A stretch of DNA of 64,000 nucleotides from Candidatus Hadarchaeota archaeon (lineage in GTDB: Archaea; Hadarchaeota; Hadarchaeia; Hadarchaeales; Hadarchaeaceae), in contig CAZMCI010000001.1 of NCBI GenBank assembly GCA_964564905.1, positions 7,986 through 71,985 on the forward strand. The letters run 5' to 3'. Numbering within the stretch: the first letter of the stretch is position 1; every line of letters starts with the position of its first letter. Positions 1-64,000 of this stretch are shown here, piece by piece. Under the pieces are notes generated by a model. It saw only the letters and a list, made by a program, of their open reading frames with translations. It did not search any database and was not told where the DNA came from. A program made the translations under genes and the position numbers.

Positions 1-1317
1 CACGAAACGGCCGAAAGCAGAGGACTGCCCTACGATCCTGGGCTCAGCGATAAGTACAATACGGGGTTTGGATGGGGGATCGTCGATGCATATGCTGCTG
101 TCCAGAGGGCCCTCGGGGAAGCCGGAAACCCGGACTTTTCGATCTCAGCGGAAGATATCTCATTTTCGGATAACACACCCGTGCTCGGTCAACGAGTACT
201 GGTGAAGATCACCGTCCATAACCTCGGAGACGTTGATGGAAGCTGTGATCTCGCGTTTTACCGGCAGGATATGAAGACCTCGTTTCTTGGAAAAGTCCGA
301 GGGGTATTCGTCAAGGCAGGAGAAACCACCGATGTCAAATTTGCAGTCACACTACCCAAGCAAGGAGATTATACCGTACTCGTGAAGGTGGAGAACGCCA
401 GTCCATTCGAGAACAACTTATCAAACAACCAAGCCTCTGCAAGCATAGCGGTTGGAGCACGGCCGGATTCTCCGGATTTGACCCTCATAGAATATGACAT
501 ATATTTCCGGGGGAGACTCGCTGAAGTAGGCGTGCCGTTTCTCAGTTCCGGCGAAGTTATAAAATTAGATCTCTCAAAAAAAGATATCCCAGTTCCCCTC
601 ATCAGCGCGAAAAAACGGTTGGTCATCGCAGCCAAGATTCACAACGTGGGGAACTCGGACGCTAATTGCGGGATCGGGATTTATGTGGACAATAAAATTC
701 CAGAAAATCTGATAGAGAATTTTCATGAGATTTTTGTATTGGGGGCAAGCGACAACTGGATCTCGGTAACGTGGGAGATGCCCCCAGACATCGAGGGTGA
801 TCACCAGATCATCGTGGTGATCGAAAATGTCCCCACAGATGCCGACCCGACAAACAACGAGGCCAGCAGGCTTATTTCTTTTCCGACCACCATAACCACC
901 GGCGATATCGCCGTGGCACCGAGCGACATAATGTTTTCGGATAATCTGCCGAGAGAGGGCGAGATCGTGGATGTCACGGTGACAGTCCACAACGTGGGAG
1001 TTATAGACGTGGAAAACGTGAAGCTAGCATTGTACATCGACAATGTACCCACTGCTGTTGGAACCATACCTCTGATCGAACAGAACTCGGAGAACGTCAC
1101 ATCGATCCCATGGGTCGCCGAAGAAGGGTATCACGAGGTGGAGGTCCTCATCTCCATCGAAGGTATCAAGGAATCAAATTATGGGAACAACACTGCCTTT
1201 ACCTACATCTCCGTGAATCCAAGCGATGTGATCCCAAAGATATTCGTGATAGCTTTATCTGTGGTTGTGGGAATCTCAGCGTTCGCAATATGGAGATATG
1301 GAAGAAAACACTCATGA
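1..1317 (+). CDS. Subtilisin-like (S8) serine protease, C-terminal part. The gene enters from beyond the window start. Repeated CARDB-like beta-sandwich domains and a C-terminal transmembrane anchor.
   Basis: The in-frame translation is open from nt 1. GWGIVDAYAAVQRA resembles an S8 C-terminal motif. There are three VxVHNxG repeats (VKITVHNLGDVDG, AKIHNVGNSDANC, TVTVHNVGVIDVEN). The hydrophobic tail is IFVIALSVVVGISAFAIW followed by RYGRK. Confidence 0.5.
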   Translation, partial: HETAESRGLPYDPGLSDKYNTGFGWGIVDAYAAVQRALGEAGNPDFSISAEDISFSDNTPVLGQRVLVKITVHNLGDVDGSCDLAFYRQDMKTSFLGKVRGVFVKAGETTDVKFAVTLPKQGDYTVLVKVENASPFENNLSNNQASASIAVGARPDSPDLTLIEYDIYFRGRLAEVGVPFLSSGEVIKLDLSKKDIPVPLISAKKRLVIAAKIHNVGNSDANCGIGIYVDNKIPENLIENFHEIFVLGASDNWISVTWEMPPDIEGDHQIIVVIENVPTDADPTNNEASRLISFPTTITTGDIAVAPSDIMFSDNLPREGEIVDVTVTVHNVGVIDVENVKLALYIDNVPTAVGTIPLIEQNSENVTSIPWVAEEGYHEVEVLISIEGIKESNYGNNTAFTYISVNPSDVIPKIFVIALSVVVGISAFAIWRYGRKHS

Positions 1318-1370
1318 AACAGAGGAGCCGATGACATGATTCAATCTACGACCTCGGAAATCCTTGCTCC

Positions 1371-3839
1371 TTAGGCGGAATATTTCATCTCGGCGATAAT
1401 TCTTTTCACCGTCTCCTTTGGATTCGCCGAGTTATAGATGGCGCTCCCGGCGATGCAGATATCAGCTCCAGCTCTGATGACATCTTTCGCCACGCCTTCT
1501 TTTATCCCGCCCGCGACGGCAAGAGGGAACTGTCCGGCTCGTCTCTTGGCCTCCGAAATAAGTTGGGTTTGTTCGTATATCCCACGTCCTTTTTGCTGTT
1601 CGCTTATACCACGGTGCAGACAGAAGACCACCCGGGACTCATGCCCCCTCAACTCCTTGACGAGCTCTCCCATCACCTCGAGAGGATCCGGGCAATCGAT
1701 AAAATCTATGAGAACGGCCCTGTTCCACTGAGCCGCCTCGCTCACCGCCTCCATTACCTTCGTCCTTCCTCCGATGGCAAGCACGGCGGAGACGTCAGCG
1801 CCCGCCCTGAACGCTATCCGAGCCTCTAGATTCCCGACATCCATCGTCTTCAGATCCGCCACGAGGATAGCTCCGGGAGCAGCTTTTCTGAGGGCCGGCA
1901 GGAGGACATCGACCCCATGTCTCTTCACCGACGGCGTCCCGGCCTCTATAATCCTAGCGCCGCCCGCGTACGCTTGCCGAGCCATCTTGGCGATGGTCTC
2001 CACATCCGCGTCCATGTCAAGCGCGACCTGAAGTTGAGGAAATTCGATCCTCTCCAACGGACTCAACATTACTTCGATCCTTCTGGCCCGTTTTGGCCTC
2101 TTGAGCGGCGGTACCTTTGCTGGTATGCCCTTTCTGCTCCATCCTCTCTCCTTATAATACTCCCTGAGAAGCGGATTCAGTTTAACACCGAACTCCCGAG
2201 GTAGCCGATCGTGGGTGGAGTCAAATCCCTCGCGTACGTTGAAGAGTCTCTCCACCGTGTATATCCTCGATCCCACCTCACGCAGGTGTTGGTTGGTCCA
2301 TTCCAGTCCAGTTACCGCGGTCAGAATCCTCGCGATGTCATCAAGCTCATATTCTAGGGTTGTGAAGAGGGCAAGTCCGTGATACTTACATCCGATCATC
2401 GAATCGTAAATGGCGAAGGCATCCTGCATTTTTCGGACCAGCGAAGCCTTTCTGGTTTCGGTGCTTGGATCGACGAACTCGGGATTGCTCAGGATCTCAG
2501 GACCGATGGTATACGCCCGCAGGTGACATCCGCCGCGATTTGAGGTCGCATATGCCAACGCTATTCCCTTCGCCCCCCGCGGATCATAAGCCGGGAGCTC
2601 CAGCCCCTTGACATGAGGAGCAAGAACTTCCAAGTTGAGTTCACGGGCGGCGGCCGCCAGTCCTTTTGAGAACTTTGACCTTCCGCTGGCTATCTCGCGA
2701 ACTAGCTTTTCTGCATCGGCGAGATTTCCGACCTCACCCGCCGCCCTAGCAAAACCCAATATGGCACCAATGGAGATCGCATCAAGTCCCAGTTCATCGC
2801 ATAACCGGTTTAGAGGGACTATCTCCCGTTCATAACTATAAAATCCGGAGTTCGGGCCCAACATGACCAAATTTTCGTATTCCGGACCTTTCCCTTCCCA
2901 TCCATTGACCCTGACCCAACGGCCACACGCGGTGGGACATGCAAAACATGCCGTACGTTTGACGAGATATCGCTCCCGTATGGTCTCTCCGGAGAACTGA
3001 TCCACATCTTCAAATGTCAGGCGGCGCCCAGAAAAATTCTCTGTCGGCAACATTCCGGCTGCTGTGATCCGGTGGACGAGCACAGCGGTGCCAAATCTGG
3101 CCAAGCTACCATCGACACCAGTGACTGGATGGGTTTCTACCGTTCGTCTTATCTTTTCCAAAATTTTTTTGTACACGCTTTCATGCACGATATTTACTTT
3201 CCCCTCGGCCCGCACGGCTACCGCCTTCAAGCGTTTGGAACCCATCACGGCCCCCATCCCACATCTTCCAGCCACACTTTCCCTGCCGGTACGAGCCCCC
3301 GCGCAGATGCATGCCATGCGCGCCAAGTTTTCCCCAGCGGGCCCTATCGTAGCAACCCATGCGCCATCGTATCTGTCCACCAGCTCTCGTCTCGTCTCCG
3401 ATGTGGTCTTACCCCACAAGGAACTCGCGTTCTCGATCGAGACCTTATCGTGATCGATGACCAAGTAAACAGGATCGGACGCTCGGCCCTCGAATACGAT
3501 GCCATCAAACCCAGCTCGTTTTAGATAAGCTCCAAATGAACCACCCATGAGGGAATCCGCAATCGTACCGGTAAGCGGTGATTTTGAACACACAGCCGTC
3601 CTACCGGCTCCGGGAAACATGGTTCCAGTGAGAGGACCGGTCATAAAGATAAGTTTGTTTTTCGGGCCAAGCGGATCTGTGCCAGGTTTGAGTTCATCGT
3701 AAAGAAGTTTAGCAGCGTAACCCCTGCCACCCAAGAAGTTATAGGCCGTCGTCATATCCGTTTTCTTCGTGGTGATAGAACCATTCGAGAGGTTCACCCT
3801 CAGCAACTTGCCGGTGTATCCGCCGATCATGAAATCCAC
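1371..3839 (-). CDS. Fusion protein: aldehyde:ferredoxin oxidoreductase (AOR/FOR family, tungstopterin) N-terminal ~600 aa + 3-hexulose-6-phosphate synthase (HPS, OMPDC suprafamily) C-terminal ~215 aa
   Basis: Continuous 822-aa ORF. AOR-type N-terminus MIGGYTGKLLRVNLSNGSI; Cys cluster RTACFACPTACG. HPS signatures LQVALDMD and ADLKTMDVG; the C-terminal half matches the HPS/KGPDC fold. Confidence 0.75.
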   Translation of the reverse strand: MDFMIGGYTGKLLRVNLSNGSITTKKTDMTTAYNFLGGRGYAAKLLYDELKPGTDPLGPKNKLIFMTGPLTGTMFPGAGRTAVCSKSPLTGTIADSLMGGSFGAYLKRAGFDGIVFEGRASDPVYLVIDHDKVSIENASSLWGKTTSETRRELVDRYDGAWVATIGPAGENLARMACICAGARTGRESVAGRCGMGAVMGSKRLKAVAVRAEGKVNIVHESVYKKILEKIRRTVETHPVTGVDGSLARFGTAVLVHRITAAGMLPTENFSGRRLTFEDVDQFSGETIRERYLVKRTACFACPTACGRWVRVNGWEGKGPEYENLVMLGPNSGFYSYEREIVPLNRLCDELGLDAISIGAILGFARAAGEVGNLADAEKLVREIASGRSKFSKGLAAAARELNLEVLAPHVKGLELPAYDPRGAKGIALAYATSNRGGCHLRAYTIGPEILSNPEFVDPSTETRKASLVRKMQDAFAIYDSMIGCKYHGLALFTTLEYELDDIARILTAVTGLEWTNQHLREVGSRIYTVERLFNVREGFDSTHDRLPREFGVKLNPLLREYYKERGWSRKGIPAKVPPLKRPKRARRIEVMLSPLERIEFPQLQVALDMDADVETIAKMARQAYAGGARIIEAGTPSVKRHGVDVLLPALRKAAPGAILVADLKTMDVGNLEARIAFRAGADVSAVLAIGGRTKVMEAVSEAAQWNRAVLIDFIDCPDPLEVMGELVKELRGHESRVVFCLHRGISEQQKGRGIYEQTQLISEAKRRAGQFPLAVAGGIKEGVAKDVIRAGADICIAGSAIYNSANPKETVKRIIAEMKYSA

Positions 3840-3887
3840 AACCTAATTAGCTCGGTTGATAAATAACCTATATGGGGCGAAAGCGGT

Positions 3888-4745
3888 TTGACAAAAACGG
3901 AAAAAATCACGGTCACGACGATCCGTGAAATGAAGGATCGCGGCGAACGTGTGACGATGGTGTCTGCCTATGATTACATCATGGGATGCATGGTGGACAA
4001 ATCTGAGATAGACATCGTCCTAGTCGGAGACTCGCTCGGAAATGTGATACTGGGATATAAGGATACGCTCTCTGTCACCATGGATGAGATGATCCACCAC
4101 ACCAGAGCCGTATCCCGGGGGGTAAAACGTGCCCTGGTGGTTGGGGATCTTCCATTCATGTCCTATCAAGCAAGTGTTGAGGACGCTATCAGAAATGCGG
4201 GACGCTTTTTGAAAGAAGGCCACGCCGAGGCTGTTAAGGTAGAGGGGGGTCGCGGCATGATCCAAAAAATCGAGGCAATAATCCAGTCGGGGATACCTGT
4301 GATGGGACACTTGGGCTTAACCCCCCAGTGGTACCACCAGTTTGGAGGTTTTAAAGTCCGCGGAAAAACTAAATCAACTGCACAGATGATCCTTAAGGAC
4401 GCGCAGAGGTTGGAACGTGCGGGTGTCTTCAGCATAGTCCTCGAATGTATTCCCTGGCAGCTGGCAAAACTGATCACAGAAAAGGTCTCCGTGCCAACGA
4501 TCGGGATAGGGGCCGGTCCGTACTGTGATGGACAAGTACTGGTTCTCCATGATCTTTTGGGTATAACTCCCCAAGTGCCAAAATTCGTCAAGCGTTACGC
4601 CAAACTTGATGAGACGATTGTGCGGGCCCTCTCAGAATTCAAACGGGAGGTAAAATCAAATAAATTTCCAACCCTCGAACACAGTTACGATATGCCCCGT
4701 GAAGAAACGCAGAAGTTGCTCAGAGAATTTAGAAAAAGGCGATGA
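3888..4745 (+). CDS. panB: 3-methyl-2-oxobutanoate hydroxymethyltransferase (ketopantoate hydroxymethyltransferase)
   Basis: VSAYDY, VGDSLGNV and VVGDLPFMSY motifs; 285 aa, typical PanB length. Confidence 0.85.
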   Translation: MTKTEKITVTTIREMKDRGERVTMVSAYDYIMGCMVDKSEIDIVLVGDSLGNVILGYKDTLSVTMDEMIHHTRAVSRGVKRALVVGDLPFMSYQASVEDAIRNAGRFLKEGHAEAVKVEGGRGMIQKIEAIIQSGIPVMGHLGLTPQWYHQFGGFKVRGKTKSTAQMILKDAQRLERAGVFSIVLECIPWQLAKLITEKVSVPTIGIGAGPYCDGQVLVLHDLLGITPQVPKFVKRYAKLDETIVRALSEFKREVKSNKFPTLEHSYDMPREETQKLLREFRKRR

Positions 4746-4808
4746 ACCACAACACGCTTAAATATCCTGAAAAACAGGATAAAACGTCGAGAAAACGGAG
4801 GTGTAAAA

Positions 4809-4973
4809 ATGGCGTATGTTGTGAAGTCTGCCGTGAGAGGGTTGATAAAAAACATGAGAGCTAGCGAGGATTTCTTCAAGGAACTTGACGCATTAATAGC
4901 GAAAACGTGCAAGCGAGCAGTGGAACGAGCAAAAGGCAACGGAAGAAAGACCCTGCGAGGCGTCGATATTTAA
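4809..4973 (+). CDS. Small (54 aa) histone-fold-like protein, resembling a truncated archaeal HMf-type histone
   Basis: Not in the ORF track (<60 aa). ATG preceded by GGAGGTG. Ends ...KGNGRKTLRGVDI, resembling the HMfB AGRKTIKAEDI loop-L2/alpha3 start. Terminator hairpin downstream. Confidence 0.4.
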   Translation: MAYVVKSAVRGLIKNMRASEDFFKELDALIAKTCKRAVERAKGNGRKTLRGVDI

Positions 4974-4985
4974 AAATTTGAGCTT

Positions 4986-5031
4986 CAGTGGTGGCGTCGC
5001 AAAAGCTACCACTGGTTTTATTTTTATTTTT
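4986..5031. terminator. Hairpin (CAGTGGT...ACCACTG) plus a 17-nt T-rich tract between convergent genes; probably a bidirectional terminator
   Basis: 7-bp perfect stem, 15-nt loop, then GTTTTATTTTTATTTTT. Archaeal termination is oligo-T dependent. Confidence 0.4.
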
Positions 5032-5050
5032 CACCTCCCTCATTAATCAG

Positions 5051-7231
5051 TTACTTTATGATCACTATATCCACATTTCCTCTTTTTCTGATGACGTTGA
5101 GTTCCACATCCTTTTTCTGGCGAGTCAAAACAACATCGACCGCACCGCTTCCCACCTTTAAATTTTTAAGCCTGACCTTTTGGAGAAACTCTGGAAGAAC
5201 TGGATGATCAAAAATCACCTTTGATTGTTCTCCTATCACGGAAAGTCCCATACACGCTTGGAGTATGAAAAACGGAGCTGCGGCTGCCCAGGACTGGGGA
5301 ACACATGTTCCCGGGTAAAGGGTTGGGCCCTCGCCACGACGACGTTCGAATCCGCAAAATAACTCCGGTAGGCTGTGATTTTCCAAAAATAAACTAGCAT
5401 CAAAAAGAGAGGTAAGGATTCTCAGGGCCAAGTCCTTGTATCCGTATCTTCCAAGTCCAAACGCCACCAGAGCATTGTCGTGGGGCCAGATCGAACCATT
5501 GTGGTAGGAGGTTGGATTATATCTGACCTCCGATGTCGCCACGGTTCTCACGCCCCATCCTGAAAAGAAGATGTCATCCATCAGAAGAGACGAGATACGG
5601 CGCGCATGTTTAGGAGCGGCTATTCCGGAAAATAATGAATGTGCGGCGTTTGAGGTTCGAACTTTGCACGGACGTTTTTTTCCGTCAAGTGCTAACACGT
5701 ACGTGGAGATATCGTCGCTCCAAAATGTTTTCTGAAACCTCTCCTTTAATGCAGCGGCCTGACGAGCAAGGGACCTCGCTTCTTTCATGTTCCCAAGCAT
5801 GCGGGCTAACTCGGAGGCTCTGGATTTAGCGGCGTAAACGTACCCCTGAACCTCACATACCGCGATCGGTCCCTCAGCAATGACCCCATCCTCATAAAAA
5901 ATCGAATCTGATGAATCCTTCCATCCCTGATGTAAAAGACCGTTCGGGGAACGTCTGATGTATTCAACAAATCCATCACCGTCAAAGTCTCCATACTCAT
6001 CTATCCATTTCAAAGCCATTTCGATGTTTGACCAAATTTTTTTGATGAGAGGTTTGTCCCCGGTGTACCGGTAGTATTCACCAGCGAGAAAAACGAAAAG
6101 AGGGGTGGAATCCACGCTCCCGTAATAACGTCTGAATGGAACTTCCCCGGTTCTGGCCATTTCCCCCTTGCGAATCTCATGCAGGATCTTTCCAGGTTCA
6201 GCATCCTCGTTTGGAATGACGTCGCTCGCCTGATTAGCAGCCAAGTAAAGCAATACGTCTCTACCTATGTAAGGGTCGATCCAAAGAAGCTCTAAAGCTG
6301 TTATTATACCATCCCTCCCAAAGGTGGTGTTAAACCATGGAATTCCACCGTAGGGATAGAATCCATGAGATGTTTTTGTAAGCATTATGTGAATATCCGC
6401 CAAGGAACGATTCAGCCAGTCGTTAAACTGTTCATTGGAGGTGTAAATCTCACACTCGCGGGCCTTTATTGATCTTAGAGTACTCCTCACTTTTCGCACG
6501 GCGTTTTCGTATGGCACCACTCGTAGGGTTTTGTTCAGCTCACACGCCACGGTTATTAAAAAGGACGTTTCCTCCTTTGGTTGTAGCCTCACGTGGAAGT
6601 CCGCCCTAGAATCGAGTATACTATCTGGCTTCCAGGAGAACCTGATAACGGTTTTTCTGAATATCCCGTCCGCTCCCCTATAGGGAAACACGACCTTTCT
6701 TTTTTGCACAAGAGGTTTCAGTCTTTTCCCTTTTTTTCTCCGCTTCACACCCCTGACTTCAAACAAATCGGCAAAATCGCTACCGAAATACACTGAAAAG
6801 GGGACATCGACAGGATAGAGTCCGTAGTTCCGAATCCCGAAACGTTCATAACAAATACCGTTATAAAGAAATTTGGAACGAAACACGTGAAGGCTTCCTT
6901 TGGGGACAACGATCGTATCTTTGAGGGTTATGTCTGGATTCGTGAGATCCACCGTGAGAAAAGCATTGTCTTCCTTTATCCCAGAACTCAAAAATAATGG
7001 TCGGAGGCCGTCAAATGTGAAATTCAACCGTGACAAAAACCTGGTCCCCTCGTGGTAGATCCCACCATCACCTCCTGGCTGGATATCGCCAAACCGATCA
7101 AATATGGCAAAAGTCTCACCGTGCTTAAGCACGTGCTTGCTAATCCTCGGCTCTAGTGAGGTGATCTTGATGTAGTACTGATTTTTAAAGCTGATGGTGT
7201 CCTCCAAGAAACCAAGGCCCTCCCAAATCAT
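5051..7231 (-). CDS. Glycogen debranching enzyme / amylo-alpha-1,6-glucosidase family (GDE N-terminal + GDE_C six-hairpin glycosidase domain)
   Basis: 726 aa. GDE_C-type motifs GIPWFNTTFGRDGIITALELL and HQGWKDS; bacterial/archaeal GDE architecture. Confidence 0.65.
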   Translation of the reverse strand: MIWEGLGFLEDTISFKNQYYIKITSLEPRISKHVLKHGETFAIFDRFGDIQPGGDGGIYHEGTRFLSRLNFTFDGLRPLFLSSGIKEDNAFLTVDLTNPDITLKDTIVVPKGSLHVFRSKFLYNGICYERFGIRNYGLYPVDVPFSVYFGSDFADLFEVRGVKRRKKGKRLKPLVQKRKVVFPYRGADGIFRKTVIRFSWKPDSILDSRADFHVRLQPKEETSFLITVACELNKTLRVVPYENAVRKVRSTLRSIKARECEIYTSNEQFNDWLNRSLADIHIMLTKTSHGFYPYGGIPWFNTTFGRDGIITALELLWIDPYIGRDVLLYLAANQASDVIPNEDAEPGKILHEIRKGEMARTGEVPFRRYYGSVDSTPLFVFLAGEYYRYTGDKPLIKKIWSNIEMALKWIDEYGDFDGDGFVEYIRRSPNGLLHQGWKDSSDSIFYEDGVIAEGPIAVCEVQGYVYAAKSRASELARMLGNMKEARSLARQAAALKERFQKTFWSDDISTYVLALDGKKRPCKVRTSNAAHSLFSGIAAPKHARRISSLLMDDIFFSGWGVRTVATSEVRYNPTSYHNGSIWPHDNALVAFGLGRYGYKDLALRILTSLFDASLFLENHSLPELFCGFERRRGEGPTLYPGTCVPQSWAAAAPFFILQACMGLSVIGEQSKVIFDHPVLPEFLQKVRLKNLKVGSGAVDVVLTRQKKDVELNVIRKRGNVDIVIIK

Positions 7232-8265
7232 CTTTTCCTGTTTTTCAAAACTCTGTCGTAGATCGTCAAATAATCTTTTGCCATTCTAGAAGCTGTAAAT
7301 CTCTCCTCGAAAATCTCTCTGCATCTCTTCCGACTAAGGGTGTGAACCATCTTCACCGCCCGAACTGCATCTTCAAATCCTTCGACGATAAAACCGGTCT
7401 TACCTTCTTCCATTACCTCCGGCACAGACCCTTTCCTGTATGCTATAACTGGTGTACCACATGCCATGGCCTCGATCATCACCAGTCCAAATGGCTCTGG
7501 CCAATCTATGGGAAAAAGAAGGGCGTAAGCATTTCTCAAGAATTCTTCTTTTTCTCCTTCTCCGATTTCCCCCAGGTATTCCACAAGAGGATCGTCCAGC
7601 ATGGGTTCTATGACATCCTCGAAATATTCCCGGTCAACCGCATCTACTTTGGCCGCTATCTTGATCTTCATTTTAACCTCTTTTGCTATTCTTATTGCTC
7701 GATCGACCCGTTTTTCCGGAGAGATACGACCCAGAAAAGCTAAGTACTCTCCAGGGTTTTCCTGAAAAGAGTATAAGTCCTTTGGAAGTCCATGATACAC
7801 CGTTCCCTGCCAGTTCAACCACGGGAGAGGCTCACGCTGAGAATTTGAGATGGAAACCACTGGCATATCGGAGAACTCGCTGTAGAGGGGTACGAGATCT
7901 GGAATATCCAGCCTTCCATGTAGTGTAGTAACGACTGGAAGTTCTTTGTGTCTTCTTGAGAGAGGAAAGTGAAGATAATCTATATGGAAATGTATCACAT
8001 CAAATTCATCTGCGCGTTGAAACACTTGCTCCAACATTAAAATGTAGTGGGCTAGCTGATCGACGCAGTGCTTATCCAATCTCAGAGAACGACGACATGG
8101 AGCTATCAGCCTAGCGTTGGTGATGGAATCCCCGCTGGCAAACAAAGTCACCTCATGACCCTGACGGACCAACTCTTCCGTAAGGTAAGATACCACGCGT
8201 TCCGTTCCACCATAATACTTCGGTGGAACACTTTCATACAGTGGGGCGACCTGTGCAATCCTCAT
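7228..8265 (-). CDS. GT4-family glycosyltransferase (group 1)
   Basis: N-terminal GT-B half (YGGTERVV, HEVTLFASGD). C-terminal EPFGLVMIEAMACGTPVIA matches the GT4 E-x7-E motif region. Overlaps the debranching gene by 4 nt (same operon). Confidence 0.7.
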   Translation of the reverse strand: MRIAQVAPLYESVPPKYYGGTERVVSYLTEELVRQGHEVTLFASGDSITNARLIAPCRRSLRLDKHCVDQLAHYILMLEQVFQRADEFDVIHFHIDYLHFPLSRRHKELPVVTTLHGRLDIPDLVPLYSEFSDMPVVSISNSQREPLPWLNWQGTVYHGLPKDLYSFQENPGEYLAFLGRISPEKRVDRAIRIAKEVKMKIKIAAKVDAVDREYFEDVIEPMLDDPLVEYLGEIGEGEKEEFLRNAYALLFPIDWPEPFGLVMIEAMACGTPVIAYRKGSVPEVMEEGKTGFIVEGFEDAVRAVKMVHTLSRKRCREIFEERFTASRMAKDYLTIYDRVLKNRKR

Positions 8266-8308
8266 GGTTCATCCCCCCTGTATAACTCATCATAATTAAA
8301 CTGGTATT

Positions 8309-8701
8309 TTACCCTTTAACGCGCTCAATTTTCCTTCTTCCAAGAGCTTGAATGTATTCAACCTCGACTCCCTCACGCACGTCCCCCCTCAGGTTTATGG
8401 GAACGGGCAGTTCGAAGGTCTCGTAGGTGGTAAGATCCATCAACTGGGCATTATTTGCCACGATCGCCAGAACCTGAGCGCTCCCCCGTTCAATTATTGG
8501 CACCTCGATCTTAGCACTGGTCGGCCGCACTATGCTGCGTTTTTGGGAATCAAAGAGTCCAATGGCATCTATTTTTGCTTTTGCGTGGCCATGCTTTCCC
8601 GGCGCCGAAGTCGAAAACCCAACTATGCGACATGGTTCATCATCTATTATGATAAAGCGACCCTCCTTCAGTTTTCCTACCTCAGCCATCTCTTTGCTCA
8701 T
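8309..8701 (-). CDS. Translation initiation factor 5A (aIF5A)
   Basis: Hypusine-loop motif STSAPGKHGHAKAK; 130 aa. Confidence 0.85.
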   Translation of the reverse strand: MSKEMAEVGKLKEGRFIIIDDEPCRIVGFSTSAPGKHGHAKAKIDAIGLFDSQKRSIVRPTSAKIEVPIIERGSAQVLAIVANNAQLMDLTTYETFELPVPINLRGDVREGVEVEYIQALGRRKIERVKG

Positions 8702-8884
8702 TGAAACACCTTTTGATTTTTTTAGTTATTGCTTAAAAATTTGGTGTCTGAGAAACAAGATTAACTCTATTTCTTAGATTGAGCCTAGGTCCAAAAAAAA
8801 CGTGTAATCTTCACCCAATCTGAAAATTGATCCCCAACTCCTCGAAAAAACAATGCCCCAATGAACTTCCCGGAACCATCCCCC

Positions 8885-8902
8885 CGGCGGTAAAGTTAAA
8901 TA
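8885..8902 (+). promoter_or_regulatory. Promoter-like element CGGCGGTAAAGTTAAATA (BRE+TATA candidate) about 36 nt upstream of the sepF TTG start
   Basis: The same 16-mer core is found upstream of the hypothetical gene at 22725, at psmB (12505-12520, minus strand), and as a variant upstream of minD (53527-53544). Confidence 0.35.
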
Positions 8903-8937
8903 GTTTTGACACCAGCAATTATTAAAAGGGTGATTAT

Positions 8938-9306
8938 TTGAAGGCTTTAAAACGTGTGTTTGGGGGTTCGAAGACTGAAGAGAACGCCGTAAGCGAGGTT
9001 CCCGTCATGGAGGTAGAAACTGCCAACACGGTAAGGGCTCCCAGCGAACTCGAACCGATTTACGTGAAAAGCATGGAATTGAGAAGCCTAGTGGATGTAC
9101 AAGAAGTGGCAGAAGAACTCAAAAACGGCAATATCATGATTCTCGATATCAGCACGCTCATGAATCAGGACCAAGAAGAGCTAAAACGGGCGATAGATCA
9201 GATAAAAGGAATCTCTCAGGCCATCGGTGGGGATATCGGCCGTCTCACGGAATCTAAAGTTATCGCAACTCCCCGATTTGTAAATATTCAGTTCAGGAAA
9301 CCCTAG
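8938..9306 (+). CDS. sepF: Cell division protein SepF homolog (DUF552)
   Basis: C-terminal SepF domain IMILDISTLMNQDQEELKRAIDQIKGISQAIGGDIGRL; TTG start as in the ORF track. Confidence 0.65.
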   Translation: MKALKRVFGGSKTEENAVSEVPVMEVETANTVRAPSELEPIYVKSMELRSLVDVQEVAEELKNGNIMILDISTLMNQDQEELKRAIDQIKGISQAIGGDIGRLTESKVIATPRFVNIQFRKP

Positions 9307-9324
9307 GTTATTTTTGGTGAACCC

Positions 9325-9888
9325 ATGTTTGAAAGGGAGTTTGTGCTCCCTAGCGGTCGGTGCCCTATTTGTGGAGCCGAAAACACATTCGTGATCAGAG
9401 GGCGTATCAACGACATCCCTCACTTTGGAGAAACCATGGAAACTCTCGTAAGCTGCAGCAACTGCAAGTTCAAGCATGCGGACGTGATGCATCTAGAGGA
9501 ACACGAACCCATGCGCTATGAGTTCAAGATCTCCTCAGAGAAGGACCTCATGGTGCGTGTCGTCAAATCGAGTACTGGAACGATAAAAATACCTAAATTG
9601 GGCATAACGGTGAAACCAGGCTCCGGAAGCGAGGGGTATATCTCCAATATCGAAGGAGTAATCAACCGCATTGAAAGGGCGATTGCACTGGCAATTGAAA
9701 AGGCGGACCCTATCAAACGTCGGCGTGGCAGATCCAAGCTAAACAGGCTCAATGCCGTCAGAAACGGGAGGGAAGAAATCAAAATTATAGTAATGGATCC
9801 ATTTGGGCACAGCGCTATTATCGACAAACGAGTAAAAAAACGCAGACTCAGCAAAAGAGAGGTAAACAGGCTAAAAGCTGAACTCTAA
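9325..9888 (+). CDS. ZPR1-type zinc-finger protein
   Basis: CPICG...(24)...CSNCKFK C4 zinc ribbon followed by a ZPR1-like beta-rich domain; 187 aa. Confidence 0.55.
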   Translation: MFEREFVLPSGRCPICGAENTFVIRGRINDIPHFGETMETLVSCSNCKFKHADVMHLEEHEPMRYEFKISSEKDLMVRVVKSSTGTIKIPKLGITVKPGSGSEGYISNIEGVINRIERAIALAIEKADPIKRRRGRSKLNRLNAVRNGREEIKIIVMDPFGHSAIIDKRVKKRRLSKREVNRLKAEL

Positions 9889-11792
9889 CGTAATCTTACC
9901 GTTTCCAGGTTCTGAATGGATCTAGTCTCCACCCTGAAAAGCCTGTGCAATGCACTTGCTAGGTCTATGCATTTGTTTTCATCTCCGTGTACACTCAATA
10001 TCCGTTGGGGTTTTGGGGATATCCTCCTAACGTAGTTTAGAAGTTGAGCCCGGTCGGAGTGCCCACTGAACCCTTCCACGCTCTTGACCTCCAAGTTGAC
10101 CTTTACTTCTTTCACCTTGCCCTTTTCATCCGGCATTGGTATTTCTCTCCATCCCTTCTGGATACGTCTGCCGAGCGAGCCCTCAGCCTGATACCCAACA
10201 AAAACCAAGGTATTGCGCGGATCGGGGGCCAGATATTTGAAATACTCCATGACCGGTCCACCCGTCATCATACCAGCGGTCGAGATTATAACACTCGGCT
10301 CTCCATCGATCACGTTTGCCCTTTGATCCGCTCCCGAAACTTTCACAAACATGTCGGACAGAAATGGGTTCTCGTCCGCTTTGAATATGAGTTCACGCAG
10401 ATCTTGGGAGAGATACTCTGGATATGCCGTGTGGATGGCTGTCGCTTCCCATATCATTCCATCCAGGTAAACCGGCACGCTATCAAGAATGCCTTTTCGC
10501 CTAAAGTCCTCCAAGAGAACCATTATCTCCTGAGACCGGCCAACCGCAAACGCGGGGATCAAAACTTTCCCGCCTCGTTTAACGGTCTCCGAGACGATCC
10601 GTATGAATTCCTTTTCGGCTTCAGAGCGGTGAGGTTGAATATCATCAGCTCCTCCATATGTGCTCTCGATTATCAAGGCTTCCACTCTGGGAAAAGAGTA
10701 GACTGCAGGAGGAAAAAGACGTGTGCGGTCGAATTTGATATCTCCAGTATATACCACGTTGTAGAGCCCCTCGCCAATATGAAAGTGCAGAACTGAAGAG
10801 CCGAGGATGTGCCCAGCATTATTGAAGGTAACTCTTATATCTGGCGTGACGTCGGTGACATCGCCATATTCCAGAGGGATGCAGTGCGAAAGAAAGGTGC
10901 TTATATCTCGTTTGCTGTAGGGCAGGGGTTTGTCCTCTCTCTCCGCTATTTCTACGTAATCCATCTGCAGGAGAACTGCGAGATCCCGGGTAGGCGGTGT
11001 ACAGTACACTGGACCATCGAACCCGTACTTAAACAGGTATGGAACGAAACCGCTGTGATCCAAATGCGCATGGGAGATCACCACTGCGTCCAGCTCCGAC
11101 AATCTCATTTCCGGAACTTCGAGATGCGGATATGCCCTATCCTCAGACGCCACGTTCACCCCGCAATCCACCATCACCTTGCTCTCAGGGGTTTGGAGCA
11201 GGAAACAGGACCTACCGACTTCCCTAGCCCCACCTAAAGCTGTGAAACGTACCCAGTCGCCCTTTGATTTCGATTCACGATGTATACGACGTCCAATTTT
11301 CCTCAAAATTTCTCTTCTTTCTGAACTGGCATGGATCATCGAAAGACGGATGTTTCTCACCAAGTCCGATTTTATAGGTGGAGCCCGAACCACATGGGGG
11401 GTCCATTTAATCTTATACATCAGCTCGCGGAGGAGGCTCCCGCCTTTTCCTATCGCTATTCCTGGTTTCTCCGCTTCGATGGTGACCTCACCTATGTCCT
11501 CGCTGAAAATGATATCGGTCACCCCAGCCTCCGGCGGAACCAGCTCTCTGATCAGCTTTTCCGCTTCTTCTTTCTTAGTCAGGATTGATGGATCCGGGCG
11601 CAAAATAATTCGCTTTCTGATTTTTCGTGCGAGTTCCTTTATCGCTTCGCCGTTCTCCATCAGCAGATCCAAGTTCTTGCAGTAAAGCACAACCCTTGGG
11701 CCCTCGAAATCGATGTCTGAAACCGCACCGGCAAACGGTGTCTCCTCTCTCACGATACGCTTTATCTCTTTCAACAGTTCTTCTGCAGCCAT
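9885..11792 (-). CDS. Archaeal CPSF1 homolog / beta-CASP ribonuclease (FttA transcription termination factor)
   Basis: N-terminal KH domains, metallo-beta-lactamase motif HAHLDHSG, beta-CASP region; 635 aa, typical for aCPSF1. Confidence 0.85.
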   Translation of the reverse strand: MAAEELLKEIKRIVREETPFAGAVSDIDFEGPRVVLYCKNLDLLMENGEAIKELARKIRKRIILRPDPSILTKKEEAEKLIRELVPPEAGVTDIIFSEDIGEVTIEAEKPGIAIGKGGSLLRELMYKIKWTPHVVRAPPIKSDLVRNIRLSMIHASSERREILRKIGRRIHRESKSKGDWVRFTALGGAREVGRSCFLLQTPESKVMVDCGVNVASEDRAYPHLEVPEMRLSELDAVVISHAHLDHSGFVPYLFKYGFDGPVYCTPPTRDLAVLLQMDYVEIAEREDKPLPYSKRDISTFLSHCIPLEYGDVTDVTPDIRVTFNNAGHILGSSVLHFHIGEGLYNVVYTGDIKFDRTRLFPPAVYSFPRVEALIIESTYGGADDIQPHRSEAEKEFIRIVSETVKRGGKVLIPAFAVGRSQEIMVLLEDFRRKGILDSVPVYLDGMIWEATAIHTAYPEYLSQDLRELIFKADENPFLSDMFVKVSGADQRANVIDGEPSVIISTAGMMTGGPVMEYFKYLAPDPRNTLVFVGYQAEGSLGRRIQKGWREIPMPDEKGKVKEVKVNLEVKSVEGFSGHSDRAQLLNYVRRISPKPQRILSVHGDENKCIDLASALHRLFRVETRSIQNLETVRLR

Positions 11793-11811
11793 GCAACCAA
11801 CTTTCAGGTGA

Positions 11812-12504
11812 TTAAATTAATTTTTTGATCTGTTCAGGTGTCAGCTCAAAATAACCTCCCTTGGTCACGGACGCCGCCATAACTTCGTTTCCGGTGGCGA
11901 TATCCCGTCTCATCGCCGTTTTTATAGCTTTAACTGCTATCGGCAATGCCGTGTCGACCTTCGTGCCCTCCTTGAACTCCGTTTCGAGCACCCCATACGC
12001 CACCGGAGATCCGGAACCGGTAGCGAGCATTTTCTCCTCGACCAAACCTCCGTCCATGCTTACGAAGAACAATTTTGGTCCCGCCCGGTCCACCCCGCCG
12101 ATGAGAAGATGGGCCATGTAAGGGAAAAAGCTATATGCGTTCATGATATTCGCCACCAGCCTAGCACATGCTTGTACGTCCATCGGGATCCCCTCGCGCA
12201 TCGAGTAATATCCTGCTTCTGCTCTCATCACGTCAACAAGACGCTGAGTATCAGCCACGCCCCCCGCGGTAGTAAAGGCGATATTGTCGGTTATCTTGTA
12301 GATCTTTCTGGCCTTTTTGCTCGCTATCTCGTAATCCATGGTAGCACGAGTATCCGTGGCCAAGACTACTCCATCTTCGCACACGAGGCCAACCGTCGTC
12401 GTACCTTTCAGATATTTCAGTTTCTCATCTTTCAGGTCCCTCAATTCAACACCGTCCGAAAAACGCTGCGTTAAAAGCAGCAATTTAGTGCTGGAGTTAG
12501 TCAT
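11812..12504 (-). CDS. psmB: Proteasome subunit beta. The start is uncertain: the first ATG is at 12504, and an alternative TTG gives a ~14-aa propeptide.
   Basis: Mature N-terminus GTTTVGL, Ntn-hydrolase fold motifs. The ORF track's longer 260-aa version has an implausible N-terminal extension. Confidence 0.8.
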   Translation of the reverse strand: MTNSSTKLLLLTQRFSDGVELRDLKDEKLKYLKGTTTVGLVCEDGVVLATDTRATMDYEIASKKARKIYKITDNIAFTTAGGVADTQRLVDVMRAEAGYYSMREGIPMDVQACARLVANIMNAYSFFPYMAHLLIGGVDRAGPKLFFVSMDGGLVEEKMLATGSGSPVAYGVLETEFKEGTKVDTALPIAVKAIKTAMRRDIATGNEVMAASVTKGGYFELTPEQIKKLI

Positions 12505-12520
12505 ATTTAACTTTACCGCC
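12505..12520 (-). promoter_or_regulatory. GGCGGTAAAGTTAAAT motif directly abutting the first ATG of psmB
   Basis: The reverse complement of 12505-12520 reads GGCGGTAAAGTTAAAT, followed by ATG. Confidence 0.3.
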
Positions 12521-12739
12521 AGGAAGCCCCCTTCCGCGATGGAGGGGCGAAGAAGCGAGTTTTTTCTATATAAAGAACCTCCGGCTAAATACATGGGGGA
12601 TGAGTCGATGCTATCGTACAGATTCGGTTTCTATCCATCAAAAATGGTACAAAGAAGTCCCGTCACTGGAGCAGGAAGCTCCCTGCGAAAGCTGGGGGAG
12701 AGTTCACATCTTATCAGCCGCCAAAAAAGCGGTGCGCGG

Positions 12740-13786
12740 TTGAAGGAATCCAAATGCATCCAGCTTCCCCGTGAGGTCTGGATGGGTCCAAAGGTAATTT
12801 CCCAGCTGGCTGACGTCTGCAAACGACTCTGTCCTGGAAACCGCACGTTGATAGTGGCGGACCGTACCACCTACAGGCTAGCCGGCCAGAAAGTTGAGGA
12901 ATTGTTCCGGCAGGCGAAATTCAAAGCAGACCATGTGTTGATAGAGCAAGCTGACATGAAGACGGTCAAAAACGTCAGACGGCTGGTAAGGAGAAAGAGT
13001 GATTTTTTGCTTGGTCTTGGAGGAGGAAGATGTATCGATGTGGCAAAGCTGGCATCCTTCGAGGAAGGCATACCCTTCGTCTCAGTTCCGACAGCCGCTT
13101 CTCACGATGGTATAGCTTCATCCAGAGCATCCATCCTTGGAAAACGTAAACCTACCTCAGTTGAGACCCATGCCCCGATAGCGATCGTCGCGGATACGCT
13201 TATCATAAAAAGTGCGCCCCATAGACTGCTCGCTGCTGGATGTGGAGACCTGGTCGCAAATTTCACCGCAGTCCGGGACTGGCAGCTGGCCCACCGCCTG
13301 AAGGGAGAGCCCTACAGTGAGTACGCTGCTACTCTCTCTTTAGTGAGTGCTCAGATAGTAATGGAAAATGCAAAGTTCATCAGTCGGCATACCGAGAAGA
13401 GCGTGAGAAAAGTGGTGAAGGCGCTCATTTCCAGCAGTGTGGCGATGGCGATAGCTGGAAGCAGCAGACCCGCGAGCGGGGCGGAGCATTTGTTCAGCCA
13501 TGCTCTTGACCTCATCGCTCCCAAGCCAGCGCTCCACGGCGAGCAGTGTGGAGTTGGGACAATAATGATGGCTTACCTTCACGGTGAGGATTGGCAGGAA
13601 ATCAGAAAAACGCTTCAGATAATTGGGGCCCCGACGAACGCGAGAGAGCTTGGCATCCCTGCTAAATACATCGTCAAGGCGCTCACGATTGCTCACCGCA
13701 TAAGGCCGGAGCGCTACACAATTTTAAAAAAAGGTCTGAAACCCCGTGCGGCCGAACAACTTGCGAAGATCACCGGCGTCATTTAG
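12740..13786 (+). CDS. egsA: Glycerol-1-phosphate dehydrogenase [NAD(P)+] (archaeal lipid backbone synthesis). Start proposed at TTG 12740; upstream in-frame ATGs at 12608/12644 would add an atypical ~30-45-aa extension.
   Basis: IQLPREVWMGPKVI...LIVADRTTY N-terminal G1PDH motif, Fe-ADH/DHQS-like fold. 349 aa from the TTG. Adjacent to a UbiA prenyltransferase. Confidence 0.7.
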   Translation: MKESKCIQLPREVWMGPKVISQLADVCKRLCPGNRTLIVADRTTYRLAGQKVEELFRQAKFKADHVLIEQADMKTVKNVRRLVRRKSDFLLGLGGGRCIDVAKLASFEEGIPFVSVPTAASHDGIASSRASILGKRKPTSVETHAPIAIVADTLIIKSAPHRLLAAGCGDLVANFTAVRDWQLAHRLKGEPYSEYAATLSLVSAQIVMENAKFISRHTEKSVRKVVKALISSSVAMAIAGSSRPASGAEHLFSHALDLIAPKPALHGEQCGVGTIMMAYLHGEDWQEIRKTLQIIGAPTNARELGIPAKYIVKALTIAHRIRPERYTILKKGLKPRAAEQLAKITGVI

Positions 13787-13866
13787 TGGCTCTTTGGCTC
13801 CGCTAAGGTTAAGTTTCTCTGATAAGTAGAAACACCTGAAGGGAAAAGGAGGCCGAAACTATTCGC

Positions 13867-14721
13867 ATGCCGCCGATACTTGAACTCATCCGACCTTTGA
13901 ACTGTATCCTCGCAGGTGTAGCTGTGCTTATTGGAGCGGTGATCACAACTGGCAGTCTGAACATGCCTGAATTGGTACTATTTTCGGCTTTTGCAGCTGC
14001 TGCGCTTGTTGCGGGTGGTGGCAACGCGATAAATGACTACTTCGACCGGGATATCGACCGCGTCAATCGTCCTCATCGCCCCATCCCCTCAGGTGGTGTA
14101 ACCCCCAGAACTGCCCTGATCATCGCTCAGGTGCTGTTCATAGCGGGAATCGCATTCACAGCATTTCTTAACATTTACTGCCTTTTGCTCGCCACCTTGA
14201 ACTCTGCGGTGTTGTTCGTCTACACATGGAAGCTCAAGCGTCGTGGGCTTGTCGGCAACATCTCAATAGGATACTTGGTGGGATCGACCCTCCTTTTCGG
14301 CGGACTTGCCACTGCCCATTTAAGGGCAGGATCACCCATCTCCGGTGGGCTCCTAGTCTTGGTCTTAATGGCATCGCTTTCCACAGTTGGACGTGAACTT
14401 ATCAAAGCGATTGAGGATATGAGGGGAGACCGAAAGCTCGGATTCAAGACCTTTCCACTCCGTCACGGTGTCGGCAAGACGGCGGCGTTGGCGATAGGGT
14501 TTCTGGGTGCCGCGATAGCGATCTCCCCCCTGCCGTATCTGCTGGGTATATTCGGATGGCCGTATCTCGCTCTTCTTATAATTTCGATCATTGCATTCTT
14601 GGTTGCGATTGGTATAATAGTGCGGAGTAGGGAACCGAAAGGAGCGGGCAAGTCATCGCTTGCATGCAAGATAGGAATGGCGCTCGGCTTGCTGGCATTT
14701 TTGGTGGGTACGTTCTTCTGA
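13867..14721 (+). CDS. UbiA-family prenyltransferase, probable (S)-2,3-di-O-geranylgeranylglyceryl phosphate synthase
   Basis: NAINDYFDRDIDRVNRPHRPIPSG Asp-rich motif, 8-9 predicted TM helices, downstream of egsA. Confidence 0.7.
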   Translation: MPPILELIRPLNCILAGVAVLIGAVITTGSLNMPELVLFSAFAAAALVAGGGNAINDYFDRDIDRVNRPHRPIPSGGVTPRTALIIAQVLFIAGIAFTAFLNIYCLLLATLNSAVLFVYTWKLKRRGLVGNISIGYLVGSTLLFGGLATAHLRAGSPISGGLLVLVLMASLSTVGRELIKAIEDMRGDRKLGFKTFPLRHGVGKTAALAIGFLGAAIAISPLPYLLGIFGWPYLALLIISIIAFLVAIGIIVRSREPKGAGKSSLACKIGMALGLLAFLVGTFF

Positions 14722-14727
14722 TTCTGG

Positions 14728-15189
14728 TCAGCCAAGCCACTGATAAGGATTAAACTCGGACGGCGGGATGAACATCACTTCAGCATATCCCCTACGAAGA
14801 AGCTCTGCATTCAGATTCACCCAACATCCCCCAATTTTGACGTACACAACTGCAATTGTCCGACCGTAACGGTCCGCCGGGCCGAGATCATCGACATCCA
14901 AACCAATTATTTTCCCTGATGGACAAAGCCCCTCGACGAACTCTTTCGCCTCGAGCCCATCACCTGAGGAAGTTTCAGGGGTGTTTACCCCGACCAATCT
15001 GACTTCCTCTCCACCTTGAATGATGATAGTGTCGCCATCCACCACATACCACACCCTCTCCTCCCGCTCGATATGTGGTAAAGATGAGCTATCCACTGAA
15101 CCTGTCGGGACAAAAATTCCGCTTAAAAATACAACACCGAATGCCGCCGCGATAAAGATCAAAACCATCAGCCGGTTTGACCTGTTCAT
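14728..15189 (-). CDS. Membrane-anchored thermonuclease (staphylococcal nuclease/SNase-like)
   Basis: N-terminal TM helix. SNase motifs YVVDGDTIII and VRLVGVNTPE. Confidence 0.6.
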   Translation of the reverse strand: MNRSNRLMVLIFIAAAFGVVFLSGIFVPTGSVDSSSLPHIEREERVWYVVDGDTIIIQGGEEVRLVGVNTPETSSGDGLEAKEFVEGLCPSGKIIGLDVDDLGPADRYGRTIAVVYVKIGGCWVNLNAELLRRGYAEVMFIPPSEFNPYQWLG

Positions 15190-15444
15190 CCCCCCGCTCG
15201 GTCTTTGCGTGGAAGGTTCCTTTAAAGGGAAAATTAGGGCTCTGTTTCAAACTCGGGAGACGGACCAATAAATCCGAGCCCGCAATCGTCCCAAAGCCAG
15301 GGGGCACTTGGCGTCTTCGATGCGTGGACATGCAAGATCATGGGGCGAGATGGGAAGATCGAAAAGGCCAGAATACCCCCTTTGGTATGCCATCTTCCGA
15401 AGGTGAAGCAGAACCAATTTTAGTCAAGTGACGACAAATCAATA

Positions 15445-15735
15445 TTGATATCCATGAAAGCCAGAGCTCACGTTTTCATCACCGGACGTGTCACCGGTGT
15501 CTTCTTCAGGTACTACACCCAACAACTGGCCAGAAAACTGGGCGTGAATGGGTGGGTTAGAAATTTGCGCGATGGAAGGGTCGAGGCCGTCTTCGAGGGG
15601 GGACGTGAAGAGGTGGAGAAAATGGTGAAATTCTGTCATGATGGACCCCCTGGTGCAAGAGTGACGGATGTTGAAGTCAAATGGGAGGAATACAAGAGCG
15701 AGTTCTCGGGATTTGAGATAAGGTACTGGGGATGA
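15445..15735 (+). CDS. acyP: Acylphosphatase
   Basis: VxGxVQGVxFR-type motif ([14 protein letters not shown]), [17 protein letters not shown]; 96 aa. Confidence 0.8.
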
Positions 15736-16199
15736 ATATGAGCGTTCGTTCGCTGGCTGAGATTATGGAGGAGATGCGTAAGTATTACAAAGCCAACCCA
15801 GAACTCCGCCGGAAGTGGAGGGTCCTAGCAGGGAGCGATGAATATGGTTTTAGCGATTTATTCTTCTACGCGCCAAAGCTGGGGATATGGCAGATCAAAG
15901 GCGAGCTGAGGTCACCTAACGAACTCATAGGGGCTGGAGCTCGAGTTTCGGCGAGAAAGATCGACGAGGAAATCAGAGCATTGATGGAGCAGGGGACACC
16001 CGTGCCGTTCGGTCTCATCTCGCCCCACCCTAAGCTGAGGGACCACGCAATCATCGCGACAGGTTTGGGACGGTATCAGGAAACAACCAAGCAATTAAAA
16101 GAGCACCTCACGAGTCGGGAGCGCAAAGCGGATGCGGAACTCAAGAAAAGAATCGAGAGGTTGCGGCGCGAGCTGGGCCTTGACTTGGCCTACCTCTAA
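15732..16199 (+). CDS. Hypothetical protein (155 aa), translationally coupled to acyP
   Basis: 4-nt overlap with the acyP stop; no recognisable motif. Confidence 0.4.
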
Positions 16200-16243
16200 C
16201 CCAACCAAAAATAAGCTTCCTCACGCATATTTGGCTGATAAAA

Positions 16244-19105
16244 ATGTATGAAAAAACTAACGTGTTCGAGCTATTGGCGAAACCCATCCGCAAGTTGCTA
16301 GCTGAACGTGGGTTGACCGAACCAACTTTACCGCAACAGAAGTCCATCCCAAAAATTCTGGAAGGTAAAAACGTGCTGTTGATTGCGCCAAGCGGTACTG
16401 GAAAGACGGAAAGCGCGTTCTTGCCAGTGCTCCACCAACTACTGCTCTCCCAGAGCCGTGAACCCGGAATCAAAGTCCTTTACGTAACACCGCTCAGGGC
16501 CCTCAACCGTGACATGCTCGAACGTCTGGAGTGGTGGTGCCGTGCTTTAGACTTACGAATATCTGTACGCCACGGTGACACGACGGCGCGCGAGAGAAGA
16601 ACCCAAGCCCTGTTTTCCTCTGATGTGATGATCACCACCCCGGAAACGCTTCAGATATTCTTACTGGGACGGAGGTTGAGCGAACACCTCCGGGGGGTGA
16701 GATGGGTGATCATAGATGAGGTTCACGAACTCGCGGACAACAAACGGGGAGCCCAACTTGCCTTGACGCTGGAACGTCTTCGCGAACTTAAAGGAGGTGA
16801 GTTCCAGCTTATCGGGCTTTCGGCCACTATAGGATCTCCACAGGAAGTCGCCCGGTTTTTGGTGGGGACGGGACGCCCCTGCGAAATCGTCGATGTGAGC
16901 GTCGCGCGCGAACTCAGGATAGATGTGGAATACCCGGAACCAACCAAGCGCGACCTTGGACTCGCAAATGAACTCTACACGTACCCTCCCGTCGCAGCTA
17001 GGCTTCGGTTGATGCGGAAACTCATCGAAGAACACGGCTCCACGTTGATTTTCACGAACACCCGCCCGACCGCGGAAGTGCTCGCGAGCCGCTTCAAGCT
17101 CTGGGACATCCGCTTTCCCCTCAGCGTCCACCATGGCTCCCTCTCAAGCTTTTCCCGCCTCAGGGCCGAGCGTGCGCTGAAACAAGGGGAAGTCAAGGGG
17201 ATAATCTGTACCTCATCGATGGAACTCGGACTGGATATAGGACGCATCGACCTCGTCATCCAGTATAACTCCCCCAGACAGGTGACTCGATTGTTGCAGC
17301 GAGTGGGTCGCAGTGGTCACCGGATAGGTGAAGTGGCTAAAGGGGTCATCGTGGTTCAGGACCCGGATGATGCCCTTGAATCCATAGTCATCGCCGCACG
17401 GTCACGCCAGCGGAAACTCGAACCGGTATCGGTCGTCCAAAAGCCCCTGGACGTGCTCCTGCACGCCCTTGTCTCGATGCTCACGGTGAGGAGCAGGAGT
17501 GGGGTCGATGAAGCTTATGAGGTGTTCAGGCGCGCATATCCATTCAAGGACCTCACAAAGGAGGACCTGATTAACGTGCTCAATTTCGCGCAGAGCTTGG
17601 AAAAACAGCTCCTGTGGGTGTCCAAGGACGGAAAGGAATTTGCGCGCCCGAGGTCCAAGGAACGCGTCTTCGAGTACTATTTCGGCAACCTCTCCATGAT
17701 TCCCGAGTTCCGTCAGTACCTCGTAGTGGACGATGAAAAAAACCAACCAGTCGGGATTCTCGACGAGTCCTTCGTGGCGGAGTACGGTGAACCGGGTGTG
17801 AAATTTGTGATCGGTGGCGAGATATGGAGAATTCTGCAGGTCTTCAGAGACAGGGTATATGTGAGATCCGATAGGGACCCGCTTGGAGCGATTCCAACTT
17901 GGATAGGAGAGGAAATCCCGGTACCTTACTCAGTGGCTCAAGAGGTGGGAAAGCTTAGGGGGTGGCTCGACGAACTCCTGCGGAAAAACAAAAAATTTGA
18001 GGAAGCAGCCGCCGAGCTCGCAAAACACTACGATGTATCGACCAAAACGATGGCACTCGCCCTCGCCGACGCCCACAAGCAGATCAACGCGGGTTTACCG
18101 CTACCCACAGACCGGAGGATTACCGTAGAGCGTGTAAAAGAGATATGCGTGGTCAACGCTTGCTTCGGGACTCTCGTTAATCGAACCCTCGCGCGCCTGC
18201 TAGCTTACAAGGCCTCGTTGGAGCTGGGTGAAACGGTATCAACCTCGGTGGACCCTTATCGGATCTTGCTCCGCTCGGAAACACTGAAACCAAAGCAAGT
18301 TATCGAAATCCTCAAGGGAAGGCTCAGCGCAGATCTCAAGCGCGACTTGCGTGAGATCATCGAGCAGAGTCGCTTCTTCCGCTGGAGGCTGTCACAGGTA
18401 GCTAGGCGAATGGGCGTCCTCGAGCGCGAAGCCGAAATCACGAGTGCCGTCCTGGATAAGCTCATGCATGCGTTGAGAGGCACTTCGGCGTTCGAGGAAA
18501 CGTTCAAAGAAGTCGTGCGTAAGGACCTCCACTTAGAGCGATCACTTGAGGTGCTGGAACGCATCAAAAAAGGAGAAATTGAGGTGGTATCGTTGGGAGA
18601 ACTGCCGGAACCGACCCCGGTGTCCAGCTCGGCTTGGCGACAACGCTACCTCGCTCTTGAACCCGTGATGCCCGAGCGTCTCAGATTGCTAGCAATAGCC
18701 TCTACCAAAGCGCGCCTCCTCAGTGAAGCCAGAACCTTCGCCTGCACCCAATGCAAACGCTATGTGGGGGAGCTCCAAATTTACGAGCTCGATGAACGCC
18801 CCAAGTGTCCTCGCTGTGGGTCGACTAAATTGGGGATGACGGAAAAATCTGAGGAAGAGGTACAACGAGCGATCGAGCTGTCCGAGAAGGGCAGAACTGT
18901 AGCACTCTGGCGGACACTGCAAGAAAGCGCAAAACTCATCTCTCGATACGGGAAAACAGCTGCTCTCGCGTTGGTCGGGCGAGGGATAACACCGGCAGCT
19001 GCGGGAGACATTTTATCTAGGGAACCAAAGTTTTCGAACAAATTCATAGAACTCCTGCTCAGAAAAGAACGGGATGCTCTCCTCAAGCGGTTCAGGTGGG
19101 CGTGA
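16244..19105 (+). CDS. Lhr-type (Ski2-like superfamily 2) DEVH-box helicase with C-terminal zinc ribbon
   Basis: Walker A APSGTGKT, DEVH box (IIDEVHEL), helicase C motifs, CTQCKRY...CPRCGS near the C-terminus; 953 aa. Confidence 0.7.
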   Translation: MYEKTNVFELLAKPIRKLLAERGLTEPTLPQQKSIPKILEGKNVLLIAPSGTGKTESAFLPVLHQLLLSQSREPGIKVLYVTPLRALNRDMLERLEWWCRALDLRISVRHGDTTARERRTQALFSSDVMITTPETLQIFLLGRRLSEHLRGVRWVIIDEVHELADNKRGAQLALTLERLRELKGGEFQLIGLSATIGSPQEVARFLVGTGRPCEIVDVSVARELRIDVEYPEPTKRDLGLANELYTYPPVAARLRLMRKLIEEHGSTLIFTNTRPTAEVLASRFKLWDIRFPLSVHHGSLSSFSRLRAERALKQGEVKGIICTSSMELGLDIGRIDLVIQYNSPRQVTRLLQRVGRSGHRIGEVAKGVIVVQDPDDALESIVIAARSRQRKLEPVSVVQKPLDVLLHALVSMLTVRSRSGVDEAYEVFRRAYPFKDLTKEDLINVLNFAQSLEKQLLWVSKDGKEFARPRSKERVFEYYFGNLSMIPEFRQYLVVDDEKNQPVGILDESFVAEYGEPGVKFVIGGEIWRILQVFRDRVYVRSDRDPLGAIPTWIGEEIPVPYSVAQEVGKLRGWLDELLRKNKKFEEAAAELAKHYDVSTKTMALALADAHKQINAGLPLPTDRRITVERVKEICVVNACFGTLVNRTLARLLAYKASLELGETVSTSVDPYRILLRSETLKPKQVIEILKGRLSADLKRDLREIIEQSRFFRWRLSQVARRMGVLEREAEITSAVLDKLMHALRGTSAFEETFKEVVRKDLHLERSLEVLERIKKGEIEVVSLGELPEPTPVSSSAWRQRYLALEPVMPERLRLLAIASTKARLLSEARTFACTQCKRYVGELQIYELDERPKCPRCGSTKLGMTEKSEEEVQRAIELSEKGRTVALWRTLQESAKLISRYGKTAALALVGRGITPAAAGDILSREPKFSNKFIELLLRKERDALLKRFRWA

Positions 19106-19167
19106 AGGTGTCCAGAAAGTTATCTCCTCGCTCTTCTTAGAAATCGTCCGCACCAAAAGTTTTGACC

Positions 19168-19800
19168 TTACTCAGCTTTCTTTTCATCTCTTGTTTCAGC
19201 TTCCGGTTCAGTTTTTATCTCGCTGGATTTTTCCACCTCTTTTCCAAGTAATAACCCGAGAAGGGTACGTTGATCGATCTCCGCACGGGTGCGCCATCCG
19301 ATATAGAGCAACCCCTCATCGTCCTCGCTCAGGTACCCCCTCCTGATGAAGCGATCAATAGTTGACTCAATACGCCAGCGCGGAAATTTCTCCTCGAGCA
19401 CCCGCTCCACCTCCTTCAGCTGAGCCTTTCCCCCCTTTGCAAGGATATGGGAGAGGGCCACCGTAAGCATCGCCATGTCATCGATTCTCCACCCGAACGT
19501 TCTCGCTTCCGTGAGTCTCGGATGGCCTTTGAGAGTGACAAAGTAACGATCCGATTCCGATCCCTCTTCACCCTCACTTACATGTTTCACCATCAGACCA
19601 AGCTTCCCCAATTCAGCATCGAGTAGCTTCAAAATCTCTCGATATTCTCTGCCCAGCGCCCGCTTCAACTCCCAGGTCTTTGCCCCGGGTTGCATATGAT
19701 GTCTGAACAAAAGCAGCTGAGCCGCGCGCGCAAGTTTTTCCCTCAGCTCCAAGATCTCACGGTCTTCACCCATGTTTTCTCCTCTCGAGCCATTCCTCAC
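19168..19800 (-). CDS. ScpB-like protein (two predicted winged-helix domains), last gene of the smc-like/scpA operon
   Basis: Position and size fit ScpB; weak direct similarity. Overlaps the scpA stop. Confidence 0.4.
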   Translation of the reverse strand: MRNGSRGENMGEDREILELREKLARAAQLLLFRHHMQPGAKTWELKRALGREYREILKLLDAELGKLGLMVKHVSEGEEGSESDRYFVTLKGHPRLTEARTFGWRIDDMAMLTVALSHILAKGGKAQLKEVERVLEEKFPRWRIESTIDRFIRRGYLSEDDEGLLYIGWRTRAEIDQRTLLGLLLGKEVEKSSEIKTEPEAETRDEKKAE

Positions 19801-20557
19801 GTGAAATGGATATCGGAATCGAAAACGTGGCGACCTGTTCCAGCTTTTCTGGCTTTGGAAGTGGTCTGAGTACTATCTCCTCTTCAAGCGGCTTGAGTTC
19901 AAGTGTGGCGTATCCGTAACTGACTAGAAAACTCACCAGCCAAGCTTTGAGCACCGTATCCTCAAAACTCTCCTCGGATATGAAATCCCAATAGGACATT
20001 TCCCCCCTGTCGCCAGCGGAGTCCTTCAGTTCCCTCCACGTTTTGTCCAACATGGCAGCAAAATCCTCGTCCGAGAGTATCCCCATTCGGGCCAGTTCTC
20101 TGCGTGCTACCTCGCCAGTCAAAATCTCCACCGTCTCCAAGTCACGCCAACGCTCATCCAGACTGGGCAGATTTGTCCAGTACTCTCTAGCCTCCCTTAT
20201 TCCGGGGGGTGAAAGACATTCCAAGTCGATGATGGGATGCCATGCACGCACCAAGATCTCCGCCAAATCTTTTATGGACAACGCGTGTAGCTTTAGCATT
20301 ATCAACAGGGGATCTAAGTAAAGCATCGACGATTTGTGTTTGATCCATTCCTCCTGCTGAAAAACGACCTCTGCCAGACCAAGCACAGCTTGGATGTCCA
20401 GATAAAGCTCACTCTGTTTTTGGAGTTTCGGTAAAAGCTCCCTAAGCCTATCAAAGAACTCACGGACTTCCACGTCAAACGGATCCAATCCCCTCTTCCT
20501 CACGGAATCGCAAAGATCGATTATCCTGAGCATCAACTCTTGCTGTTCACCCCTCAT
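19766..20557 (-). CDS. scpA: Segregation and condensation protein A (kleisin ScpA)
   Basis: N-terminal ScpA-like helix pair ending ...HKSSML (IKS-type motif); C-terminal winged helix FLVSYGYATLE; 263 aa. Confidence 0.6.
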   Translation of the reverse strand: MRGEQQELMLRIIDLCDSVRKRGLDPFDVEVREFFDRLRELLPKLQKQSELYLDIQAVLGLAEVVFQQEEWIKHKSSMLYLDPLLIMLKLHALSIKDLAEILVRAWHPIIDLECLSPPGIREAREYWTNLPSLDERWRDLETVEILTGEVARRELARMGILSDEDFAAMLDKTWRELKDSAGDRGEMSYWDFISEESFEDTVLKAWLVSFLVSYGYATLELKPLEEEIVLRPLPKPEKLEQVATFSIPISISREEWLERRKHG

Positions 20558-22477
20558 CTAAACCGCCACCTTCACTCGGGAAGCACCTGCGAGATTTTGG
20601 ACTGTTATCACGTGAGGCACACCCTCCAGGCTCACCAGCTGACCGGGAGTTATAACAATGTACTGGGTCTTCTCCCCCTTCATAAAATCTATGATCCCAG
20701 AAAATATCGCCTCCCGGTTGCGTGGATCGAGATGAGCCTCAAATTCATCAATCGCGCGGATCGGTGATTGAATCCGTTGTTGAAGCGCCAGCAGAAAACA
20801 CATGATCGCGGTGGTGCGTTCTCCTCCACTTTGAGTGTACGCATCGAGCACCTGAGGCGCCGCGCCTTTAAACCCAACGAGTAACTCCAGCCCAGCTTCA
20901 TCTATGTCCTGGAGATTGACCGCTCGAACGTCGCCAACTGCGTGAACCTTTTCCAACACTTCAGCATACTTTTTCTTGAGTTCCCGGAACAACTCATTTA
21001 TCTCGTCGACCCATCGCTGTTTTCTCAGCTCCAACTCCTCAAGTGCCCGACGTCGATTTGCCGCGGCAACTTCGGCCTTTGCCTCCAGTTCTTTCAACGT
21101 GCTTCTGTAGTTCAGATACATCCGTTCAACATCGGGGGATACGTCGGCAAGATTTGCAAGCTTCATGTTCGTGAACTTCAGCTCGTCCAAGACCTCCTGA
21201 GGCTTTCGCTTGGTCTCTACCCTGGGACCTATTCTCTTGGCCTCATTCTCGAGTTGTTCGAGCTCTCGTCTGACCCTGCGCAGCTCTGACCGAGCTGCAG
21301 AAACGTCCCTTTCGAGGAGTTCTCGTCTGAGACCAAGAACCGCTCCTCTGACTCGGGAGCTGACATAGCTCTCATGAACTTGCTCATTTTCCTCCTTTAT
21401 CCTGACGAGCTTGGACCTCGTCTCCTTAGCGTGCGTGCCGGCCTCGACGGAACTCCTCCGAGCCCGCTCGAGCTCTGCTGAGAAACTTTTCACCATTTCC
21501 TCTGGTTCTGCTCCGACCGATCGCAGAGAGCTGCGGATCCACTCCATCAGCTTGACCCTTGCCTCCGATTCGGCCTGTATTCGTTCTTGTTCGATCAATC
21601 TTTGATACGCGCTGTCCAGCTCAAATTCCAGTTCCCTGAGCTTCTTTTCCAACTCCCGTTGCTTTTTGGAGTTTTCACTCAACTCTCCGATGACCTCTTC
21701 TAACTCACCGTTTAATTCATCTAGTTTTGAGTGGAGGGTTCCAGCCACTTCTTCCTGTCTGATGCATTTGGCCCAAGCGTATTCGAGCTCCAGCTTGTTC
21801 TTCATCTCTACGAGTTCCTGCTTTTTCCGAAAACGATGGTATTCTCCCTCCCAATAACGCAGAGTCTCACGGGCTTTTTCAAGCAGGTTTCGGGTGGACT
21901 CCTCCTCACTAAGTGTATGGGAAAGTTTTTCCCTAGCCTCCAAGATCCGTTCGCGGTACTCCCGAAGGCCCACGGCCTCTTCCACAAGCGTCAACCGTTC
22001 GGTGGGATCTATCGCTCCAAATAGGTCAACCATATTCTGATGCATTATGATGAGCATGTTATCCGGGTTGATCGAAAGCCGGCGAAGGAGCCTCAGGACC
22101 TCCCCCTTGGTAACGGTCCTGCCATTTATCTCGTGCCAGTATGTACCATCTCGACTTAGGTAGCGAGAAAGCACGATCGTGTCTGAATTTATGCTGGGGA
22201 TGGGGCGCTTATCGTTGTTGGTGGAGTTGTCGAAGACTATACTAACACGTCCGAGATCCTTTCCCCTACGGATGAGGTCACTGAGCTTTCTGGAGCGTTC
22301 AGTATAGGTCTGTCCCAAGGCCACGGCCAAACCAAGCAATATGGAGGACTTGCCCGCACCATTGGGTCCGCAGATCAAATTGAGTCCGGGACTAAGGGGA
22401 ACCCTGGAATACTCGTGGGACATGAAATTTTCGAGGATGATCTCCCGGACCAAGGCCCTCGTAGGCATGGATACCAA
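20558..22477 (-). CDS. Short SMC-like ATPase (639 aa): Walker A/B head split by a ~330-aa coiled coil, no hinge domain
   Basis: GPNGAGKSS Walker A; signature motif QSGGERT; Walker B/D-loop AIDEFEAHLD; heptad-rich middle. Directly upstream of scpA-scpB on the same strand. Confidence 0.7.
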   Translation of the reverse strand: MVSMPTRALVREIILENFMSHEYSRVPLSPGLNLICGPNGAGKSSILLGLAVALGQTYTERSRKLSDLIRRGKDLGRVSIVFDNSTNNDKRPIPSINSDTIVLSRYLSRDGTYWHEINGRTVTKGEVLRLLRRLSINPDNMLIIMHQNMVDLFGAIDPTERLTLVEEAVGLREYRERILEAREKLSHTLSEEESTRNLLEKARETLRYWEGEYHRFRKKQELVEMKNKLELEYAWAKCIRQEEVAGTLHSKLDELNGELEEVIGELSENSKKQRELEKKLRELEFELDSAYQRLIEQERIQAESEARVKLMEWIRSSLRSVGAEPEEMVKSFSAELERARRSSVEAGTHAKETRSKLVRIKEENEQVHESYVSSRVRGAVLGLRRELLERDVSAARSELRRVRRELEQLENEAKRIGPRVETKRKPQEVLDELKFTNMKLANLADVSPDVERMYLNYRSTLKELEAKAEVAAANRRRALEELELRKQRWVDEINELFRELKKKYAEVLEKVHAVGDVRAVNLQDIDEAGLELLVGFKGAAPQVLDAYTQSGGERTTAIMCFLLALQQRIQSPIRAIDEFEAHLDPRNREAIFSGIIDFMKGEKTQYIVITPGQLVSLEGVPHVITVQNLAGASRVKVAV

Positions 22478-22653
22478 CTTAATTTATGTATTCAAGTGTG
22501 AACTACCCCCAGCTTTCGCAGGGGGCTTCCTGCTTCAGCAGCGGGGCCTGTTTTTGATGGGTAAAGACGGAACCTGTACGAGAGCATTAACTCATCCCTC
22601 ATGTATTTAGCCGGGGGTTCTTTATATAGGAAAACTCGGCTTCTCCGCTCCCT

Positions 22654-22690
22654 CCCTTTCAAAAGGGAACTTCTCGGCGGTAAAGTTAAA
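22654..22690 (+). promoter_or_regulatory. Palindrome CCCTTTCAAAAGGG followed by CGGCGGTAAAGTTAAA (BRE/TATA candidate) upstream of the hypothetical gene at 22725
   Basis: Motif shared with the sepF, psmB and minD upstream regions. Confidence 0.35.
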
Positions 22691-22724
22691 GGAAGTCCAG
22701 TATTTAAATGTGGGGGGTAACTCG

Positions 22725-23429
22725 ATGGTGCTGGTAGCCAAGGTATTCGAATTTAAAGAACCCATAGAACTGTCCATCGCGGCCAAGAAGCTCAAAGATT
22801 TTTCGGAGGAGGAACCATACGAATCCGGAGATAAAAGCACAAAGCTCACCACGGAGATACTCGACCTAAAAATGGAAGGAGAGGTGCTCAGAGGGGTTTT
22901 CAGCAGGGATTTCGTGCTCAGCCGATATTACAAGAGGGGCCTCGTGGAGACCGTGGTCACGGAGGAGGTGCCCTTCCTCATCAAACGGTCTGGTGGGAGA
23001 ACTTTCTTGGTGGTACTCGCACCGTCAAAGGCCCGTGGTGTGAAGAAACTGCTAACCAACTACGTGGCAAACAAGCTCAGCGAGATCCTGTTCATAAAAA
23101 CCGGTGCGATCGTCGAGGTGAAGATCACACACGAGACACTAAAGAACCTACACGAGTCCAACCCTCGGGCGACCAAGCTGATCTGGTTTGATGATGTAGA
23201 CATCCCGGATATAGGAAAGCTCGCCCTCGCGGGATCTGGGCTCGCAGATACCAAGCTTTATCACGAGTATCTAAAACACGGGAAGATATGGTACTGTGTG
23301 TTCGAGGTGCAGAAACGTGGGTTCACGGTAGGAATAACCAGGAATTGTGTGGTAACACTGTTCACGCAAATCGACCCCGAGGAGTTCATCAATTACATTA
23401 TGAATGACGTGCTGCCGCTAATTTCTTAG
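22725..23429 (+). CDS. Hypothetical protein (234 aa from ATG 22725; the ORF track starts at GTG 22710)
   Basis: No recognisable domain. Divergent from the SMC-like operon and carries the shared promoter motif. Confidence 0.5.
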   Translation: MVLVAKVFEFKEPIELSIAAKKLKDFSEEEPYESGDKSTKLTTEILDLKMEGEVLRGVFSRDFVLSRYYKRGLVETVVTEEVPFLIKRSGGRTFLVVLAPSKARGVKKLLTNYVANKLSEILFIKTGAIVEVKITHETLKNLHESNPRATKLIWFDDVDIPDIGKLALAGSGLADTKLYHEYLKHGKIWYCVFEVQKRGFTVGITRNCVVTLFTQIDPEEFINYIMNDVLPLIS

Positions 23430-23440
23430 GAGGGTTTTTG

Positions 23441-23465
23441 TGGTGCAGCTGGCGGGATTCGAACC
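23441..23465 (-). other. tRNA 3'-end-like fragment (acceptor 3' strand + CCA + T-loop GGTTCGAATCC); putative attachment-site remnant, not an intact tRNA
   Basis: The minus strand reads ...GGTTCGAATCCCGCCAGCTGCACCA. No complementary 5' acceptor strand nearby, and the T-stem does not pair. Confidence 0.4.
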
Positions 23466-23608
23466 TCACAACCCTTATTTTGGATAGGATGTTTTCATAC
23501 CGGTATACCAAAAAGCTTTTTCTTTCTGTTTTTGTATATTATGCTCTATTTGTATATTTATATAACAAAAGTCTTAAATATCTAATTTTGTCATATTAAT
23601 ATGAAAAC

Positions 23609-23974
23609 ATGAAAATTGAGGACCATATTCAGAAGCTGAAAGCTATGGAGAAGACATTTGATAAACTGGACGGGCAATCAGACTATGAAGCTATAGTCGA
23701 GCTCTGCATGCTGATTTCTGCACATTATACAAACGCCGCGTTGCACAGACTTAATGTAACACCGACCGACAGAGACATCAAACATAACAAGCTGGCTGGT
23801 GAAATAACCCGGCGGCGCGTGGAGGAGCTTTTCAGCGTCGCAGAAGCAACCAGTGCGCTTGAACAGCTCAGGCCAAGGCACATTTACGGCAAGGGCACCG
23901 ACGGAGAAGTTGCTAGGAGAGCTTTGGAGAACCTGAGGAGGGTTCGAGATACATGTATGCAGGTACTCGACTAA
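23609..23974 (+). CDS. Small helical protein, possible HEPN-like partner of the downstream nucleotidyltransferase
   Basis: 121 aa, overlaps the MNT gene by 22 nt, RDIKH motif; gene order typical of HEPN/MNT modules. Confidence 0.3.
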   Translation: MKIEDHIQKLKAMEKTFDKLDGQSDYEAIVELCMLISAHYTNAALHRLNVTPTDRDIKHNKLAGEITRRRVEELFSVAEATSALEQLRPRHIYGKGTDGEVARRALENLRRVRDTCMQVLD

Positions 23975-24546
23975 GGGACCTGTTTGACTTCGGGGAAAGC
24001 GTCGGGAAACTTCCCAACGTGCTGGCCGTAACGCTGTTCGGAAGCGCCGCTAGGGGTGAGGCGACAATCGAGAGCGACATCGATGTCGCTGTGATCTATG
24101 CGAGGAAAAACGATGCTGTCATGAAGCAGGTTGAGAGGCTGGCTCCGCCACGCGTCCACGTGGTGCATGTCACCACCAAAGAGCTCGCAAAAAATATCTC
24201 GTTGGGAGGCGCGCTGAGCGGAGAGGCGCTCCTCCTGTTCGGAAAACCCGTGATGATACAGGCGCAAAAACTCAAGCTCAGGCCCATGATGATAATCGCC
24301 TACGATACCACCGGGCTCGACCAAAACACTAGGAACAAACTGAACCACGCGCTATACGGCAGGGCGTACAGAGGAAGCGGGCGCGGGGGGAAACTTTACA
24401 GGTACGAGGGAATCGCGACGCGCCCAGGCATTTTAAAACTCGGTAAAGCTGTGTTGTTAATCCCTCGAGAGAATACATCGATTATCACGAAAACTCTTGA
24501 AGCCCACGGTGCGAAATGGCAGGAAATTCCGGTCTGGACGTACTGA
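23953..24546 (+). CDS. Pol-beta-superfamily nucleotidyltransferase (MNT-like)
   Basis: LFGSAARGEATIESDIDVAVIY (GS...SD[IV]D motif). Confidence 0.7.
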   Translation: MYAGTRLRDLFDFGESVGKLPNVLAVTLFGSAARGEATIESDIDVAVIYARKNDAVMKQVERLAPPRVHVVHVTTKELAKNISLGGALSGEALLLFGKPVMIQAQKLKLRPMMIIAYDTTGLDQNTRNKLNHALYGRAYRGSGRGGKLYRYEGIATRPGILKLGKAVLLIPRENTSIITKTLEAHGAKWQEIPVWTY

Positions 24547-24619
24547 TCTGGAAAAATTGATGCGGCCGTATTTGGTCATAGACATAAATATGCTGTCTCA
24601 TCATTCACCCGTTTGAAAC

Positions 24620-24647
24620 TTGGTGCGGCCAGCGGGCATTCGAACCC
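24620..24647 (-). other. Second tRNA 3'-end-like fragment (TTGGTGCGGCCAGCGGGCATTCGAACCC)
   Basis: The minus strand reads GGGTTCGAATGCCCGCTGGCCGCACCAA; incomplete tRNA features. Confidence 0.35.
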
Positions 24648-24676
24648 TAGAAAAGGTTAGTCCAAAGATCGAGAAG

Positions 24677-24713
24677 TGTAGTACGTAACATTTAAAAACT
24701 TGTAGTACGTAAC
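24677..24713 (+). promoter_or_regulatory. Two direct copies of TGTAGTACGTAAC flanking a TTTAAAAA TATA-like box, 10-45 nt upstream of the putative antitoxin gene; probable operator/promoter
   Basis: Exact 13-nt repeat at 24677-24689 and 24701-24713. Confidence 0.4.
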
Positions 24714-24721
24714 TGATATCG

Positions 24722-24982
24722 GTGAATCTCGTGGTGCACGTCAGACTCAGGACAATTAAAGGCAACAAATATTTTTACCTTTACACATCCGAGCGCATCG
24801 GTGGCCAGCCCAGATCTAAGTACATCGCCTACTTGGGTCGTGCGGGTTCGAACGTGGGCCGCAGGTTGCCGAGAAAATACAGATCCCGTGAGCTTGTGGA
24901 ACGGGTCAGAGCACTCGAGTTCGATGCGAGGTTAGACGAGATACTCAAAAAAAGACATGATGTGATGGTGAGACTCGGGTGA
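24722..24982 (+). CDS. Small basic protein, putative antitoxin of the downstream Fic/Doc protein
   Basis: 86 aa, 4-nt overlap with the Doc-family gene. Confidence 0.35.
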   Translation: MNLVVHVRLRTIKGNKYFYLYTSERIGGQPRSKYIAYLGRAGSNVGRRLPRKYRSRELVERVRALEFDARLDEILKKRHDVMVRLG

Positions 24983-25443
24983 CAACAGATCCGGATTGTC
25001 TAAGAACGGAAGAAATACTCAAAATCAACCAGGAACTCGCCAGACGGGACTTTCCATACACGGGGTCTGATGAATATCCAGTCAGAAAGGAAAAAATAGA
25101 ACATTTGGTTAGAGCCGTCCCGTCCCGGAGCCCGATCGATGTCGCAGCATATTACCTTAAGAACTTGCCACTGCTTCAGCCTTTTCCCGACGGCAACCAC
25201 CGGACCGCGCTAATCGCAGTAGAGATATTTTTGGAACGAAAAGGATATCGCTTTGACTACACCGAGGAAGAGGCGAATCAGCTAAGGAACCAGATGCTGA
25301 GCCTGCAGTTCAAGCTCTACGGCACTTACGAGGAGTTGCCGGAAGCGGTGACTGAAGAGCCTGACAATGAACTTTTCCGTCTGTGCCGCGATTTCATAAA
25401 AAAACACGCAATACGCGGCCGTCCCAAAACCCAGTCGAAGTAG
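24979..25443 (+). CDS. Fic/Doc-family protein (death-on-curing-like toxin)
   Basis: Fic/Doc motif PFPDGNHRTALIA (HxFx[DN]GNxR-like). Confidence 0.65.
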   Translation: MTTDPDCLRTEEILKINQELARRDFPYTGSDEYPVRKEKIEHLVRAVPSRSPIDVAAYYLKNLPLLQPFPDGNHRTALIAVEIFLERKGYRFDYTEEEANQLRNQMLSLQFKLYGTYEELPEAVTEEPDNELFRLCRDFIKKHAIRGRPKTQSK

Positions 25444-25454
25444 GTTGTCTTGAA

Positions 25455-25472
25455 TTTGGTGCGGCCGGCGGG
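25455..25472 (-). other. Third, degenerate tRNA-acceptor-like fragment (TTTGGTGCGGCCGGCGGG) inside a TTGAATT/AATTCAA inverted repeat
   Basis: Shares TTGGTGCGGCC.GCGGG with the fragment at 24620. Confidence 0.25.
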
Positions 25473-25606
25473 TAGTGGATTTCAATTCAAACTTATCAGA
25501 CCAAATTCCCCTTACGCGAATGATTTTAGTGGACTCTTGTAACGGGTCTCCGAATCTAACGCAAATATAATAACTGGGGGGGACATAAGTATTGAATTGG
25601 TTGAGA

Positions 25607-26440
25607 TAGATGCTGTTAACTTAGCACCTCCATCCACGTTCTGAAACCTCCTTCGCCGCCGCTCGGTGGCCAGCCTAACGACATGTGTTGCCTGCATTTG
25701 TTGTACCAAAAACAGAAAACCACGGCAAAGTTTTGAATCGTCTTCAATCGCTGGGTCGGGAAGTAGCAGTCAAACGCGCGCAACCTATCCTTGAACGTCT
25801 CGAACCAGCGCTCGATGTGGTTGCGCTCTCCGCCGCACATCACGATGTGCTTCAGTCCAAGCCGCCGCGTCGGCCATCGGTACCAGGGACCACCATCGGT
25901 GATGATAACTGGCTTCCCCTTGCAGTAGCGAAGGCAGCGCTTGAGGAATCTCAGCGTATCGATGCTCTCCCGGTACTTTGTCGCCAGCAGATATACGATC
26001 TCGCGATTTTCGGGGTCTACGGCCCCAAAAACGTAAATCCAGCCGCTTTTCGTGCGGATCTTGGTCTCGTCGACGACGAGGCAGCGCCTCCGCCTCCGTC
26101 TGAACACACGTTCCTTCAGGACCTGTCCGAGTTTCTGGACCCACTTCCAGATCGCCACATGCGATACTCGTGCGCCCAAATCACGTAGGAGTTCCTTGAG
26201 CCTGCGGAGGCTGGATCCTTGCGCGTAGAGATACGAGGTGAAGACTTTCACCTCCAGTGCCACGCGCTTGCGCACGAAAATGCTTTTTGTCTGTTGACCC
26301 AACAGACTACTTGGGGCCAGGTGGGTAAGGAACTCTTTGAGTTCCGACGACATTGGAAATCACCTCCTATGTGTCCCCCACCGCCCCAAATCCAGCAAAG
26401 AATATCTCTAGGAGGAAAATCTTAAGTTAACAGCATCCAT
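25607..26440 (-). mobile_element. IS6-family insertion sequence (~830 bp) with 15-bp terminal inverted repeats GATGCTGTTAACTTA
   Basis: The left end at 25609-25623 and the reverse complement of the right end at 26421-26438 share GATGCTGTTAACTTA. Single DDE transposase ORF inside. No clear target-site duplication. Confidence 0.7.
25616..26353 (-). CDS. IS6-family DDE transposase
   Basis: VVDETKIRTKSGWIYVFGAVD...ITDGGPWY...HIERWFETFKDRL matches the IS6 D-D-E arrangement; 245 aa. Confidence 0.75.
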   Translation of the reverse strand: MSSELKEFLTHLAPSSLLGQQTKSIFVRKRVALEVKVFTSYLYAQGSSLRRLKELLRDLGARVSHVAIWKWVQKLGQVLKERVFRRRRRRCLVVDETKIRTKSGWIYVFGAVDPENREIVYLLATKYRESIDTLRFLKRCLRYCKGKPVIITDGGPWYRWPTRRLGLKHIVMCGGERNHIERWFETFKDRLRAFDCYFPTQRLKTIQNFAVVFCFWYNKCRQHMSLGWPPSGGEGGFRTWMEVLS

Positions 26441-26491
26441 TTAGAAGGTAAAATAAAGTAATTGCACATCTTATAAACAATAGAGATAAAG

Positions 26492-27346
26492 ATGTCGAAA
26501 TCCCCCGTTACATTCTCGGTACTGTTACCATCCTCCCTCGTCGCAGATGCTCCAGACCTTCGCCAGAAAACTGTCAAAGTTGGATCAGTGGGGCGCGCAC
26601 TTGCCATCTTCGGTGTTGATAAAGTTTGCATTTACAACGACGATGACCCCTACACAAAAAACCAAACTATCGAGGCAAAGCTAATTGCTTCTCTTCTGCG
26701 CTACATGGAAACGCCCCAATACCTGCGCAAGCTCCTTTTCTCTCGCACGAAAGAACTACGATATGCCGGTCTGTTGCCCCCTCTCCGTACACCCCACCAT
26801 CCACTGGATGGAGAAAAAACTAAGCCTGGAGATCTGCGGGAGGGTGTGGTCACTCAGAGCGGTGAAAGTGGTAGTCTCGTGGAGATGGGTCTTCGGGAAA
26901 AAGGCATAACCAGGAAAAGACTGCGGAGCGGATGTCGTTTAACGGTCAAATTGGGCAAAAGATTGGGAGATGGAAGGGTGGAGGTCAGCCAGGTCTCCAA
27001 AGAAGATGTGAGGGAATATTGGGGGTATGAAGTGCTGACCGCTAACAGCCTCAGAGAGGGCTTAAATCGGCTCGATATAGACTACAAAATAGGAACCTCC
27101 AGACACGGCAGAAATTTATATGAGGCCGTGAGGGGTATAAAAGAAAGCAGCCCCAAAAGCGTGGGGGTGGCCTTCGGGGGACCGTATGCCGGTCTCTTCG
27201 AGATCTGCAGGCGTCAGGGCGTCGATATTGAAGAGCTCTTCGACGCTGTGGTGAACACGATCCCCGGACAGAGGACCGCGACGGTTAGGACCGAGGAGGC
27301 ACTCATGGCCACGCTTTCGGTGCTGAACGCGCTCATAGGGGAATAA
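26492..27346 (+). CDS. Putative SPOUT-superfamily RNA methyltransferase (COG2106/DUF171-like) heading the uL3 operon
   Basis: Conserved position upstream of rpl3 in archaea; the C-terminal half has a SPOUT-like glycine-rich stretch (VGVAFGGPYAGL); weak direct similarity. Confidence 0.45.
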   Translation: MSKSPVTFSVLLPSSLVADAPDLRQKTVKVGSVGRALAIFGVDKVCIYNDDDPYTKNQTIEAKLIASLLRYMETPQYLRKLLFSRTKELRYAGLLPPLRTPHHPLDGEKTKPGDLREGVVTQSGESGSLVEMGLREKGITRKRLRSGCRLTVKLGKRLGDGRVEVSQVSKEDVREYWGYEVLTANSLREGLNRLDIDYKIGTSRHGRNLYEAVRGIKESSPKSVGVAFGGPYAGLFEICRRQGVDIEELFDAVVNTIPGQRTATVRTEEALMATLSVLNALIGE

Positions 27347-27348
27347 AA

Positions 27349-28359
27349 ATGGGAAGGCGAAAACATCGTCCGAGGCGGGGCTCGCTCGCTTACATGCCAC
27401 GCGTGCGGGCTCCGAGGCCAGTGGCCCAGGTGCGGGCTTGGCCAGCGGAAGCAAGGCTCGGTCTCCAGGGTGTGGCCGGATACAAAGCAGGAATGACCCA
27501 GCTTTTCATGATAGATGACCATAAGCACAGCATGACCGCAGGCCAGGAAATATGTGTTCCGGCGACCGTGATCGAGACCCCGCCTCTCTTCGTGTGCGCG
27601 ATCCGTCTTTACGTTTCGACCTCACGTGGATTGACTACGGCGTCTGAGGTCTGGACCAGCGATCTTCCGCGAGAACTTTCACGGGTGATAAAACTCCCAA
27701 AGAAGTATGACGCGCAAAAGAGGATGGAACAGGTGGAGAAATGGATCAAGGAAAGCAAAGTGACAGATATTCGCGTTATAGCGTGTACCCAGCCGAAGAT
27801 GACCAACCTTCCAAAGAAAAAACCAGATCTTATCGAAATCAGGGTGAGTGGAAGTTCAGTGGAAGAACGATGGAACTATTCCAAAGGAATTCTCGGAAAA
27901 CAGGTGCGGGTCTCCGACGTGTTCAAAGAAGGGGAGTATGCGGACGTGCTTGCGATAACCAAGGGTAAGGGGTTCCAGGGTCCCGTCAAACGCTGGGGGA
28001 TAAAAATTTTGCCCAGGAAAACAGAGGGCGGCCGCCGACAGGTTGGGACTTTGGGTCCTTGGTCTCCCGCGAGGGTAATGTGGACCGTCCCGGCAGCCGG
28101 ACAGATGGGTTATCACCAGCGAACCGAGTTCAACAAACGGATCCTGAAAATCGGCAGCGACGGTAAGGAAATCACTCCTAAAGGAGATTTTCTCCGATAT
28201 GGTCCGGTTAGAAGCGAGTTTGTGGTGCTGGCTGGCTCGGTTCCAGGTCCAACAAAGCGTCTGATACAGCTCAGACGTCCCGTGAGACCCAGACCGACTC
28301 TTCCCACATCGCCACCATCTGTCACCCATGTGGCTCTCTCTTCCCACCAAGGTGTGTGA
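27349..28359 (+). CDS. rpl3: Ribosomal protein uL3
   Basis: MGRRKHRPRRGSLAY N-terminus, 336 aa, first in the canonical L3-L4-L23-L2 block. Confidence 0.9.
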   Translation: MGRRKHRPRRGSLAYMPRVRAPRPVAQVRAWPAEARLGLQGVAGYKAGMTQLFMIDDHKHSMTAGQEICVPATVIETPPLFVCAIRLYVSTSRGLTTASEVWTSDLPRELSRVIKLPKKYDAQKRMEQVEKWIKESKVTDIRVIACTQPKMTNLPKKKPDLIEIRVSGSSVEERWNYSKGILGKQVRVSDVFKEGEYADVLAITKGKGFQGPVKRWGIKILPRKTEGGRRQVGTLGPWSPARVMWTVPAAGQMGYHQRTEFNKRILKIGSDGKEITPKGDFLRYGPVRSEFVVLAGSVPGPTKRLIQLRRPVRPRPTLPTSPPSVTHVALSSHQGV

Positions 28360-29144
28360 ACATGAAGGCTCATATTTTTTCGCTGGATGGAAAACCCTTT
28401 GAGGAGATTGAGCTTCCTCCGGTGTTTGACACAGAGCTCAGACCAGATGTGATAAAACGGGCTGTTCTCGCCGCTCAAACCGCTAGATTGCAGCCTTGGG
28501 GGGCAAATGTCATGGCCGGAAAAAGAACGTCCGCGGAAACCTGGGGTAAAGGGTTTGGTGTATCCAGGACCAGAAGGGTAAAAGGGACCAGATACCCAGC
28601 TGCCGGGAGGGGTGCATTTTCACCCCATACGGTGGGTGGGAGAAGGGCTCACCCTCCAAAGGTGGAGAAAGTCCTGAGAGAACGCATAAACAGAAAAGAA
28701 CGCCGGCTTGCAATTCGTTCCGCCATCGCTGCCACAAAGGAGAAAAAACTGGTTTCCAGCCGGGGCCACGTGGTCGATGGTGTGGTTGGGATCCCAGTGA
28801 TCGTTACCGACGAGTTCGAGAAACTGGGAAAGGCCAGCGATGTTCGTGAGGTCATAAAAAAGCTTGGTTTGTGGGATGATATCGAGCGCGTTAGGGAGAG
28901 CAAACGAATTCGGGCCGGACGCGGCAAGGTACGCGGAAGAAAGTATAAAGAGGCGGTGGGGCCTCTCTTGGTGGTAAGCGAAGACGGAGGGATACTTAGG
29001 GGAGCGAGGAACCTCCCTGGTGTGGAGGTGGTAAAAGTCTCCGAACTTAATGCTGAAATACTTGCCCCCGGCGGTAGACCCGGGCGCCTTACCCTGTGGA
29101 CCAGGGGAGCCATTCAGAAACTGGCAGAGGGATTGTTTTCATGA
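28356..29144 (+). CDS. rpl4: Ribosomal protein uL4
   Basis: Position and size (262 aa), 4-nt overlap coupling. Confidence 0.9.
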   Translation: MNMKAHIFSLDGKPFEEIELPPVFDTELRPDVIKRAVLAAQTARLQPWGANVMAGKRTSAETWGKGFGVSRTRRVKGTRYPAAGRGAFSPHTVGGRRAHPPKVEKVLRERINRKERRLAIRSAIAATKEKKLVSSRGHVVDGVVGIPVIVTDEFEKLGKASDVREVIKKLGLWDDIERVRESKRIRAGRGKVRGRKYKEAVGPLLVVSEDGGILRGARNLPGVEVVKVSELNAEILAPGGRPGRLTLWTRGAIQKLAEGLFS

Positions 29145-29404
29145 AGGATCCACATAAGGTGTTGCTCTACCCCCAAGCTACGGAAAAAGCCGTTAAGATG
29201 ATCGAGTCCGAGAACAAACTCATCTTCATCGTGGATCGGGAAGCCACCAGGGCTGACGTCAAACATGCCGTGGAAACGCTTTTTGATGTGAAAGTGGACA
29301 ACGTGAAGGTGGGGATAACCCCCGATGGACGAAAACGTGCCTATGTAAAACTCGCACCCGAGTTCATGGCGGATGAAATAGCGGCCAAGTTGGGGATGAT
29401 CTAA
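29141..29404 (+). CDS. rpl23: Ribosomal protein uL23 (start at ATG 29141, overlapping the uL4 stop)
   Basis: MKDPHKVLLYPQATEKAV N-terminus; the ORF track's extended start is rejected. Confidence 0.85.
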   Translation: MKDPHKVLLYPQATEKAVKMIESENKLIFIVDREATRADVKHAVETLFDVKVDNVKVGITPDGRKRAYVKLAPEFMADEIAAKLGMI

Positions 29405-30112
29405 ATGGGGAAGCGTGTCAGAGCACAGCGCCTCGGGAAGGGTTCGCCCACCTATCGGGCGAAGTCTTGGAGGAGAGTGGGAGAGGTGAAGTTACCTCCG
29501 CTGGACGCGCCTGGTGAGGCTGTGGTGGTCGACCTACTCAACGATCCTGGGAGAAGTGCTCCAGTTGCTGTGGTCAGATACGGGGATGGGCAGGAGCGTT
29601 TGGTTCTCGCTCCGGCGGGTATAAAGGTGGGAGACAGGATATCGGCAGGTATCTCGGCCCCAATTAAACTAGGAAACACATTGACGTTGGCGGAGATCCC
29701 GGAGGGGACCTCAATTCACAATATCGAGTCCAGGCCTGGAGGAGGTGGACAGTTTGTGAGGTCCTCGGGAACCTATGCCACCTTGATCGCTCATGACGTC
29801 GGTCGTGCGATCGTCCAGCTTCCCTCCGGAGAGATAAAGGATTTTGATCCCCGCTGTCGTGCCACAATAGGAGCGGTGGCTGGAGGAGGTCGACTGGACA
29901 AACCACTAATCAAGGCTGGAAAACGCCATCACATCATGCTTTCAAGGGGGAAACCTTATCCCCACGTGCGGGGGGTGGCGATGAACGTTGTCGATCACCC
30001 TTTTGGGGGGGGACGTGGAAAACATGCTGGGAGGCCCAAGACAATCAAGAGGGGAGCGCCGCCGGGACAAAAGGTGGGATTAATAGCAGCGAGAAGGACA
30101 GGTGAGAGGTAA
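29405..30112 (+). CDS. rpl2: Ribosomal protein uL2
   Basis: GRNxxG-type motifs, [16 protein letters not shown]; 235 aa. Confidence 0.9.
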
Positions 30113-30116
30113 TCTC

Positions 30117-30512
30117 ATGCCGAAAAAATTCACTTACCGAGGGTTCACACTGGAGGAACTTCAGAAGCTTTCATTGGATGAGTTCGCGAAGCTCCTGCCG
30201 GCGAGGCAGAGACGTTCGTTGGAGAGAGGATTTACTCCCAGAGAAAAGAAGCTGCTCGAGCGGATAAGAAAGCTCCGGGAAGCGGGAAAAGATGGACCCA
30301 TCCGCACCCATTGCAGGGAGATGATCATACTTCCAGAGATGGTGGGCCTGAGATTTGCCGTCCACAATGGAAAGGAATTCGTTAACGTTGAGGTTAAACC
30401 CGAAATGATCGGGCATCGGTTGGGAGAATTTTCCATAACCCGGAAAAAAGTCACCCACGGAACGCCTGGGATAGGTGCGACCAGAAGCTCTCTCTACGTA
30501 CCGTTGAAGTGA
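30117..30512 (+). CDS. rps19: Ribosomal protein uS19
   Basis: [15 protein letters not shown] start, ...VHNGKEFV...GHRLGEF. Confidence 0.85.
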
Positions 30513-30518
30513 TCTACG

Positions 30519-30971
30519 ATGCCAAAGTTCGGTTATTCCACCAAGGTTGAGGGTCCATGCGGAAAAGCCTTCGGAAGAGAGATGAGGATCTCCCCGAAAC
30601 ATGCGATGGAGGTCTGCCGAGCGATACGTAATATGCACCTTGCCGCCGCCAAGGAATACCTCGAGGATGTTCAGAAAAAGAAAAGAGCTGTTCCCTTCAT
30701 GCGCCACCGAAAAAAACTTGCTCACAGGAAAGGAGTGGGTGGCAGCGGGCAGTACCCGGTCAAAGCCGCACGGGAGATCCTGAAGGTACTAAAAAACGCC
30801 GAGGCGAACGCGAGCTATAAAGGCCTAGACACGGAAAAGCTCAGGATAGTCCATGCGAGCGCCTATAAGGGGATCACCATTCCCGGGATTTTGCCGAGAG
30901 CGTTTGGTCGAGCGACCCCTCACAACAAGCCGCTTACAAATGTTGAGATAATCTTGAAGGAGGTTCCATGA
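30519..30971 (+). CDS. rpl22: Ribosomal protein uL22
   Basis: Position between S19 and S3; 150 aa. Confidence 0.85.
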   Translation: MPKFGYSTKVEGPCGKAFGREMRISPKHAMEVCRAIRNMHLAAAKEYLEDVQKKKRAVPFMRHRKKLAHRKGVGGSGQYPVKAAREILKVLKNAEANASYKGLDTEKLRIVHASAYKGITIPGILPRAFGRATPHNKPLTNVEIILKEVP

Positions 30972-31657
30972 TGCCGGTTGAGCGGACTTTCATAAAGCGT
31001 GGGTTGAAACGGGTTGAACTTGAGGCGTTTCTTGTTCGGGAGCTAGGGCAGGCAGGTTATGGTGGAGTGGACGTAAGGCGCGTGCCGACGGGAACCCGCG
31101 TCACGCTCTATGTGGACAGGCCGGGCATGGTGATAGGGCGCAAGGGAAGAAGCATAAAACTGCTCACCGAAGAGCTTGAGAAGGGATTTGGGCTGGAAAA
31201 CCCCCAGATAGAGGTGGTGGAGATACCAAAGCCTGAACTCTCCGGTCCGATAATGGCAAAGCGTATTGCTTTCGCTCTGGAGCGCGGGGTGAGCGCAAGG
31301 AGGATCGGTCACATCATGACCCGTAGGATAATGGAAGCCGGTGCTCGAGGAGTCGAGATAACGATCTCCGGGAGGATAGCTGGGGAGCGTTCCAGAAGAG
31401 AACGATTTTATAAGGGTTATATAAGCAAAGCTGGAGAACCGGCGGAGAAACTCGTAAGTCACGGATATGCTGAGGCGAAGCTGAAACCCGGCGTTGCAGG
31501 AGTGAAGGTTAGCATAATGCCCCCAGATGTGCCGCTCCCCGACGAAATTAAGACGGAGGAAGAGGCAAAACCTGTGGAGCCCGCGGGTTCCGTGACCGCC
31601 CGGGAGGAAACCGAAAGCCGGGCCGAGGAGGGAGGAAAAGAAGATGGGGATACTTAG
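30968..31657 (+). CDS. rps3: Ribosomal protein uS3
   Basis: KH-domain signature region, acidic C-terminal tail; 229 aa. Confidence 0.9.
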   Translation: MMPVERTFIKRGLKRVELEAFLVRELGQAGYGGVDVRRVPTGTRVTLYVDRPGMVIGRKGRSIKLLTEELEKGFGLENPQIEVVEIPKPELSGPIMAKRIAFALERGVSARRIGHIMTRRIMEAGARGVEITISGRIAGERSRRERFYKGYISKAGEPAEKLVSHGYAEAKLKPGVAGVKVSIMPPDVPLPDEIKTEEEAKPVEPAGSVTAREETESRAEEGGKEDGDT

Positions 31658-31847
31658 AGCTGAGGAGATCAGGGGAATGAGTCGGGAGGAAATGATCGAA
31701 AAACTCAAAGAGCTTCGGGGTGAGCTGGCCCGGACGCGAGCGACGGCGGCCGCGGGCGGATCGCTTGAGAACCCGGCTAAGATCCGGGAACTCAAGCGTG
31801 CCATAGCGAGAATACTTACGGTAATGAAGGAAAAAGGAGGTGCATGA
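31644..31847 (+). CDS. rpl29: Ribosomal protein uL29
   Basis: 67 aa, ...EEMIEKLKELRGELARTRA... Confidence 0.8.
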   Translation: MGILRAEEIRGMSREEMIEKLKELRGELARTRATAAAGGSLENPAKIRELKRAIARILTVMKEKGGA

Positions 31848-32158
31848 GCGCGCAGGAGATTTGCAAGGTCTGTGGGTTGCCCAAGGAGCTCTGCGTCTGC
31901 CAGGAGATCTCGCGCGAGCAGCAGCGGATAAGTGTGTACTCGATGAAACGAAAGTTCGGCAAGGTCGTGACCATTATAGAGGGACTGGACGAAAAGCAGG
32001 TGAACCTGAAGGATCTCACGAAAGACCTTAAATCAAAACTTGCGTGTGGCGGAACCTCGAAGGAAGGACGCATAGAGCTTCAGGGTGACCACAAAACACG
32101 CGTGAAGGAAGTGCTGGTCGGGATGGGATTCTCCCAGAACATGATCGATGTGAGATAA
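31844..32158 (+). CDS. Translation initiation factor SUI1 (aIF1)
   Basis: CxxC...C N-terminal zinc knuckle; SUI1 domain VVTIIEGLD...LACGGT. Confidence 0.85.
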   Translation: MSAQEICKVCGLPKELCVCQEISREQQRISVYSMKRKFGKVVTIIEGLDEKQVNLKDLTKDLKSKLACGGTSKEGRIELQGDHKTRVKEVLVGMGFSQNMIDVR

Positions 32159-32163
32159 AAAAG

Positions 32164-32439
32164 GTGGCAAAAATGGCCGTAAAGCGGAAGTTGCTCAGGC
32201 AGGGACTTATCGGGCTCGAGGCGGAGGTCGTCCACAGTTCGGATCCTACCCTCCTAGGTCTCTCCGGAAAGATAGTGGACGAAACACGTAATATGGTGGT
32301 GATAGAGCATGAAGGGAAAACTAAAAAAATCCAAAAGTCCATTTCAACATTCATCTTGAGAGGACCCGATGGTGAGACGATGAACGTGAACGGAAAGGAG
32401 TTGGTCGGACGGCCCGAAGCGCAGATCCAGAAGAGGTGA
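32164..32439 (+). CDS. rnp1: RNase P protein component 1 (Rpp29/Pop4 homolog)
   Basis: Conserved position between L29/SUI1 and S17; Sm-like Rpp29 motif GLIGLEAEVVHSSDPTLLGLSGKIVDETRN. Confidence 0.75.
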   Translation: MAKMAVKRKLLRQGLIGLEAEVVHSSDPTLLGLSGKIVDETRNMVVIEHEGKTKKIQKSISTFILRGPDGETMNVNGKELVGRPEAQIQKR

Positions 32440-32443
32440 GCTC

Positions 32444-32761
32444 ATGGTGGGCATGGGGATAAAACCGCCTGAGGAAAAATGCTCGGACGAACGATGTCCA
32501 TTTCACGGAAAGTTATCGGTCAGGGGACGGGTGTTTGAAGGAGTGGTAGTAAGCGACAAGATGGCCAAGACGGTCACCGTGAAACTCGAGCGCATGCATA
32601 AAATACCGAAATATGAAAGGTACGAGCGTCGTACTTCCAAGTTCCACGTCCATAATCCCCCCTGCATATCGGCGAAGGTAGGAGACAGGGTGAGGTTTAT
32701 GGAGTGCCGGAGATTGAGCAAGACCAAGGCATTCGTGGTCGTACAAAAGCTGGAGGGATAA
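32444..32761 (+). CDS. rps17: Ribosomal protein uS17
   Basis: FHGKLSVRGRVFEGVVVSDKMAKTVTV... OB-fold S17 motif. Confidence 0.85.
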   Translation: MVGMGIKPPEEKCSDERCPFHGKLSVRGRVFEGVVVSDKMAKTVTVKLERMHKIPKYERYERRTSKFHVHNPPCISAKVGDRVRFMECRRLSKTKAFVVVQKLEG

Positions 32762-32764
32762 AAA

Positions 32765-33190
32765 ATGGGTAAGAAAGGTGCGGGTACCTCGATAGGAGTT
32801 TCTCCGGTGACTCCTGTTAGAGTCATCCCGGTCAACGCACGGCTCACTTGTGCCGACAACACGGGAGCTAGGGAGATCCAGATCGTGAGCGTGATGGGCT
32901 ACAGGGGCAGACGGGCCCGCATGGCTCGGGCTGGCGTTGGAGATCGGATAGTTGCTTCCGTGAAAAAAGGAACACCAGAACTTCGGTCACAGCTGGTTCA
33001 GGCCGTCATCATAAGGCAGACAAAGGAGTACCGTCGCATGGATGGAATGCGCATAAAATTTGAGGATAACGCGGCCGTCCTGATCACCCCTGATGCCGCC
33101 CCTCGGGGCTCCGAGATAAAAGGCCCCATGGCCAGAGAGGCCGCGGAAAGGTGGCCAAGAGTTGCCGGAATAGCTTCGGTTGTGGTGTAA
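32765..33190 (+). CDS. rpl14: Ribosomal protein uL14
   Basis: [14 protein letters not shown] motif. Confidence 0.9.
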
Positions 33191-33193
33191 GGC

Positions 33194-33556
33194 ATGGCGA
33201 CCAAACAGCCCCGGAAACAGCGTTTGCGCAGGTTTTCTGCCCCACTTCATTCCCGCCACAAGCATCTTTCAGCTCCACTTAGCCGGGAACTCAGGGAAAA
33301 ATACAAAACACGTTCGCTTCCGGTCAGGAAAGGTGATCGCGTCCGCGTGCTCACCGGGGACTTTAAAAAACTTGAAGGCGACATCGTGGAGGTCGACATG
33401 AAACGGGGCTTTATCCAGGTAGAAGGAGGGGCCGTGACAAAAGCGGACGGCACGCAGGTTCCGAGGATGATCCACCCCTCAAATGTTTTATTGTTGAGGC
33501 TGGCTGAAGACAAGGAACGTGCGCGTGTCCTGGAAAGGAGGTCTGGAAGTGGCTAG
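33194..33556 (+). CDS. rpl24: Ribosomal protein uL24 (KOW)
   Basis: KGDRVRVLTGDFKKLEGDIVEV KOW motif. Confidence 0.85.
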   Translation: MATKQPRKQRLRRFSAPLHSRHKHLSAPLSRELREKYKTRSLPVRKGDRVRVLTGDFKKLEGDIVEVDMKRGFIQVEGGAVTKADGTQVPRMIHPSNVLLLRLAEDKERARVLERRSGSG

Positions 33557-34280
33557 CAAAGGTGGAAGCAGACATCTGAAGCGATATGCCGTATCTGGAA
33601 AACTTAGGTTGCCCAGAAAATCGTACGCGTGGTTCACCAAACCGACACCCGGTCCACACTCAAACGAAAGCTCAATTCCGATCCGCGTCGCTCTTCGTGA
33701 TTATCTCTCGGTGGGACATACCGCCAGGGAAGTTGACCACATCATCGTGGGGGGGAACGTGCTTGTGGATGGAGAGGTCAGGCGGGAGCCGAAATTTCCA
33801 ATCGGTCTCATGGATGTGGTACAACTTCCGGCTCTTAATAGCAGTTATCGCGTGCTCTTGGACAAGAGGGGACGTTTGATTCTGGTCAAGATACCTCAGG
33901 AGGAGGCATCGACAAAACTGTGTAGGGTAATACGGAAACAGACCATCAGAGGAAAAAAGGTCCATCTCACATTTCATGATGGGAAGACCGCATCCGGAGA
34001 TCTAAATAGCTTCAAACCCGGAGACGTCGCGAAATTGGAGCTACCGGGGGTGAAGATATCAGAACGTCTTCCTTTCGAGGTGGGCGCTGTTGCGTTGGTG
34101 ACCGGGGGCAGCAATGTCGGCAGGATCGGAAGAATTTCCGAGATCAGGCTCGTAGCCGGGACCCAGCCGAATCTCGTCCTACTGAAAAGCGATAGAGAGG
34201 AGTTTCAGGCACCGGAACATTACGTGTTCGTCGTAGGCAAGGAGAAACCCTCCATCTCCCTTCCGGGTGAGAGTACATGA
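33549..34280 (+). CDS. rps4e: Ribosomal protein eS4 (start at GTG 33549: MASKGGSRHLKRY)
   Basis: GGSRHLKRY N-terminus, S4 RNA-binding and KOW regions. The ORF track's ATG at 33519 overlaps uL24 and is rejected. Confidence 0.85.
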   Translation: MASKGGSRHLKRYAVSGKLRLPRKSYAWFTKPTPGPHSNESSIPIRVALRDYLSVGHTAREVDHIIVGGNVLVDGEVRREPKFPIGLMDVVQLPALNSSYRVLLDKRGRLILVKIPQEEASTKLCRVIRKQTIRGKKVHLTFHDGKTASGDLNSFKPGDVAKLELPGVKISERLPFEVGAVALVTGGSNVGRIGRISEIRLVAGTQPNLVLLKSDREEFQAPEHYVFVVGKEKPSISLPGEST

Positions 34281-34783
34281 ATCCCATGCGCGAAATCAGA
34301 GTTGAGAAGGTGGTCCTCAATATCGGAACCGGTGAGGGAGGAGATAAACTTGCCAAGGCCGAGAAGATCCTTCGGAGCATCACAGGACAAAAGCCAGCTA
34401 GGACCTTTGCAAAAAAATCTGTGAGGGAATGGGGAGTAAAACGTGGAGCTCCTCTGGGATGCGTGGTAACCCTCCGTGGTGAGCGCGCGATCGAAACCCT
34501 GAAAAAGCTGTTTGATGCCGTGGAGCGGCGCCTGAAGAAGAGTTCGTTCGATGAGAGGGGAAATTTTGCCTTCGGTATCAGGGAGCATATCGATATCCCC
34601 GGAGTTTCCTACGATCCCGAGCTCGGCGTGTTTGGGATGGATGTGTGCGTTTCACTGATGAGGCCCGGATACAGAATAAGACGCAGACGAAGACTGACCC
34701 GGCCCATCCCCGCGTCGCACCTCGTCACCAGAGAGGAAGCGATAAATTTCATAAGTGAGAAGTTTGGAGTTCAGGTGGTCTGA
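34277..34783 (+). CDS. rpl5: Ribosomal protein uL5
   Basis: 168 aa; position before S14/S8. Confidence 0.9.
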
Positions 34784-34929
34784 TGTCAAAGGCAAAATTT
34801 GGGAAAGGTGCGCATAAATGCATGCACTGTGGCAGATATAAGTTCGTCTACCAGCAACATGGGCTGAGGCTGTGCAGGCGGTGTTTCCGGGAGCTAGCTC
34901 CAAAGATGGGATTCAAAAAGTACAGTTAG
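34783..34929 (+). CDS. rps14: Ribosomal protein uS14 (zinc-binding type Z, 48 aa). Not in the ORF track.
   Basis: [48 protein letters not shown]; CxxC...CxxC; overlaps the uL5 stop. Confidence 0.85.
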
Positions 34930-34935
34930 GTGTGA

Positions 34936-35328
34936 ATGATGTTGCTCGATCCGCTCGCCAATGCTCTCTCCAAGATCCAGAATCACGAGAGGGCTAGAAA
35001 GCGGGAGGTGGAAGTTGCGCCGGGGTCCAAGTTGATCAGAGAGGTCCTTCAGCTCATGCTGGATGGAGGTTTTATTGAAAAATTCGAGTTCATAGACGAC
35101 AAAAAGGCGGGCAGGTTCAGGGTGGTCCTCAAGGGAAGGATAAACAGGTGCGGGGTGATAAAACCCCGGTATTCCGTCAAACGCGATGAGTACGAGCGGT
35201 GGGAAAAGCGCTATCTTCCTGCGGCTGGTTTTGGCGTGCTCGTGGTCTCGACCCCTCGCGGTGTTATGACACATAAAAAAGCCACGGAAATGGGTTTGGG
35301 CGGCCGCCTCTTGGCCTACATCTATTAG
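34936..35328 (+). CDS. rps8: Ribosomal protein uS8
   Basis: [15 protein letters not shown] start. Confidence 0.9.
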
Positions 35329-35410
35329 ACCTATTAGACCGGACTTTTTCACCACACTTTTTATTAAAGAAAGTTGAAAATAGACGGAGCGTATATGGAG
35401 TGCGTTGACG

Positions 35411-35947
35411 ATGAAGCCTGTGATCAAGGAGGAGCTTGAAGTGCCTGAAGGCGTGGAGCTGAAAGTGTCTGGTAGGACGGTCGAGGTCAGTGGACCGAAG
35501 GGTAAGCTTACTCGAACCTTCGATTTTCAGAGGGTGAGCATTGAGGCCGGAGGAAAAAAGGTCCTCATAAGTTCGGACTCCGCGCGCCGGAGGACCAAGG
35601 CTGCCGTCATGACGGTCAGATCGCACTTGCGAAACATGTTCAAAGGAGTTACCGAGGGATTTACGTACAAGTTGAAAGTCGTATACTCTCATTTCCCGAT
35701 AACCGTGAAGGTCGATGGAGAACGAAAACGTGTTCTGATACAGAATTTTATCGGAGAGCGTGCGCCCCGTGTGGCGAGGATCGTTGGAGATGTCAAGGTG
35801 GAGGTTCGAGGGGATGAGATCATCGTGAATGGGATAAACAAGGATGATGTGGGACAAACAGCCTTCAACATCGAACAGGCTACTCAGGTAAAGTACCGGG
35901 ATCTGAGGGTTTTTCAGGATGGTTGCTACATCACGGAAAGAGGGTGA
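35411..35947 (+). CDS. rpl6: Ribosomal protein uL6
   Basis: Two-domain L6 repeat pattern (VEVSGPKGKLTR...; VDGERKRVLIQ...). Confidence 0.85.
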   Translation: MKPVIKEELEVPEGVELKVSGRTVEVSGPKGKLTRTFDFQRVSIEAGGKKVLISSDSARRRTKAAVMTVRSHLRNMFKGVTEGFTYKLKVVYSHFPITVKVDGERKRVLIQNFIGERAPRVARIVGDVKVEVRGDEIIVNGINKDDVGQTAFNIEQATQVKYRDLRVFQDGCYITERG

Positions 35948-35953
35948 AGTGGT

Positions 35954-36334
35954 ATGGGAAAAAGACATCCAACGTTCAGACGGCAGGAGTGGTTCAGGTT
36001 CAAGAGGCTCGGAGAAAAGTGGCGCAGGCCGCGTGGACGGGACAGCAAGATGCGTCTGGGTCTCTCGGGGAAGCCAGCCACGGTCTCGATTGGATACGGT
36101 TCCCCCCGGGCTGAGAGGGGGATCCATCCCTCAGGTCTTTCGGAAGTGTTGGTCGAAAACCTGCGGGATCTAGAAGGTATCGATCCTGACAGGCAGGTGG
36201 TCAGGATATCCTCAAAAGTGGGCGACAAAAAGCGAGAGCAGATTCTCGCTAAAGCGAGGGAGAAAAACATCAGGGTACTCAATCCAAGGGTGAAAAAACG
36301 TGAAATTGAGCGAAAAGAAAAAGCTGGCAGCTAG
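35954..36334 (+). CDS. rpl32e: Ribosomal protein eL32
   Basis: FRRQEWFRFKRLGEKWRRPRGRDSKMR. Confidence 0.85.
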   Translation: MGKRHPTFRRQEWFRFKRLGEKWRRPRGRDSKMRLGLSGKPATVSIGYGSPRAERGIHPSGLSEVLVENLRDLEGIDPDRQVVRISSKVGDKKREQILAKAREKNIRVLNPRVKKREIERKEKAGS

Positions 36335-36749
36335 AATTCTCAAGGTCGGCGTAAACAGGGTTTGGATCGATCCCGCCCGCACCGGGGACATCTCGGCAGC
36401 GATAACGCGCGAGGATATAAGGCGCTTGGTTAAATCCGGAGTCATCCGTGCAAAACCGGCTCGGGGAACCAGCCGGGGAAGGGCGAGAAGACTGGCGCTC
36501 AAGCGAAAGAAGGGCAGACGTGGTGGTCCTGGGAGCAGGAAAGGAGCCAAACACGCGAGATTTCGGGAAAAATCCAAATGGATCCAGACTGTTCGTCCTC
36601 TGCGTTCGAGACTGCGCGAGCTGAAGAGAGAAGGGGTGCTCGAACCCACGGAATATCGACGTTTGTATCGCATGGTCAGAGGAGGGGTTTTCAAGAGTAA
36701 GGCTCATCTTGAGACCCACCTCAAGGAAAAAGGCATATTGAAGGGATAG
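36300..36749 (+). CDS. rpl19e: Ribosomal protein eL19
   Basis: KKLAARILKVGVNRVWIDP. Confidence 0.85.
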   Translation: MKLSEKKKLAARILKVGVNRVWIDPARTGDISAAITREDIRRLVKSGVIRAKPARGTSRGRARRLALKRKKGRRGGPGSRKGAKHARFREKSKWIQTVRPLRSRLRELKREGVLEPTEYRRLYRMVRGGVFKSKAHLETHLKEKGILKG

Positions 36750-36751
36750 AT

Positions 36752-37345
36752 GTGAAAGTAGGGCCTCGCTACAGAGTAGAGTTCAGGAGAAAGCGGGAGG
36801 GCAGGACCGACTACCGGCGGAGGCTGAACCTGCTGAGGTCGAGAAAACCGCGTTTGGTGGCGCGGGTCTCGCTCAAACATGTACATGTGCAGGTCGTCCA
36901 AGCCACCCCTTCCGGGGATGTTGTTCTTGCTTCAGCGCACTCAAAGCAGCTTGGAAAATTCGGATGGAAGACCCCCACCTCAAATGTTCCGGCGAGTTAT
37001 CTAGTAGGTTTGCTCTGCGGATATCGGGCCATAAAGGCAGGCGTGAAAGAGACCGTGTTCGATGTGGGAATGCACGATGTGGTCCCCCAATCCAAGGTAT
37101 TTGCGGTCCTCAAGGGGGCTCTCGATGCTGGTTTGAGTGTTCCCCATGGGGAGAAAATTTTGCCTCAGGAGGAGCGAATTGTTGGAGAACATATTTCCAA
37201 ATATGCTGAGAAGTTAAAAAAAGATGACCCGGAGGGATACCGGGCCCGTTTTTCGAGATATCTTGCAGAAGGGGTTCCACCAGAACAACTCCCCGCGCAT
37301 TTTAATGAAGTTAGACGAGCAATAATAACACAATTTGGTGGGTGA
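36752..37345 (+). CDS. rpl18: Ribosomal protein uL18
   Basis: RRKREGRTDYRRRLNLLRSRKPRLVARVS. Confidence 0.85.
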   Translation: MKVGPRYRVEFRRKREGRTDYRRRLNLLRSRKPRLVARVSLKHVHVQVVQATPSGDVVLASAHSKQLGKFGWKTPTSNVPASYLVGLLCGYRAIKAGVKETVFDVGMHDVVPQSKVFAVLKGALDAGLSVPHGEKILPQEERIVGEHISKYAEKLKKDDPEGYRARFSRYLAEGVPPEQLPAHFNEVRRAIITQFGG

Positions 37346-37348
37346 TGG

Positions 37349-38011
37349 ATGTCGAGCCCTCAAAAGGAGTTCAATATTGAGTTGTGGAAGCCGAGAACCA
37401 GCTTGGGTCGAAAGGTCAAAGAGGGACGGATAACCAGCATATCCCAGATTCTTCGGGAAGGCAATCCCATAAAGGAGGTTGAGATCGTCGATGCGCTGGT
37501 ACCAAATCTCGAGGAGAAGGTCTTGGGGGTAAGCTTGGTCCAGCGAATGCACAAATCGGGGCGACGGGTCAAGTACAAAGTCGTGGTCGTCGTCGGAAAT
37601 CGGGACGGAGTTGTCGGCGTGGGGCAGGGGAGCACCAGGGAAATAAGCTCCTCGATAAGGAAGGCCGTGAACAATGCAAAATTGAATTTGATTGAGGTGA
37701 CTAGGGGATGCGGAAGCTGGGAGTGCAGGTGTGGCCGTCCCCACTCGGTCCCGTTCAAGGTGACCGGAAAACGTGGCAGCACAAGGGTCACCATAATCCC
37801 CGCGCCCCGTGGTCTCGGTGTCGCCGCCGCGGAGGTTCCGAAAACGATCCTTCGCATGGCCGGGATCAAGGACGCCTGGACACATTCGAAGGGACAGACC
37901 AAAACGACTTTGAACTTTGCCTTCGCCACGCTGGAGGCGCTTAGGCAGACCACCTTAGTGAGCCCTCCGGAACGACTTAGGGAGCACGTTCATACCGAAA
38001 AAGATTGGTGA
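37349..38011 (+). CDS. rps5: Ribosomal protein uS5
   Basis: dsRBD-like + S5 C-terminal domain, VVVVVGNRDGVVGVGQG. Confidence 0.9.
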   Translation: MSSPQKEFNIELWKPRTSLGRKVKEGRITSISQILREGNPIKEVEIVDALVPNLEEKVLGVSLVQRMHKSGRRVKYKVVVVVGNRDGVVGVGQGSTREISSSIRKAVNNAKLNLIEVTRGCGSWECRCGRPHSVPFKVTGKRGSTRVTIIPAPRGLGVAAAEVPKTILRMAGIKDAWTHSKGQTKTTLNFAFATLEALRQTTLVSPPERLREHVHTEKDW

Positions 38012-38017
38012 GATTAA

Positions 38018-38485
38018 ATGGGTAAGCTAGCGGTTGTTCGGATCCGAAGCGGTATCAACGCGCGCGGGGACGTGAAAAAAACGTTGAATCTCCTTCGCCT
38101 GACGCGCGTGAATCACTGCGTCGTAGTCGATGATGATCCTTCCACGCTTGGGATGATCAAGAAGGCCAAGGACTACATAACATGGGGAGAGGTTGATCCG
38201 AAGACCCTCGAGTACTTGCTCAGAAAGCGTGGGCGGCTTTCTGGGAACAGACCTCTGACGGATGACTTCATTAGATCCAAAACGGAGTTTTCCGGAATCG
38301 ATGGGCTGGCAGCAGCACTGTGTGCAGGAGAGATCAGATTCGAGGATGTGCCTGGCCTCAAAAAGGTCTTCAGGCTTCATCCCCCGCGGAAAGGGTACAA
38401 GTCTACAAAGCGACCGGTCGGGGACCTTGGAGACCTTGGATACCGTGGCAGGCGGATAAATGAGTTGATAATGAGAATGGCATAG
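38018..38485 (+). CDS. rpl30: Ribosomal protein uL30
   Basis: LAVVRIRSGINARGDVKKTLNLLRL. Confidence 0.85.
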   Translation: MGKLAVVRIRSGINARGDVKKTLNLLRLTRVNHCVVVDDDPSTLGMIKKAKDYITWGEVDPKTLEYLLRKRGRLSGNRPLTDDFIRSKTEFSGIDGLAAALCAGEIRFEDVPGLKKVFRLHPPRKGYKSTKRPVGDLGDLGYRGRRINELIMRMA

Positions 38486-38935
38486 GTGAAAAGCATGGTA
38501 GTTCGAAGACGGAGAAAGGTTAGGACCCAGCGGGGCACACGCACGCACGGAAGAGGATGCGCCAAGCGTGGGCGTGGCAGCGGCGAGAGAGCCGGTACTG
38601 GGTTGAGCGGCGGTCACAAACAAAAGTGGTCGTATATTCTAAAACACATGCCCGACCACTTCGGAAAACACGGCTTTAAACGTCCCTCCGCAGTTCGGGA
38701 GGAGGTTGGAACGGTTAACGTTGGAGAACTCGACGAACGTTTAGATGAACTTCTGCAGTCGGGGATCGCGAGGCGAGAAGGAGAAAAATTCGTGGTCGAT
38801 GCTGGCCAGTTGGGATTCCAGAAAGTGTTGGGTGGTGGCAGGGTCACGCGTCCTCTTGAGGTGATAGCTAAGGAATTTTCCGAATCCGCCAGAAGAAAGC
38901 TCGACGAAGCCGGTGGCAGGGCAGTCTCCGGGTGA
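38486..38935 (+). CDS. rpl15: Ribosomal protein uL15
   Basis: Basic Gly-rich N-terminus KRGRGSGERAGTGLSGGHK. Confidence 0.85.
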   Translation: MKSMVVRRRRKVRTQRGTRTHGRGCAKRGRGSGERAGTGLSGGHKQKWSYILKHMPDHFGKHGFKRPSAVREEVGTVNVGELDERLDELLQSGIARREGEKFVVDAGQLGFQKVLGGGRVTRPLEVIAKEFSESARRKLDEAGGRAVSG

Positions 38936-40272
38936 AAGCGATGGAGTCAGCAGGTGTGCTAAGGTCGAAGCTCTACGCGCTTGAACCCCTCGTCACCAGA
39001 CTGCCCGAGGTGTCTGTCCCCAAACGTCACGTGACCTTTAAAGAAAAATTCATGTGGACGGGGATAGTCCTCGTCCTCTTCTTCATCATGACCCAGATTT
39101 CACTTTACGGCATTCCTCCCGGGCAAGAGGTCTCAGATTTTTTTGGCCAGTTGAGGTTTGTCCTCGCTAGTCACGCTGGAACCCTGATGGAACTTGGAAT
39201 CGGGCCCATTGTGACCGCCGGCATCATCATGCAGCTATTGGTGGGAAGTAAGATAATAGGACTTAACCTCACCGACCACAGAGACCGGGCATTGTTTACA
39301 GGTGTCCAGAAGCTCCTGGCGGTCGGGATGGGTATCTTTGAGGGCGCTATGTTCGTGTTGAGCGGAAGATATGGGGTCGGGCTTGGGGACCCGGCCGGAA
39401 TCTTCATACTCATTCAGCTCGCTCTTGGGGTGATTATCGTGATTTACCTAGATGAGCTTGTCTCGAAATACGGATTCGGAAGCGGCGTGAGTCTCTTCAT
39501 AGCCGGAGGCGTGGCGATGACCGTATTCTGGCAGGCGCTGAACCCCATGACCGGGGCCATCCCCAATTTTGTGGGATCCATGCTGGCAGGGGAGAGCATC
39601 GGAGACGTGTTTTTCAGACCCGGCCTCCCCAACATGATGGGAGTGGTGGCGACTGTGGTGGTGTTCCTGGTAGTGGTCTACGCGGAGAGCATGAGGATAG
39701 AGATACCGCTCGCGTATGGCAGGTTCGGCGGGATAAGGGGAAGATACCCCATCAGGTTCCTGTACACCTCGAACATCCCGGTTATCCTCGCCATGACCGT
39801 CTTCGCCAACTTCAGGATGCTGGCCGCCGTGCTGAACGTACCATGGTTATCCTACTACACTACGCCACCAAATGGACTCAGCTCTGTGACGGCGGATCCC
39901 CTCCAAGCTGGCGTGTACACGGTGATCCTAGTTTTGGCAAGCATAGGTTTTTCGCTGCTCTGGGTGAATCTAACAGGTATGGGACCGAGGGATGTGGCCC
40001 AGCAGCTTGATCGATCCGGAATGCTTATTCCCGGTTTCCGGCGCGACATAAGGGTGATGGAGTGGATTTTACGGAGATATATCCTCGCCACCGCCCTGAT
40101 GGGTGGGATGTTCGTTGGGCTGATATCAGCGGGTGCCGATATTATGGGTGCTCTGGGCAGCGGAACCGGGATCCTGCTTACGGTTGGTATTATTTACCGC
40201 CTCTACGAGGAGATAGCGAGGGAACGCGTGGCTGAGATGTTTCCCGCTGTGAGGAGGTTTTTGGGTGAGTAA
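38932..40272 (+). CDS. secY: Preprotein translocase subunit SecY
   Basis: 10 TM helices, 446 aa, after L15. Confidence 0.9.
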   Translation: MKAMESAGVLRSKLYALEPLVTRLPEVSVPKRHVTFKEKFMWTGIVLVLFFIMTQISLYGIPPGQEVSDFFGQLRFVLASHAGTLMELGIGPIVTAGIIMQLLVGSKIIGLNLTDHRDRALFTGVQKLLAVGMGIFEGAMFVLSGRYGVGLGDPAGIFILIQLALGVIIVIYLDELVSKYGFGSGVSLFIAGGVAMTVFWQALNPMTGAIPNFVGSMLAGESIGDVFFRPGLPNMMGVVATVVVFLVVVYAESMRIEIPLAYGRFGGIRGRYPIRFLYTSNIPVILAMTVFANFRMLAAVLNVPWLSYYTTPPNGLSSVTADPLQAGVYTVILVLASIGFSLLWVNLTGMGPRDVAQQLDRSGMLIPGFRRDIRVMEWILRRYILATALMGGMFVGLISAGADIMGALGSGTGILLTVGIIYRLYEEIARERVAEMFPAVRRFLGE

Positions 40273-40837
40273 AAGGGTTGTCGTGACGGGTGTTCCCGGC
40301 TCCGGAAAGACGACAGTTCTGGAGAGAGCACTTGCACAGCTCGCTGCCAAGGGGATAAATTACGCAGTCTTGAATTACGGCGACGCGATGCTGGAGCTCA
40401 TGAAGAAGGAGGGTATACGGGATCGTGATGACATGCGAAAGGTTCCGACCGAGAGATATCGAGAAATCCAACGGGAGGCGGCCAAGCGTATAGCCCAGGC
40501 ATCGAAACGGGGTCCGGTCATCGTGGATACCCACTGTCTCATCAAAAAGCCTGAGGGGTATTATCCCGGCCTGCCGCGGTGGGTGCTGGAAGAGCTCAAT
40601 CCCGAGTCCATTATCATAATAGAAGCGAGCCCGGAGGAAGTCGCTGGACGTCGTGATCGGGACTTGAGTAGGAGGAGGGATAAGGAGGTTGTTCAGATGA
40701 TAGAGGAGCACCAAGCGATGAACCGCGCGACCGCCGCTGCTTATGCCGCATTTTCGGGTGCTACGGTGAGGATAATCAAAAATAGGGATAAAAAATTAAA
40801 CGAGGCGGTGAATGAGATGGTCGAGGCGTTGAGGTGA
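40265..40837 (+). CDS. adk: Adenylate kinase (archaeal type)
   Basis: VVVTGVPGSGKTT P-loop, 190 aa, conserved position after secY. Confidence 0.85.
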   Translation: MSKRVVVTGVPGSGKTTVLERALAQLAAKGINYAVLNYGDAMLELMKKEGIRDRDDMRKVPTERYREIQREAAKRIAQASKRGPVIVDTHCLIKKPEGYYPGLPRWVLEELNPESIIIIEASPEEVAGRRDRDLSRRRDKEVVQMIEEHQAMNRATAAAYAAFSGATVRIIKNRDKKLNEAVNEMVEALR

Positions 40838-40841
40838 GCTT

Positions 40842-41651
40842 GTGAAAAAGGGGATAGCGGTCCTAATAGCGGCGATATTGGTGCTCGCTGTTCACGGCGA
40901 CGTTCAGGCTCAGGAGGAAAATCACCAAGCTGATCTGTTCACCTTGGTGAACAAACTGGACACGTCCATCACCTCGCTGAGGCGGGGAGACACGGATGGC
41001 GCTTCCGCGCTCATCTCTGAGGCATCGGATATATATCAGGCAGATTTCAGCCCGAGGATTGAAAATATCGACAACTCACTCGACTCGCGGATCGAGGAGG
41101 CTTTCGCCTCTCTTAAACAGGAACCCACGGAAAACGGAATTTTTGCGCTTAAAAACGATGTTCTTCAGGCCGCAGGTTTGATCGGTGTTTTTCTATCCCC
41201 GATCTACTCATATTCCATGTTCATCATTCTGGTCATCGCATTGGTGGCATCCCTACTCGTCACCCTTCTCAACAAGTGGCTGGTCAACTGGAGCTTTGTA
41301 AAGGAAAGCAGGGCCAAGATGTCCGAGTTTCAGAAGGAGCTCCGTGAGGCCAGAAGCAAGCGGGATATGAAGCAGCTTCACAGGATCCAGCAACGGCAGG
41401 GCGAGATCCTCAAGCTTCAGAGTGAAATGTTCAAACAGACGCTCAAGCCGACCATCATATACCTCATCCCCCTCATGCTCCTCTGGATGATCCTGCTCGG
41501 CGTGTACGCTGGGTGGGTGGTTGCTTGGCTGCCGTTCACCATAGACCTTCCGATCTTCGGACGGTTGGTGGCGTTTGGAGTGGGTTGGTGGTACTTCATC
41601 TCATACATGGGGTTCTCCCAGATATTCAGGAAAATTTTAATCGGGGATTGA
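40842..41651 (+). CDS. DUF106-family membrane protein (archaeal Oxa1/YidC/EMC3-like insertase homolog) with an N-terminal signal peptide and ~110-aa extension
   Basis: Conserved position between adk and rpl34e. Coiled-coil motif KMSEFQKELREARSKRD between TM helices; 269 aa. Confidence 0.5.
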   Translation: MKKGIAVLIAAILVLAVHGDVQAQEENHQADLFTLVNKLDTSITSLRRGDTDGASALISEASDIYQADFSPRIENIDNSLDSRIEEAFASLKQEPTENGIFALKNDVLQAAGLIGVFLSPIYSYSMFIILVIALVASLLVTLLNKWLVNWSFVKESRAKMSEFQKELREARSKRDMKQLHRIQQRQGEILKLQSEMFKQTLKPTIIYLIPLMLLWMILLGVYAGWVVAWLPFTIDLPIFGRLVAFGVGWWYFISYMGFSQIFRKILIGD

Positions 41652-41652
41652 G

Positions 41653-41919
41653 ATGCCCGAGCGAAGATACAGGACAAAAGGATATAAGCGTCGATCAGTC
41701 CGGAGCACCGGAGGACGAGTTGTCTGGCATTACAAGAATGCCCGTCCGGGACCGGCCAGATGTGCTTCATGCGGCCGAGTTTTGGGTGGTGTCCCACGCT
41801 TGAGAGGGAGCGCTATGCGGTCCCTTCCTCGGAGTTCAAGAATGCCGAACCGTCCGTTTGGCGGGTATCTGTGCCCGGCGTGCGCACGCAGGTCCATCAA
41901 AGAAACGGTCAGAACGTGA
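41653..41919 (+). CDS. rpl34e: Ribosomal protein eL34
   Basis: RRYRTKGYKRRSVRSTGGRVVWHYKNARPGPARCASCG...GGYLCPAC. Confidence 0.8.
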   Translation: MPERRYRTKGYKRRSVRSTGGRVVWHYKNARPGPARCASCGRVLGGVPRLRGSAMRSLPRSSRMPNRPFGGYLCPACARRSIKETVRT

Positions 41920-41924
41920 ATTCC

Positions 41925-42491
41925 ATGGTGGTCGTGGCGATAAGCGGTTCGTCCGGGACCGGCAAGACGACCGTGGCCAGGTATCTTGTAAAGGAGTTTG
42001 GGCTCAAATACGTGTGTGCTGGAACCATTTTCAGAAAACTTGCGGAGGAAAAAGGAATGACGCTCGAGGAGTTCTCCAGATACGTGGAGCGGCATCCGGA
42101 GATCGACAGGATGATCGACCGACGCACCGTGGAGGCCGCTAGGGAAAAGAACGTGCTCATCGACGCCCGTCTGGCGGGCTGGATGGCGAAAAAAGCGGAT
42201 GTGAAAATTTTGCTTACGGCGCCTCTCGAGGTGAGGGTCAGACGAATATCTCAGCGAGAGGGACGCAGGCATGATGAGGTGCTGAGGGAAACCGTAGTAC
42301 GGGAGCGGAGCGAACGGAGACGTTTCAAAAAAATTTACGGTATCGATGTGGGCGATCATTCGTCTTTTGATCTTATCCTCAATACCGCACGTCTCTCAGT
42401 TCGCGAGACCGTGGGGATATCTAAATCCGCGATCGACCTCATTCGCAGGCGGAAGGCCGAACAACGAAATGGCGTTAGGAAATATTCATGA
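41925..42491 (+). CDS. cmk: Cytidylate kinase (archaeal)
   Basis: VAISGSSGTGKTT P-loop; start at ATG 41925 immediately after the eL34 stop. Confidence 0.8.
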   Translation: MVVVAISGSSGTGKTTVARYLVKEFGLKYVCAGTIFRKLAEEKGMTLEEFSRYVERHPEIDRMIDRRTVEAAREKNVLIDARLAGWMAKKADVKILLTAPLEVRVRRISQREGRRHDEVLRETVVRERSERRRFKKIYGIDVGDHSSFDLILNTARLSVRETVGISKSAIDLIRRRKAEQRNGVRKYS

Positions 42492-44038
42492 AAAATTTTT
42501 CCACGAGAGCCGTCTTACCCATTTTGGCGGTCCTGCTCATCTCAAGTGCTCTGCTAATTCTTGGATGGAAGGAAGAGCCTCCGCTTGAAATCACTGCTAC
42601 AGAGAGCCATCATGCGATCCGGAATACCGGAGAAATGATAACAGGCACGGTTTTGGGCATGTTGAACGAGGATGAACTTGAACTTACAGACGGGGACATC
42701 GAGCTCCTCAATTCTGCGGTGGACCTGCTCACACGTTCCAAGGCCGCATTCTATGCCGGGAATTACCCCACAGCCAAGGAGTTGGCTGATAACTCAAGAC
42801 AGTTGATGGAACAGTTGAAACAATCGTTGAAGATATCGGAGACGAGTATGGATGACCTTTACGTAGCTCCCCCCAACGGCGGAATTACAAAGTACAAGGG
42901 CGTGTGGACCCATTCCATCGAGGCAATGCGGGATATGTTGATGAACGTGGAGAACCTGAAGCGGATGGGTGTGAATTTTATCACCGTGACCCTGGATGTC
43001 GAGATGGATGAGAATGGGAACATGCATGTCGTTGGAGGTAACGATGCTCTGTTTTACATAATGGCATACCATCGGTGTGGGTTCAGGGTTCTTCTCATGC
43101 TGGATCCGTGCCATCCGACGTTTGTGAATGGGTTTGAGTGGGAGCTGGGAGACAACAGCGCCTTGGTGAGAAGGGGCCCTGAGATCTTGGAAAATCTCAC
43201 ACCGCTGGTGATGGAATGGGCCGAGATCGCGGAGAAGTATGGAGTAGAGATGTACTCTCCCGTGAACGAGACACAGACCTTCGTCCGTAGCTCGGAAGAG
43301 GCGTCGCAGTGGGCACAGAAGATATTGCCGGGGCTCCGGGAGAGGTATGGGGGGAAGCTGGTTCTCAGGAGCCATGGCGGAGCTGAGTTCAATTCATTTG
43401 AGCCGAATGCCAGTGGGTATGACCTAGTCGCCCTGAGCGGATGTTCTACTTGGCAGCCACTCGAATCTTGGCGGGCGCATCTGAGGGAACAGTTGGACAA
43501 CTTGGTCTCCATGGTTGAAAGGGATGGATGCGATAACGGAATCCTCCTTGATTTCGGCTCCACATATCTTGGCGGATCTTGGTGCGAGCCATCAGCGGTA
43601 CAGCCACTGACCGAGGAGGTTCAAGCTCAGGCGTTGCAGATGCTGTTCGAGGATGGGTGGGAGAGGACCAAAGGCTTTTTCCTGCCGGTGGGGCAGGGAT
43701 GGAGCTTCATTGGGCACCCGGCGGAAAATGTGGTTGGGGAGTGGTACGGGGAAAGCGGAACGCTCCCTATAAAACCCGTGGACAAGATATGGAACAACCC
43801 GCATCTCCTCAAACTTGTTGAAAAGGTCCTCTCTCCGGAAAAGAGACCGTTTTACCACTGGACGTACTCAAATGGGGTGCATGTGGATAACCAAAACCCC
43901 GGACCGAACGGTTGTACGAGTGCGGAAGAATGCGACGAATATGCGCTGGCCCACGAGAAGGAGTGCGATGAATGGTTGATGGAAAGGGGTATCGAGGGTT
44001 ATGGGAGCAACTTTTTTGTAGAGTGTTACACAGAATGA
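42488..44038 (+). CDS. Secreted/membrane-anchored TIM-barrel protein, glycoside-hydrolase-like (GH5-like NE motif); inserted inside the conserved cmk-eL14-cbf5 block
   Basis: N-terminal signal anchor; beta/alpha-barrel-like alternation; YSPVNETQTF resembles the GH5 acid/base NEP motif; Cys-rich C-terminus. Confidence 0.35.
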   Translation: MKNFSTRAVLPILAVLLISSALLILGWKEEPPLEITATESHHAIRNTGEMITGTVLGMLNEDELELTDGDIELLNSAVDLLTRSKAAFYAGNYPTAKELADNSRQLMEQLKQSLKISETSMDDLYVAPPNGGITKYKGVWTHSIEAMRDMLMNVENLKRMGVNFITVTLDVEMDENGNMHVVGGNDALFYIMAYHRCGFRVLLMLDPCHPTFVNGFEWELGDNSALVRRGPEILENLTPLVMEWAEIAEKYGVEMYSPVNETQTFVRSSEEASQWAQKILPGLRERYGGKLVLRSHGGAEFNSFEPNASGYDLVALSGCSTWQPLESWRAHLREQLDNLVSMVERDGCDNGILLDFGSTYLGGSWCEPSAVQPLTEEVQAQALQMLFEDGWERTKGFFLPVGQGWSFIGHPAENVVGEWYGESGTLPIKPVDKIWNNPHLLKLVEKVLSPEKRPFYHWTYSNGVHVDNQNPGPNGCTSAEECDEYALAHEKECDEWLMERGIEGYGSNFFVECYTE

Positions 44039-44058
44039 AGGACAAGACTTGGTGAGGT

Positions 44059-44292
44059 GTGGAAATGGTCGTGGATGTTGGACGGGTGTGCGTGAAGACA
44101 GTGGGGCATGAGGCAGGCAAACGATGCGTGGTTGTCGAGGTTTTGGACGGCACCTTCGTGGTGGTGACCGGTCCGAAGGTAAAGCGAAGGCGCTGCAACA
44201 TTGCCCACCTCGAGCCTACTGACAAAAAACTGGAGATCAGGGAGGGGGCCTCGGACGAAGAGGTAAAGCGGGCTCTCGAGGCTTTGGGTTAA
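44059..44292 (+). CDS. rpl14e: Ribosomal protein eL14 (KOW)
   Basis: VGRVCVKTVGHEAGKRCVVVEVLDGTFVVVTG. Confidence 0.75.
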   Translation: MEMVVDVGRVCVKTVGHEAGKRCVVVEVLDGTFVVVTGPKVKRRRCNIAHLEPTDKKLEIREGASDEEVKRALEALG

Positions 44293-44296
44293 GCTG

Positions 44297-45289
44297 GTGT
44301 CTGGATTGGGCAAACTACCTTCGGATGTAAAACGGGAAGTCCTCGTCCGGGCGCACGATGTGACGGATCCAGAGCACGGATATAAACCCTCAGAACGCCC
44401 CGTTCGAGAACATCTCCGACTGGGCATTGTCAATCTCGACAAGCCTCCCGGCCCCACCTCCCACGAAATAGTGGCCTGGATAAAACAAGTGCTCGGCCTG
44501 CGTAGAGCAGGCCACGGAGGCACGCTTGATCCCAAGGTGAGCGGAGTGCTTCCCATCGCACTCGAGGACGCGACGAAAATAGTTCAGGTTCTTCTGCCGG
44601 CGGGAAAGGAGTACGTATGCGTGATGCACCTCCATGGCGATGTTTCCAATTCTCGTCTGGAGAAAGTCCTCAAAGAGTTTGAGGGTGAGATATTTCAGCG
44701 TCCGCCCCTCCGCGCGGCCGTCAAACGGCAACTGCGCACGCGGCATGTTTATTACATCGAACTTCTCGAGCGGGAAGGTCGCGATGTGCTCATGCGAGTC
44801 GGGTGCGAGGCGGGAACCTACCTCAGGAAAATATGTTTTGACATCGGGGAAGCGCTGGGATGCGGTGCCCACATGCGTGAGCTCCGGAGGACCAGGACAG
44901 GTCCATTTCGAGAGGAATCGGCGGTGAGATTTCACGATCTGGCTGACGCTTACGCATTTTGGCGTGAGGAGGGCGATGAGAAAAGGTTGCGTGAGGTGGT
45001 GCTGCCCGTGGAGGCCGCCGTGGAGCACCTGCCGAAACTCATCGTCAGGGATGGGGCCGTGGATGCCCTCTGCCACGGAGCTAGGTTAGCGGCCCCCGGA
45101 GTGCTTGTGCTTGACACGGGGATCTCAGTTGGAGACCTCATCGCAATTTTTACCCTGAAGGGAGAGCTGGTCGGGTTGGCAAGGGCGACGATGGACTCAA
45201 GACAGATCTACGAGGCAGAGCACGGAATCGTCGCCAAACCTGAGCGGGTGGTGATGTCCCCCGGGGTCTACCCGAGAAAGTGGAAATAG
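44297..45289 (+). CDS. cbf5: tRNA/rRNA pseudouridine synthase Cbf5 (TruB catalytic domain + PUA)
   Basis: DKPPGPTSHE and GTLDPKVSGVLPI TruB motifs; C-terminal PUA domain. Confidence 0.85.
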   Translation: MSGLGKLPSDVKREVLVRAHDVTDPEHGYKPSERPVREHLRLGIVNLDKPPGPTSHEIVAWIKQVLGLRRAGHGGTLDPKVSGVLPIALEDATKIVQVLLPAGKEYVCVMHLHGDVSNSRLEKVLKEFEGEIFQRPPLRAAVKRQLRTRHVYYIELLEREGRDVLMRVGCEAGTYLRKICFDIGEALGCGAHMRELRRTRTGPFREESAVRFHDLADAYAFWREEGDEKRLREVVLPVEAAVEHLPKLIVRDGAVDALCHGARLAAPGVLVLDTGISVGDLIAIFTLKGELVGLARATMDSRQIYEAEHGIVAKPERVVMSPGVYPRKWK

Positions 45290-45337
45290 TTTTCAAGATC
45301 TAAGTGGATATAGGGGCTGTGACTCAGTTAATTCGGT

Positions 45338-45438
45338 GCCGGGGTGCCTGAATCTGGTTAAAGGGCACGCCTGGAGTCGCTGACCGAAAGCGTGTGGCCC
45401 TCTGGGCCTTCAGGGTTCAAATCCCTGCCCCGGCGCCA
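45338..45438 (+). tRNA. tRNA-Ser (type II, long variable arm), anticodon GGA or GCT, with a ~12-nt insertion in the anticodon loop (putative small intron)
   Basis: Acceptor GCCGGGG/CCCCGGC, discriminator G, encoded CCA. T-arm CAGGG-TTCAAAT-CCCTG. Variable-arm helix GGCCC/GGGCC. Anticodon stem CACGC/GCGTG flanking a 19-nt loop. Confidence 0.7.
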
Positions 45439-45495
45439 CAGGACCACCGATGAAAAACTATTAAACGTCAGGCAGGAAGCAACTTCTGTGGTCAC

Positions 45496-46932
45496 ATGCA
45501 ACAAAAAGGTGTTACCACAGTTGCAGTTGGGATTGTTGTGGTCGCGATTATCCTTGGGGTGGTGGTTGCTTGGTCCTTGATGGAGAGACCCACAGAAGAA
45601 GGGGGGGAGGTGAGTGAGATAGATTTCGGGGGTGTCACTTCGGCCATCGCGGTCGGACATGATAAGATAGATATCGAATGGACGCCGCTCACACCTGCAG
45701 AAAACTACTTTTATCGGGTTTACATCTCCACGACCTCCGGCGCCCAGAATTTCGATACTCCCGCGTTTTCAACCGCATTCGGGGCCTCATCCTGTCGGCT
45801 TACCGGTCTGGAGGCGGGAACTACCTATTACATCGTGGTTAGGGCTTTTCTCGCTTCCGGAGATTCGGTGGATACGAACACCGTCGAGGCACACACGACC
45901 ACAGAAACAAATGAGGGGTGGGAGGTGGAGCATGTGGATGACTCCGTGGACGATGTGGGTCTTTACACCTGCCTGAAAGTGGACAGCAGTGATAACTGGA
46001 ACATTTTTTACACGAACGCCACCGACAACCAGATCTGGATGGTCGGACCAGAGGCCGCTCCTCCGTATTTCATGCCTAGACCATTCTCCAAGTCAGGCTT
46101 GACCTATCGGCCGTTTGTCGACATTGCAGATGATGATCACTTTGAGCTCGTCTATTACAGCATCTCGGACAATGCTCTCTATTTCGCCGAGCAGACGATC
46201 AAGGACATCGGGGTGAGCGGGACCTACTGCGACACCCAGATCACGAGCGGCGAGGCGGGCCGTCACGCCTCCATGAAAATAGACTCCTCCGGGAACCGGC
46301 TGGTGGCCTTCTACGATTCCGAGAGCGGCGATCTGAAATACGTGGAGATCTCCAGCGACGGGACGGTAGGAACCGTGAGCACCGTGGACTCGGACGGGAA
46401 TGTCGGGCAGTACTGCTCGCTCGCGATCGACCCCTCTACGGACCTTCCGCGGGTGAGCTATTACGACGCCACCAATCAGGACCTAAAATATGCCGTGAAA
46501 ATGGCTGACGGTAGCTGGACGGTCCAAACTATAGACTCCAACGGCGATGTGGGACGTTATTCATCTTTGGCAATCGATTCATCCGGCGCGGCCTACGTGG
46601 CATATCACGATGCATCCGCCAAAAGCTTGAAACTAGCCACAAAAGATGGCGCCGCTTGGACGATAGAGAATATCGACAATGAGGGCAACGTCGGGGAGTA
46701 TTGCTCACTGGCTCTGGATCCTCAGGGAAACCTTGGGATAAGCTATTACGATGCCACCAACGGAGATTTGAAATATGCCAAGGGGAAGTCCGGGCTTTGG
46801 AGTATTCAAACCGTGGTGGCAAACGATGACGTCGGCAGATATTCTTCACTGGGCTTTACCTCAAATGAGAGAGCAGTTATCAGTTATTACGATGCTTCTA
46901 GGGGGGACCTGTGGGTCGCAAGGGAAATTTAG
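45496..46932 (+). CDS. Membrane-anchored surface protein: N-terminal TM helix, fibronectin-III-like domain, then ~6 tandem ~45-aa repeats (G.Y.SLA.D...YYDA...DLKYA), likely a beta-propeller
   Basis: Repeat units: DGNVGQYCSLAIDP...VSYYDATNQDLKYA; NGDVGRYSSLAIDS...VAYHDASAKSLKLA; EGNVGEYCSLALDP...ISYYDATNGDLKYA; NDDVGRYSSLGFTS...ISYYDASRGDLWVA. Confidence 0.5.
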   Translation: MQQKGVTTVAVGIVVVAIILGVVVAWSLMERPTEEGGEVSEIDFGGVTSAIAVGHDKIDIEWTPLTPAENYFYRVYISTTSGAQNFDTPAFSTAFGASSCRLTGLEAGTTYYIVVRAFLASGDSVDTNTVEAHTTTETNEGWEVEHVDDSVDDVGLYTCLKVDSSDNWNIFYTNATDNQIWMVGPEAAPPYFMPRPFSKSGLTYRPFVDIADDDHFELVYYSISDNALYFAEQTIKDIGVSGTYCDTQITSGEAGRHASMKIDSSGNRLVAFYDSESGDLKYVEISSDGTVGTVSTVDSDGNVGQYCSLAIDPSTDLPRVSYYDATNQDLKYAVKMADGSWTVQTIDSNGDVGRYSSLAIDSSGAAYVAYHDASAKSLKLATKDGAAWTIENIDNEGNVGEYCSLALDPQGNLGISYYDATNGDLKYAKGKSGLWSIQTVVANDDVGRYSSLGFTSNERAVISYYDASRGDLWVAREI

Positions 46933-47041
46933 GAGTCCAGAGGTCGGTCGAGCTACATCATAAGGTCTGGGGAGTCGGTTATCTGACCATCGCAATCGCC
47001 TTAAATCAGCCGAACCAATGTAGAAAAGGCTCGGGATCAGG

Positions 47042-47545
47042 ATGAGTGAAGAATTCAAGCATATAGTGAGAATAGCAGGGAAGGACCTATCGGGCGAGAA
47101 GAGGGTTCAGCTAGCGCTCTCTGACCTGAAGGGTGTAAATGTAAATTATGCTAGGGCTGTGGCATATGCTGCAAACGTTGACCCGTTCACGAAGCTGGGA
47201 GAGCTCACAGAAGAGCAGATTCAGCTGGTCGAGAAAATTTTGAAAAATCCCGCTGAGCATGGGATCCCTACCTGGATGCTCAACCGCAGGAAAGATTTTG
47301 AGACGGGGAGAGATCTTCACCTAGTCGGAACGGATGTGGATATCGCCGTGCGTTCTGACATCGGCAGGGAACGACGAATCCGGAGTCGCAGGGGGATCAG
47401 GCACGAGCTTGGACTGCCGGTGCGCGGACAGCGTACCCGTACTACCGGAAGAAAGGGCCTCGTGGTTGGTGTGAAGCGCAAGGAGGTCCGGATTCGAGAG
47501 GAGGCAGCCAAGGCATCCAAGGAAAAAAAGGGGAAGAATGAATGA
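47042..47545 (+). CDS. rps13: Ribosomal protein uS13
   Basis: [20 protein letters not shown]... and [19 protein letters not shown]. Confidence 0.9.
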
Positions 47546-48120
47546 AACGTCAACGTAAAAAGTTTCTCCGACCTTCCCATCCGTGGGAAAAAGAACGGAT
47601 GGATGCCGAAGACAGGATGCTACGCCAGTTTGGACTTTCGCGAAAAAAGGAGATCTGGCGGACGCAGACCCTCCTCAGAAATTTTAGACGACAAGCGAGA
47701 AAGTTGCTCGCCGCCTCTGGACCACAGGCCGAGCGCGAGACCAAGCAGCTTCTTGAGCGGCTCCGGAAGCTTGGGCTCGTCGGCACAGAGGCAACTTTGG
47801 ACGATGTTCTCGGGCTGACCGTTGAGAAACTTCTCGAGAGGCGCCTGCAGACGTTGGTGTGGCGAAAAGGTCTTGCTAGGACTCCAAGACATGCCCGTCA
47901 GCTTGTGGTCCACGGACACGTGACGATAGGTGGCAGAAAGGTGAACGTACCCAGTTATCTGGTCCCGGTAGACGAAGAATCCTCGATCGAGTGCATCGGG
48001 GGTACAAGTCCTCCAGAGGTTCCTCCCGCTCAGGAGCCAGGGCGCGTTTTGGAAGGGACAGGGGAGAGTGCGGGAGAAAGCGCTCAGACAGTTGAGAACA
48101 GATCGGAGGGAGAGGCATGA
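47542..48120 (+). CDS. rps4: Ribosomal protein uS4
   Basis: [24 protein letters not shown]; S4 domain [20 protein letters not shown]. Confidence 0.85.
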
Positions 48121-48506
48121 GCGACGGAAAGTGGGGTGTGGCGCACATTTATTCCTCGTTCAACAACACCATCATCCACATAACTGATCTCACGGGGGCG
48201 GAGACGATAGCTCGATGCTCCGGTGGAATGATAGTGAAGGCAGATCGTGAGGAATCCTCTCCATATGCGGCCATGCAGGCGGCCATGCGTGCCGCAGAGG
48301 AGGCCATGGATAAAGGGATTGGCGGTATCCACATAAAAGTTCGAGCTCCGGGCGGAAGTGGGTCCAAAAGTCCAGGTCCTGGAGCGCAGGCAGCGATTCG
48401 GGCCTTGGCCCGCGCAGGGTTAAAAATAGGAAGAATTGAAGATGTCACTCCTATTCCACACGATGGAACGAGGAAACCTGGGGGAAGGCGCGGAAGAAGG
48501 GTATGA
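48117..48506 (+). CDS. rps11: Ribosomal protein uS11
   Basis: [25 protein letters not shown]. Confidence 0.9.
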
Positions 48507-48640
48507 AGTGCTTCCGACTCTCATAGGAGGACTTGTTAAAACACAGATGGAGACGAAGTTAAACGGTCTCAGTGGAGGCTTGCGAAAAAGTTAAAACGAT
48601 TGGGTTCAATCTTATCTGGCAGAATGGTTTTGGGGATTCG

Positions 48641-49426
48641 ATGCAGCTCGAAATTCGAAAAGTGGACGGGCACGAGATGGAGTTCGTACTCTCAGGTTCC
48701 AATCCTGCTTTTGCTAATTCCATCAGACGTGTAGCCATGTGGGAGGTTCCGGTCATGGCGGTGGACGAGGTTGAGTTCAAATCCAATGATTCTGCCATGT
48801 ACGATGAGATCATAGCGCACCGGCTGGCCCTCGTTCCGCTACGTACTCCCACCAAGGGATACAACCTCCCAGAGGAATGCAGCTGTCGCGTGGGGCGATG
48901 TCCTAAATGTTCGGTGGAGCTCACCCTCAAGAAAGAGGGCCCGGCGATGGTCACCACCGGCGATCTAAACTCCTCCGACGATGAAGTGAGACCCGTTAGC
49001 GATTCGATCCCAATAGTTAGGTTGGAGAGAGGGCAGAAGCTGGAGTTAACCGCGATTGCACGTTTGGGAATAGGTAAGAATCACGCGAAGTGGCAACCCG
49101 GGCTTGTGACATATAAGTACATGCCTAGGATCGAGTTTGATGAAAATTGTAACGCTTGTGGAGAATGCGTTAAGGCCTGTCCCAAAGGCATCCTTGAGGT
49201 GGCAGAGGGAAAAATTTTGGTCAGGGACCTCACGCTCTGTAGCCTGTGCAAGGCATGCGTCGAAGCGTGTCCGAACGATGCGGTAAAGGTAAGCGGAGAT
49301 CCCACCAGTTTCGTCTTCCGCGTCGAATCCTCCGGCGCATTCCCCCCCGATCAGCTCATCCTACAGACGATGAGGGTGCTCGAAAAAAAATTCGAAGAGT
49401 TCTCAAAGCTCGCAGGCAGGCTTTGA
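48641..49426 (+). CDS. rpoD: DNA-directed RNA polymerase subunit D (Rpo3) with a ferredoxin-like 4Fe-4S domain
   Basis: MQLEIRKVDGHEMEFVLSG...AFANSIRR start; CNACGECVKACP...CSLCKACVEACP cluster motifs. Confidence 0.85.
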   Translation: MQLEIRKVDGHEMEFVLSGSNPAFANSIRRVAMWEVPVMAVDEVEFKSNDSAMYDEIIAHRLALVPLRTPTKGYNLPEECSCRVGRCPKCSVELTLKKEGPAMVTTGDLNSSDDEVRPVSDSIPIVRLERGQKLELTAIARLGIGKNHAKWQPGLVTYKYMPRIEFDENCNACGECVKACPKGILEVAEGKILVRDLTLCSLCKACVEACPNDAVKVSGDPTSFVFRVESSGAFPPDQLILQTMRVLEKKFEEFSKLAGRL

Positions 49427-49505
49427 TTTGTACCTTTTCTTGATACTCGGGTTTTTCTTCACAGGAACTGGATGTAGCTCACCCAAAAAGCTGGCGTCAC
49501 GGTCT

Positions 49506-50201
49506 TCATCTTACCATGTCGTCGAGTATCAGGTCTTCCCTTCTCGCCCCGATCTTCCTCAGGATGCTTATTGCCCAGTCGATTTTCCCCACGTCCGCAG
49601 GGGAGTGGGCGTCCGAACCCACGCTTAGCTTCACCCCCTCCCGGAGGCACAAGGCCAGAAACTCCTCATCCGGCGCGCGGTATTTCACGTTCACCTCTAC
49701 AGCCATGCCGCGGCGGGCGAGCAGTTTCACAAAGTTCTCTATCTCCTGTCGAGGGAGATATGGAAGTAGGTTCTGATGATAGTGAAATGGATGGCCCAGC
49801 ACGTCGAACTTTCTGTTGGTCACCGCTTTTTTCATTCTTTCTAGGTACTCCCTCGCTGCTTCCCTGGGATCGACAAGCTCTCCGAGCGTGTGGATGCTAA
49901 TTATGCGCAGATCCAGCATTTTCTCGAGTTCTGGTTCTAAATCAACTCTGCCCTCTTGGTCCACCACGTTTACTTCCATACCTTTCAGCACGGGTATTGC
50001 AGCTTGTTCGCGCGCCATCTCGATGTCTCTTAGCATGTGTTTCACTTTTCCGCGCAGGACTCCCACGTGTAGCTCCGGTCCGTGGTCGGTTATGGCTACA
50101 GCCTCCAGCCCGCGGGCCTCCGCTGCCTCCACCATCTCAAGCGGCCCGCTTCTCCCGTCAGAATAGTATGTGTGGGTGTGAAAGTCGAATTTTGGTATCA
50201 T
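49506..50201 (-). CDS. PHP-domain metal-dependent phosphoesterase
   Basis: FDFHTHTYYSDG N-terminal PHP motif; ITDHG; GSDAHS. Confidence 0.6.
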   Translation of the reverse strand: MIPKFDFHTHTYYSDGRSGPLEMVEAAEARGLEAVAITDHGPELHVGVLRGKVKHMLRDIEMAREQAAIPVLKGMEVNVVDQEGRVDLEPELEKMLDLRIISIHTLGELVDPREAAREYLERMKKAVTNRKFDVLGHPFHYHQNLLPYLPRQEIENFVKLLARRGMAVEVNVKYRAPDEEFLALCLREGVKLSVGSDAHSPADVGKIDWAISILRKIGARREDLILDDMVR

Positions 50202-50298
50202 TCAACCAATTAATGAAACTATCCAAAATTGAAAAAGCTAACTGATGAGCGATCTCCATCCTTCTCCATTTTCCACATAGGGTTCGATTCTTGTCAAA

Positions 50299-50414
50299 AG
50301 TTAATGTTGTTAGAAATTGTTAAGATTTTGGTTAGATTTTGTTAGAAATAGTTAGCTTTATAAGACAAGGACTGTCAAATGTGGTTAGAAATGGTTAAAA
50401 ATTGTTAGGAAAGG
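50299..50414. repeat. Iteron-like array: at least 8 tandem degenerate copies of (T/G)GTTAGAAAT at ~11-bp phasing in an AT-rich spacer
   Basis: GTTAGAAAT appears three times exactly (50311, 50341, 50384), plus the variants GTTAAGATT, GGTTAGATT, AGTTAGCTT, GGTTAAAAAT, GTTAGGAAA. GTTA offsets are spaced 9-13 bp. Confidence 0.5.
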
Positions 50415-50469
50415 TGAGATTACGGGAGGGGACAAAGCGAGACTTTACACAGTAGGAGAAGCATGTTCT

Positions 50470-51201
50470 GTGCTTGGTATACACCCGAATACTCTCAGGA
50501 GGTGGGACAAACAGGGAAAGATAAAAGTGGTGCGTCATGGAAGGGGCCATAGAAGGATTCCGGAGGAGGAGATCGCTCGGGTACTTCAGAAATCAGAGGT
50601 CTTTGAAAAGAAATCGACCCTATCAGGTCCAGAAAATTTGAAGGAGGAGCTCAAATCCTCGTTTTTGAGATACGTTTTTTTGTATAATCGGGATGATTGG
50701 GAGCTCGTTAAGCGGGCGGTTCTCATTCGGGACAATTATACGTGTGCGAAATGCGGTGGAAAGGAGCTTTTGGATGTCCATCACAAAGATGGGACTTCCC
50801 GTAACGATCCGGATAACCTCATCACCCTATGTAAAAAGTGTCATGGAGAGGTTCATGGTGAGATTTCGGTACAAAAAAAGCATAAAATTGAAACTAAAAC
50901 TCAAATTAAGCATTTAAATAAAACAAAATTTGAAATAAAGACAAAAACATCCCCGGAAAAGAAAGAAATGCCTCGTACAAGCATTATTGATGGACTTACT
51001 CCATCGGGACTTATGGAGCGGACAGCGTTTGGAGGGCTTCTCTCAGGAGCGATTGCGCTGAAAAATTTTACGGTGGAGGAGCTTGCGAATAGGACCAGAT
51101 GTCCGATACCGGTTGCAAAGAAGTTTTGCGAGCGCATGGAGGCGCGCGGCCACGTGTTGAACAAGGATGGGAAGTACGAAATGGTGGTGAAGGTGATCTA
51201 G
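50470..51201 (+). CDS. MerR/excisionase-type HTH + HNH endonuclease domain protein. The HTH first helix is encoded upstream of the annotated GTG start, but no canonical start codon is in frame.
   Basis: The upstream in-frame translation reads ...LYTVGEACSVLGIHPNTLRRWDKQGKI. HNH motif CAKCGG...DVHHKDG...NLITLCKKCHGEVHG. Confidence 0.55.
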   Translation: MLGIHPNTLRRWDKQGKIKVVRHGRGHRRIPEEEIARVLQKSEVFEKKSTLSGPENLKEELKSSFLRYVFLYNRDDWELVKRAVLIRDNYTCAKCGGKELLDVHHKDGTSRNDPDNLITLCKKCHGEVHGEISVQKKHKIETKTQIKHLNKTKFEIKTKTSPEKKEMPRTSIIDGLTPSGLMERTAFGGLLSGAIALKNFTVEELANRTRCPIPVAKKFCERMEARGHVLNKDGKYEMVVKVI

Positions 51202-52079
51202 TGAGCATTTTTGACGATAAGATAGGTCGGGATAAGGTCTTTGAAGACTACCTCATGCGCTGGGGTCTCCAGCACGACCCGTTTCAGTTGGAGATGTCTT
51301 CCATAGATCTCTTCGTACCTGTTCAAGAGGAGGATCTGAGGAAGCTGAAGTGGGTTCTCACTGGGGGAAAATTAGGAGCTCTGGTGGGAGGACTCGGCAC
51401 CGGAAAAACCACGCTATGCGAGTTTTTGGTGGCTTCTTTGAGGGAGGAGAGCCTGCTTGCCCCGGAAAGCTCGAAACTGATCGTACCAGTGTTCGTCCAT
51501 GGCGCTGCTTACCGGTCCATGGATGATGTGCTACGGGCCATAATGCTTGGTTTAGAGATGGACGCTGGAAAGGACCGCGCAAGCATGTTTGAAGTTCTTC
51601 GCAGGTGGCCGTGGGAACATCCAGAGCGCTTAGCACTTGTGGTCGATGACATCCACGAGAGCCGGGTGAATCCTAGGGACATGGGTGAGTTCCTAAGAGT
51701 TCTTGTGGACATCCCAGAGATAACCATCCTGATAAACGGAGAGCCCAAACGAATGCGCGAGTTCTTAGAGAAGGTCCCCGCGCTCAGGGATCGCATCCAG
51801 GTGCACGTTGAGATAAAGCCAATGAGTCCAGAAAGCTTGAGAAAGATGTTGGATCTACGCCTAAAAAACGCTGGTTGCGAAAACGGAGCCGTATTATTGA
51901 CCGAAAGCGGATTTAAAGCGATTTACAGGTTCAGCAAGGGGGTACCACGCCGGGCGCTCAAGCTTGCAAGCAATGCTCTCCGGTACGCGGCGAGGGTTGA
52001 TACACCCATCACGGATAAAGCAGTGAAAAAGGGAAACGGGATCTCCTTTTTTAGACGCTCGTTTGCGAGATGGATTTAA
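51201..52079 (+). CDS. ExeA-like AAA+ ATPase (AAA_16/AAA_22-type P-loop NTPase), start at GTG 51201
   Basis: YLMRWGLQHDPFQLEMSS...LVGGLGTGKTTL Walker A; LVVDDIHE Walker B; overlaps the HNH gene stop. Confidence 0.6.
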   Translation: MSIFDDKIGRDKVFEDYLMRWGLQHDPFQLEMSSIDLFVPVQEEDLRKLKWVLTGGKLGALVGGLGTGKTTLCEFLVASLREESLLAPESSKLIVPVFVHGAAYRSMDDVLRAIMLGLEMDAGKDRASMFEVLRRWPWEHPERLALVVDDIHESRVNPRDMGEFLRVLVDIPEITILINGEPKRMREFLEKVPALRDRIQVHVEIKPMSPESLRKMLDLRLKNAGCENGAVLLTESGFKAIYRFSKGVPRRALKLASNALRYAARVDTPITDKAVKKGNGISFFRRSFARWI

Positions 52080-52546
52080 TCCTGCGGGGGAAGAGCCCCG
52101 ACAATTATTTATTGGAGTTTCCAAAATATGGAAACGATATCGTGCCGGATAGAAACTCTCTCCAGCCCGAGGAGTGGTTACGAGAAAACCTGCTCGCTCA
52201 CGCACTTCTGGAACGTTCGCACTTGGATGAAAAAACGTTGAAAGCAATGATTTTGCACTCTTGGAGCGAGAATACGAGCTTTGCCGAAATCGCCAAGAGG
52301 CTCAAAATGCAGAAACCAGGAGCATGGAAGCGATGGCAGAGAGGCAGGGACGCGATAATGCGATCATTTTACACCATAGAGCTTGCCATCTACGCCGGAG
52401 TTTTAGATGTTGAAACAGCTGAACTCCTGATAGACGATCTGTTGGACTATACAAGTCTATCGCGCGGTGAAGGAAATGTTGAAGAAATAAGGGACCGCAT
52501 AGAACGCCGAATGATACAGCTCGCCAAGCAGGCCTCTAGGAGATAA
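52070..52546 (+). CDS. Small protein with a sigma-70 region-4-like HTH
   Basis: LDEKTLKAMILHSWSENTSFAEIAKRLKMQKPGAWKRWQRGRDAIMR resembles ECF sigma region 4; overlaps the ATPase stop. Confidence 0.4.
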   Translation: MDLILRGKSPDNYLLEFPKYGNDIVPDRNSLQPEEWLRENLLAHALLERSHLDEKTLKAMILHSWSENTSFAEIAKRLKMQKPGAWKRWQRGRDAIMRSFYTIELAIYAGVLDVETAELLIDDLLDYTSLSRGEGNVEEIRDRIERRMIQLAKQASRR

Positions 52547-52552
52547 GGTCAG

Positions 52553-53176
52553 CTACAGAGATACACGTCTGATTACACCGTTCTTTTCGTCTATTTCAAA
52601 GTCTACGAATGCGGTTGGAGCGTGTTTTTTTAGTATCTTCAGCACTTCCATGGCCATTCTCCTGATCTCCCATTGGGCATCCTGCTGTCCCCTTAGCTCG
52701 ATTATGTGACGCCACTCTCTGAAGTTGGCGGTTACCACCACCTGAGTCTCAACGGCGTTTGGTAGCACGAACCGAGCATCTTCCTTTTTGATCCCCACCT
52801 TTTGGAGTTCGGAATACGCCTTTTTAGCTTCGTCCATGAGCTTTGTGAAAATAAGATGGGCTTGGGGGTGGTTTTTTACAGATTCCGGCTCGATGTAGTT
52901 GAAATCGCTTTCATCCACGTATCTCTGAGATTGCTGGCTAAACGAACATAACCTATGTCTCACAAATTGATGTGTGAACGCTCTCGATACGCCGGAGATC
53001 CTGAACGTCGCATATGCGTGCTCCAAGACAGAAAGATGTCCTCTTTTGATCAGCATTTTGAGGAAAGCTTTTTCAGTGTCCTTCCCCTGTTTGGCAAATG
53101 ACTGGTAACAAGTACGAGCAGCGGATTCTATCAATTTCTCAGCATTCGGCGTGATGAACAACAACTCAACTTTCAT
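52553..53176 (-). CDS. thyX: FAD-dependent thymidylate synthase ThyX
   Basis: ThyX motif RHR in ...SGVSRAFTHQFVRHRLCSFSQQSQRY; 207 aa. Confidence 0.85.
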   Translation of the reverse strand: MKVELLFITPNAEKLIESAARTCYQSFAKQGKDTEKAFLKMLIKRGHLSVLEHAYATFRISGVSRAFTHQFVRHRLCSFSQQSQRYVDESDFNYIEPESVKNHPQAHLIFTKLMDEAKKAYSELQKVGIKKEDARFVLPNAVETQVVVTANFREWRHIIELRGQQDAQWEIRRMAMEVLKILKKHAPTAFVDFEIDEKNGVIRRVSL

Positions 53177-53510
53177 TCTCTCCCTCTCGGAAATATGATA
53201 AGTGCCTTTTCTTAATAATCCTCCCTAAGGAGCCCATCCACAGTGTGGATCACTCCAGCTCTCGTGGGGAGCTTCCTGCTTCAGCGACGGGAGATGCTCA
53301 GCGACCACGGCTTGAACGCCGAGTAGGGAGCCCGTCTCCATAGGCGCCGCTTCGGGCTCTTCCAGTTCCACCATATTCCCACTAAAGTTATTCCACAAGA
53401 CCTGATAGTCCCTGTTAGGGAGTTTGTTTCCAAGTTCCCTTCAGGTTCACCCAGCTCAAAAACCGGACCCAACCAAAACCGAAGGCTACGGGTCGCCTCT
53501 CCGTCTTCCT

Positions 53511-53544
53511 CCCTTTCGGAAAGGGACTTCGGTAAAATTAAAAG
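53511..53544 (+). promoter_or_regulatory. Palindrome CCCTTTCGGAAAGGG followed by CTTCGGTAAAATTAAAAG (BRE/TATA candidate) ~30 nt upstream of minD
   Basis: Paralogous to 22654-22690. Confidence 0.35.
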
Positions 53545-53571
53545 AGCATAAATAGACATCAACGTGTTTGT

Positions 53572-54312
53572 ATGGGGAAAGTTCTCGCATTCGCCTCGGG
53601 AAAGGGTGGTTCGGGAAAAAGCGTGGTCACAGCGAACCTCGGGATAGCATTTGCCAAGTTCGGTAAGAGCACCCTGCTCATGGATGCCGATCTGTCGATG
53701 CCGAATCTCGGCATTCTAACAGGCTTGAAAAGCGCTCCTGTGACCCTCTACGAAGTGCTCGACAAAACCAAACCCTTGGATCAAGCTATCTACAAAGTGT
53801 ACGCTGGAGCGGACATCATGCCCTGTGGGACATCATTGGAAGCCTTTTTGAAAGCCGACATCCGCAGGCTGAAAAACGTGGTGGAGAAAGTGAAGGAAAG
53901 GTACGAATATGTTTTAATCGACACGGCCTCCGGACTCAACAAGTACACCCTAGGCGGGTTAAAGGTGGCTGATGAGGTTGTGTGGGTGGTAAACTTGGAC
54001 GAACCTTCCCTCGCCGACACCCACAGGCTGAAAACAGCTGCAGAACTATTCGGACTAAAAACTAAAGGCATGATAGTAAACCGGGTAACTTCCCTTTCTT
54101 GGATAGAGCGAAAAAAGATACCCGCCCCCAAGCGAAACGAGTTGGAGACGAGACTTGGAGCAAAAATTTTGGGTGTAATCCCCGAAAGCAGGGAGGTTTA
54201 CAAGGCCACATTGCTTCAAAAGCCGGTACTGGAGTACGTCTCAAAGGGGAAAATCATGAAAGCCTTTAGGGAGTGTGCGAGAAATCTGTTGCTGGAAAAT
54301 ATGAACCAATAA
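53572..54312 (+). CDS. minD: MinD/ParA-family ATPase (archaeal MinD-like)
   Basis: Deviant Walker A ASGKGGSGKS; 246 aa. Confidence 0.8.
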   Translation: MGKVLAFASGKGGSGKSVVTANLGIAFAKFGKSTLLMDADLSMPNLGILTGLKSAPVTLYEVLDKTKPLDQAIYKVYAGADIMPCGTSLEAFLKADIRRLKNVVEKVKERYEYVLIDTASGLNKYTLGGLKVADEVVWVVNLDEPSLADTHRLKTAAELFGLKTKGMIVNRVTSLSWIERKKIPAPKRNELETRLGAKILGVIPESREVYKATLLQKPVLEYVSKGKIMKAFRECARNLLLENMNQ

Positions 54313-54353
54313 AAAGAATCGATGAAGAATCCCTGCCGTCTTGTGCCTAACCT

Positions 54354-54959
54354 TTATATTTTTCGTGCCACTCTGGGTAAAGTTATTTCCTTTTGTGCTT
54401 GGTAGATACCTTTCTTGTCCCTGTAGCTCACCAAACACCCCTCATCGCTCTCTAGAAATATCACCTGCGCTATGCCTTCATTCGCGTAGATCTTCGTGGG
54501 GCTGGGTCCCACATTGGCGATCTCTATCGTAACATGCCCCTGCCACTCGGCCTCCAGGGGAGTGATGTTGACAACCACTCCACATCTAGCATAGGTCGAC
54601 TTGCCGAAACAGAGCGCCATGACCTTTCTCGGTATTCTAAAGTACTCAACCGACCTTCCGAGCACAAAAGAATTTGGTGGGATATCGCATGTCTTTCCCC
54701 TGAAATCTCTGAACAGGGTTTTGTCGAAGTGCTTCGGGTCGAGTACGCTTTTTTCCTTGGGTTCGTAGATCTTGAACTCGTCCGCTAGGCGCATGTCGTA
54801 ACCGTAGCTGGAGAGACCGTAGGAGATATTGCCTTCGCGGACTTGGTGATCGACGAAGGGTTCGATCATGCGGTGTTTGAGGGCCATCTCGCGGATCCAT
54901 CTGTCTGCTTTTAACATATCTTTCATCCAGTTTGGGCTCCCTACCGCCAGCTGATTCAA
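54354..54959 (-). CDS. dcd: dCTP deaminase (dcd family; possibly bifunctional dCTP deaminase/dUTPase). The start may be an internal ATG (MLKADR...).
   Basis: dUTPase-fold beta-barrel, ...[10 protein letters not shown]...[17 protein letters not shown]... Confidence 0.8.
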
Positions 54960-54965
54960 GCACGC

Positions 54966-57059
54966 TCAGGTGAACTCGATTCGTTGTCTGAATTCCTCTT
55001 GTTTTCCGGTATTCCAGTTTTTCACAGGTCTGTAGTACCCGACGACGCGGGAATAGATCTCCGTGTCCGTTCCACAAGTCGGGCATTTTGGATACTCACC
55101 AGGCATGAAACCGTGGTCCGGACAGACCGTGTATGTGGGACTCACGGTGAAGTATGGCAGTCTCGTGTTGAAGGCAACCTTTCTCACAAGATTCTTGCAG
55201 CTCTCTCCATCCTCCAAGCTCTCTCCTATGAACATGTGAACCACAGTGCCTCCGGTGTAGAGAGTCTGTAGCTCCTCTTGGTGTTTTATGACGGATATAA
55301 GGTCCATCCCACTGTTCACTGGTAAGGTGGTCGAGTTCGTGTAGTATGGGGCCCGCTCTCCTGCCGTTATTATGTTCGGGTACTTGCGTTTGTCTATCTT
55401 GGCCAGCCTGTAACTCACTCCTTCGGCAGGGGTCGCCTCTAGGTTGTATATATTTCCGGTTTCCTCCTGAAATTGCTTGATACGCTCGCGCATGAATTTT
55501 AGCGTTCGAACCGCAAACTTTTTTCCTTCTTCGGTGGCTATCCCAGTTCCAAACAGGTTCAGCAGGGCTTCGTTCATTCCCACCAGGCCTATGGTCGAGA
55601 AGTGATGTTTCAGGGTGCCCAGATATCGTTTGGTGAATGGTAACAGTCCGTTCTCCATGTTTTTGCTTACCACTTCTCGCTTGACTTCAAGGGATATCTT
55701 CGCCAGCTCCATCACGTATTCCAATTTCTCGAAGAACTCGTCCTCGTTCTTGGAGAGGTAGCCCAACCGGGGCATGTTTATGGTCACTACCCCTATGGAT
55801 CCCGTGGAATCACCCGATCCAAAAAGACCCCCGGTCACGTTTTTCCTCAACTCTCTCAGGTCGAGCTGAAGCCTACAGCACATCGACCTGACATCGCTTG
55901 GTTTCAGGTCGCTATTGATAAAATTCTGAAAATAAGGGAGGCCATATTTAGCGGTCATCTCGAACAGTGCAGGCGATATTCCATTGTCCCACTCGAAATC
56001 CCTTGTAAGTGAGTAAGTTGGGATTGGAAACGTGAATGGCCGACCGTTCATGTCCCCTTCGCTCATCACCTCAATGAACGCGCGATTTATCATTTCCATC
56101 TCCTCCACATAATCCCCGTATGTCTCGTCCTGGAGTTTTCCGCCGACCACCACGTGTTCTCCTGCTAGGTCATCCGGAACGGTGAGGTCCAGGGTCACGT
56201 TGGTGAACGGCGTCTGTCCGCCCCAGCGGGAGGCGATGTTCAAGTTGAACACGAACGTCTGTATCGCCTGCTTTACCTTTTTGTAATCCAACCCGTCCTT
56301 TCTCACAAAGGGAGCCAGCATGGTGTCAACCCCGTTGAAGGCTTGGGCTCCAGCCCACTCGTTCTGGAGGGATCCTAGGAAGTTCGCCATCTGGAGCAGG
56401 GCTGTGTCGAGATGAGCTGGGGGCTTGGAGGCCACCTTGCTCGGGACTCCGTTGAACCCCTCAGCCAGAAGCTGTCGCAAACTCCAGCCGGCACAGTAGC
56501 CAACTATTCCGGAACCAAGATCATGGATGTGCATGTCCCCGTTCGTGTGAGCATCCGCGACCTCCATCGGGTAAATTTTATCCAGCGTGTAATTTGCAAT
56601 CACAGACGTGGCGATGTGATACATCAGGCCGGAGTAGGAGTATCCCATGTTGCTGTTCTCCCTGACCCTCCAGTCACGCCCGCCCGTGTAGTCATCAACC
56701 AGCCGTTCGACCTCCAGAAACGTTGATTTTATCTTTCTGAGTTCCTCGTGTTGCTTGCGGTACAGGATATATGCCTTGGCGGTCCTAGCGTGCCCCCGTT
56801 CGATCAAAACCTTTTCCACGATGTCTTGGATGTCCTCAACGCTGGGCGTTTGGTTCGCATATTTTTCCTCGAGGATCTTTACGACCTCATTTGACAGCCT
56901 TTCCGCGATCCTTCGGTCCCGACCACCAACCTCGCGAGCTGCCGCGAAGATCGCGTTGGTGATGCGTTCCTGATCGAAGTCCACGATCCTGCCGTCACGC
57001 TTTTTCACCTTCTTGATTGTCCCGCTCATGGCTCTTCCTCCAAGTTCAGTCCAGTCCAC
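54966..57059 (-). CDS. nrdD: Anaerobic ribonucleoside-triphosphate reductase (class III RNR, NrdD)
   Basis: N-terminal ATP-cone (KVKKRDGRIVDFDQERI); C-terminal zinc ribbon and glycyl-radical region CPDHGFM...CPTCG...RVVGYYRP. Confidence 0.85.
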   Translation of the reverse strand: MDWTELGGRAMSGTIKKVKKRDGRIVDFDQERITNAIFAAAREVGGRDRRIAERLSNEVVKILEEKYANQTPSVEDIQDIVEKVLIERGHARTAKAYILYRKQHEELRKIKSTFLEVERLVDDYTGGRDWRVRENSNMGYSYSGLMYHIATSVIANYTLDKIYPMEVADAHTNGDMHIHDLGSGIVGYCAGWSLRQLLAEGFNGVPSKVASKPPAHLDTALLQMANFLGSLQNEWAGAQAFNGVDTMLAPFVRKDGLDYKKVKQAIQTFVFNLNIASRWGGQTPFTNVTLDLTVPDDLAGEHVVVGGKLQDETYGDYVEEMEMINRAFIEVMSEGDMNGRPFTFPIPTYSLTRDFEWDNGISPALFEMTAKYGLPYFQNFINSDLKPSDVRSMCCRLQLDLRELRKNVTGGLFGSGDSTGSIGVVTINMPRLGYLSKNEDEFFEKLEYVMELAKISLEVKREVVSKNMENGLLPFTKRYLGTLKHHFSTIGLVGMNEALLNLFGTGIATEEGKKFAVRTLKFMRERIKQFQEETGNIYNLEATPAEGVSYRLAKIDKRKYPNIITAGERAPYYTNSTTLPVNSGMDLISVIKHQEELQTLYTGGTVVHMFIGESLEDGESCKNLVRKVAFNTRLPYFTVSPTYTVCPDHGFMPGEYPKCPTCGTDTEIYSRVVGYYRPVKNWNTGKQEEFRQRIEFT

Positions 57060-57268
57060 CTGCAGACGAGGTTGACTTCGTCAAAGTACTTGCAGTGAAA
57101 GCAGAGGCTTGGGTTTCTCTGGTTTATCGAATTTTTCCGCACACAACCCTTCGTGAAGAAATTGCAGAGTTCCCTCTCGATGAACTCCATGGCTCCACCG
57201 AGATCGTTTCCCCTCAACAACCCTCCAATGTTTCTGGCCCTCACGACAGCGGATTCTCCCGGTTTCAT
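57026..57268 (-). CDS. Small Cys-rich ORF (80 aa) between nrdG and nrdD
   Basis: Spacing: 4-nt overlap with the nrdG stop, abuts the nrdD start. Contains 5 Cys (CNFF..GC......C.HC........C). Confidence 0.3.
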   Translation of the reverse strand: MKPGESAVVRARNIGGLLRGNDLGGAMEFIERELCNFFTKGCVRKNSINQRNPSLCFHCKYFDEVNLVCRWTGLNLEEEP

Positions 57269-58005
57269 TTGATTGCTCCCTCCGTTTGGGGCGCCCTCGC
57301 ACCTCTAACCTTGCACATCTGGAAATTTGGTGCGATTTCATGCTGGATTTCCCGGATGAACTCCAACGAGTACGGCGTGATTTTAGAATATCGTTCGTCC
57401 ACGTGGGACCCATAAGGTTTGAACTGCTGAAGGCAGTATTTTTTCGCGCCCTTTATCTCCTCAGCTATGAGTAACAGATCCTCCTTTTTCAACTCCGGGA
57501 CGACTGTGGTCCTCAGCTCATAGTCCGTTCCGTTAGAATTCTGAAGAAGGCGGATACTTTCTTTTATCCTATCCACAGTCCCGTTCGCTTGTACGCCAAC
57601 TATTTCTTGGTATCTGTCCTCTCTCAGGGGTGCCTTGACGTCAATGGCCACATAATCGACGAGCCGTCTCCCGAGCAACTCGGTCAACATCTTCGGATTT
57701 GTGCCGTTCGTATCGAGCTTGACGCCGATTCCCATCTTTTTCACCTTCTCGAGAAAGGATGGCAGTTCCGGGTGTATCGTCGGCTCTCCGCCGGTTACCA
57801 CGAGTCCATCGATCCACCGTCGGTTCTCCTCGAGATATCTCAGTATCTCATCCTCCGCAATGGACGGTAGACGCTCTGGGTTCAGAACCAGGTCCCGATT
57901 GTAACAGAAACCGCATCTGAAGTTGCACCCGCCGACAAATGCGATCGCTGCGATTTTTCCCGGATAATCGAGAAGGGATACTCTCTGGAAACCCTTAAAT
58001 TCCAA
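57265..58005 (-). CDS. nrdG: Anaerobic RNR-activating radical-SAM protein NrdG
   Basis: GGCNFRCGFCYN CxxxCxxC radical-SAM motif. Confidence 0.8.
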   Translation of the reverse strand: MEFKGFQRVSLLDYPGKIAAIAFVGGCNFRCGFCYNRDLVLNPERLPSIAEDEILRYLEENRRWIDGLVVTGGEPTIHPELPSFLEKVKKMGIGVKLDTNGTNPKMLTELLGRRLVDYVAIDVKAPLREDRYQEIVGVQANGTVDRIKESIRLLQNSNGTDYELRTTVVPELKKEDLLLIAEEIKGAKKYCLQQFKPYGSHVDERYSKITPYSLEFIREIQHEIAPNFQMCKVRGARAPQTEGAIK

Positions 58006-58088
58006 TCATAATCACCCTCGGCCAGGAAATCGTTACTATTTTCGTAACGCAAATATTTAAATGTTACGCGTTATGAAACACATTACGC

Positions 58089-58805
58089 ATGAGAATCCTC
58101 CGAAAAAGCAAAAGCGTCGAGATCCTCCTTCAGCTTCTGAACGGTCCAAGCTATGTCAGAGAACTTGTCTCCAAGGTTGGGGGTAGCGCTCAGACCGTGG
58201 AAATGCGGATTCAGGAGTTGATGAAGGAGGGACTCGTGACCGAGGAAGTATGGGAAGCTTGGCCGTTCCGAAAGATGCTGAAGCTTACTGATCGAGGGAA
58301 GAACGTGGCTGGGCTCTTGAAGGTCGAGGAAAGTCTGTTTTCGGTAGCCAAAAGGATAGGAAGCGAGGAGGCTCTGAACAGGGGAAGATGGCTGCTGGCG
58401 GTACTTCACGCGATGGGGGGAACGGTCAAAGGCGCCACGAGGCTCCAAAAACTTCTCTTTCTGTTGAAAAGGGAATATGGAGTGGAAACTCCGTACAATT
58501 TCACCCCCTACATGTTTGGGCCTCACTCCCCAGATGTTCTGGAGGATGCGATAGAGCTGGAGACAGCGGGATACCTCAGCATCGATGAGGAGGTTTTTGA
58601 TACCACCTTGGCCGGAGATTGTATCATCGAAAGGAGGTACCAGCTTACCCCTGCGGGAGCCAAAGTTGCCGAGCGGATCTGTGAAGAGCTTCAGGAGGAG
58701 CAAAGACGGGCTCTTTTTGCGCTGAAAAGGTTTAACGAGATGAGGTTGACCGATCTCCTGAAGTACGTGTACACGAGATACCCTAAGGAAAGCCGTGGAC
58801 TCTAG
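58089..58805 (+). CDS. Winged-HTH + Panacea (DUF4065)-domain protein (PanA-antitoxin-like)
   Basis: N-terminal ArsR-like wHTH (VEILLQLLNGPSYVRELVSKVG). C-terminal ATRLQKLLFLLKREYGVETPYNFTPYMFGPHSPDV resembles the Panacea core. Confidence 0.45.
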   Translation: MRILRKSKSVEILLQLLNGPSYVRELVSKVGGSAQTVEMRIQELMKEGLVTEEVWEAWPFRKMLKLTDRGKNVAGLLKVEESLFSVAKRIGSEEALNRGRWLLAVLHAMGGTVKGATRLQKLLFLLKREYGVETPYNFTPYMFGPHSPDVLEDAIELETAGYLSIDEEVFDTTLAGDCIIERRYQLTPAGAKVAERICEELQEEQRRALFALKRFNEMRLTDLLKYVYTRYPKESRGL

Positions 58806-59458
58806 CGGATCTCGAACAGGTTCAGGATTCTGGCACTTCTCCGCTTCAATAACTCCGCCGGGAGATCCCATACGGCCTTCGCACGTTTGATTATCGCCCT
58901 ATCACTGGTTGCCACCACATCGAACTCCCGCAGCATGAAATCCACTCCACCCGTGGCCAGGGCGTTCCCATTCAGACAAAGTTCTTTCATCTTTCTTCTT
59001 ACCATCCCAGAAATTTCGCCGCTTTTGCTGACCTGTTTATCAAAGAGAACCACCACCTCTCTCGGTTTCGCGGTCTTCACGATCTTCAAAACCTCTGAGA
59101 TAGCGCGTTCGGTTGTCCGCGAGGGTCTGTACTTGCCGAAAATCGCGCGCAGATCCCTCACGAATCCATCGTCGCATCGCACAACCTGTTTGCTCATCAG
59201 GATGCTTTCTGAAGTTATCAGCACATTATATCCATCAATACCCAACTGTTTGCCTCGCACCTTGCTTACTCCAATGGATTTCTGACGATGCTCGGTTGCT
59301 TCTTGTTTCGAAAAAACGCAACGTGCAAGCAGATGGCGTTCGGGGAGCGGTAAGCGGTAGTGGTTGGAGACGAAGTTTACAGCCGAGTCGCGGGGGTACC
59401 CATGGTTAAGCAAATAACGCAAGTTTTGGACAGCTGCTTCTAGTGATCTGGAAAGCAC
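58802..59458 (-). CDS. DUF434 + NYN/PIN-like (YacP-like) domain protein
   Basis: GIDGYNVLITSE matches the YacP/NYN start; acidic residues positioned as in PIN-like nucleases. Confidence 0.4.
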   Translation of the reverse strand: MLSRSLEAAVQNLRYLLNHGYPRDSAVNFVSNHYRLPLPERHLLARCVFSKQEATEHRQKSIGVSKVRGKQLGIDGYNVLITSESILMSKQVVRCDDGFVRDLRAIFGKYRPSRTTERAISEVLKIVKTAKPREVVVLFDKQVSKSGEISGMVRRKMKELCLNGNALATGGVDFMLREFDVVATSDRAIIKRAKAVWDLPAELLKRRSARILNLFEIR

Positions 59459-59597
59459 GTTTATTCTTGGACGGAGGGTTATAAACTACTTCTTATTTAG
59501 ATGGCATCAAAAAATAAACAATAGGGATAATCAGCATTCCAGCGGAAAGCCATCTCTCAGACGATGTTTTACTCCGGGCAACTCCCCATCTTTTGCT

Positions 59598-60155
59598 TCA
59601 CTCCATAACGTTTATTCGAATCTTCCCGCGTCCTTCGGTGATTTCCACCTTGTGAGGAGACGCATCAAATAGCCCTTCAAAGAAAGTTCTCACAAACCGT
59701 TTAGCTTCCCGCACGTTCAATATTAGAGTAAACGCTCGACTGGAGTCCACGCTTAACCGATACCAGTTTGCCTTCTCGACGTATTCCAAGATATCTTTCA
59801 CCTCTCTGAGTCCTTTATCATAATATTCCTGCCAGTGATGCCTCCCCACATCGCGAACCTCCCTCCAGAACCCATCAGACCCTTCCCCGATCTCAGAAAA
59901 TATAGCTTTCCAGTGCTCAACATCTACTATGATGTGCTCTCCTTTGCATAGAAAATCTAAATACGCCTTGCACGCATCCAAGGAAGCTCCACCTTTCTCC
60001 TCCACAACGTCGAGATAATTAACAGCCTTTCGAATAACCTCCGCCTTGGAGGAATTATACTGGCGCTGGAGTTTTGCGAGCAGGGTTGCTGTTTCTTCAT
60101 CTAGGGATATGGTCAGCCGTATGGGGGGGTGTCTCCCGAATTTTGTTTTCATCAC
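59598..60155 (-). CDS. Ribbon-helix-helix (CopG-like) DNA-binding protein with an uncharacterised C-terminal domain
   Basis: IRLTISLDEETATLLAKLQRQYNSSKAEVIRKAVNYL RHH motif. Confidence 0.5.
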   Translation of the reverse strand: MMKTKFGRHPPIRLTISLDEETATLLAKLQRQYNSSKAEVIRKAVNYLDVVEEKGGASLDACKAYLDFLCKGEHIIVDVEHWKAIFSEIGEGSDGFWREVRDVGRHHWQEYYDKGLREVKDILEYVEKANWYRLSVDSSRAFTLILNVREAKRFVRTFFEGLFDASPHKVEITEGRGKIRINVME

Positions 60156-60315
60156 GGTTCTCCTTTTTAAAGTGTGTGGATGACTTCTTTTACTTTTTTG
60201 TTAACACCGGTGAATTATGGTGAGAAATTATTGGAATTTGTTCAATTATCTCAAACATTTTCTTATAGACATTTTTGGCACATGGCCACATGAACTGAAA
60301 AAAGGAGGATAAAAA

Positions 60316-60822
60316 ATGGTATATGAAAAATCTGGCTCTTCGACCGTCCAAACCCGCCTTCCAGAAGGAGAACCCTGTGGAACAATATCTGAAACGGTGG
60401 TTGAAGAGTTAAAAGCAAAACTCAGCTCAGATGACCCGAAGACCGCTGAGGAAGGGGTCCGAAAATCTCTCATACTGATTCAGCTATATCCTGAGGACTT
60501 CCTGGAAGAACTCCTAGCACCGCTCGCCTCTGCAGCGTGGAAGCACGAAAACTTTCAGAGAAACTTGGAAGAATCCCTCGCCGATATAGCCAAAAACAAG
60601 CCCACGTACCTCCCGGTGGACACGCTGCAAAAACTCAGCGAAAGCAAGCTCTGGTACCCCCGGTGGTTAACACTGTGGATCCTCAACAACATGTCTTACA
60701 GACACCCTAACCTCGTCCCCACTGAGTTGCTGGAGAAACTGACGAAGGACGAAAAATGGTGGAATCGAGAATTCGCAGAAGAGATCCTGAACCGGGTGTG
60801 GCGCTCGAGAGTGAAATATTGA
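60316..60822 (+). CDS. Hypothetical alpha-helical repeat (HEAT/AlkD-like) protein
   Basis: Helical repeats rich in W/L; weak resemblance to DNA-alkylation-repair HEAT proteins. Confidence 0.3.
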   Translation: MVYEKSGSSTVQTRLPEGEPCGTISETVVEELKAKLSSDDPKTAEEGVRKSLILIQLYPEDFLEELLAPLASAAWKHENFQRNLEESLADIAKNKPTYLPVDTLQKLSESKLWYPRWLTLWILNNMSYRHPNLVPTELLEKLTKDEKWWNREFAEEILNRVWRSRVKY

Positions 60823-60866
60823 ACAAAACTCGGCTAGAGCGTGCAGACTTGAAAGGAGGCAGATCT

Positions 60867-62345
60867 GTGGCCGAAACCTGTGAAAACCTGTATGTTGCAA
60901 AAGAAAGCACCTTGGCAACGCCAGGCAAGAGAATTTTATCCGAAAATATAACTCGCCTAAGAGAATTCTTCAACCCTGCGAGTATCGCGGTCATTGGAGC
61001 CTCGCGAGAGCCATCAAAACCCGGCAATGTTATTCTAAGAAATCTAAAAAGATCAGGCCTCTCCCTCTACGCTGTGAATCCTTATGCCAAAGAAATTGCT
61101 GGAGTGAAGTGTTACTCCTCGGTGTTTGACATCCCGGGAATAGTTGACATGGCGGTTATTGTTGTTCCTTCCAAGTTCGTTATCCAAGAACTCAAGAAAT
61201 GCGTGGCCAGAAGAATAAAAAATATCATAATCATCAGCAGTGGGTTCAGCGAGGCTGGAGAGGAGGGCAGAAAAGCCGAGGAAGAAGCAAGAGATATTAT
61301 CAAAGAATCCGGAGCCAAACTCTTAGGTCCGAATACCCTGGGGATGTTGCTTCCAAACAAAAAAATAGACACTTTTTTTGTCGACGAGTACACCCTTCCC
61401 AGACCACGTCCAGGTGATGTGGCCTTCATTTCCCAAAGCGGATCTATCTCCCTAGCGTTTATGGATTTCGCGAAAGCGCACAACATTGGGTTATCCGCGT
61501 TTGTTGGCCTTGGAAATAAACTAGATATCGATGAAAATCAGCTCTTGGAGTACTTCGGGGAGGATGAAGAAACCAAATGTATCCTGTTATATCTCGAAAC
61601 TTTTTCGGATGGCAGAAAATTCGCGGGGCTCTGTAAAGAAATCTGTAAGAAAAAACCTGTCATCGTACTAAAAGCTGGACGCACTGCACGAGGGGTCAGC
61701 GCTGCAATGTCTCACACGGGGAGGTTAAGTAAAGGTTCCGATCGAATCGTGGATTGTGTCTTAAAACGCGCGGGGGTCATCAGGGCGTATACTGAAGAGG
61801 ATGTGCTCGACTATACCGCTGCCTTGAGTTGGATGCCCCCGATGAAGAAAGGCGGGGTGGCAATCGTGGCCAACGGAGGGGGACACTGTGTTATCTCGGC
61901 GGACTTGATCGAAAGCAGCGAGGATATCCAACTTCGGCTGGCAGAGATCGGTGAAATCCAAAAGGAAAAGATAAAGAGTCTCCTTGATATCCCCATTTCC
62001 GCTACGAACCCGATCGACCTAACAGCAATGGCTACGGACGACACTTTTAAAACCACCCTGAGCGTGTTGGCGAAAACAGAAACTGTGGAAGGAGTGATCG
62101 TGGAACTGGCAACGCTTCAAGGGGTGAGTGAGAGGATGGTAAAAATTGTGCAAAATTTCTTCAAGAATTGTGGAAAACCTATAATCGTCTGTGTCCCTGG
62201 TGGAGATAGCGCTAGGAAGCTGGCTAAAAAATTTGAGGCTGAAAAAATACCAGTATATCCTTCTCTAAAACGTGGGATATGCGCTGCAAATGTCCTTTTG
62301 AAGAGGGGCATGTGGCTGGATAGAATTAAAAACTTTAGAAGGTGA
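60867..62345 (+). CDS. acdA: Acetyl-CoA synthetase (ADP-forming) alpha subunit (NDP-forming acyl-CoA synthetase, CoA-binding + SCS-like domains); start proposed at GTG 60867 with a GGAGG 7 nt upstream
   Basis: LREFFNPASIAVIGAS CoA-binding Rossmann start; succinyl-CoA-synthetase-alpha-like middle; 493 aa. Confidence 0.8.
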   Translation: MAETCENLYVAKESTLATPGKRILSENITRLREFFNPASIAVIGASREPSKPGNVILRNLKRSGLSLYAVNPYAKEIAGVKCYSSVFDIPGIVDMAVIVVPSKFVIQELKKCVARRIKNIIIISSGFSEAGEEGRKAEEEARDIIKESGAKLLGPNTLGMLLPNKKIDTFFVDEYTLPRPRPGDVAFISQSGSISLAFMDFAKAHNIGLSAFVGLGNKLDIDENQLLEYFGEDEETKCILLYLETFSDGRKFAGLCKEICKKKPVIVLKAGRTARGVSAAMSHTGRLSKGSDRIVDCVLKRAGVIRAYTEEDVLDYTAALSWMPPMKKGGVAIVANGGGHCVISADLIESSEDIQLRLAEIGEIQKEKIKSLLDIPISATNPIDLTAMATDDTFKTTLSVLAKTETVEGVIVELATLQGVSERMVKIVQNFFKNCGKPIIVCVPGGDSARKLAKKFEAEKIPVYPSLKRGICAANVLLKRGMWLDRIKNFRR

Positions 62346-62349
62346 GCTA

Positions 62350-63072
62350 ATGCAGAATAAAGAAAGGATAACGCAACTCATTAGATCTGCTCGAGATAGT
62401 GACAGGCGGGAGCTCACAGAATACGAATCAAAACAGATTTTATCCTTATGGGGAATCCCCATTGTGCGAACGGAATTAGCACGAAATGTTTCCGAAGCTG
62501 TACAGGTCGCTCGAAAGCTGGGATACCCCGTGGTTATGAAAATTGCGTCTCCTGAGATTCTGCACAAGAGCGAGGCAAAGGGAGTTAGAGTTGGTTTAAA
62601 CTCTGAATCTGAAGTCCGTCAGGCTTTCGAACAGATAATCTCAAACGCGACCATGTACAAAAAGGATGCGGAGATCTGGGGGGTAACTGTTCAAGAGCGT
62701 ATTCCTCCGGCACGAGAGGTTATCATAGGTCTGGTACAGGACGGAGCATTTGGTCCAACTGTTATGTTTGGCCTCGGAGGAATATGGGTGGAAGTTTTGA
62801 AAGATGTCAGTTTTAGCCTTGCCCCCGTTTCAGAGTTAGATGCTTGGGAGATGATCCACGAGATCAGGGGCTATCCCGTGCTTGAGGGAATGAGGGGAGA
62901 GAAGATGGCGGATCTCAAGGCGCTTGTGGATATTTTGCAAAAAATTGGGTTGCTAGCGATAGAATTTAAAAATATTGGCGAGATAGACCTCAATCCTGTT
63001 TTTGCATTCGAGGCTGGCAAAGGTGCTAGGGTGGCCGATGCCCGTATAATCTTAAGGTCCAACGGGCTTTGA
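62350..63072 (+). CDS. acdB: Acetyl-CoA synthetase (ADP-forming) beta subunit (ATP-grasp)
   Basis: ATP-grasp motifs; LTEYESKQILSLWGIPI...GYPVVMKI; 240 aa, immediately after alpha. Confidence 0.8.
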   Translation: MQNKERITQLIRSARDSDRRELTEYESKQILSLWGIPIVRTELARNVSEAVQVARKLGYPVVMKIASPEILHKSEAKGVRVGLNSESEVRQAFEQIISNATMYKKDAEIWGVTVQERIPPAREVIIGLVQDGAFGPTVMFGLGGIWVEVLKDVSFSLAPVSELDAWEMIHEIRGYPVLEGMRGEKMADLKALVDILQKIGLLAIEFKNIGEIDLNPVFAFEAGKGARVADARIILRSNGL

Positions 63073-64000
63073 TCACTCTATGAAAATCGCTGGTCGAAGG
63101 GGCACGGCCAATCTTGCCCGGTTTTGGGGATCATACCGTTTTTGGTCATCCCCCCTGAAGACCTGGACGCTGCGGGCCCCCGTCTGTTTTCTAATGAAAT
63201 CCGACGCCTCGCTCAATACTCGGAACTCATCAAATTCGATTTTAGAGATCAGCTCAAGTTCGTGTTCTGGGGTTCCCCGGAGTTCCCGGATCGCATGCTG
63301 CAGGTACTTTGAGACGTCTGATTTCTTGAGCTCCGGTCCTAGCTTTTCTTCGAGCTCGCGGAGGAGTTTTCCAAAATCCACTTTTCCCGCACGCACGTGC
63401 TCGACGGCGGTCCTGTGAGCCTTCCACTTCCAGTCTTGGGCCAGATAAAGGCACACTCTCTCCGGGCGAGTTATCCTCATCACCTTCTGTATCTTCCCGA
63501 TGTCCTGGATTACCCGCTCGATGTAACTCTCGGCCAGCTCGGCGCCAGGATCGATGAGTTCCTTATCGACCTCCGGCCATGGGGCGACCGAGATGAACTC
63601 CTTTTTGTTCATCCGGCTCCAGAGCTCCTCGCAGATGTGGGGGGTAAATGGAGCCAGCAACCTTAACCAGACGTCCAACACGCGTTTCAACACGTGGGCA
63701 CAGGTGCCAGAGTGAGAAGTTCTTTTCATGTACTTCCGCAGGTCCTGCATCACCCCGAAGAATGCGTGTTGCACAGCCTTGCGGGTCTCGAAGGAGTCCA
63801 AAGCGCGCGTCACAGCTTCAGTGCGATGTTGCAATTGACTGAGCATCCATCGTTCCGGTTGCGCAAAACTCGGTTTCTCGGCATCGGGAAGGGCGATTAT
63901 CTCCTCCGCGAGCGAGCAAAACCTCTCCAAATTCTTTTTCATCGCTGCCACTTCGCTCGCGCGCCAGTCGAGGTCCTGCCAGGGTTCCGCGACCGACATC
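63073..64000 (-). CDS. Class-I aminoacyl-tRNA synthetase, C-terminal anticodon-binding region (LeuRS-like). The gene continues beyond the window end.
   Basis: LAPFTPHICEELW motif typical of LeuRS/IleRS/ValRS anticodon-binding domains; the ORF is open to nt 64000. Confidence 0.5.
   Translation of the reverse strand, partial: MSVAEPWQDLDWRASEVAAMKKNLERFCSLAEEIIALPDAEKPSFAQPERWMLSQLQHRTEAVTRALDSFETRKAVQHAFFGVMQDLRKYMKRTSHSGTCAHVLKRVLDVWLRLLAPFTPHICEELWSRMNKKEFISVAPWPEVDKELIDPGAELAESYIERVIQDIGKIQKVMRITRPERVCLYLAQDWKWKAHRTAVEHVRAGKVDFGKLLRELEEKLGPELKKSDVSKYLQHAIRELRGTPEHELELISKIEFDEFRVLSEASDFIRKQTGARSVQVFRGDDQKRYDPQNRARLAVPLRPAIFIE

What the first reader, a model, noticed from the sequence alone, without database searches (positions are those of the whole stretch)
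1371..3839. AOR(FOR)-HPS fusion: aldehyde:ferredoxin oxidoreductase fused in one 822-aa ORF to 3-hexulose-6-phosphate synthase
The N-terminal ~600 aa has tungstopterin AOR-family hallmarks: the MIGGYTGKLLRVNLS start and the 4Fe-4S Cys cluster RTACFACPTACG. The C-terminal ~215 aa has the HPS/OMPDC-suprafamily hallmarks LQVALD and ADLKTMDVG. In archaea HPS runs the RuMP pathway in reverse (fructose-6-P to ribulose-5-P plus formaldehyde), and the known fusions are Fae-Hps and Hps-Phi. A formaldehyde-oxidising AOR/FOR fused in cis would convert the toxic formaldehyde by-product to formate and pass the electrons to ferredoxin. That would make a self-detoxifying, energy-conserving pentose-synthesis module. 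I do not recognise this architecture as described.
Basis: partly seen in the sequence, partly recalled or inferred. Interest (0 to 1): 0.75.

Follow-up and report, generated by a model that had tools for sequence, protein, structure and literature searches.

The report
Tungsten aldehyde oxidoreductase fused to HPS
One gene of an uncultured Hadesarchaea archaeon joins a tungsten-type aldehyde:ferredoxin oxidoreductase to the sugar-phosphate enzyme that releases formaldehyde during pentose synthesis; this widespread fusion was described in none of the papers I could search, and it probably oxidises the toxic formaldehyde as soon as it forms.

Summary
Window 1371-3830 (- strand) is one uninterrupted 819-aa ORF. 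It contains AFOR_N and AFOR_C, a 25-residue linker, and an OMPDC-superfamily domain whose best matches are HPS. The identical protein is encoded intact in two independent assemblies. More than 110 clusters at 90% identity share the architecture, in Hadarchaeota, Bathyarchaeia, Methanomethylicia, Nezhaarchaeales and Asgard archaea. All cofactor and catalytic residues of both halves are invariant in 111 fusions. AlphaFold models a rigid two-module protein (pLDDT 94, pTM 0.90).

There are two fusion clades, possibly of independent origin. One Bathyarchaeia lineage has re-split the gene into adjacent ORFs. Some Hadarchaeales keep a free-standing HPS in the same panB-linked slot.

The most likely function is reverse RuMP (hexulose-6-P to ribulose-5-P plus formaldehyde), with immediate ferredoxin-linked oxidation of the formaldehyde to formate, analogous to Fae-Hps. 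Ferredoxin-driven formate assimilation is the main rival.

Ten full-text searches and three dedicated surveys or reviews gave no description of the fusion, and databases name it inconsistently and as monofunctional. It is a new variant of a known kind.

The parts
1371..3830 (-). AOR-HPS fusion gene, 819 aa plus stop (ATG at 3828-3830; an in-frame GTG at 3837-3839 would add 3 residues)
   Evidence: ORF. The identical 819-aa product is called on two independent contigs, and the exact sequence is in NCBI, ENA and Logan.
3207..3812 (-). AFOR_N domain (residues 7-208 of the 819-aa protein)
   Evidence: Pfam PF02730, E = 1.4e-79, model positions 1-198 of 199.
2115..3167 (-). AFOR_C domains 2 and 3 (residues 222-572), carrying the [4Fe-4S] and tungstopterin-binding residues
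   Evidence: Pfam PF01314, E = 2.2e-96. T248, E317, E319, D350, Y415 and H436 are invariant in 111 fusions.
2925..2948 (-). CxxCxxxC motif (C295, C298, C302), three of the four [4Fe-4S] ligands
   Evidence: Aligns with the CYACPIGC motif of P. furiosus AOR 1AOR. Invariant in 111 sequences.
2388..2390 (-). C481, the presumed fourth [4Fe-4S] ligand (DSMIGC, same spacing as DSAGLC in 1AOR), followed by a 6-residue insertion
   Evidence: invariant.
2040..2114 (-). Inter-module linker (residues 573-597, ...AKVPPLKRPKRARRIEVMLSPLERIEF)
   Evidence: Lies between the Pfam envelopes. Modelled with pLDDT about 80-93, so not disordered. It is about 10 residues longer in clade A than in clade B.
1374..2039 (-). 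HPS-like (beta/alpha)8 barrel (residues 598-819)
   Evidence: Pfam OMPdecase 4.2e-24. NCBIfam best matches are Fae/Hps, HxlAB and HxlA. PDB best matches are 9lj9 and 3ajx, both HPS.
1839..1856 (-). D659-x-K661-x-x-D664, the OMPDC-suprafamily catalytic and Mg2+ motif
   Evidence: Aligned with ADLKTMD and ADMKTMD of solved HPSs. D659, K661 and D664 are invariant in 111 fusions.
3831..3929 (.). Divergent intergenic region shared with panB; contains AT-rich TATA-like stretches (TTGATAAATAA, CCTATATGG)
   Evidence: Sequence read. The panB start at 3930 is inferred from the 271-aa gene call in L001. Promoter function was not tested.
3888..4745 (+). panB (ketopantoate hydroxymethyltransferase), transcribed divergently; a conserved neighbour of the HPS-bearing gene in Hadarchaeota
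   Evidence: PF02548. Synteny in L001, L002, L005 and L088-L090.

Best explanation
[quoted passage not shown] In the most likely physiological direction a separately encoded PHI isomerises fructose-6-P to hexulose-6-P. The HPS module then cleaves hexulose-6-P to ribulose-5-P, the pentose precursor, plus formaldehyde. The AOR module oxidises that formaldehyde to formate and passes two electrons through its [4Fe-4S] cluster to ferredoxin. Removing formaldehyde pulls the otherwise unfavourable aldol cleavage, prevents toxicity and conserves reducing power. This is the job Fae does in Fae-Hps, but without tetrahydromethanopterin. What is shown: the architecture, its integrity, conservation of both active sites, the HPS-type specificity residues, a confidently modelled fixed domain arrangement, the wide distribution, and the existence of fused, split and HPS-only states. 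What is inferred: formaldehyde as the AOR substrate, the direction of flux, ferredoxin as the acceptor, tungsten as the metal, and any channelling.
For: (1) The ORF is intact and is reproduced exactly in independent assemblies. (2) More than 110 clusters at 90% identity share the same architecture down to 41% identity across at least five archaeal lineages. (3) In 111 fusions all four Fe-S cysteines, the AOR second-shell residues Thr/Glu/Tyr/His, the pterin-motif Asp, and the HPS residues Q601, D605, E629, D659, K661, D664, D709, H739, A773, G774 and G775 are invariant, so both halves are under purifying selection. (4) The C-terminal half scores highest against HPS models and structures: 131-138 bits against HPS families versus 50 for KGPDC and 44 for OMPDC in NCBIfam, and 99-102 bits versus 28-33 for KGPDC in PDB. 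It also carries the HPS-type residues D, I and A at KGPDC positions 112, 139 and 169 (alignment; mutant identity confirmed). (5) AlphaFold2 gives pLDDT 94.1 and pTM 0.90 with an ordered linker. By my estimate that pTM is too high for two randomly oriented modules of 70% and 27% of the chain. (6) Evidence of linkage in both directions: a Bathyarchaeia lineage encodes the same pair as abutting ORFs split inside the AOR C-terminal motif, and its AOR nests inside fusion clade A. (7) The two fusion clades are separate in both the AOR tree and the HPS tree, which is compatible with two independent fusions of the same two enzymes in the same order. (8) No AorA/AorC-like electron-transfer subunit genes lie next to the gene, which fits a ferredoxin-dependent single-subunit enzyme. 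(9) There is published precedent for the logic: Fae fused to HPS 'might immediately capture formaldehyde' (PMC5241800). MAG papers already propose AOR-family enzymes as formaldehyde sinks next to RuMP (PMC8065059, PMC11291895).
Against: The oxidoreductase half is not in the FOR clade, and nothing in the sequence proves formaldehyde is its substrate. Even for P. furiosus FOR the physiological substrate is disputed (PMC12096430). The HPS half is below NCBIfam's curated equivalog cut-offs (131.5 versus 200 bits). Clade-A HPS is a divergent subfamily, at most 42% identical to any other HPS type. PHI is not adjacent in any locus examined, and no PHI, Fae, formate dehydrogenase or pentose-phosphate gene lies in the 64-kb window, so pathway context is missing. 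Some Hadarchaeales manage with HPS alone in the same locus, so the AOR module is not indispensable.
Confidence: 0.6

Rival explanations
1. Assimilatory direction. Low-potential reduced ferredoxin (for example from CO or H2 oxidation) drives the AOR module to reduce formate to formaldehyde. The HPS module traps it at once on ribulose-5-P to give hexulose-6-P and then fructose-6-P. This would be a ferredoxin-dependent formate-assimilating RuMP entry point.
For: The architecture is direction-neutral, and every structural result fits this reading equally well. From general knowledge, AOR-family enzymes reduce carboxylic acids when supplied with reduced ferredoxin; the closest solved relatives include the C. 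autoethanogenum AOR and an electron-bifurcating AOR. HPS equilibrium favours condensation, so fusion would pull an unfavourable formate reduction and avoid free formaldehyde. Hadarchaeota are described as CO oxidisers (abstract of PMC10811742).
Against: Net assimilation needs a Ru5P-regenerating cycle (transketolase, transaldolase or equivalents). Most archaea that use the RuMP enzymes lack these (PMC5241800; PMC8407382). A free-standing HPS sits in the same panB-linked locus in sister Hadarchaeales, which suggests a housekeeping biosynthetic HPS to which AOR was added. The fusion also occurs in methyl-reducing methanogens and Asgard heterotrophs, not specifically in formate or CO users.
Confidence: 0.17
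2. A general formaldehyde or aldehyde scavenger. Both modules independently remove exogenous formaldehyde, HPS by fixation and AOR by oxidation, or the AOR module detoxifies assorted aldehydes. Fusion then only ensures co-expression, with no intermediate shared.
For: RuMP enzymes and AFOR are both invoked for formaldehyde detoxification in geothermal archaea (PMC8065059). The AOR half resembles broad-spectrum AORs rather than FOR.
Against: Co-expression does not need a covalent fusion. The same N-to-C order recurs in two clades that may be independent. A rigid interface is predicted. The split form still carries the AOR C-terminal tail on the HPS polypeptide, which implies a persistent complex.
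Confidence: 0.1
3. The C-terminal barrel is not an HPS. It is a diverged OMPDC-suprafamily lyase or decarboxylase acting on another sugar phosphate, and it releases a larger aldehyde, or consumes the corresponding acid, that the AOR module processes.
For: Scores are below curated HPS cut-offs. Clade-A barrels form a deep branch of their own, at most 42% identical to validated HPS types. The oxidoreductase half is of the broad-substrate AOR type.
Against: HPS is the best match in every library. The Mg2+ and catalytic residues are invariant, and so are the HPS-type residues at two of the three specificity positions that separate HPS from KGPDC (D709 and A773; I742 is nearly invariant). Clade-B barrels nest among ordinary archaeal HPSs, yet carry the same fusion.
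Confidence: 0.08
4. Artefact: two adjacent genes joined by a sequencing or assembly error, a hidden frameshift or a missed stop.
For: None found. One related MAG (L005) does show a frame change inside the HPS part, so such errors do occur in these data.
Against: The identical ORF is found in independent assemblies. More than 110 diverged full-length homologues exist. The linker is conserved and confidently modelled.
Confidence: 0.01

Closest known systems
[quoted passage not shown] 2005 as cited in PMC5241800)
   Same: An HPS barrel is covalently joined to an enzyme that consumes formaldehyde, which is thought to capture the formaldehyde released by reverse RuMP at once. It is the best-scoring NCBIfam model for the C-terminal half (138 bits).
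   Different: The partner here is a roughly 570-aa tungstopterin/[4Fe-4S] oxidoreductase at the N-terminus, not the small H4MPT-dependent Fae. There is no PF08714 hit. The presumed product is formate plus reduced ferredoxin, not methylene-H4MPT, so the sink would be independent of H4MPT and redox-active.
Hps-Phi (bifunctional HPS / 6-phospho-3-hexuloisomerase of Thermococcales; PDB 9lj9; NCBIfam NF041755)
   Same: Archaeal HPS fusion of the reverse RuMP route. 9lj9 is the best solved match to the HPS half (102 bits; Foldseek E = 8e-14).
   Different: The fusion partner is the preceding pathway enzyme (a SIS domain), not a formaldehyde sink. No SIS domain is present here, and no PHI gene is adjacent.
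Aldehyde:ferredoxin oxidoreductase sensu stricto (P. furiosus AOR 1AOR; C. autoethanogenum AOR 9g7j; catalytic subunit of the electron-bifurcating AOR 9mqx)
   Same: Same fold (TM-score 0.89 normalised to target, rmsd 1.8-1.9 A). 387-419 bits. All Fe-S ligands and second-shell residues are conserved.
   Different: Those enzymes are about 605 aa and unfused. Clade-A fusions lack two loops (about 15-20 and 13 residues) and have a 6-residue insertion after the fourth Cys. No AorA/AorC-type partner genes are nearby.
Formaldehyde:ferredoxin oxidoreductase (P. furiosus FOR, 1B25)
   Same: An AOR-family enzyme able to oxidise formaldehyde to formate with ferredoxin. This is the reaction proposed for the N-terminal module.
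   Different: A clearly more distant relative (286 bits, 34% identity in the structural alignment). FOR's physiological substrate may be glutaric (semi)aldehyde rather than formaldehyde (PMC12096430).
HPS-MenG / HPS-RraA-like fusion (NCBIfam PRK07028; Mhun0647 in PMC5241800)
   Same: Another archaeal HPS fusion with a C1- or aldolase-related partner. Such proteins appear among the HPS-domain hits (PF03737 plus PF00215).
   Different: The partner domain has unknown function, carries no redox cofactor and is unrelated to AOR.

Membership tests
AOR family (tungstopterin aldehyde:ferredoxin oxidoreductases; Pfam AFOR_N + AFOR_C) | Both AFOR_N and AFOR_C domains present over their full length | tested here: met
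   PF02730 1.4e-79 (positions 1-198 of 199) and PF01314 2.2e-96 (1-377 of 385). Foldseek TM 0.85-0.89 to five solved family members.
AOR family (tungstopterin aldehyde:ferredoxin oxidoreductases; Pfam AFOR_N + AFOR_C) | Four cysteine ligands of the [4Fe-4S] cluster (CxxCxxxC plus a distal Cys) | tested here: met
   C295, C298, C302 and C481 align with the 1AOR motifs and are invariant in 111 fusions.
AOR family (tungstopterin aldehyde:ferredoxin oxidoreductases; Pfam AFOR_N + AFOR_C) | Conserved second-shell Thr, Glu, Tyr and His and the pterin-binding DxxGxD motif (residue set as named in PMC12096430) | tested here: met
   T248, E317/E319, Y415, H436 and D350 are invariant. The review is quoted.
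AOR family (tungstopterin aldehyde:ferredoxin oxidoreductases; Pfam AFOR_N + AFOR_C) | Tungsten bis-pyranopterin cofactor bound; aldehyde oxidation with ferredoxin | not testable with these tools
   Needs metal analysis and enzyme assays.
FOR clade (P. furiosus formaldehyde:ferredoxin oxidoreductase type) | Closer in sequence and structure to FOR than to other characterised AOR-family clades | tested here: not met
   286 bits to 1B25 against 387-419 bits to AOR sensu stricto. FOR ranks fifth by Foldseek.
FOR clade (P. furiosus formaldehyde:ferredoxin oxidoreductase type) | Activity restricted to short-chain (C1-C4) aldehydes | not testable with these tools
   Substrate range cannot be read from sequence.
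3-hexulose-6-phosphate synthase (EC 4.1.2.43; TIGR03128 HxlA) | OMPDC-suprafamily (beta/alpha)8 barrel with HPS as best match over KGPDC and OMPDC | tested here: met
   NCBIfam: HPS models 125-138 bits, KGPDC 50, OMPDC 44. PDB: HPS 77-102 bits, OMPDC 51, KGPDC 28-33. Fold match.
3-hexulose-6-phosphate synthase (EC 4.1.2.43; TIGR03128 HxlA) | Score at or above NCBIfam's curated equivalog cut-off | tested here: not met
   TIGR03128 gives 131.5 bits against a cut-off of 200. All HPS-containing equivalogs are below their cut-offs.
3-hexulose-6-phosphate synthase (EC 4.1.2.43; TIGR03128 HxlA) | Mg2+ ligands and catalytic residues (Asp of QVALD, Glu of IEAGTP, DxKxxD, His of the HxG loop, GG phosphate loop) | tested here: met
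   D605, E629, D659, K661, D664, H739 and G774-G775 align with solved HPSs and are invariant in 111 fusions. The roles of these residues are taken from my knowledge of KGPDC and HPS structures.
3-hexulose-6-phosphate synthase (EC 4.1.2.43; TIGR03128 HxlA) | HPS-type residues at the positions that discriminate HPS from KGPDC (UlaD E112, R139, T169; the E112D/R139V/T169A mutant gains HPS activity) | tested here: met
   D709, I742 and A773 align with D, V and A of the triple mutant 1xbx. The mutant's identity is confirmed by the PDB titles. D709 and A773 are invariant and I742 is nearly invariant. The gain of HPS activity by this mutant is from my own knowledge.
3-hexulose-6-phosphate synthase (EC 4.1.2.43; TIGR03128 HxlA) | Catalyses Ru5P + formaldehyde <-> D-arabino-3-hexulose-6-P | not testable with these tools
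   Needs an enzyme assay.
Known bifunctional HPS fusions (Fae-Hps, Hps-Phi, HPS-MenG) | Partner domain is Fae (PF08714), SIS/PHI (PF01380) or RraA/MenG-like (PF03737) | tested here: not met
   None of these domains is detected. The partner is AFOR_N + AFOR_C.

The most novel reading that the evidence does not exclude
AOR-HPS is a natural formaldehyde-channelling redox module that arose twice independently. In archaea lacking an H4MPT C1 branch it replaces Fae. It is also physiologically reversible, so that with low-potential ferredoxin it reduces formate and fixes the resulting formaldehyde onto ribulose-5-P. That would be a previously unrecognised ferredoxin-dependent formate-assimilation entry into sugar phosphates, and a natural counterpart of engineered formate-to-formaldehyde-to-RuMP routes.
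Probability: 0.15. Interest if true: 0.85.

Novelty: new variant of a known kind. Interest (0 to 1): 0.65.

Why it matters
Many archaea make pentoses by running the RuMP enzymes backwards, which releases one toxic formaldehyde per pentose. For organisms with tetrahydromethanopterin the Fae-Hps fusion explains where it goes. For the others the sink has only been guessed at, and AOR-family enzymes are often named as candidates in MAG papers. Separately, the physiological substrates of most tungsten AOR-family enzymes, including FOR itself, remain uncertain.

A conserved fusion that may have arisen twice, and that is occasionally re-split, between an AOR and HPS is direct genomic evidence linking one AOR lineage to one defined metabolic source of aldehyde. 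That makes both questions testable with a single recombinant protein.

The fusion occurs in lineages of wide interest: Hadarchaeota, Bathyarchaeia, the now-cultured methyl-reducing Methanomethylicia, Nezhaarchaeales and Asgard archaea. It is currently mis-annotated or truncated in databases, which affects metabolic reconstructions. If reversible, it would also be a compact natural template for ferredoxin-driven formate assimilation.

Tried and rejected
(1) Frameshift or chimeric assembly. Rejected: identical ORF in independent assemblies and more than 110 full-length homologues.

(2) FOR-clade membership. Rejected on bit scores and structural ranking.

(3) Recoded TAG (pyrrolysine or read-through) as the explanation of the Bathyarchaeia 'split'. 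TAG ends six other genes in L003, each with a nearby downstream in-frame stop, so it is an ordinary stop there. One split homologue (P0065) ends a few residues later. Local read-through cannot be excluded.

(4) Free-standing clade-B HPS (P0302/P0303, named 'DUF561'). For P0302, L095 holds an intact 835-aa fusion ORF, so the short protein is a truncated gene call. P0303 was not checked and is presumed to be the same.

(5) A conserved operon partner (PHI, Fae, formate dehydrogenase, ferredoxin, Aor subunits). None was found in the window or in four other contexts.

Only L005 and L006 were fusions, so no systematic taxonomic census was obtained.

(7) The afdb50 fold library was unavailable, so UniProt/AFDB annotation of the architecture was not checked.

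(8) Orita et al. 2006 could not be read.

(9) The supplementary tables held for the archaeal fusion survey contain no AFOR or OMPdecase entries, but long files may have been cut when stored.

(10) The NJ trees are rough: BLOSUM distances, no bootstrap, and no characterised reference sequences in the AOR tree. One origin versus two remains unresolved.
Full report
OBSERVATION

The window carries an uninterrupted ORF at 1371..3839 on the - strand: 822 aa from a GTG, or 819 aa from the ATG at 3830. Gene callers in two independent public assemblies chose the ATG and produced exactly the same 819-aa protein, on ENA ERZ27248455 k141_564839 and on Logan SRR7517633. The exact sequence is also held in NCBI, and its 90%-identity cluster contains proteins from 'Hadesarchaea archaeon' MAGs. 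The window is therefore from a member of the Hadarchaeota.

Pfam finds AFOR_N (residues 10-211 of the 822-aa form, 1.4e-79), AFOR_C (225-575, 2.2e-96) and OMPdecase (601-814, 4.2e-24), each matched over nearly the full model. The domain junction it predicted at about nt 2000-2100 corresponds to the linker at nt 2040-2114. A hidden stop or frameshift is excluded.

HOW COMMON IT IS

A search of 5.8 billion cluster representatives returned, among the best 120 hits, 113 proteins with all or part of the AFOR plus OMPdecase architecture. Nearly all are full length (about 800-840 aa), and they run from 95% down to 41% identity. Source names place them in Hadarchaeota/Hadesarchaea, Bathyarchaeia, Nezhaarchaeales, Methanomethylicaceae (Verstraetearchaeota), Thermoprotei, and Hodarchaeales/Promethearchaeota (Asgard). 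Several sit on contigs longer than 1 Mb.

At 50% identity the family collapses to two main clusters, represented by P0062 and P0097, plus a 992-aa oddity (P0121). I call the two groups clade A and clade B. Clade A covers Hadarchaeota and Bathyarchaeia, including the window protein. Clade B covers Methanomethylicia, Nezhaarchaeales and Asgard archaea.

THE OXIDOREDUCTASE HALF

Against all PDB sequences the N-terminal 587 residues score as follows:
- 419 bits to 9mqx, the catalytic subunit of an electron-bifurcating tungsten AOR
- 396 bits to 9g7j, Clostridium autoethanogenum AOR
- 387 bits to 1AOR, P. furiosus AOR
- 343 bits to the Aromatoleum AOR
- 330 bits to Haloferax WOR83
- 286 bits to P. 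furiosus FOR (1B25)
- 178 bits to BamB
- 148 bits to WOR5

Foldseek on the AlphaFold model gives the same order. The module is therefore AOR-like sensu stricto, not FOR-like.

The CxxCxxxC motif (C295, C298, C302) and the distal C481 are invariant in alignments of 23 and of 111 fusions. C481 lies in 'DSMIGC', with the same spacing as 'DSAGLC' in 1AOR. Also invariant are the Asp of the pterin-binding DxxGxD motif (D350) and the second-shell Thr, Glu, Tyr and His (T248, E317/E319, Y415, H436) that a 2025 review names as conserved in aldehyde-oxidising clades (PMC12096430).

Clade A lacks two surface segments that are present in canonical AORs and in clade B, and it has a 6-residue insertion after C481. 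No AorA/AorC-type subunit genes are adjacent.

THE C-TERMINAL HALF

NCBIfam ranks the matches as follows: Fae/Hps 138 bits, HxlAB 136, HxlA 131.5, HPS/RraA 125, KGPDC 50 and OMPDC 44. All are below the curated equivalog cut-offs.

In the PDB the best matches are the Hps-Phi enzyme 9lj9 (102 bits) and Mycobacterium gastri HPS 3ajx (99 bits). OMPDC scores 51 bits and wild-type KGPDC 28 bits.

The residues that align with the suprafamily's Mg2+ and catalytic set are invariant in 111 fusions: D605, E629, D659-x-K661-x-x-D664, H739 and G774-G775.

At the three positions mutated in KGPDC to raise its promiscuous HPS activity, the fusion has D709, I742 and A773. The triple mutant E112D/R139V/T169A is PDB 1xbx/1xbz, and the entry titles confirm the mutations. 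In the alignment the fusion's residues match the D, V and A of that mutant. The domain therefore carries the HPS signature, not the KGPDC signature.

STRUCTURE PREDICTION

With the 111-sequence alignment, AlphaFold2 gives mean pLDDT 94.1 and pTM 0.90 for the whole chain. The linker blocks have pLDDT about 80-93. Only residues 742-748, the loop after the catalytic His, fall below 50.

The AOR part is about 70% of the chain. No PDB chain spans both modules (maximum query-normalised TM 0.66).

FUSED, SPLIT AND HPS-ONLY STATES

(i) Split. The closest unfused AORs (P0065-P0071, 562-571 aa, 54-59% identical) are followed at the very next nucleotide by a 271-aa OMPdecase gene. This is seen in two independent samples, L003 and L004. 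The two ORFs are in the same frame. A TAG followed by a TTG start falls inside the conserved AOR C-terminal motif: '...RGWV*LDGIPHKYPPLK' against 'RGWSRKGIPAKVPPLK' in the window. TAG is an ordinary stop in that contig. These AORs nest within clade A in a neighbour-joining tree. The simplest reading is a secondary fission in which the HPS polypeptide keeps the tail of the AOR and the linker, which implies that the two proteins still associate.

(ii) HPS only. A search with the HPS domain alone found free-standing proteins of 230-290 aa at 53-85% identity in Hadarchaeales, Bathyarchaeia, Geothermarchaeales and MSBL1. Some of these are the HPS halves of split pairs. Every other HPS type (Fae-Hps, Hps-Phi, HPS-RraA, clade B) is at most 42% identical. 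In Hadarchaeales loci L088-L090 the 232-aa HPS lies in the same synteny as the window's fusion: eIF5A, a small ORF, then panB divergent from the HPS gene. There is no AOR within 5 kb. L005, the GTDB species representative at 77% identity, has panB next to the fused form. The AOR module is thus a lineage-variable addition to, or loss from, a resident HPS gene.

(iii) Annotation artefacts. Clade-B 'solo' HPS entries appear to be truncated gene calls. For P0302, L095 contains an intact 835-aa fusion ORF of which only the last 234 aa were called. P0303 was not checked.

ONE ORIGIN OR TWO

In rough NJ trees, clade A and clade B are each coherent but not sisters in the AOR tree. In the HPS tree, clade A is a deep branch of its own, while clade B nests among ordinary archaeal HPSs. 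This is compatible with two independent fusions in the same N-to-C order. The deep nodes are unsupported, so I treat this as likely but not shown.

GENOMIC CONTEXT

The 64-kb window is core chromosome. It holds the ribosomal-protein/SecY operon, RNA polymerase subunit D, NrdD and its activase, ThyX, dCTP deaminase, ADP-forming acetyl-CoA synthetase, an Lhr helicase and SMC-like proteins. There is no PHI, Fae, formate dehydrogenase or pentose-phosphate gene, and no tRNA, rRNA or Rfam hit.

Neighbourhoods of clade-A P0041 and clade-B P0080 share nothing with the window. The gene behaves like a stand-alone housekeeping gene.

MECHANISM

Established knowledge: HPS reversibly condenses formaldehyde with Ru5P. 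Archaea lacking the pentose-phosphate pathway run PHI and HPS in reverse to make Ru5P from F6P. [quoted passage not shown]

Inference: in this protein the formaldehyde sink is an AOR module that oxidises formaldehyde to formate and reduces ferredoxin. This pulls the cleavage reaction, prevents toxicity and saves two low-potential electrons, without needing H4MPT. By analogy with dimeric AORs and obligately dimeric OMPDC-suprafamily barrels, the enzyme is probably at least a homodimer (inference).

I give this reading 0.6. The main rival (0.17) is the same machine running the other way, with ferredoxin-driven formate reduction and HPS trapping the formaldehyde. Lesser rivals are uncoupled scavenging (0.10) and a non-HPS barrel producing another aldehyde (0.08). 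An artefact is excluded.

COMPARISON WITH WHAT IS KNOWN, AND NOVELTY

Known HPS fusion partners are Fae, PHI and a MenG/RraA-like domain. NCBIfam release 20 has models for those but none that covers this protein end to end.

Ten full-text searches of 7.7 million PMC papers and 0.34 million bioRxiv preprints found no description of an AOR-HPS fusion:
- A dedicated survey of archaeal fusion and fission families discusses Hps-Phi and Fae/Hps, but the word 'aldehyde' does not occur in it, and its held supplements contain no AFOR or OMPdecase entry.
- A survey of domain fusions in molybdo- and tungstoenzymes lists new fusions for the DMSOR, SO and XO families only.
- A 2025 tungstoenzyme review contains neither 'fusion' nor 'hexulose'.
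- MAG papers place HPS and AOR side by side as alternative formaldehyde routes without noting a fusion.

Subscription-only literature could not be searched, so prior mention cannot be excluded.

Database names for family members are 'hypothetical protein', 'aldehyde ferredoxin oxidoreductase', 'AOR C-terminal domain-containing protein', '3-hexulose-6-phosphate synthase', 'orotidine 5'-phosphate decarboxylase' and 'DUF561 domain-containing protein'.

I rate it a new variant of a known kind, namely a new member of the set of HPS fusion enzymes with a redox-active partner. I score interest at 0.65. The components are familiar and the function is unproven. However, the fusion links a tungsten AOR lineage to a defined physiological aldehyde source, bears on the long-standing question of formaldehyde fate in reverse RuMP, occurs in several high-profile uncultured and newly cultured archaeal lineages, and is directly testable.

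Noticed in passing
window 3888-4745 (+) and 1371-3830 (-); L001, L002, L005, L088-L090: panB (ketopantoate hydroxymethyltransferase) is divergently paired with the HPS-bearing gene in every Hadarchaeota locus fetched, whether HPS is fused to AOR or free-standing. It is not paired in the Bathyarchaeia or Geothermarchaeales loci. PanB needs a C1 donor at the formaldehyde oxidation level, so a functional link to HPS-derived formaldehyde is conceivable but untested.
   Followed up: partly
L003 7687-7692 (and L004 1887-1892): In this Bathyarchaeia lineage the AOR-HPS pair is split by a TAG stop followed directly by a TTG start, inside the conserved RGWxxxGIP motif, with both ORFs in the same frame. 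TAG is a normal stop elsewhere in the contig, but local read-through was not excluded.
   Followed up: partly
L095 3198-5705: In the Verstraetearchaeota assembly GCA_020832905.1 an intact 835-aa AOR-HPS ORF is annotated only as a 234-aa 'DUF561 domain-containing protein', and the 1.8-kb AOR part is not called. Similar short 'solo' entries (P0303, P0410) probably have the same cause.
   Followed up: yes
L005 about 11986-12001: The GTDB species-representative Hadarchaeota MAG (77% identical fusion) shows a change of reading frame inside the HPS part. It is either an assembly error or a pseudogene.
   Followed up: no
L087 9661-9939 (-) and L095 2854-3132 (-): A small ThiS/MoaD-family gene (PF02597) lies divergently just upstream of the clade-B fusion in both a Nezhaarchaeota and a Verstraetearchaeota genome. 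It may be linked to pterin cofactor synthesis.
   Followed up: no
protein P0121 (992 aa; no locus fetched): A relative with AFOR_N and AFOR_C followed by two OMPdecase-like stretches (about 600-710 and 781-984). It could be a duplication, an insertion or a chimera.
   Followed up: no
window 60756-62345 and 62350-63072 (+) versus L088 6750-8873: The ADP-forming acetyl-CoA synthetase is encoded as two adjacent ORFs (529 and 240 aa) in the window, but as one fused 707-aa protein in another Hadarchaeales contig. This is a second fusion/fission polymorphism in the same phylum.
   Followed up: no
window 25616-26353 (-); window 50470-52079 (+): A DDE transposase (IS240/IS66-like hits) sits just upstream of the ribosomal-protein operon. 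A MerR-HTH/HNH protein overlapping an AAA_22 ATPase lies in a lower-GC stretch (about 0.48 against about 0.53). These are possible mobile elements.
   Followed up: no
window 1-64000: No tRNA, rRNA or any Rfam family reaches threshold in 64 kb, even though a large ribosomal-protein operon is present.
   Followed up: no
window 181-1317 (+): This ORF is the C-terminal part of an 889-aa S8 peptidase with CARDB repeats and a C-terminal hydrophobic anchor. It is full length in L001 and convergent with the fusion gene.
   Followed up: no

What the first reader, a model, noticed from the sequence alone, without database searches (positions are those of the whole stretch)
4809..4973. Unannotated 54-aa histone-fold-like mini-protein with SD and terminator
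This ORF is below the 60-aa cutoff of the ORF track. It has a GGAGGTG Shine-Dalgarno sequence 6 nt upstream and an intrinsic-terminator-like hairpin plus T-tract downstream. Its C-terminus (KRAVERAKGNGRKTLRGVDI) resembles the alpha2-L2-alpha3 junction of archaeal HMf histones (AGRKTIKAEDI). It is about 13 aa shorter than a canonical histone and lacks most of alpha3. It may be a truncated or variant histone-fold DNA-binding protein.
Basis: partly seen in the sequence, partly recalled or inferred. Interest (0 to 1): 0.5.

Follow-up and report, generated by a model that had tools for sequence, protein, structure and literature searches.

The report
Short archaeal face-to-face histone gene
The 54-codon ORF is a real, strongly conserved gene for a short "alpha3-truncated" histone of the face-to-face type in a Hadarchaeota archaeon; this chromatin-protein family was catalogued in 2024 and has solved structures, so the gene is an ordinary member of a known family.

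Summary
The ORF at 4809-4973 (+) exists as described: 54 aa, GGAGGTG 5 nt before the ATG, and a hairpin plus T-tract after the stop. It is not a fragment. Orthologues in 80 other genomes are almost all 54 aa. The stop codon falls one residue after an invariant Asp in 81 of 81 loci, and dN/dS is 0.04-0.09. The window comes from a Hadarchaeota archaeon, not a bacterium.

The AlphaFold2 model (pLDDT 94.8) is a histone fold with a one-turn alpha3. It superposes on the solved alpha3 histones HTkC (TM 0.92, rmsd 1.1 A), HBb and HLp, and much less well on nucleosomal histones (TM about 0.6). The family profile hits HTkC at E 2.5e-14.

The protein carries every residue published as the signature of face-to-face (FtF) histones:
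- the tetramerisation pair R40 and N44;
- the R46-x-T48-xxxx-D53 motif;
- a free C-terminus one residue after that Asp.

The likeliest function is a basic (pI 10.2) dimer-of-dimers that binds and wraps DNA without sequence preference. The tetramer and the DNA binding are inferred, not tested here.

Schwab et al. 2024 already list Hadarchaeota among the phyla in the key of their alpha3-histone tree, and orthologues are named in RefSeq and IMG.

The parts
4758..4764 (+). Archaeal TATA-box-like element TTAAATA, 51 nt upstream of the ATG; inferred promoter of the histone gene, starting 13 nt after the panB stop codon
   Evidence: TTAAATA lies at -46 to -52 in 26 of 31 sequences (the window plus 30 Hadarchaeota loci). 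The other five carry TTTATTT or TTAAGTA at -42 to -51. The heptamer occurs only 8 times on both strands of the 64-kb window. Promoter function and the transcription start (about 4787-4790) are inferred, not measured.
4797..4803 (+). Shine-Dalgarno sequence GGAGGTG, 5-nt spacer to the ATG
   Evidence: Read directly from the sequence. A GGAGGT(G) or GGGGGTG element lies at -13 or -12 in 31 of 31 Hadarchaeota sequences.
4809..4973 (+). Coding sequence of a 54-aa alpha3-truncated histone of the face-to-face type (6.0 kDa, pI 10.2)
   Evidence: Translation. Homologues. Purifying selection. AlphaFold2 model, pLDDT 94.8, helices 6-13, 20-43 and 51-53. Fold match to HTkC, HBb and HLp. Profile match to HTkC at E 2.5e-14. 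Signature residues R40, N44, R46, T48 and D53 are invariant.
4986..5014 (+). Stem-loop (10 bp, 9-nt loop) just before the T-tract; probably part of a terminator shared with the convergent glycogen-debranching-type gene, whose stop is at 5051
   Evidence: -21.3 kcal/mol, z -4.9. A homologous hairpin GGTGGYGGC...GCTRCCAC occurs in 12 of 31 Hadarchaeota sequences, with T-A to C-G exchanges at two stem positions. L005 and L008 carry a different hairpin, and 16 loci have none. It is therefore clade-specific and not essential to the family.
5016..5031 (+). T-tract TTTTATTTTTATTTTT; likely archaeal transcription terminator
   Evidence: Read directly from the sequence. T-runs of 4-9 lie within 60 nt of the stop in 30 of 31 Hadarchaeota sequences; L007 is the exception. 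That oligo-T tracts act as archaeal termination signals is established knowledge. Termination here is inferred.

Best explanation
The ORF encodes an archaeal alpha3-truncated histone of the face-to-face (FtF) type, an orthologue-level relative of Thermococcus kodakarensis HTkC and Haloferax volcanii HVO_0196, in a Hadarchaeota genome. Shown here: it is a conserved, selected gene; its predicted fold is a histone fold with a shortened alpha2 and a one-turn alpha3; and it carries all published FtF signature residues. Inferred by analogy with the solved and tested members: two chains form the usual histone handshake dimer. Two dimers then close into a flat torus-shaped tetramer, held by salt bridges from R40 to the free C-terminal carboxylate (I54) of the opposite dimer and by N44-R46 hydrogen bonds. 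The tetramer binds DNA without sequence preference through K6, S7, R10, R17 (minor-groove arginine), R46, K47, T48 and R50, and bends or wraps roughly 50-60 bp. It would thus act as a nucleoid or chromatin protein. The gene has its own TATA box, a strong SD and a T-tract terminator. This fits an independently and probably highly expressed monocistronic gene, but expression was not measured.
For: - Homology: single-sequence phmmer against the PDB gives HTkC (9f2c) E 6.5e-5 and HBb (8fvx, 8cmp) about 3e-3. The family profile gives HTkC 2.5e-14, HBb 1.2e-7, HLp 9e-7 and HMfA only 0.019.
- Fold: AlphaFold2 pLDDT 94.8. Foldseek gives HTkC TM 0.92 and rmsd 1.1 A, and HBb and HLp 0.88-0.91. The next group, nucleosomal histones, reaches only about 0.6. 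All 50 top hits are histone folds.
- Signature residues: V5, K6, R17, A37, R40, A41, N44, R46, T48, R50 and D53 are invariant in 40 sequences. Among 113 single-domain representatives at 50% clustering, R40 is kept in 111, N44 in 108, R46 in 111, T48 in 109 and D53 in 108, and 101 end exactly at the last profile column. These equal R41, N45, R47, T49 and D54 plus the C-terminus at residue 55 of H. volcanii D4GZE0, the residues Schwab et al. give as the strongest-conserved in FtF histones.
- HTkC R45, which aligns with R40 here, is experimentally required for the tetramer; R45A gives a dimer. The short alpha3 is needed for the carboxylate salt bridge.
- HBb, a strict dimer, has S and D at the two tetramerisation positions and runs 5 residues past this C-terminus.
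- 7 of the 10 HTkC DNA-contact positions are identical or conservatively replaced in the gapped profile alignment.
- The stop codon is at the same aligned position in 81 of 81 loci, and dN/dS is 0.04-0.09.
- Taxonomy: the best loci are all Hadesarchaea/Hadarchaeota MAGs, and Hadarchaeota is in the key of the published alpha3-histone tree.
Against: - The feature that formally defines FtF histones, a confident tetramer prediction or a measured tetramer, could not be tested; only monomer prediction was available.
- No DNA-binding or expression data exist for this protein or for any Hadarchaeota member.
- Pairwise identity of the model to HBb (37-38%) is slightly higher than to HTkC (33-34%), so overall similarity alone does not separate FtF histones from dimer histones.
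- This clade keeps the Lys of RKT (K47) and an invariant R50, which the general FtF profile is said not to conserve strongly. Its DNA contacts may therefore differ in detail.
- Pfam gives no hit, and NCBIfam archaea_histone reaches only 18.8 bits against a cutoff of 50.
Confidence: 0.85

Rival explanations
1. It is an alpha3-truncated histone that works only as a dimer and bends DNA, as Bdellovibrio HBb does, rather than closing into a face-to-face tetramer that wraps DNA.
For: The monomer fold matches HBb as well as it matches HTkC (TM 0.90-0.91 against 0.92), and identity to HBb is slightly higher (37-38% against 33-34%). It has the full RKT motif, as HBb does. Tetramerisation was not tested here.
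Against: R40 and N44, the two dimer-dimer contact residues that bacterial dimer histones lack, are invariant here; HBb has S and D at those positions. The C-terminus ends exactly where FtF histones end, whereas HBb continues for 5 residues. The family profile scores HTkC 56 bits against 35 bits for HBb. The bacterial dimer category is described as exclusive to bacteria, and this host is an archaeon.
Confidence: 0.1
2. It is a histone-fold protein of the DUF1931 kind, as RefSeq names its orthologues: a protein that lacks the histone DNA-binding residues and has a role other than organising DNA.
For: NCBI and UniRef name orthologues 'DUF1931 domain-containing protein'. Tandem-doublet relatives of about 120 aa give weak Pfam DUF1931 hits.
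Against: Pfam DUF1931 (PF09123) gives no hit to this protein or to its 54-aa orthologues, even at E <= 1. The solved DUF1931 pseudodimers did not appear at E <= 1 in the profile search of the PDB. DUF1931 proteins are pseudodimers that lack the DNA-binding signature, whereas this protein is a single fold with R17 and RKTxxxxD invariant. The depositors also named the FtF histone HLp 'DUF1931 domain-containing protein', so the label is a naming habit.
Confidence: 0.03
3. It is a decaying fragment of a nucleosomal histone gene, or a chance ORF that is not expressed.
For: It is short and below common ORF cut-offs, and ORFs of this size are frequent by chance. Three related genomes carry a longer, HMf-like histone next to it, so such genes exist in the lineage.
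Against: Length and stop position are conserved in 81 of 81 loci from several archaeal phyla. dN/dS is 0.04-0.09 and variation is dominated by third codon positions. The TATA box and SD are conserved. The model is confident. In L014, L015 and L020 the long histone and the 54-aa gene coexist side by side, so one is not a remnant of the other.
Confidence: 0.02

Closest known systems
HTkC (TK1040) of Thermococcus kodakarensis, archaeal face-to-face histone, PDB 9F2C and 9T30
   Same: It is the best sequence and fold match: profile E 2.5e-14, TM 0.92, rmsd 1.1 A. Both have a single histone fold with a shortened alpha2 and a one-turn alpha3. The tetramerisation arginine (R45 in HTkC, R40 here), the R-K-T of loop L2, and the positions aligned with HTkC K7, S8, K11 and R22 are shared. 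Both chains end at the same aligned position.
   Different: Identity is only 33-34%. HTkC has a 4-residue insertion between alpha1 and loop L1. HTkC has E where this protein has the FtF-typical N44, and it lacks the Asp of RxTxxxxD, using an E49/R57/H58 network instead. This protein keeps the canonical D53. HTkC has been tested biochemically and genetically; this protein has not.
HVO_0196 (D4GZE0) of Haloferax volcanii, the reference FtF histone of Schwab et al. 2024
   Same: The published key residues K11, R41, N45, R47, T49 and D54 and the C-terminus at residue 55 map one-for-one onto R10, R40, N44, R46, T48, D53 and I54 here, with a uniform shift of one residue.
   Different: The sequence itself was not available to the tools, so the comparison rests on published residue numbers. 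The host phyla differ (Halobacteriota against Hadarchaeota). Position 10 is Arg here rather than Lys.
HBb (Bd0055) of Bdellovibrio bacteriovorus, bacterial dimer histone, PDB 8FVX and 8CMP
   Same: It belongs to the same alpha3-truncated superfamily and has the same monomer fold (TM 0.90-0.91). It shares the RKTxxxD motif and the VxS-K motif at the start of alpha1.
   Different: HBb has S and D at the positions of R40 and N44, and it extends 5 residues beyond this protein's C-terminus. It is a strict dimer that bends DNA, and it is bacterial.
HMfA/HMfB-type nucleosomal archaeal histones
   Same: They share the histone fold, the minor-groove arginine of loop L1 and the RKTxxxxD motif.
   Different: They are weak matches (profile E 0.019, TM 0.5-0.6). 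They are about 15 aa longer, with a full 10-residue alpha3 and a longer alpha2, and they form open hypernucleosome polymers rather than a closed tetramer.

Membership tests
alpha3-truncated histones (alpha3 histone superfamily, Schwab et al. 2024) | Histone fold (alpha1-L1-alpha2-L2-alpha3) | tested here: met
   The AlphaFold2 model has pLDDT 94.8 with helices at 6-13, 20-43 and 51-53. All 50 best Foldseek PDB hits are histone-fold chains.
alpha3-truncated histones (alpha3 histone superfamily, Schwab et al. 2024) | alpha3 helix of only 3-4 residues, and alpha2 4-5 residues shorter than in nucleosomal histones | tested here: met
   alpha3 spans residues 51-53 and the chain ends at 54; alpha2 is 24 residues. 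The alignment with HMfB shows a 4-residue gap in alpha2 and no counterpart of the last 9 HMfB residues. The definition is quoted.
alpha3-truncated histones (alpha3 histone superfamily, Schwab et al. 2024) | Sequence and structure closer to solved alpha3 members than to nucleosomal histones | tested here: met
   Profile E-values are HTkC 2.5e-14, HBb 1.2e-7 and HLp 9e-7, against HMfA 0.019. TM scores are 0.88-0.92 against about 0.6.
Face-to-face (FtF) histones | Torus-shaped homotetramer of two dimers facing each other (the predicted or measured quaternary structure that defines the category) | not testable with these tools
   Structure prediction models single chains only. AlphaFold-Multimer or SEC-MALS is needed.
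Face-to-face (FtF) histones | Conserved dimer-dimer contact residues Arg and Asn (HMM positions 48 and 52; R41 and N45 in D4GZE0; R45 in HTkC) | tested here: met
   R40 and N44 are invariant in 40 of 40 sequences, and are kept in 111 and 108 of 113 representatives. R40 aligns with HTkC R45.
Face-to-face (FtF) histones | RxTxxxxD motif, with the free C-terminal carboxylate one residue after the Asp as partner of the Arg salt bridge | tested here: met
   R46, T48 and D53 are invariant. The stop codon comes directly after residue 54 in 81 of 81 loci. 101 of 113 representatives end at the last profile column.
Face-to-face (FtF) histones | Conserved basic residues on alpha1 (HMM position 16; K11 in D4GZE0) for DNA binding | tested here: met
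   Position 10 is R or K in 102 of 113 representatives, and K6 is invariant in the close family. DNA binding itself was not tested.
Bacterial dimer histones (HBb type) | Lack of the FtF tetramerisation residues; sequences cluster with HBb; exclusive to bacteria | tested here: not met
   R40 and N44 are present. The host is a Hadarchaeota archaeon. The profile scores HBb 21 bits lower than HTkC.
DUF1931 pseudodimeric histones (Pfam PF09123; Aq_328, TTHA type) | Match to PF09123; two fused histone folds; no canonical DNA-binding residues | tested here: not met
   There is no PF09123 hit at E <= 1 for this protein or for its 54-aa orthologues. It has a single fold, with R17 and RKTxxxxD conserved.
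Nucleosomal archaeal histones (HMf type; NCBIfam NF043032, Pfam PF00808) | Score above the family cut-off; full-length alpha3 that allows open-ended polymerisation | tested here: not met
   NF043032 scores 18.8 bits against a cutoff of 50. There is no PF00808 hit. alpha3 is a single turn.

The most novel reading that the evidence does not exclude
In this Hadarchaeota lineage the 54-aa FtF histone could be the main or only histone, as proposed for Halobacteria. No other histone lies in the 64-kb window, and only 3 of 30 related loci carry an adjacent HMf-like gene. The clade-specific conserved 3' stem-loop could then be a transcript-stabilising or regulatory element for a very abundant mRNA rather than a mere terminator. 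This clade also combines the FtF tetramer residues with a full RKT motif and an invariant R50, so it might wrap DNA differently from HTkC.
Probability: 0.12. Interest if true: 0.4.

Novelty: already known. Interest (0 to 1): 0.15.

Why it matters
It matters little beyond correct annotation. The gene should be labelled an alpha3-truncated (face-to-face type) histone rather than left uncalled, called 'hypothetical', or called 'DUF1931'. The case shows that ORF tracks with a 60-aa cut-off systematically hide this widespread family of chromatin proteins; a profile search found 1510 clusters at 50% identity. Hadarchaeota are uncultured subsurface archaea, so knowing their set of nucleoid proteins is useful background. 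The family, its fold, its tetramer and its DNA wrapping have already been described in Thermococcus, Haloferax and Leptospira.

Tried and rejected
- Pfam scan of the 54-aa protein: no family at E <= 1. NCBIfam gave only a sub-threshold archaea_histone hit. Library HMMs are therefore insensitive to this family. The PDB sequence search and the profile and structure work were what identified it.
- Sigma-70 promoter scan: none found. This is irrelevant, since the host is an archaeon.
- Terminator scan: it missed the hairpin because the loop is 9 nt and the limit is 8. Direct folding recovered it.
- tRNA and Rfam scans of the window: nothing found, so there is no RNA-gene explanation for the region.
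- Antisense ORFs 4685-4939 (-) and 4876-5043 (-): rejected as coding, because variation among orthologues follows the + frame, with 312/167/827 differences on codon positions 1/2/3.
- Search for a second histone in the window, using the family profile and HMfA/HMfB over all six-frame segments of 35 aa or more: none found.
- MAFFT alignment of the 3' hairpins was partly misregistered for L006, L016 and L022. I used per-sequence folds instead.
- Foldseek against afdb50 was unavailable.
- A tetramer prediction could not be run, because the tool models single chains and accepts only window or database sequences.
- The supplement of Schwab et al. holds no per-phylum table as text. It gives only the tree key that names Hadarchaeota.

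Full report
**1. The observation**

The ORF at 4809-4973 on the + strand is present and translates to MAYVVKSAVRGLIKNMRASEDFFKELDALIAKTCKRAVERAKGNGRKTLRGVDI. GGAGGTG lies at 4797-4803, 5 nt before the ATG.

After the stop there is a 10-bp stem (4986-4995 with 5005-5014) and a 9-nt loop, then TTTTATTTTTATTTTT at 5016-5031. The region folds at -21.3 kcal/mol, z = -4.9, and none of 200 shuffles fold as well. The generic terminator scan missed it only because it allows loops of at most 8 nt.

**2. It is a real gene, not a chance ORF or a fragment**

- A database search found 93 homologues down to 48% identity, 77 of them exactly 54 aa.
- A scan of one genome per species found at least 357 confirmed loci from the single peptide pattern RAK[GA]NGRKT, and the 80 best were kept.
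- In all 81 loci held (L001, an identical copy of the window locus, plus 80 others) the stop codon follows the residue after the invariant Asp.
- Against 30 Hadarchaeota orthologues, differences fall 312/167/827 on codon positions 1/2/3. dN/dS is 0.04-0.09 wherever dS is not saturated. This also rules out the overlapping antisense ORFs.
- Among 1041 six-frame segments of the window, only this one matches the family profile (E 1.4e-33). None matches HMfA or HMfB.

**3. The host**

The best loci are all Hadesarchaea/Hadarchaeota MAGs. The closest is isolate B75_G9 at 93% protein identity, and it shows the same gene order as the window: AOR-HPS fusion, panB, histone, debranching-type glycosidase, GT4 glycosyltransferase. 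Slightly more distant orthologues lie in Aenigmatarchaeota and Bathyarchaeia.

The window is therefore archaeal, and the expression signals must be read accordingly:

- TTAAATA lies at -46 to -52 from the ATG in 26 of 31 Hadarchaeota sequences. The other five have TTTATTT or TTAAGTA at -42 to -51. The heptamer occurs only 8 times on both strands of the whole window.
- The SD is present at -13 or -12 in 31 of 31.
- T-runs of 4-9 lie within 60 nt of the stop in 30 of 31.
- The hairpin is found only in a subclade. Twelve sequences share GGTGGYGGC...GCTRCCAC, with T-A to C-G exchanges at two stem positions. Two have a different hairpin, and 16 have none.
- The panB-histone adjacency is kept in 28 of the 31 other Hadarchaeota loci (L002-L032). 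The TATA box sits between the two genes, so I infer a separate transcript. Expression itself was not measured.

**4. What the protein is**

Pfam gives nothing, and NCBIfam gives only a sub-threshold archaea_histone hit. Searches against solved structures are informative:

| Search | HTkC (9F2C) | HBb | HLp | Nucleosomal histones |
|---|---|---|---|---|
| Single sequence, E-value | 6.5e-5 | about 3e-3 | no hit at E <= 10 | no hit at E <= 10 |
| Family profile, E-value and bits | 2.5e-14 (56 bits) | 1.2e-7 (35 bits) | 9e-7 (32 bits) | HMfA 0.019 (18 bits) |
| Foldseek TM to the model | 0.92, rmsd 1.1 A | 0.88-0.91 | 0.88-0.89 | 0.5-0.6 |

- HTkC is the face-to-face histone of Thermococcus kodakarensis and HBb is the Bdellovibrio dimer histone.
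- The AlphaFold2 model built on 40 family sequences is confident: pLDDT 94.8, alpha1 at 6-13, alpha2 at 20-43, and a one-turn alpha3 at 51-53.
- All 50 top Foldseek hits are histone folds.

This is the architecture that Schwab et al. (Nat Commun 2024, PMC11390915) define as 'alpha3 histones': alpha3 of 3-4 residues and alpha2 4-5 residues shorter than in nucleosomal histones.

**5. Which alpha3 category**

The paper defines face-to-face (FtF) histones by a torus-shaped tetramer. It names their most conserved residues as HMM positions 48, 52, 54, 56 and 61, which are R41, N45, R47, T49 and D54 of H. volcanii D4GZE0. R41 forms a salt bridge to the C-terminal carboxylate (residue 55) of the opposite dimer, and N45 bonds to R47.

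Here R40, N44, R46, T48 and D53 are invariant and the chain ends at 54. This is the same pattern shifted by one residue. In 113 single-domain representatives of the wider family, these five residues are kept in 108-111, and 101 end exactly at the last profile column.

HTkC R45, which aligns with R40, is experimentally required for tetramer formation, and the short C-terminus is needed for that salt bridge (bioRxiv 10.64898/2025.12.06.692711). HBb, which is strictly dimeric, has S and D at these two positions and runs 5 residues further. Bacterial dimer histones are described as lacking these residues and as exclusive to bacteria.

I therefore file the protein as an FtF-type alpha3 histone. The tetramer itself could not be predicted or measured with the tools available.

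**6. Likely mechanism (inferred by analogy)**

- Two chains form a handshake dimer.
- Two dimers close into a planar tetramer through the R40-carboxylate and N44-R46 contacts.
- DNA is bound without sequence preference.
- In the gapped profile alignment, the HTkC DNA-contact residues K7, S8, K11, R22, R51, K52 and T53 correspond to K6, S7, R10, R17, R46, K47 and T48 here.
- The protein is 6.0 kDa with pI 10.2.
- HTkC and HLp wrap DNA around the tetramer and compact it. htkC is highly expressed and its deletion impairs growth. The Leptospira FtF histone is essential.
- No expression or binding data exist for Hadarchaeota.

**7. Rivals**

- An HBb-like dimer-only bender is not excluded (about 0.1), because the quaternary structure is untested and identity to HBb is slightly higher than to HTkC.
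- The RefSeq label 'DUF1931' is not supported. There is no PF09123 hit, the protein is a single fold, and the DNA-binding residues are present. The PDB depositors gave the same label to the FtF histone HLp.
- The pseudogene and chance-ORF readings are refuted by the conservation described above.

**8. Novelty**

- The family, its fold, the tetramer and DNA wrapping are published.
- Hadarchaeota appears in the key of the alpha3-histone tree in Supplementary Figure 6 of Schwab et al..
- The identical protein is already in NCBI, JGI and ENA collections, unnamed. Orthologues at 76% identity have RefSeq and UniRef entries, and IMG calls several 'histone H3/H4'.
- A profile search of 1.84 billion representative proteins gives 1510 clusters at E <= 0.001.
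- This is an ordinary member of a known family. Its practical lesson is that a 60-aa ORF cut-off hides it.

**9. Seen in passing**

- The neighbouring 822-aa protein fuses an aldehyde:ferredoxin oxidoreductase to a 3-hexulose-6-phosphate-synthase-like domain. The fusion is conserved in other Hadarchaeota.
- Three related genomes carry a longer HMf-like histone between panB and the FtF gene.
- One MAG has two FtF copies.
- Many top profile hits are tandem doublets of this fold, about 120 aa long.

Noticed in passing
window 1371-3839 (-): An 822-aa protein fuses a tungsten-type aldehyde:ferredoxin oxidoreductase (AFOR_N plus AFOR_C) to a C-terminal domain resembling 3-hexulose-6-phosphate synthase (residues 600-820; TIGR03128 scores 131 bits against a cutoff of 200). 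The full-length fusion is conserved at 71-79% identity in Hadarchaeota loci L011, L012, L013, L029, L030 and L032. It could channel formaldehyde between a ribulose-monophosphate-pathway step and a formaldehyde-oxidising AOR.
   Followed up: partly
L014 3577-3861, L015 2569-2856, L020 431-655: Three Hadesarchaea MAGs carry a second, longer histone gene between panB and the 54-aa histone (about 64 aa, MMAVKLPKATVIKLFKDAGAARVSGD...AAGRKTVSADDLRLVVVS). It matches HMfA and HMfB at about E 1e-9 and has a full alpha3. The window has no such gene: only 63 nt separate panB from the histone ATG.
   Followed up: partly
L023 and L027 (Candidatus Hadarchaeum yellowstonense YNP_45, two contigs): The same MAG holds two copies of the short histone, at 76% and 84% identity to the window protein. 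The second copy may have a short N-terminal extension, since its only in-frame start codon lies 9 codons upstream of the aligned region.
   Followed up: no
proteins P0094, P0096-P0100 and about 40 further hits: Many of the best profile hits are proteins of about 114-130 aa made of two tandem copies of this short histone fold. In most of the five read (P0094, P0096-P0099), both halves keep the R...N.R.T....D pattern. They give weak Pfam hits to DUF1931 and CBFD_NFYB_HMF. They look like covalent 'pseudodimers' of alpha3 histones. I did not check whether they are a described category.
   Followed up: partly
window 4986-5014 and the matching positions in L002, L004, L006, L011, L016, L021-L024, L026, L028: The 3' hairpin after the histone gene is homologous in 12 Hadarchaeota sequences and keeps its pairing through T-A to C-G exchanges at two stem positions. 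Sister lineages have only T-tracts. It lies between convergent genes and may be a two-way terminator or a transcript-stabilising element.
   Followed up: partly
window-wide: The heptamer TTAAATA occurs only 8 times on both strands of the 64-kb window, and one of those is the histone promoter position. The other seven may mark further strong archaeal promoters.
   Followed up: no

What the first reader, a model, noticed from the sequence alone, without database searches (positions are those of the whole stretch)
19168..22477. Hinge-less short SMC-like ATPase (639 aa) in a classical operon with ScpA and a ScpB-like gene
Canonical SMC proteins are ~1150-1200 aa with a central hinge. This ORF has complete head motifs (Walker A GPNGAGKSS, signature QSGGER, Walker B/D-loop DEFEAHLD) but only ~330 aa of coiled coil and no hinge. 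The downstream genes on the same strand look like kleisin ScpA and a two-winged-helix ScpB-like protein, which is the smc-scpA-scpB order. Short SMC-like proteins (Sph, ClsN/coalescin, arcadin-4 types) are known in archaea. As far as I know, pairing a short SMC-like protein with ScpAB would be an unusual minimal condensin.
Basis: partly seen in the sequence, partly recalled or inferred. Interest (0 to 1): 0.6.

Follow-up and report, generated by a model that had tools for sequence, protein, structure and literature searches.

The report
Hinge-less archaeal SMC5/6-type complex operon
This Hadarchaeal operon encodes an SMC5/6-type chromosome-maintenance complex (ATPase, Nse4-like kleisin, Nse1/3-like partner) whose ATPase naturally lacks the hinge and outer arms thought essential for SMC machines.

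Summary
Three translationally coupled minus-strand genes encode a 636/639-aa SMC-family ATPase with intact ATPase motifs, a 263-aa kleisin and a 201/210-aa tandem winged-helix (kite) protein. The ATPase is not a fragment. More than 120 homologue clusters keep about 637 aa, and the AlphaFold2 model (pLDDT 88) is a bare hairpin: a 150-residue helix, a 4-residue turn and a return helix with a joint. There is no hinge and no zinc hook.

The interpretation needs correcting. The partners are not ScpA/ScpB. The kleisin family matches only Nse4. The kite matches Nse1/Nse3/MAGE, weakly but consistently. The ATPase sits in a 100%-bootstrap clade with eukaryotic SMC5/6 that excludes canonical SMCs. Archaeal "SMC5/6-related" operons are already published, with Hadarchaeota in a supplementary table.

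The hinge loss does appear to be undescribed. About 59 short clusters (50% identity) across Hadarchaeota and Thermoproteota form one clade whose sister lineages are long and hinge-bearing. A Bathyarchaeial subclade has re-elongated the arm with a central CxxC.

I judge it a new variant of a known kind. Its likely mode of action, an ATP-gated kleisin/kite DNA clamp in genome maintenance, is inferred. A convergent Lhr helicase (29/42 loci) and a divergent 234-aa gene of unknown fold (36/42 loci) are recurrent neighbours.

The parts
20558..22477 (-). SMC5/6-related, hinge-less SMC ATPase gene. It is 639 aa from the TTG at 22477; the more likely start is the ATG at 22468, giving 636 aa (identical to P0001).
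21965..22468 (-). N-terminal half of the ATPase head (aa 4-171). It holds Walker A GPNGAGKSS (22343-22369) and the Q-loop MHQ (22037-22045).
   Evidence: invariant columns.
21515..21964 (-). Ascending coiled-coil helix (aa 172-321). It is one continuous 150-residue helix, about 22 nm long.
   Evidence: AlphaFold2 model.
21503..21514 (-). Four-residue turn at the arm tip (aa 322-325), at the position where other SMCs carry the hinge. The surrounding tip (about aa 311-350) is the least conserved part of the protein.
   Evidence: The central gap relative to hinge-bearing relatives is shown.
21230..21502 (-). Descending coiled-coil helix, distal part (aa 326-416).
21131..21229 (-). Joint-like discontinuity in the descending helix (aa 417-449). 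It begins with the conserved GPRxETxRxP motif.
   Evidence: The best Foldseek match is the Pyrococcus Smc head+coiled-coil+joint construct 5xei.
20948..21130 (-). Head-proximal descending helix, the neck (aa 450-510). It is well conserved and is the expected binding site for the kleisin N-terminus (inferred).
20561..20947 (-). C-terminal half of the ATPase head (aa 511-639). It holds the signature TQSGGER (20816-20833), Walker B/D-loop DEFEAHLD (20726-20749) and the Smc5-like QY..ITPGQL motif (20636-20653).
19766..20557 (-). Nse4-like kleisin gene (263 aa). The C-terminal winged-helix region (aa 189-237, nt 19847-19993) matches Pfam Nse4_C.
19168..19800 (-). Nse1/Nse3(MAGE)-like kite gene. It is 210 aa from the GTG; the more likely start is the ATG at 19773, giving 201 aa (identical to P0241). 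It has two winged-helix domains at about aa 2-81 and 97-175 in P0241 numbering.
22478..22724 (.). Intergenic region between the operon and the divergent 234-aa gene. I presume it holds a divergent promoter; this is inferred and not tested.
22725..23429 (+). Conserved, divergently transcribed 234-aa gene of unknown fold. It is a candidate accessory component; that link rests on association only.
   Evidence: It is 53-73% identical in Hadarchaeal and MSBL1 loci and present in 36 of 42 loci. It has no Pfam, NCBIfam, PADLOC or PDB match.
16244..19105 (+). Lhr-type DNA helicase (953 aa), convergent with the operon and ending 63 nt from the kite stop codon. It is a recurrent neighbour; any functional link is inferred.
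   Evidence: DEAD, Helicase_C, WH_Lhr, DEAD_assoc. A convergent Lhr is present in 29 of 42 loci, including the MSBL1 locus and the Thermofilales locus.

Best explanation
The locus encodes an archaeal SMC5/6-type complex of three proteins: an SMC ATPase, an Nse4-like kleisin and an Nse1/Nse3-like kite. It is a naturally miniaturised form, because the ATPase has lost the hinge and the outer roughly two thirds of each arm.

Shown by the evidence:
- The three genes form a tightly coupled operon that is conserved across two archaeal phyla.
- The ATPase has all catalytic motifs, a head, neck and joint, and a coiled-coil hairpin of about 22 nm ending in a 4-residue turn.
- The ATPase belongs to the SMC5/6 clade.
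- The short form is a large, probably monophyletic radiation derived from hinge-bearing ancestors.

Inferred, not shown:
- Two ATPase subunits dimerise through ATP-sandwiched heads. They are bridged asymmetrically by one kleisin, with its N-terminal helices on the neck of one subunit and its C-terminal winged helix on the cap of the other. The kleisin carries a kite dimer.
- DNA is clamped on top of the engaged heads inside the kleisin/kite compartment, as in DNA-bound Smc5/6 and Smc-ScpAB.
- With no hinge, there is no closed SMC lumen unless the arm tips or arms self-associate. The complex would then act as an ATP-gated DNA clamp or bridge, or a short-range translocase, in genome maintenance. 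It would not be a classical long-arm loop extruder.
- Any such role would fall in replication-fork or recombination-intermediate handling. The frequent convergent Lhr helicase fits this.
For: Identity of the ATPase:
- A phmmer search of 1.84 billion cluster representatives finds, after the archaeal family itself, eukaryotic SMC5 and SMC6 as the next best hits.
- The family profile scores Smc6 and Smc5 chains at 240-270 bits. Full-length Smc2, Smc3, Smc4 and Smc1 score 120-210 bits.
- The motifs TQSGGER, D(P/S)RN and QY..ITP are shared with yeast Smc5.
- In an outgroup-rooted NJ tree of the heads, the window protein falls in a 100%-bootstrap clade with eukaryotic SMC5/6 that excludes canonical bacterial and archaeal SMCs.

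Identity of the partners:
- Kleisin: Nse4_C is hit in 42 of 62 homologues (best E 4e-7). PDB hits are only EID3 (9e-6) and yeast Nse4 (8e-4).

Hinge loss:
- No SMC_hinge hit.
- A single clean gap of about 400 residues relative to long relatives.
- The AlphaFold2 hairpin at pLDDT 88.
- A poorly conserved tip.
- No CxxC in any of 172 short forms.

Conservation of the operon:
- SMC-like gene adjacent to the kleisin in 46 of 46 loci, and kite downstream in 47 of 47.
- The same operon is present in the Thermofilales and 'Thaumarchaeota' UBA160 loci.

Evolutionary polarity:
- The short clade is monophyletic at 72% bootstrap, with hinge-bearing P0417 and P0440 as sister lineages.

Literature:
- SMC5/6-related SMC-kleisin-kite operons are described in archaea, and Hadarchaeota are listed in the supplementary table.

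Repair context:
- A convergent Lhr helicase is present in 29 of 42 loci.
Against: - The trees are NJ with simple distances, and deep nodes are poorly supported. The 72% support for a single origin of the short form is suggestive only.
- No complex was modelled or measured. Stoichiometry, kleisin bridging, DNA clamping and the absence of tip dimerisation are all inferred by analogy.
- The tip might still dimerise through non-conserved coiled-coil contacts.
- The Lhr gene is convergent, not co-transcribed, and is missing from 13 of 42 loci. Loci were not de-replicated by lineage, so these counts overweight Hadarchaeia.
- Whether this genome also has a canonical Smc-ScpAB could not be checked.
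Confidence: 0.6

Rival explanations
1. This is a minimal condensin: a shortened Smc working with ScpA and ScpB as the cell's main chromosome-organising and segregation complex.
For: The gene order SMC-kleisin-kite is the same as smc-scpA-scpB. In the published table, three of four Hadarchaeales genomes have no canonical SMC called, so this complex could be the only SMC complex in many Hadarchaea and might have taken over chromosome organisation. It behaves as a conserved, vertically inherited core gene set.
Against: None of 62 kleisins hits ScpA and none of 45 kites hits ScpB. The SMC scores 166 bits against a cutoff of 729 for the TIGR02169 equivalog. It falls in the SMC5/6 clade with 100% bootstrap, away from canonical SMCs. 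ScpB-like kites are called in all four Hadarchaeales genomes of the table, and one Hadarchaeon (WYZ-LMO6) has a separate canonical operon. Engineered arm shortening of B. subtilis Smc often abolishes chromosome loading (PMC5344682).
Confidence: 0.15
2. This is an SMC-based immunity system against plasmids or viruses, working like Wadjet or Lamassu, or like eukaryotic Smc5/6 when it restricts extrachromosomal DNA.
For: PADLOC gives whole-length but weak matches of the ATPase to mad3 (100 bits) and LmuB (77 bits). LmuB is also about 650 aa with coiled coils of about 20 nm (PMC10586767). In this window a nucleotidyltransferase, a Fic-domain gene and an IS transposase lie just beyond the divergent neighbour. 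Eukaryotic Smc5/6 restricts extrachromosomal DNA.
Against: The kleisin, the kite and the 234-aa neighbour have no PADLOC hit. No nuclease or other effector gene is conserved next to the operon. Walker B keeps its DE, whereas LmuB typically carries an E-to-Q change, and there is no zinc hook. The operon is uniformly present, syntenic and about as conserved as housekeeping genes across Hadarchaeia and MSBL1. That is unlike the sporadic distribution expected of defence systems. The mobile or defence-like genes seen in this window are absent from the other loci.
Confidence: 0.1
3. This is a member of the archaea-specific SMC-related proteins (ASRP: ClsN/coalescin, Sph1/2) or of arcadin-4. These are short SMC-like proteins that act without a kleisin.
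For: The size is similar (about 600-650 aa) and the hosts are archaeal. NCBIfam gives a weak ASRP hit at 4e-15.
Against: The ASRP score is 55 bits against a cutoff of 300, and the arcadin-4 score is 28 against 860. ASRPs nearly all carry a zinc hook and show no consistent flanking genes (PMC9389158). This family has no CxxC and is always followed by a kleisin and a kite. In that paper's trees, ASRPs are separate from the SMC5/6-related SMCs, and this protein groups with the latter.
Confidence: 0.03
4. This is an assembly or frameshift artefact: a broken full-length smc gene.
For: None beyond the short length.
Against: The length is conserved in more than 120 clusters and in 46 of 46 loci from independent samples. 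The ORF is uninterrupted, with both head halves aligning end to end. The AlphaFold2 model is confident and complete.
Confidence: 0.01

Closest known systems
Archaeal 'SMC5/6-related' SMC-kleisin-kite operons (Yoshinaga & Inagaki 2021, PMC8665677; van Hooff et al., bioRxiv 10.1101/2024.01.07.573240)
   Same: The ATPase falls in the same clade, together with eukaryotic SMC5/6. The partners are an Nse4-like kleisin and an Nse1/3-like kite. The three-gene operon order is the same. Hadarchaeota genomes appear in the preprint's supplementary table, and one Hadarchaeon is given as a gene-cluster example.
   Different: The published descriptions treat these as ordinary SMC complexes. Their alignments removed the coiled coils, and in the texts and supplements I could search, 'hinge' occurs only in general descriptions of SMC architecture, with nothing on its loss. 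Here the ATPase is about 640 aa with no hinge, and that state characterises a large clade. The preprint's tree-based table did not call an Nse4-related kleisin in any Hadarchaeota genome, whereas the profile evidence here does.
Eukaryotic Smc5/6 complex (Smc5, Smc6, Nse4, Nse1, Nse3)
   Same: Head sequence signatures (TQSGGER, QY..ITP). The kleisin's C-terminal winged helix matches Nse4_C. The kite has the tandem winged-helix fold closest to Nse1 and Nse3. By inference, the head/kleisin/kite DNA-clamp geometry is also shared.
   Different: There is one SMC gene, presumably forming a homodimer, rather than an Smc5/Smc6 heterodimer. There is one kite gene and no RING domain. No Nse2, Nse5 or Nse6 is present. 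There is no hinge, and the arm is about 22 nm; longer Smc5/6 arms are my recollection, not measured here.
Bacterial/archaeal Smc-ScpAB
   Same: It is an SMC-kleisin-kite complex with the same gene order and the same head/neck/joint architecture. The best Foldseek match of the model is the Pyrococcus Smc head+joint construct.
   Different: The ScpA and ScpB models are not matched. The ATPase is on a different branch of the SMC tree. There is no hinge, and the arms are less than half the ~50 nm cited for Smc.
Hinge-less SMC homologues from marine Actinobacteria-like bacteria (PMC12153180)
   Same: They are natural SMC-family proteins that have lost the hinge, and they were flagged as unusual.
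   Different: They are bacterial and lie in the canonical-SMC part of the family. No kleisin or kite context was reported. They represent an independent loss.
Lamassu LmuB and Rad50-type short coiled-coil ABC ATPases
   Same: Overall size (about 650 aa) and arm length (about 20 nm).
   Different: LmuB is Rad50-like, often carries a zinc hook and a Walker B E-to-Q change, and works with LmuA effectors and LmuC. None of these features is present here.
Engineered B. subtilis Mini-Smc and Smc(Zh) hinge-to-zinc-hook chimeras (PMC5344682)
   Same: They show that arms can be shortened and that the hinge can be replaced by a Rad50 zinc hook while some function is kept. The natural short forms, and the Bathyarchaeial forms with a central CxxC, look like natural counterparts.
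   Different: The engineered proteins always kept a dimerisation module at the tip. The natural short form has none that I can detect.

Membership tests
Archaeal SMC5/6-related complex | The SMC subunit groups with eukaryotic SMC5/SMC6, not with canonical SMC or SMC1-4. | tested here: met
   100% bootstrap clade in an outgroup-rooted NJ tree of the heads. Eukaryotic SMC5/6 are the next-best hits in 1.84 billion representatives. Smc6 and Smc5 are the top hits in the PDB profile search. Motifs are shared with Smc5.
Archaeal SMC5/6-related complex | Nse4-related kleisin. | tested here: met
   Nse4_C is hit in 42 of 62 homologues, best E 4e-7. The only significant PDB hits (E below 0.01) are EID3 at 9e-6 and yeast Nse4 at 8e-4. 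The window protein itself scores below the Pfam cutoff (18 bits against 26).
Archaeal SMC5/6-related complex | Nse1/Nse3-like (MAGE-type) kite. | tested here: inconclusive
Archaeal SMC5/6-related complex | SMC, kleisin and kite genes are adjacent in one operon. | tested here: met
   for the window. 46 of 46 and 47 of 47 related loci. Also Thermofilales and UBA160.
SMC proteins in general | A central hinge dimerisation domain at the end of long (about 50 nm) arms. | tested here: not met
   No SMC_hinge hit. A central gap of about 400 residues relative to hinge-bearing relatives. The AlphaFold2 hairpin has a 4-residue turn.
SMC proteins in general | Split ABC ATPase head with Walker A, Q-loop, signature motif, Walker B and D-loop. 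| tested here: met
Smc-ScpAB (prokaryotic condensin) | The SMC reaches the TIGR02169/TIGR02168 equivalog cutoff. | tested here: not met
   166 bits against 729, and 128 against 567.
Smc-ScpAB (prokaryotic condensin) | The kleisin matches ScpA and the kite matches ScpB. | tested here: not met
   No ScpA or ScpB hit for the window proteins or for any of the 62 and 45 homologues.
ASRP (ClsN/coalescin, Sph1/2) | NCBIfam NF045487 cutoff; a zinc hook at the arm tip; no fixed kleisin/kite neighbours. | tested here: not met
   55 bits against 300. No CxxC. Always followed by a kleisin and a kite. The family's features are taken from PMC9389158.
Arcadin-4 (Rkd4) | NCBIfam NF053563 cutoff. | tested here: not met
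   28 bits against 860.
Lamassu (LmuB) | A Rad50-like LmuB with LmuA effector and LmuC partners; often a zinc hook and a Walker B E-to-Q change. | tested here: not met
   Only a generic 77-bit LmuB match, with no PADLOC hit for the partners. Walker B keeps DE. No CxxC. No conserved effector gene.
Wadjet (JetABCD) | A MukBEF-like JetC, JetA and JetB plus the JetD Toprim nuclease. | tested here: not met
   The JetC match is only 33 bits, and there are no JetA, JetB or JetD hits. No nuclease gene is conserved nearby.
Archaeal SMC5/6-related complex | Physical assembly of the three proteins into one complex. | not testable with these tools
   No multimer prediction or biochemistry was available. 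Assembly is inferred from operon coupling and homology.

The most novel reading that the evidence does not exclude
A large, ancient archaeal radiation across Hadarchaeota and several Thermoproteota lineages runs an SMC5/6-type machine with no hinge and arms of only about 22 nm. In most Hadarchaea it is the only SMC complex. If so, a kleisin/kite-bridged pair of SMC heads with short open arms is enough for an essential genome-maintenance function, working as an ATP-gated DNA clamp together with the Lhr helicase and a new 234-aa subunit. Nature would then have run the 'remove the hinge' experiment once and the 'replace it with a zinc hook' experiment once, within a single clade.
Probability: 0.3. 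Interest if true: 0.75.

Novelty: new variant of a known kind. Interest (0 to 1): 0.55.

Why it matters
SMC complexes are usually explained through a hinge-closed ring or rod with long, length-tuned arms. DNA entrapment, segment capture and loop extrusion models all use that geometry.

A widespread, conserved, natural SMC-kleisin-kite complex that has no hinge would define the minimal working core of an SMC machine: heads, neck, joint, kleisin and kite. It would also provide a small, probably thermostable complex of about 640, 263 and 201 residues for structural and single-molecule work.

Because it belongs to the branch that gave rise to eukaryotic Smc5/6, it bears on what the ancestral Smc5/6 activity was, in particular DNA clamping at damaged or stalled forks versus loop extrusion.

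The same clade contains hinge-bearing, hinge-less and CxxC-tipped forms. That offers a natural comparative series for asking what the arm tip actually contributes.

Tried and rejected
- **Genome scan swamped.** It returned mostly canonical bacterial SMCs and only two true relatives (L005, L006). Some of those canonical SMCs later served as the outgroup.
- **Canonical smc-scpAB in this genome not testable.** No tool gives access to the whole MAG, and the window (64 kb of a 78.6-kb contig) holds no second SMC, kleisin or kite. I relied on the published table instead.
- **Kite by sequence.** The kite family profile against PDB sequences gave nothing.
- **The 234-aa neighbour.** Its profile gave nothing against PDB or Pfam.
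- **Foldseek with the SMC model.** All SMC-family heads match, so it did not discriminate between families.
- **Rfam.** No RNA family was found in the window.
- **Zinc hook.** Considered as an alternative tip dimeriser and rejected for the short forms, with 0 of 172 carrying a central CxxC.
- **Other identities.** ASRP, arcadin-4, Lamassu and Wadjet were considered and rejected on curated cutoffs and gene context.
- **Literature on hinge-less archaeal SMCs.** The search found only a bacterial case.
- **Promoter.** I did not try to define the promoter; a TATA-like ATAAATTA lies close to the start codon, but its spacing was not analysed.

Full report
**1. What is in the sequence**

Three ORFs lie head to tail on the minus strand:

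| ORF | Maximal length | Likely real start and length |
|---|---|---|
| 20558..22477 | 639 aa (TTG) | ATG at 22468, 636 aa (P0001) |
| 19766..20557 | 263 aa | as called |
| 19168..19800 | 210 aa (GTG) | ATG at 19773, 201 aa (P0241) |

Identical proteins in public assemblies are called from the internal ATGs. The SMC stop codon is followed directly by the kleisin ATG, and the kleisin and kite genes overlap by 8 nt. This is a translationally coupled operon. Homologue names identify the organism as a member of the Hadarchaeia (Hadesarchaea).

**2. The ATPase is complete, and it has no hinge**

- Pfam matches SMC_N across residues 10-611, which is the split head, and finds no SMC_hinge.
- The 120 closest clusters at 90% identity range from 554 to 652 aa with a median of 637. 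In 46 of 46 kleisin-anchored loci from independent samples, the adjacent gene spans 614-635 aligned residues. A frameshift or assembly artefact is therefore excluded.
- An AlphaFold2 model built on 54 family members is confident (pLDDT 88.1). It shows the N-terminal head half, one continuous helix 172-321, a 4-residue low-confidence turn at 322-325, a return helix 326-416, a break at 417-449 that starts with the conserved GPRxETxRxP motif, helix 450-510, and the C-terminal head half.
- The best Foldseek match is the engineered Pyrococcus 'Smc head with coiled coil and joint'. This fits the break being the SMC joint.
- The arm is about 150 residues long, or roughly 22 nm.
- The tip (about aa 311-350) is the least conserved part of the protein in 118 Hadarchaeal sequences. 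No CxxC occurs there in any of 172 short forms.

I see no candidate dimerisation module at the tip.

**3. Which family the ATPase belongs to**

NCBIfam places it far below the cutoffs for prokaryotic SMC (166 bits against 729), ASRP (55 against 300) and arcadin-4 (28 against 860). Four lines of evidence place it on the SMC5/6 branch:

1. A phmmer search of 1.84 billion cluster representatives finds the archaeal family first. The next hits, at E 1e-38 to 1e-27, are proteins of 1000-1135 aa. The five of seven I looked up that carried a name are eukaryotic SMC5 or SMC6 from insects, a green alga and a fungus.
2. The family profile scores human SMC6 at 270 bits and yeast Smc5 and Smc6 at about 250 bits. 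Full-length Smc2 scores 210, Smc3 182 and Rad50 64.
3. The alignment to yeast Smc5 shows shared C-terminal head signatures: TQSGGER, D(P/S)RN and QY..ITP.
4. I used canonical bacterial and archaeal SMC genes recovered from genome loci as an outgroup. In the resulting NJ tree of the heads (341 columns, 200 bootstraps), eukaryotic SMC5/6, the long archaeal relatives and all short forms including the window protein form a clade with 100% support. That clade excludes every canonical SMC.

**4. The partners are Nse4-like and Nse1/3-like, not ScpA/ScpB**

- **Window proteins.** The 263-aa protein gives only a weak Nse4_C hit, and the 210-aa protein only a weak MAGE hit. Neither gives an ScpA or ScpB hit.
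- **Kleisin family.** Nse4_C is hit in 42 of 62 homologues (best E 4e-7) and ScpA in none. The kleisin profile against all PDB sequences gives significant hits only to EID3 (a human NSE4 paralogue, by my recollection; 9e-6) and to yeast Nse4 (8e-4); the few other matches have E above 0.7. The alignment covers the C-terminal winged helix.

The kleisin assignment is reasonably firm. The kite assignment is consistent but weak.

**5. What was already known**

Yoshinaga & Inagaki (PMC8665677) defined 'SMC5/6-related' archaeal SMCs. Van Hooff et al. (bioRxiv 10.1101/2024.01.07.573240) showed that many archaea encode a second operon with an SMC5/6-related SMC, an Nse4-related kleisin and an Nse1/3-like kite.

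Their Supplementary Table 3 includes Hadarchaeota. For the four Hadarchaeales genomes it records:

| Protein class | Genomes with a call |
|---|---|
| SMC5/6-related SMC | 2 of 4 |
| Nse1/3-related kite | 4 of 4 |
| ScpB-like kite | 4 of 4 |
| Nse4-related kleisin | 0 of 4 |
| Canonical SMC | 1 of 4 (WYZ-LMO6) |

WYZ-LMO6 is also listed as an example of a genome with both operons.

Neither paper mentions a missing hinge or short arms; in the main texts and supplements I could search, 'hinge' appears only in general descriptions of SMC architecture, and their SMC alignments had the coiled coil removed. The only 'hinge-less SMC' I found in the literature is a bacterial, Actinobacteria-affiliated marine clade with no kleisin or kite context (PMC12153180). 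The operon type is therefore known. The architecture appears not to have been described.

**6. How the short form arose**

An alignment of short and long relatives shows heads, neck and joint aligning throughout, with one central gap of about 400 residues in the short forms. Long relatives include:

- P0451 (an Asgard Freyarchaeum protein, 835 aa), which has a Pfam SMC_hinge hit.
- P0417 (982 aa), which has a classical hinge-like segment.

In both NJ trees the short forms make up one large clade of about 59 clusters at 50% identity. Its monophyly has 72% support in the rooted tree, and P0417 and P0440 are successive sister lineages. The simplest reading is a single loss of the hinge and distal arm.

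Named members of the short clade come from Hadarchaeia, MSBL1, Nitrososphaeria, Bathyarchaeia, Thermofilales, a Korarchaeota/Thermoproteota MAG and Candidatus Culexmicrobium.

Three Bathyarchaeial clusters of 1016-1047 aa are nested inside the short clade with 86-100% support. They have no SMC_hinge hit and carry a single C-x-x-C-G at almost exactly mid-length. This looks like a secondary re-elongation capped by a zinc-hook-like motif. It parallels the engineered, functional Smc(Zh) chimera of Bürmann et al. (PMC5344682).

A second, separate short lineage (P0442 and P0450, about 630 aa) also exists.

These trees use simple distances and deep support is modest. The polarity is my best reading, not a proof.

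**7. Gene neighbourhood**

Counts come from 59 kleisin-anchored metagenome loci plus a few others, and they were not de-replicated:

| Feature | Count |
|---|---|
| SMC-like gene directly upstream of the kleisin | 46 of 46 |
| Kite gene downstream (once after a 5.4-kb insertion) | 47 of 47 |
| Divergent 234-aa gene upstream | 36 of 42 |
| Convergent Lhr-type helicase downstream | 29 of 42 (23 within 1.4 kb) |

- The same three-gene operon occurs in a Thermofilales MAG and in 'Thaumarchaeota' UBA160.
- The Lhr neighbour recurs in the MSBL1 locus and the Thermofilales locus.
- The 234-aa protein is 53-73% identical across Hadarchaeia and MSBL1. It has no match in Pfam, NCBIfam, PADLOC or PDB sequences.
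- The mobile or defence-like genes next to it in this window (nucleotidyltransferase, Fic, IS transposase) are not conserved in other loci.

**8. How it most likely works**

Shown:
- All ATPase motifs are intact, including Walker B DE.
- The neck and joint regions are well conserved.
- The operon with a kleisin and a kite is invariant.

Inferred by analogy with Smc-ScpAB and with DNA-bound Smc5/6 structures:
- Two ATPase subunits engage their heads around two ATP molecules.
- One kleisin bridges the neck of one subunit and the cap of the other, and carries a kite dimer.
- DNA is clamped on the head surface within the kleisin/kite compartment.

Without a hinge, the two arms are not joined distally. 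A closed SMC lumen would exist only if the arms zip together or the tips associate, and nothing in the sequence suggests this. I therefore favour an ATP-gated DNA clamp or bridge acting in genome maintenance, over a long-arm loop extruder. The SMC5/6 ancestry and the Lhr association point toward replication-fork or recombination-intermediate handling. This functional step is the weakest part of the argument.

**9. Rivals**

- **Minimal condensin.** A role as the sole chromosome organiser cannot be excluded. Most Hadarchaeales MAGs in the published table lack a called canonical SMC. As a family assignment, however, Smc-ScpAB fails.
- **Defence system.** The ATPase gets only generic PADLOC matches, the partners get none, no effector gene is conserved, and the operon has a uniform, syntenic, core-like distribution.
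- **ASRP or arcadin-4, and artefact.** Both are rejected.

**10. Verdict**

What is new is that a large archaeal clade runs this complex without a hinge, with a nested lineage that regained a long arm tipped by CxxC. I rate it a new variant of a known kind, with moderate to fairly high interest for SMC specialists.

Noticed in passing
Related proteins P0374 (1047 aa), P0385 (1028 aa) and P0388 (1016 aa); Bathyarchaeia, e.g. RLI38935.1 and MCW4041730.1: These long members are nested inside the short, hinge-less clade. They have no SMC_hinge hit but carry a single C-x-x-C-G at almost exactly mid-length (positions 542, 531 and 522). This is a candidate zinc hook on an SMC5/6-type protein and a natural counterpart of the engineered Smc(Zh) chimera. 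None of 172 short forms has it.
   Followed up: partly
window 22725-23429 (+): A 234-aa protein of unknown fold is transcribed divergently from the operon. It is present in 36 of 42 related loci and is 53-73% identical across Hadarchaeia and MSBL1. It has no Pfam, NCBIfam, PADLOC or PDB match. It may be an accessory subunit or regulator.
   Followed up: partly
window 16244-19105 (+), with 15445-15735 (+) and 15732-16199 (+): An Lhr-type helicase (953 aa) lies convergent with the operon and ends 63 nt from the kite stop codon. A convergent Lhr recurs in 29 of 42 related loci, including the MSBL1 locus and a Thermofilales MAG from a different phylum. The acylphosphatase gene beside it is also conserved in the MSBL1 locus.
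   Followed up: partly
window 23609-26353: A cluster typical of mobile or toxin-antitoxin regions. It holds a 121-aa ORF plus a nucleotidyltransferase (PF01909; PADLOC PDC-S09), an 86-aa ORF plus a Fic-domain protein (PADLOC PDC-S04), and a DDE transposase on the minus strand (25616-26353). It is absent from the equivalent position in Hadarchaeum yellowstonense, so it is probably a local insertion unrelated to the SMC operon.
   Followed up: partly
window 1371-3839 (-): A single 822-aa ORF combines aldehyde/formaldehyde ferredoxin oxidoreductase domains (AFOR_N and AFOR_C, aa 10-575) with an OMP-decarboxylase/HUMPS-family domain (aa 601-814). If the latter is a hexulose-phosphate synthase, the fusion would link formaldehyde release to its oxidation. 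That reading is speculative.
   Followed up: no
L095:9828-15277: In one related locus a 5.4-kb insertion separates the kleisin from the kite gene. It contains an ORF of about 750 aa with a very weak (32-bit) match to the SMC-family HMM.
   Followed up: no
L099:12399-16820 and L134:10342-13683: The Lhr ORFs in these loci span 1458 and 1105 residues, against about 950 elsewhere, while still covering the whole Lhr profile. This suggests an inserted element, such as an intein.
   Followed up: no
L086:5453-6112 (MSBL1 archaeon SCGC-AAA259A05, LHXJ01000025.1): The kite gene of this operon is not called in the public annotation, but it is clearly present as an intact ORF.
   Followed up: yes
Related proteins P0442 and P0450 (633 and 628 aa): A second, separate lineage of short SMC5/6-clade proteins groups away from the main short clade. 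This suggests an independent shortening. Its organism and gene context were not examined.
   Followed up: no
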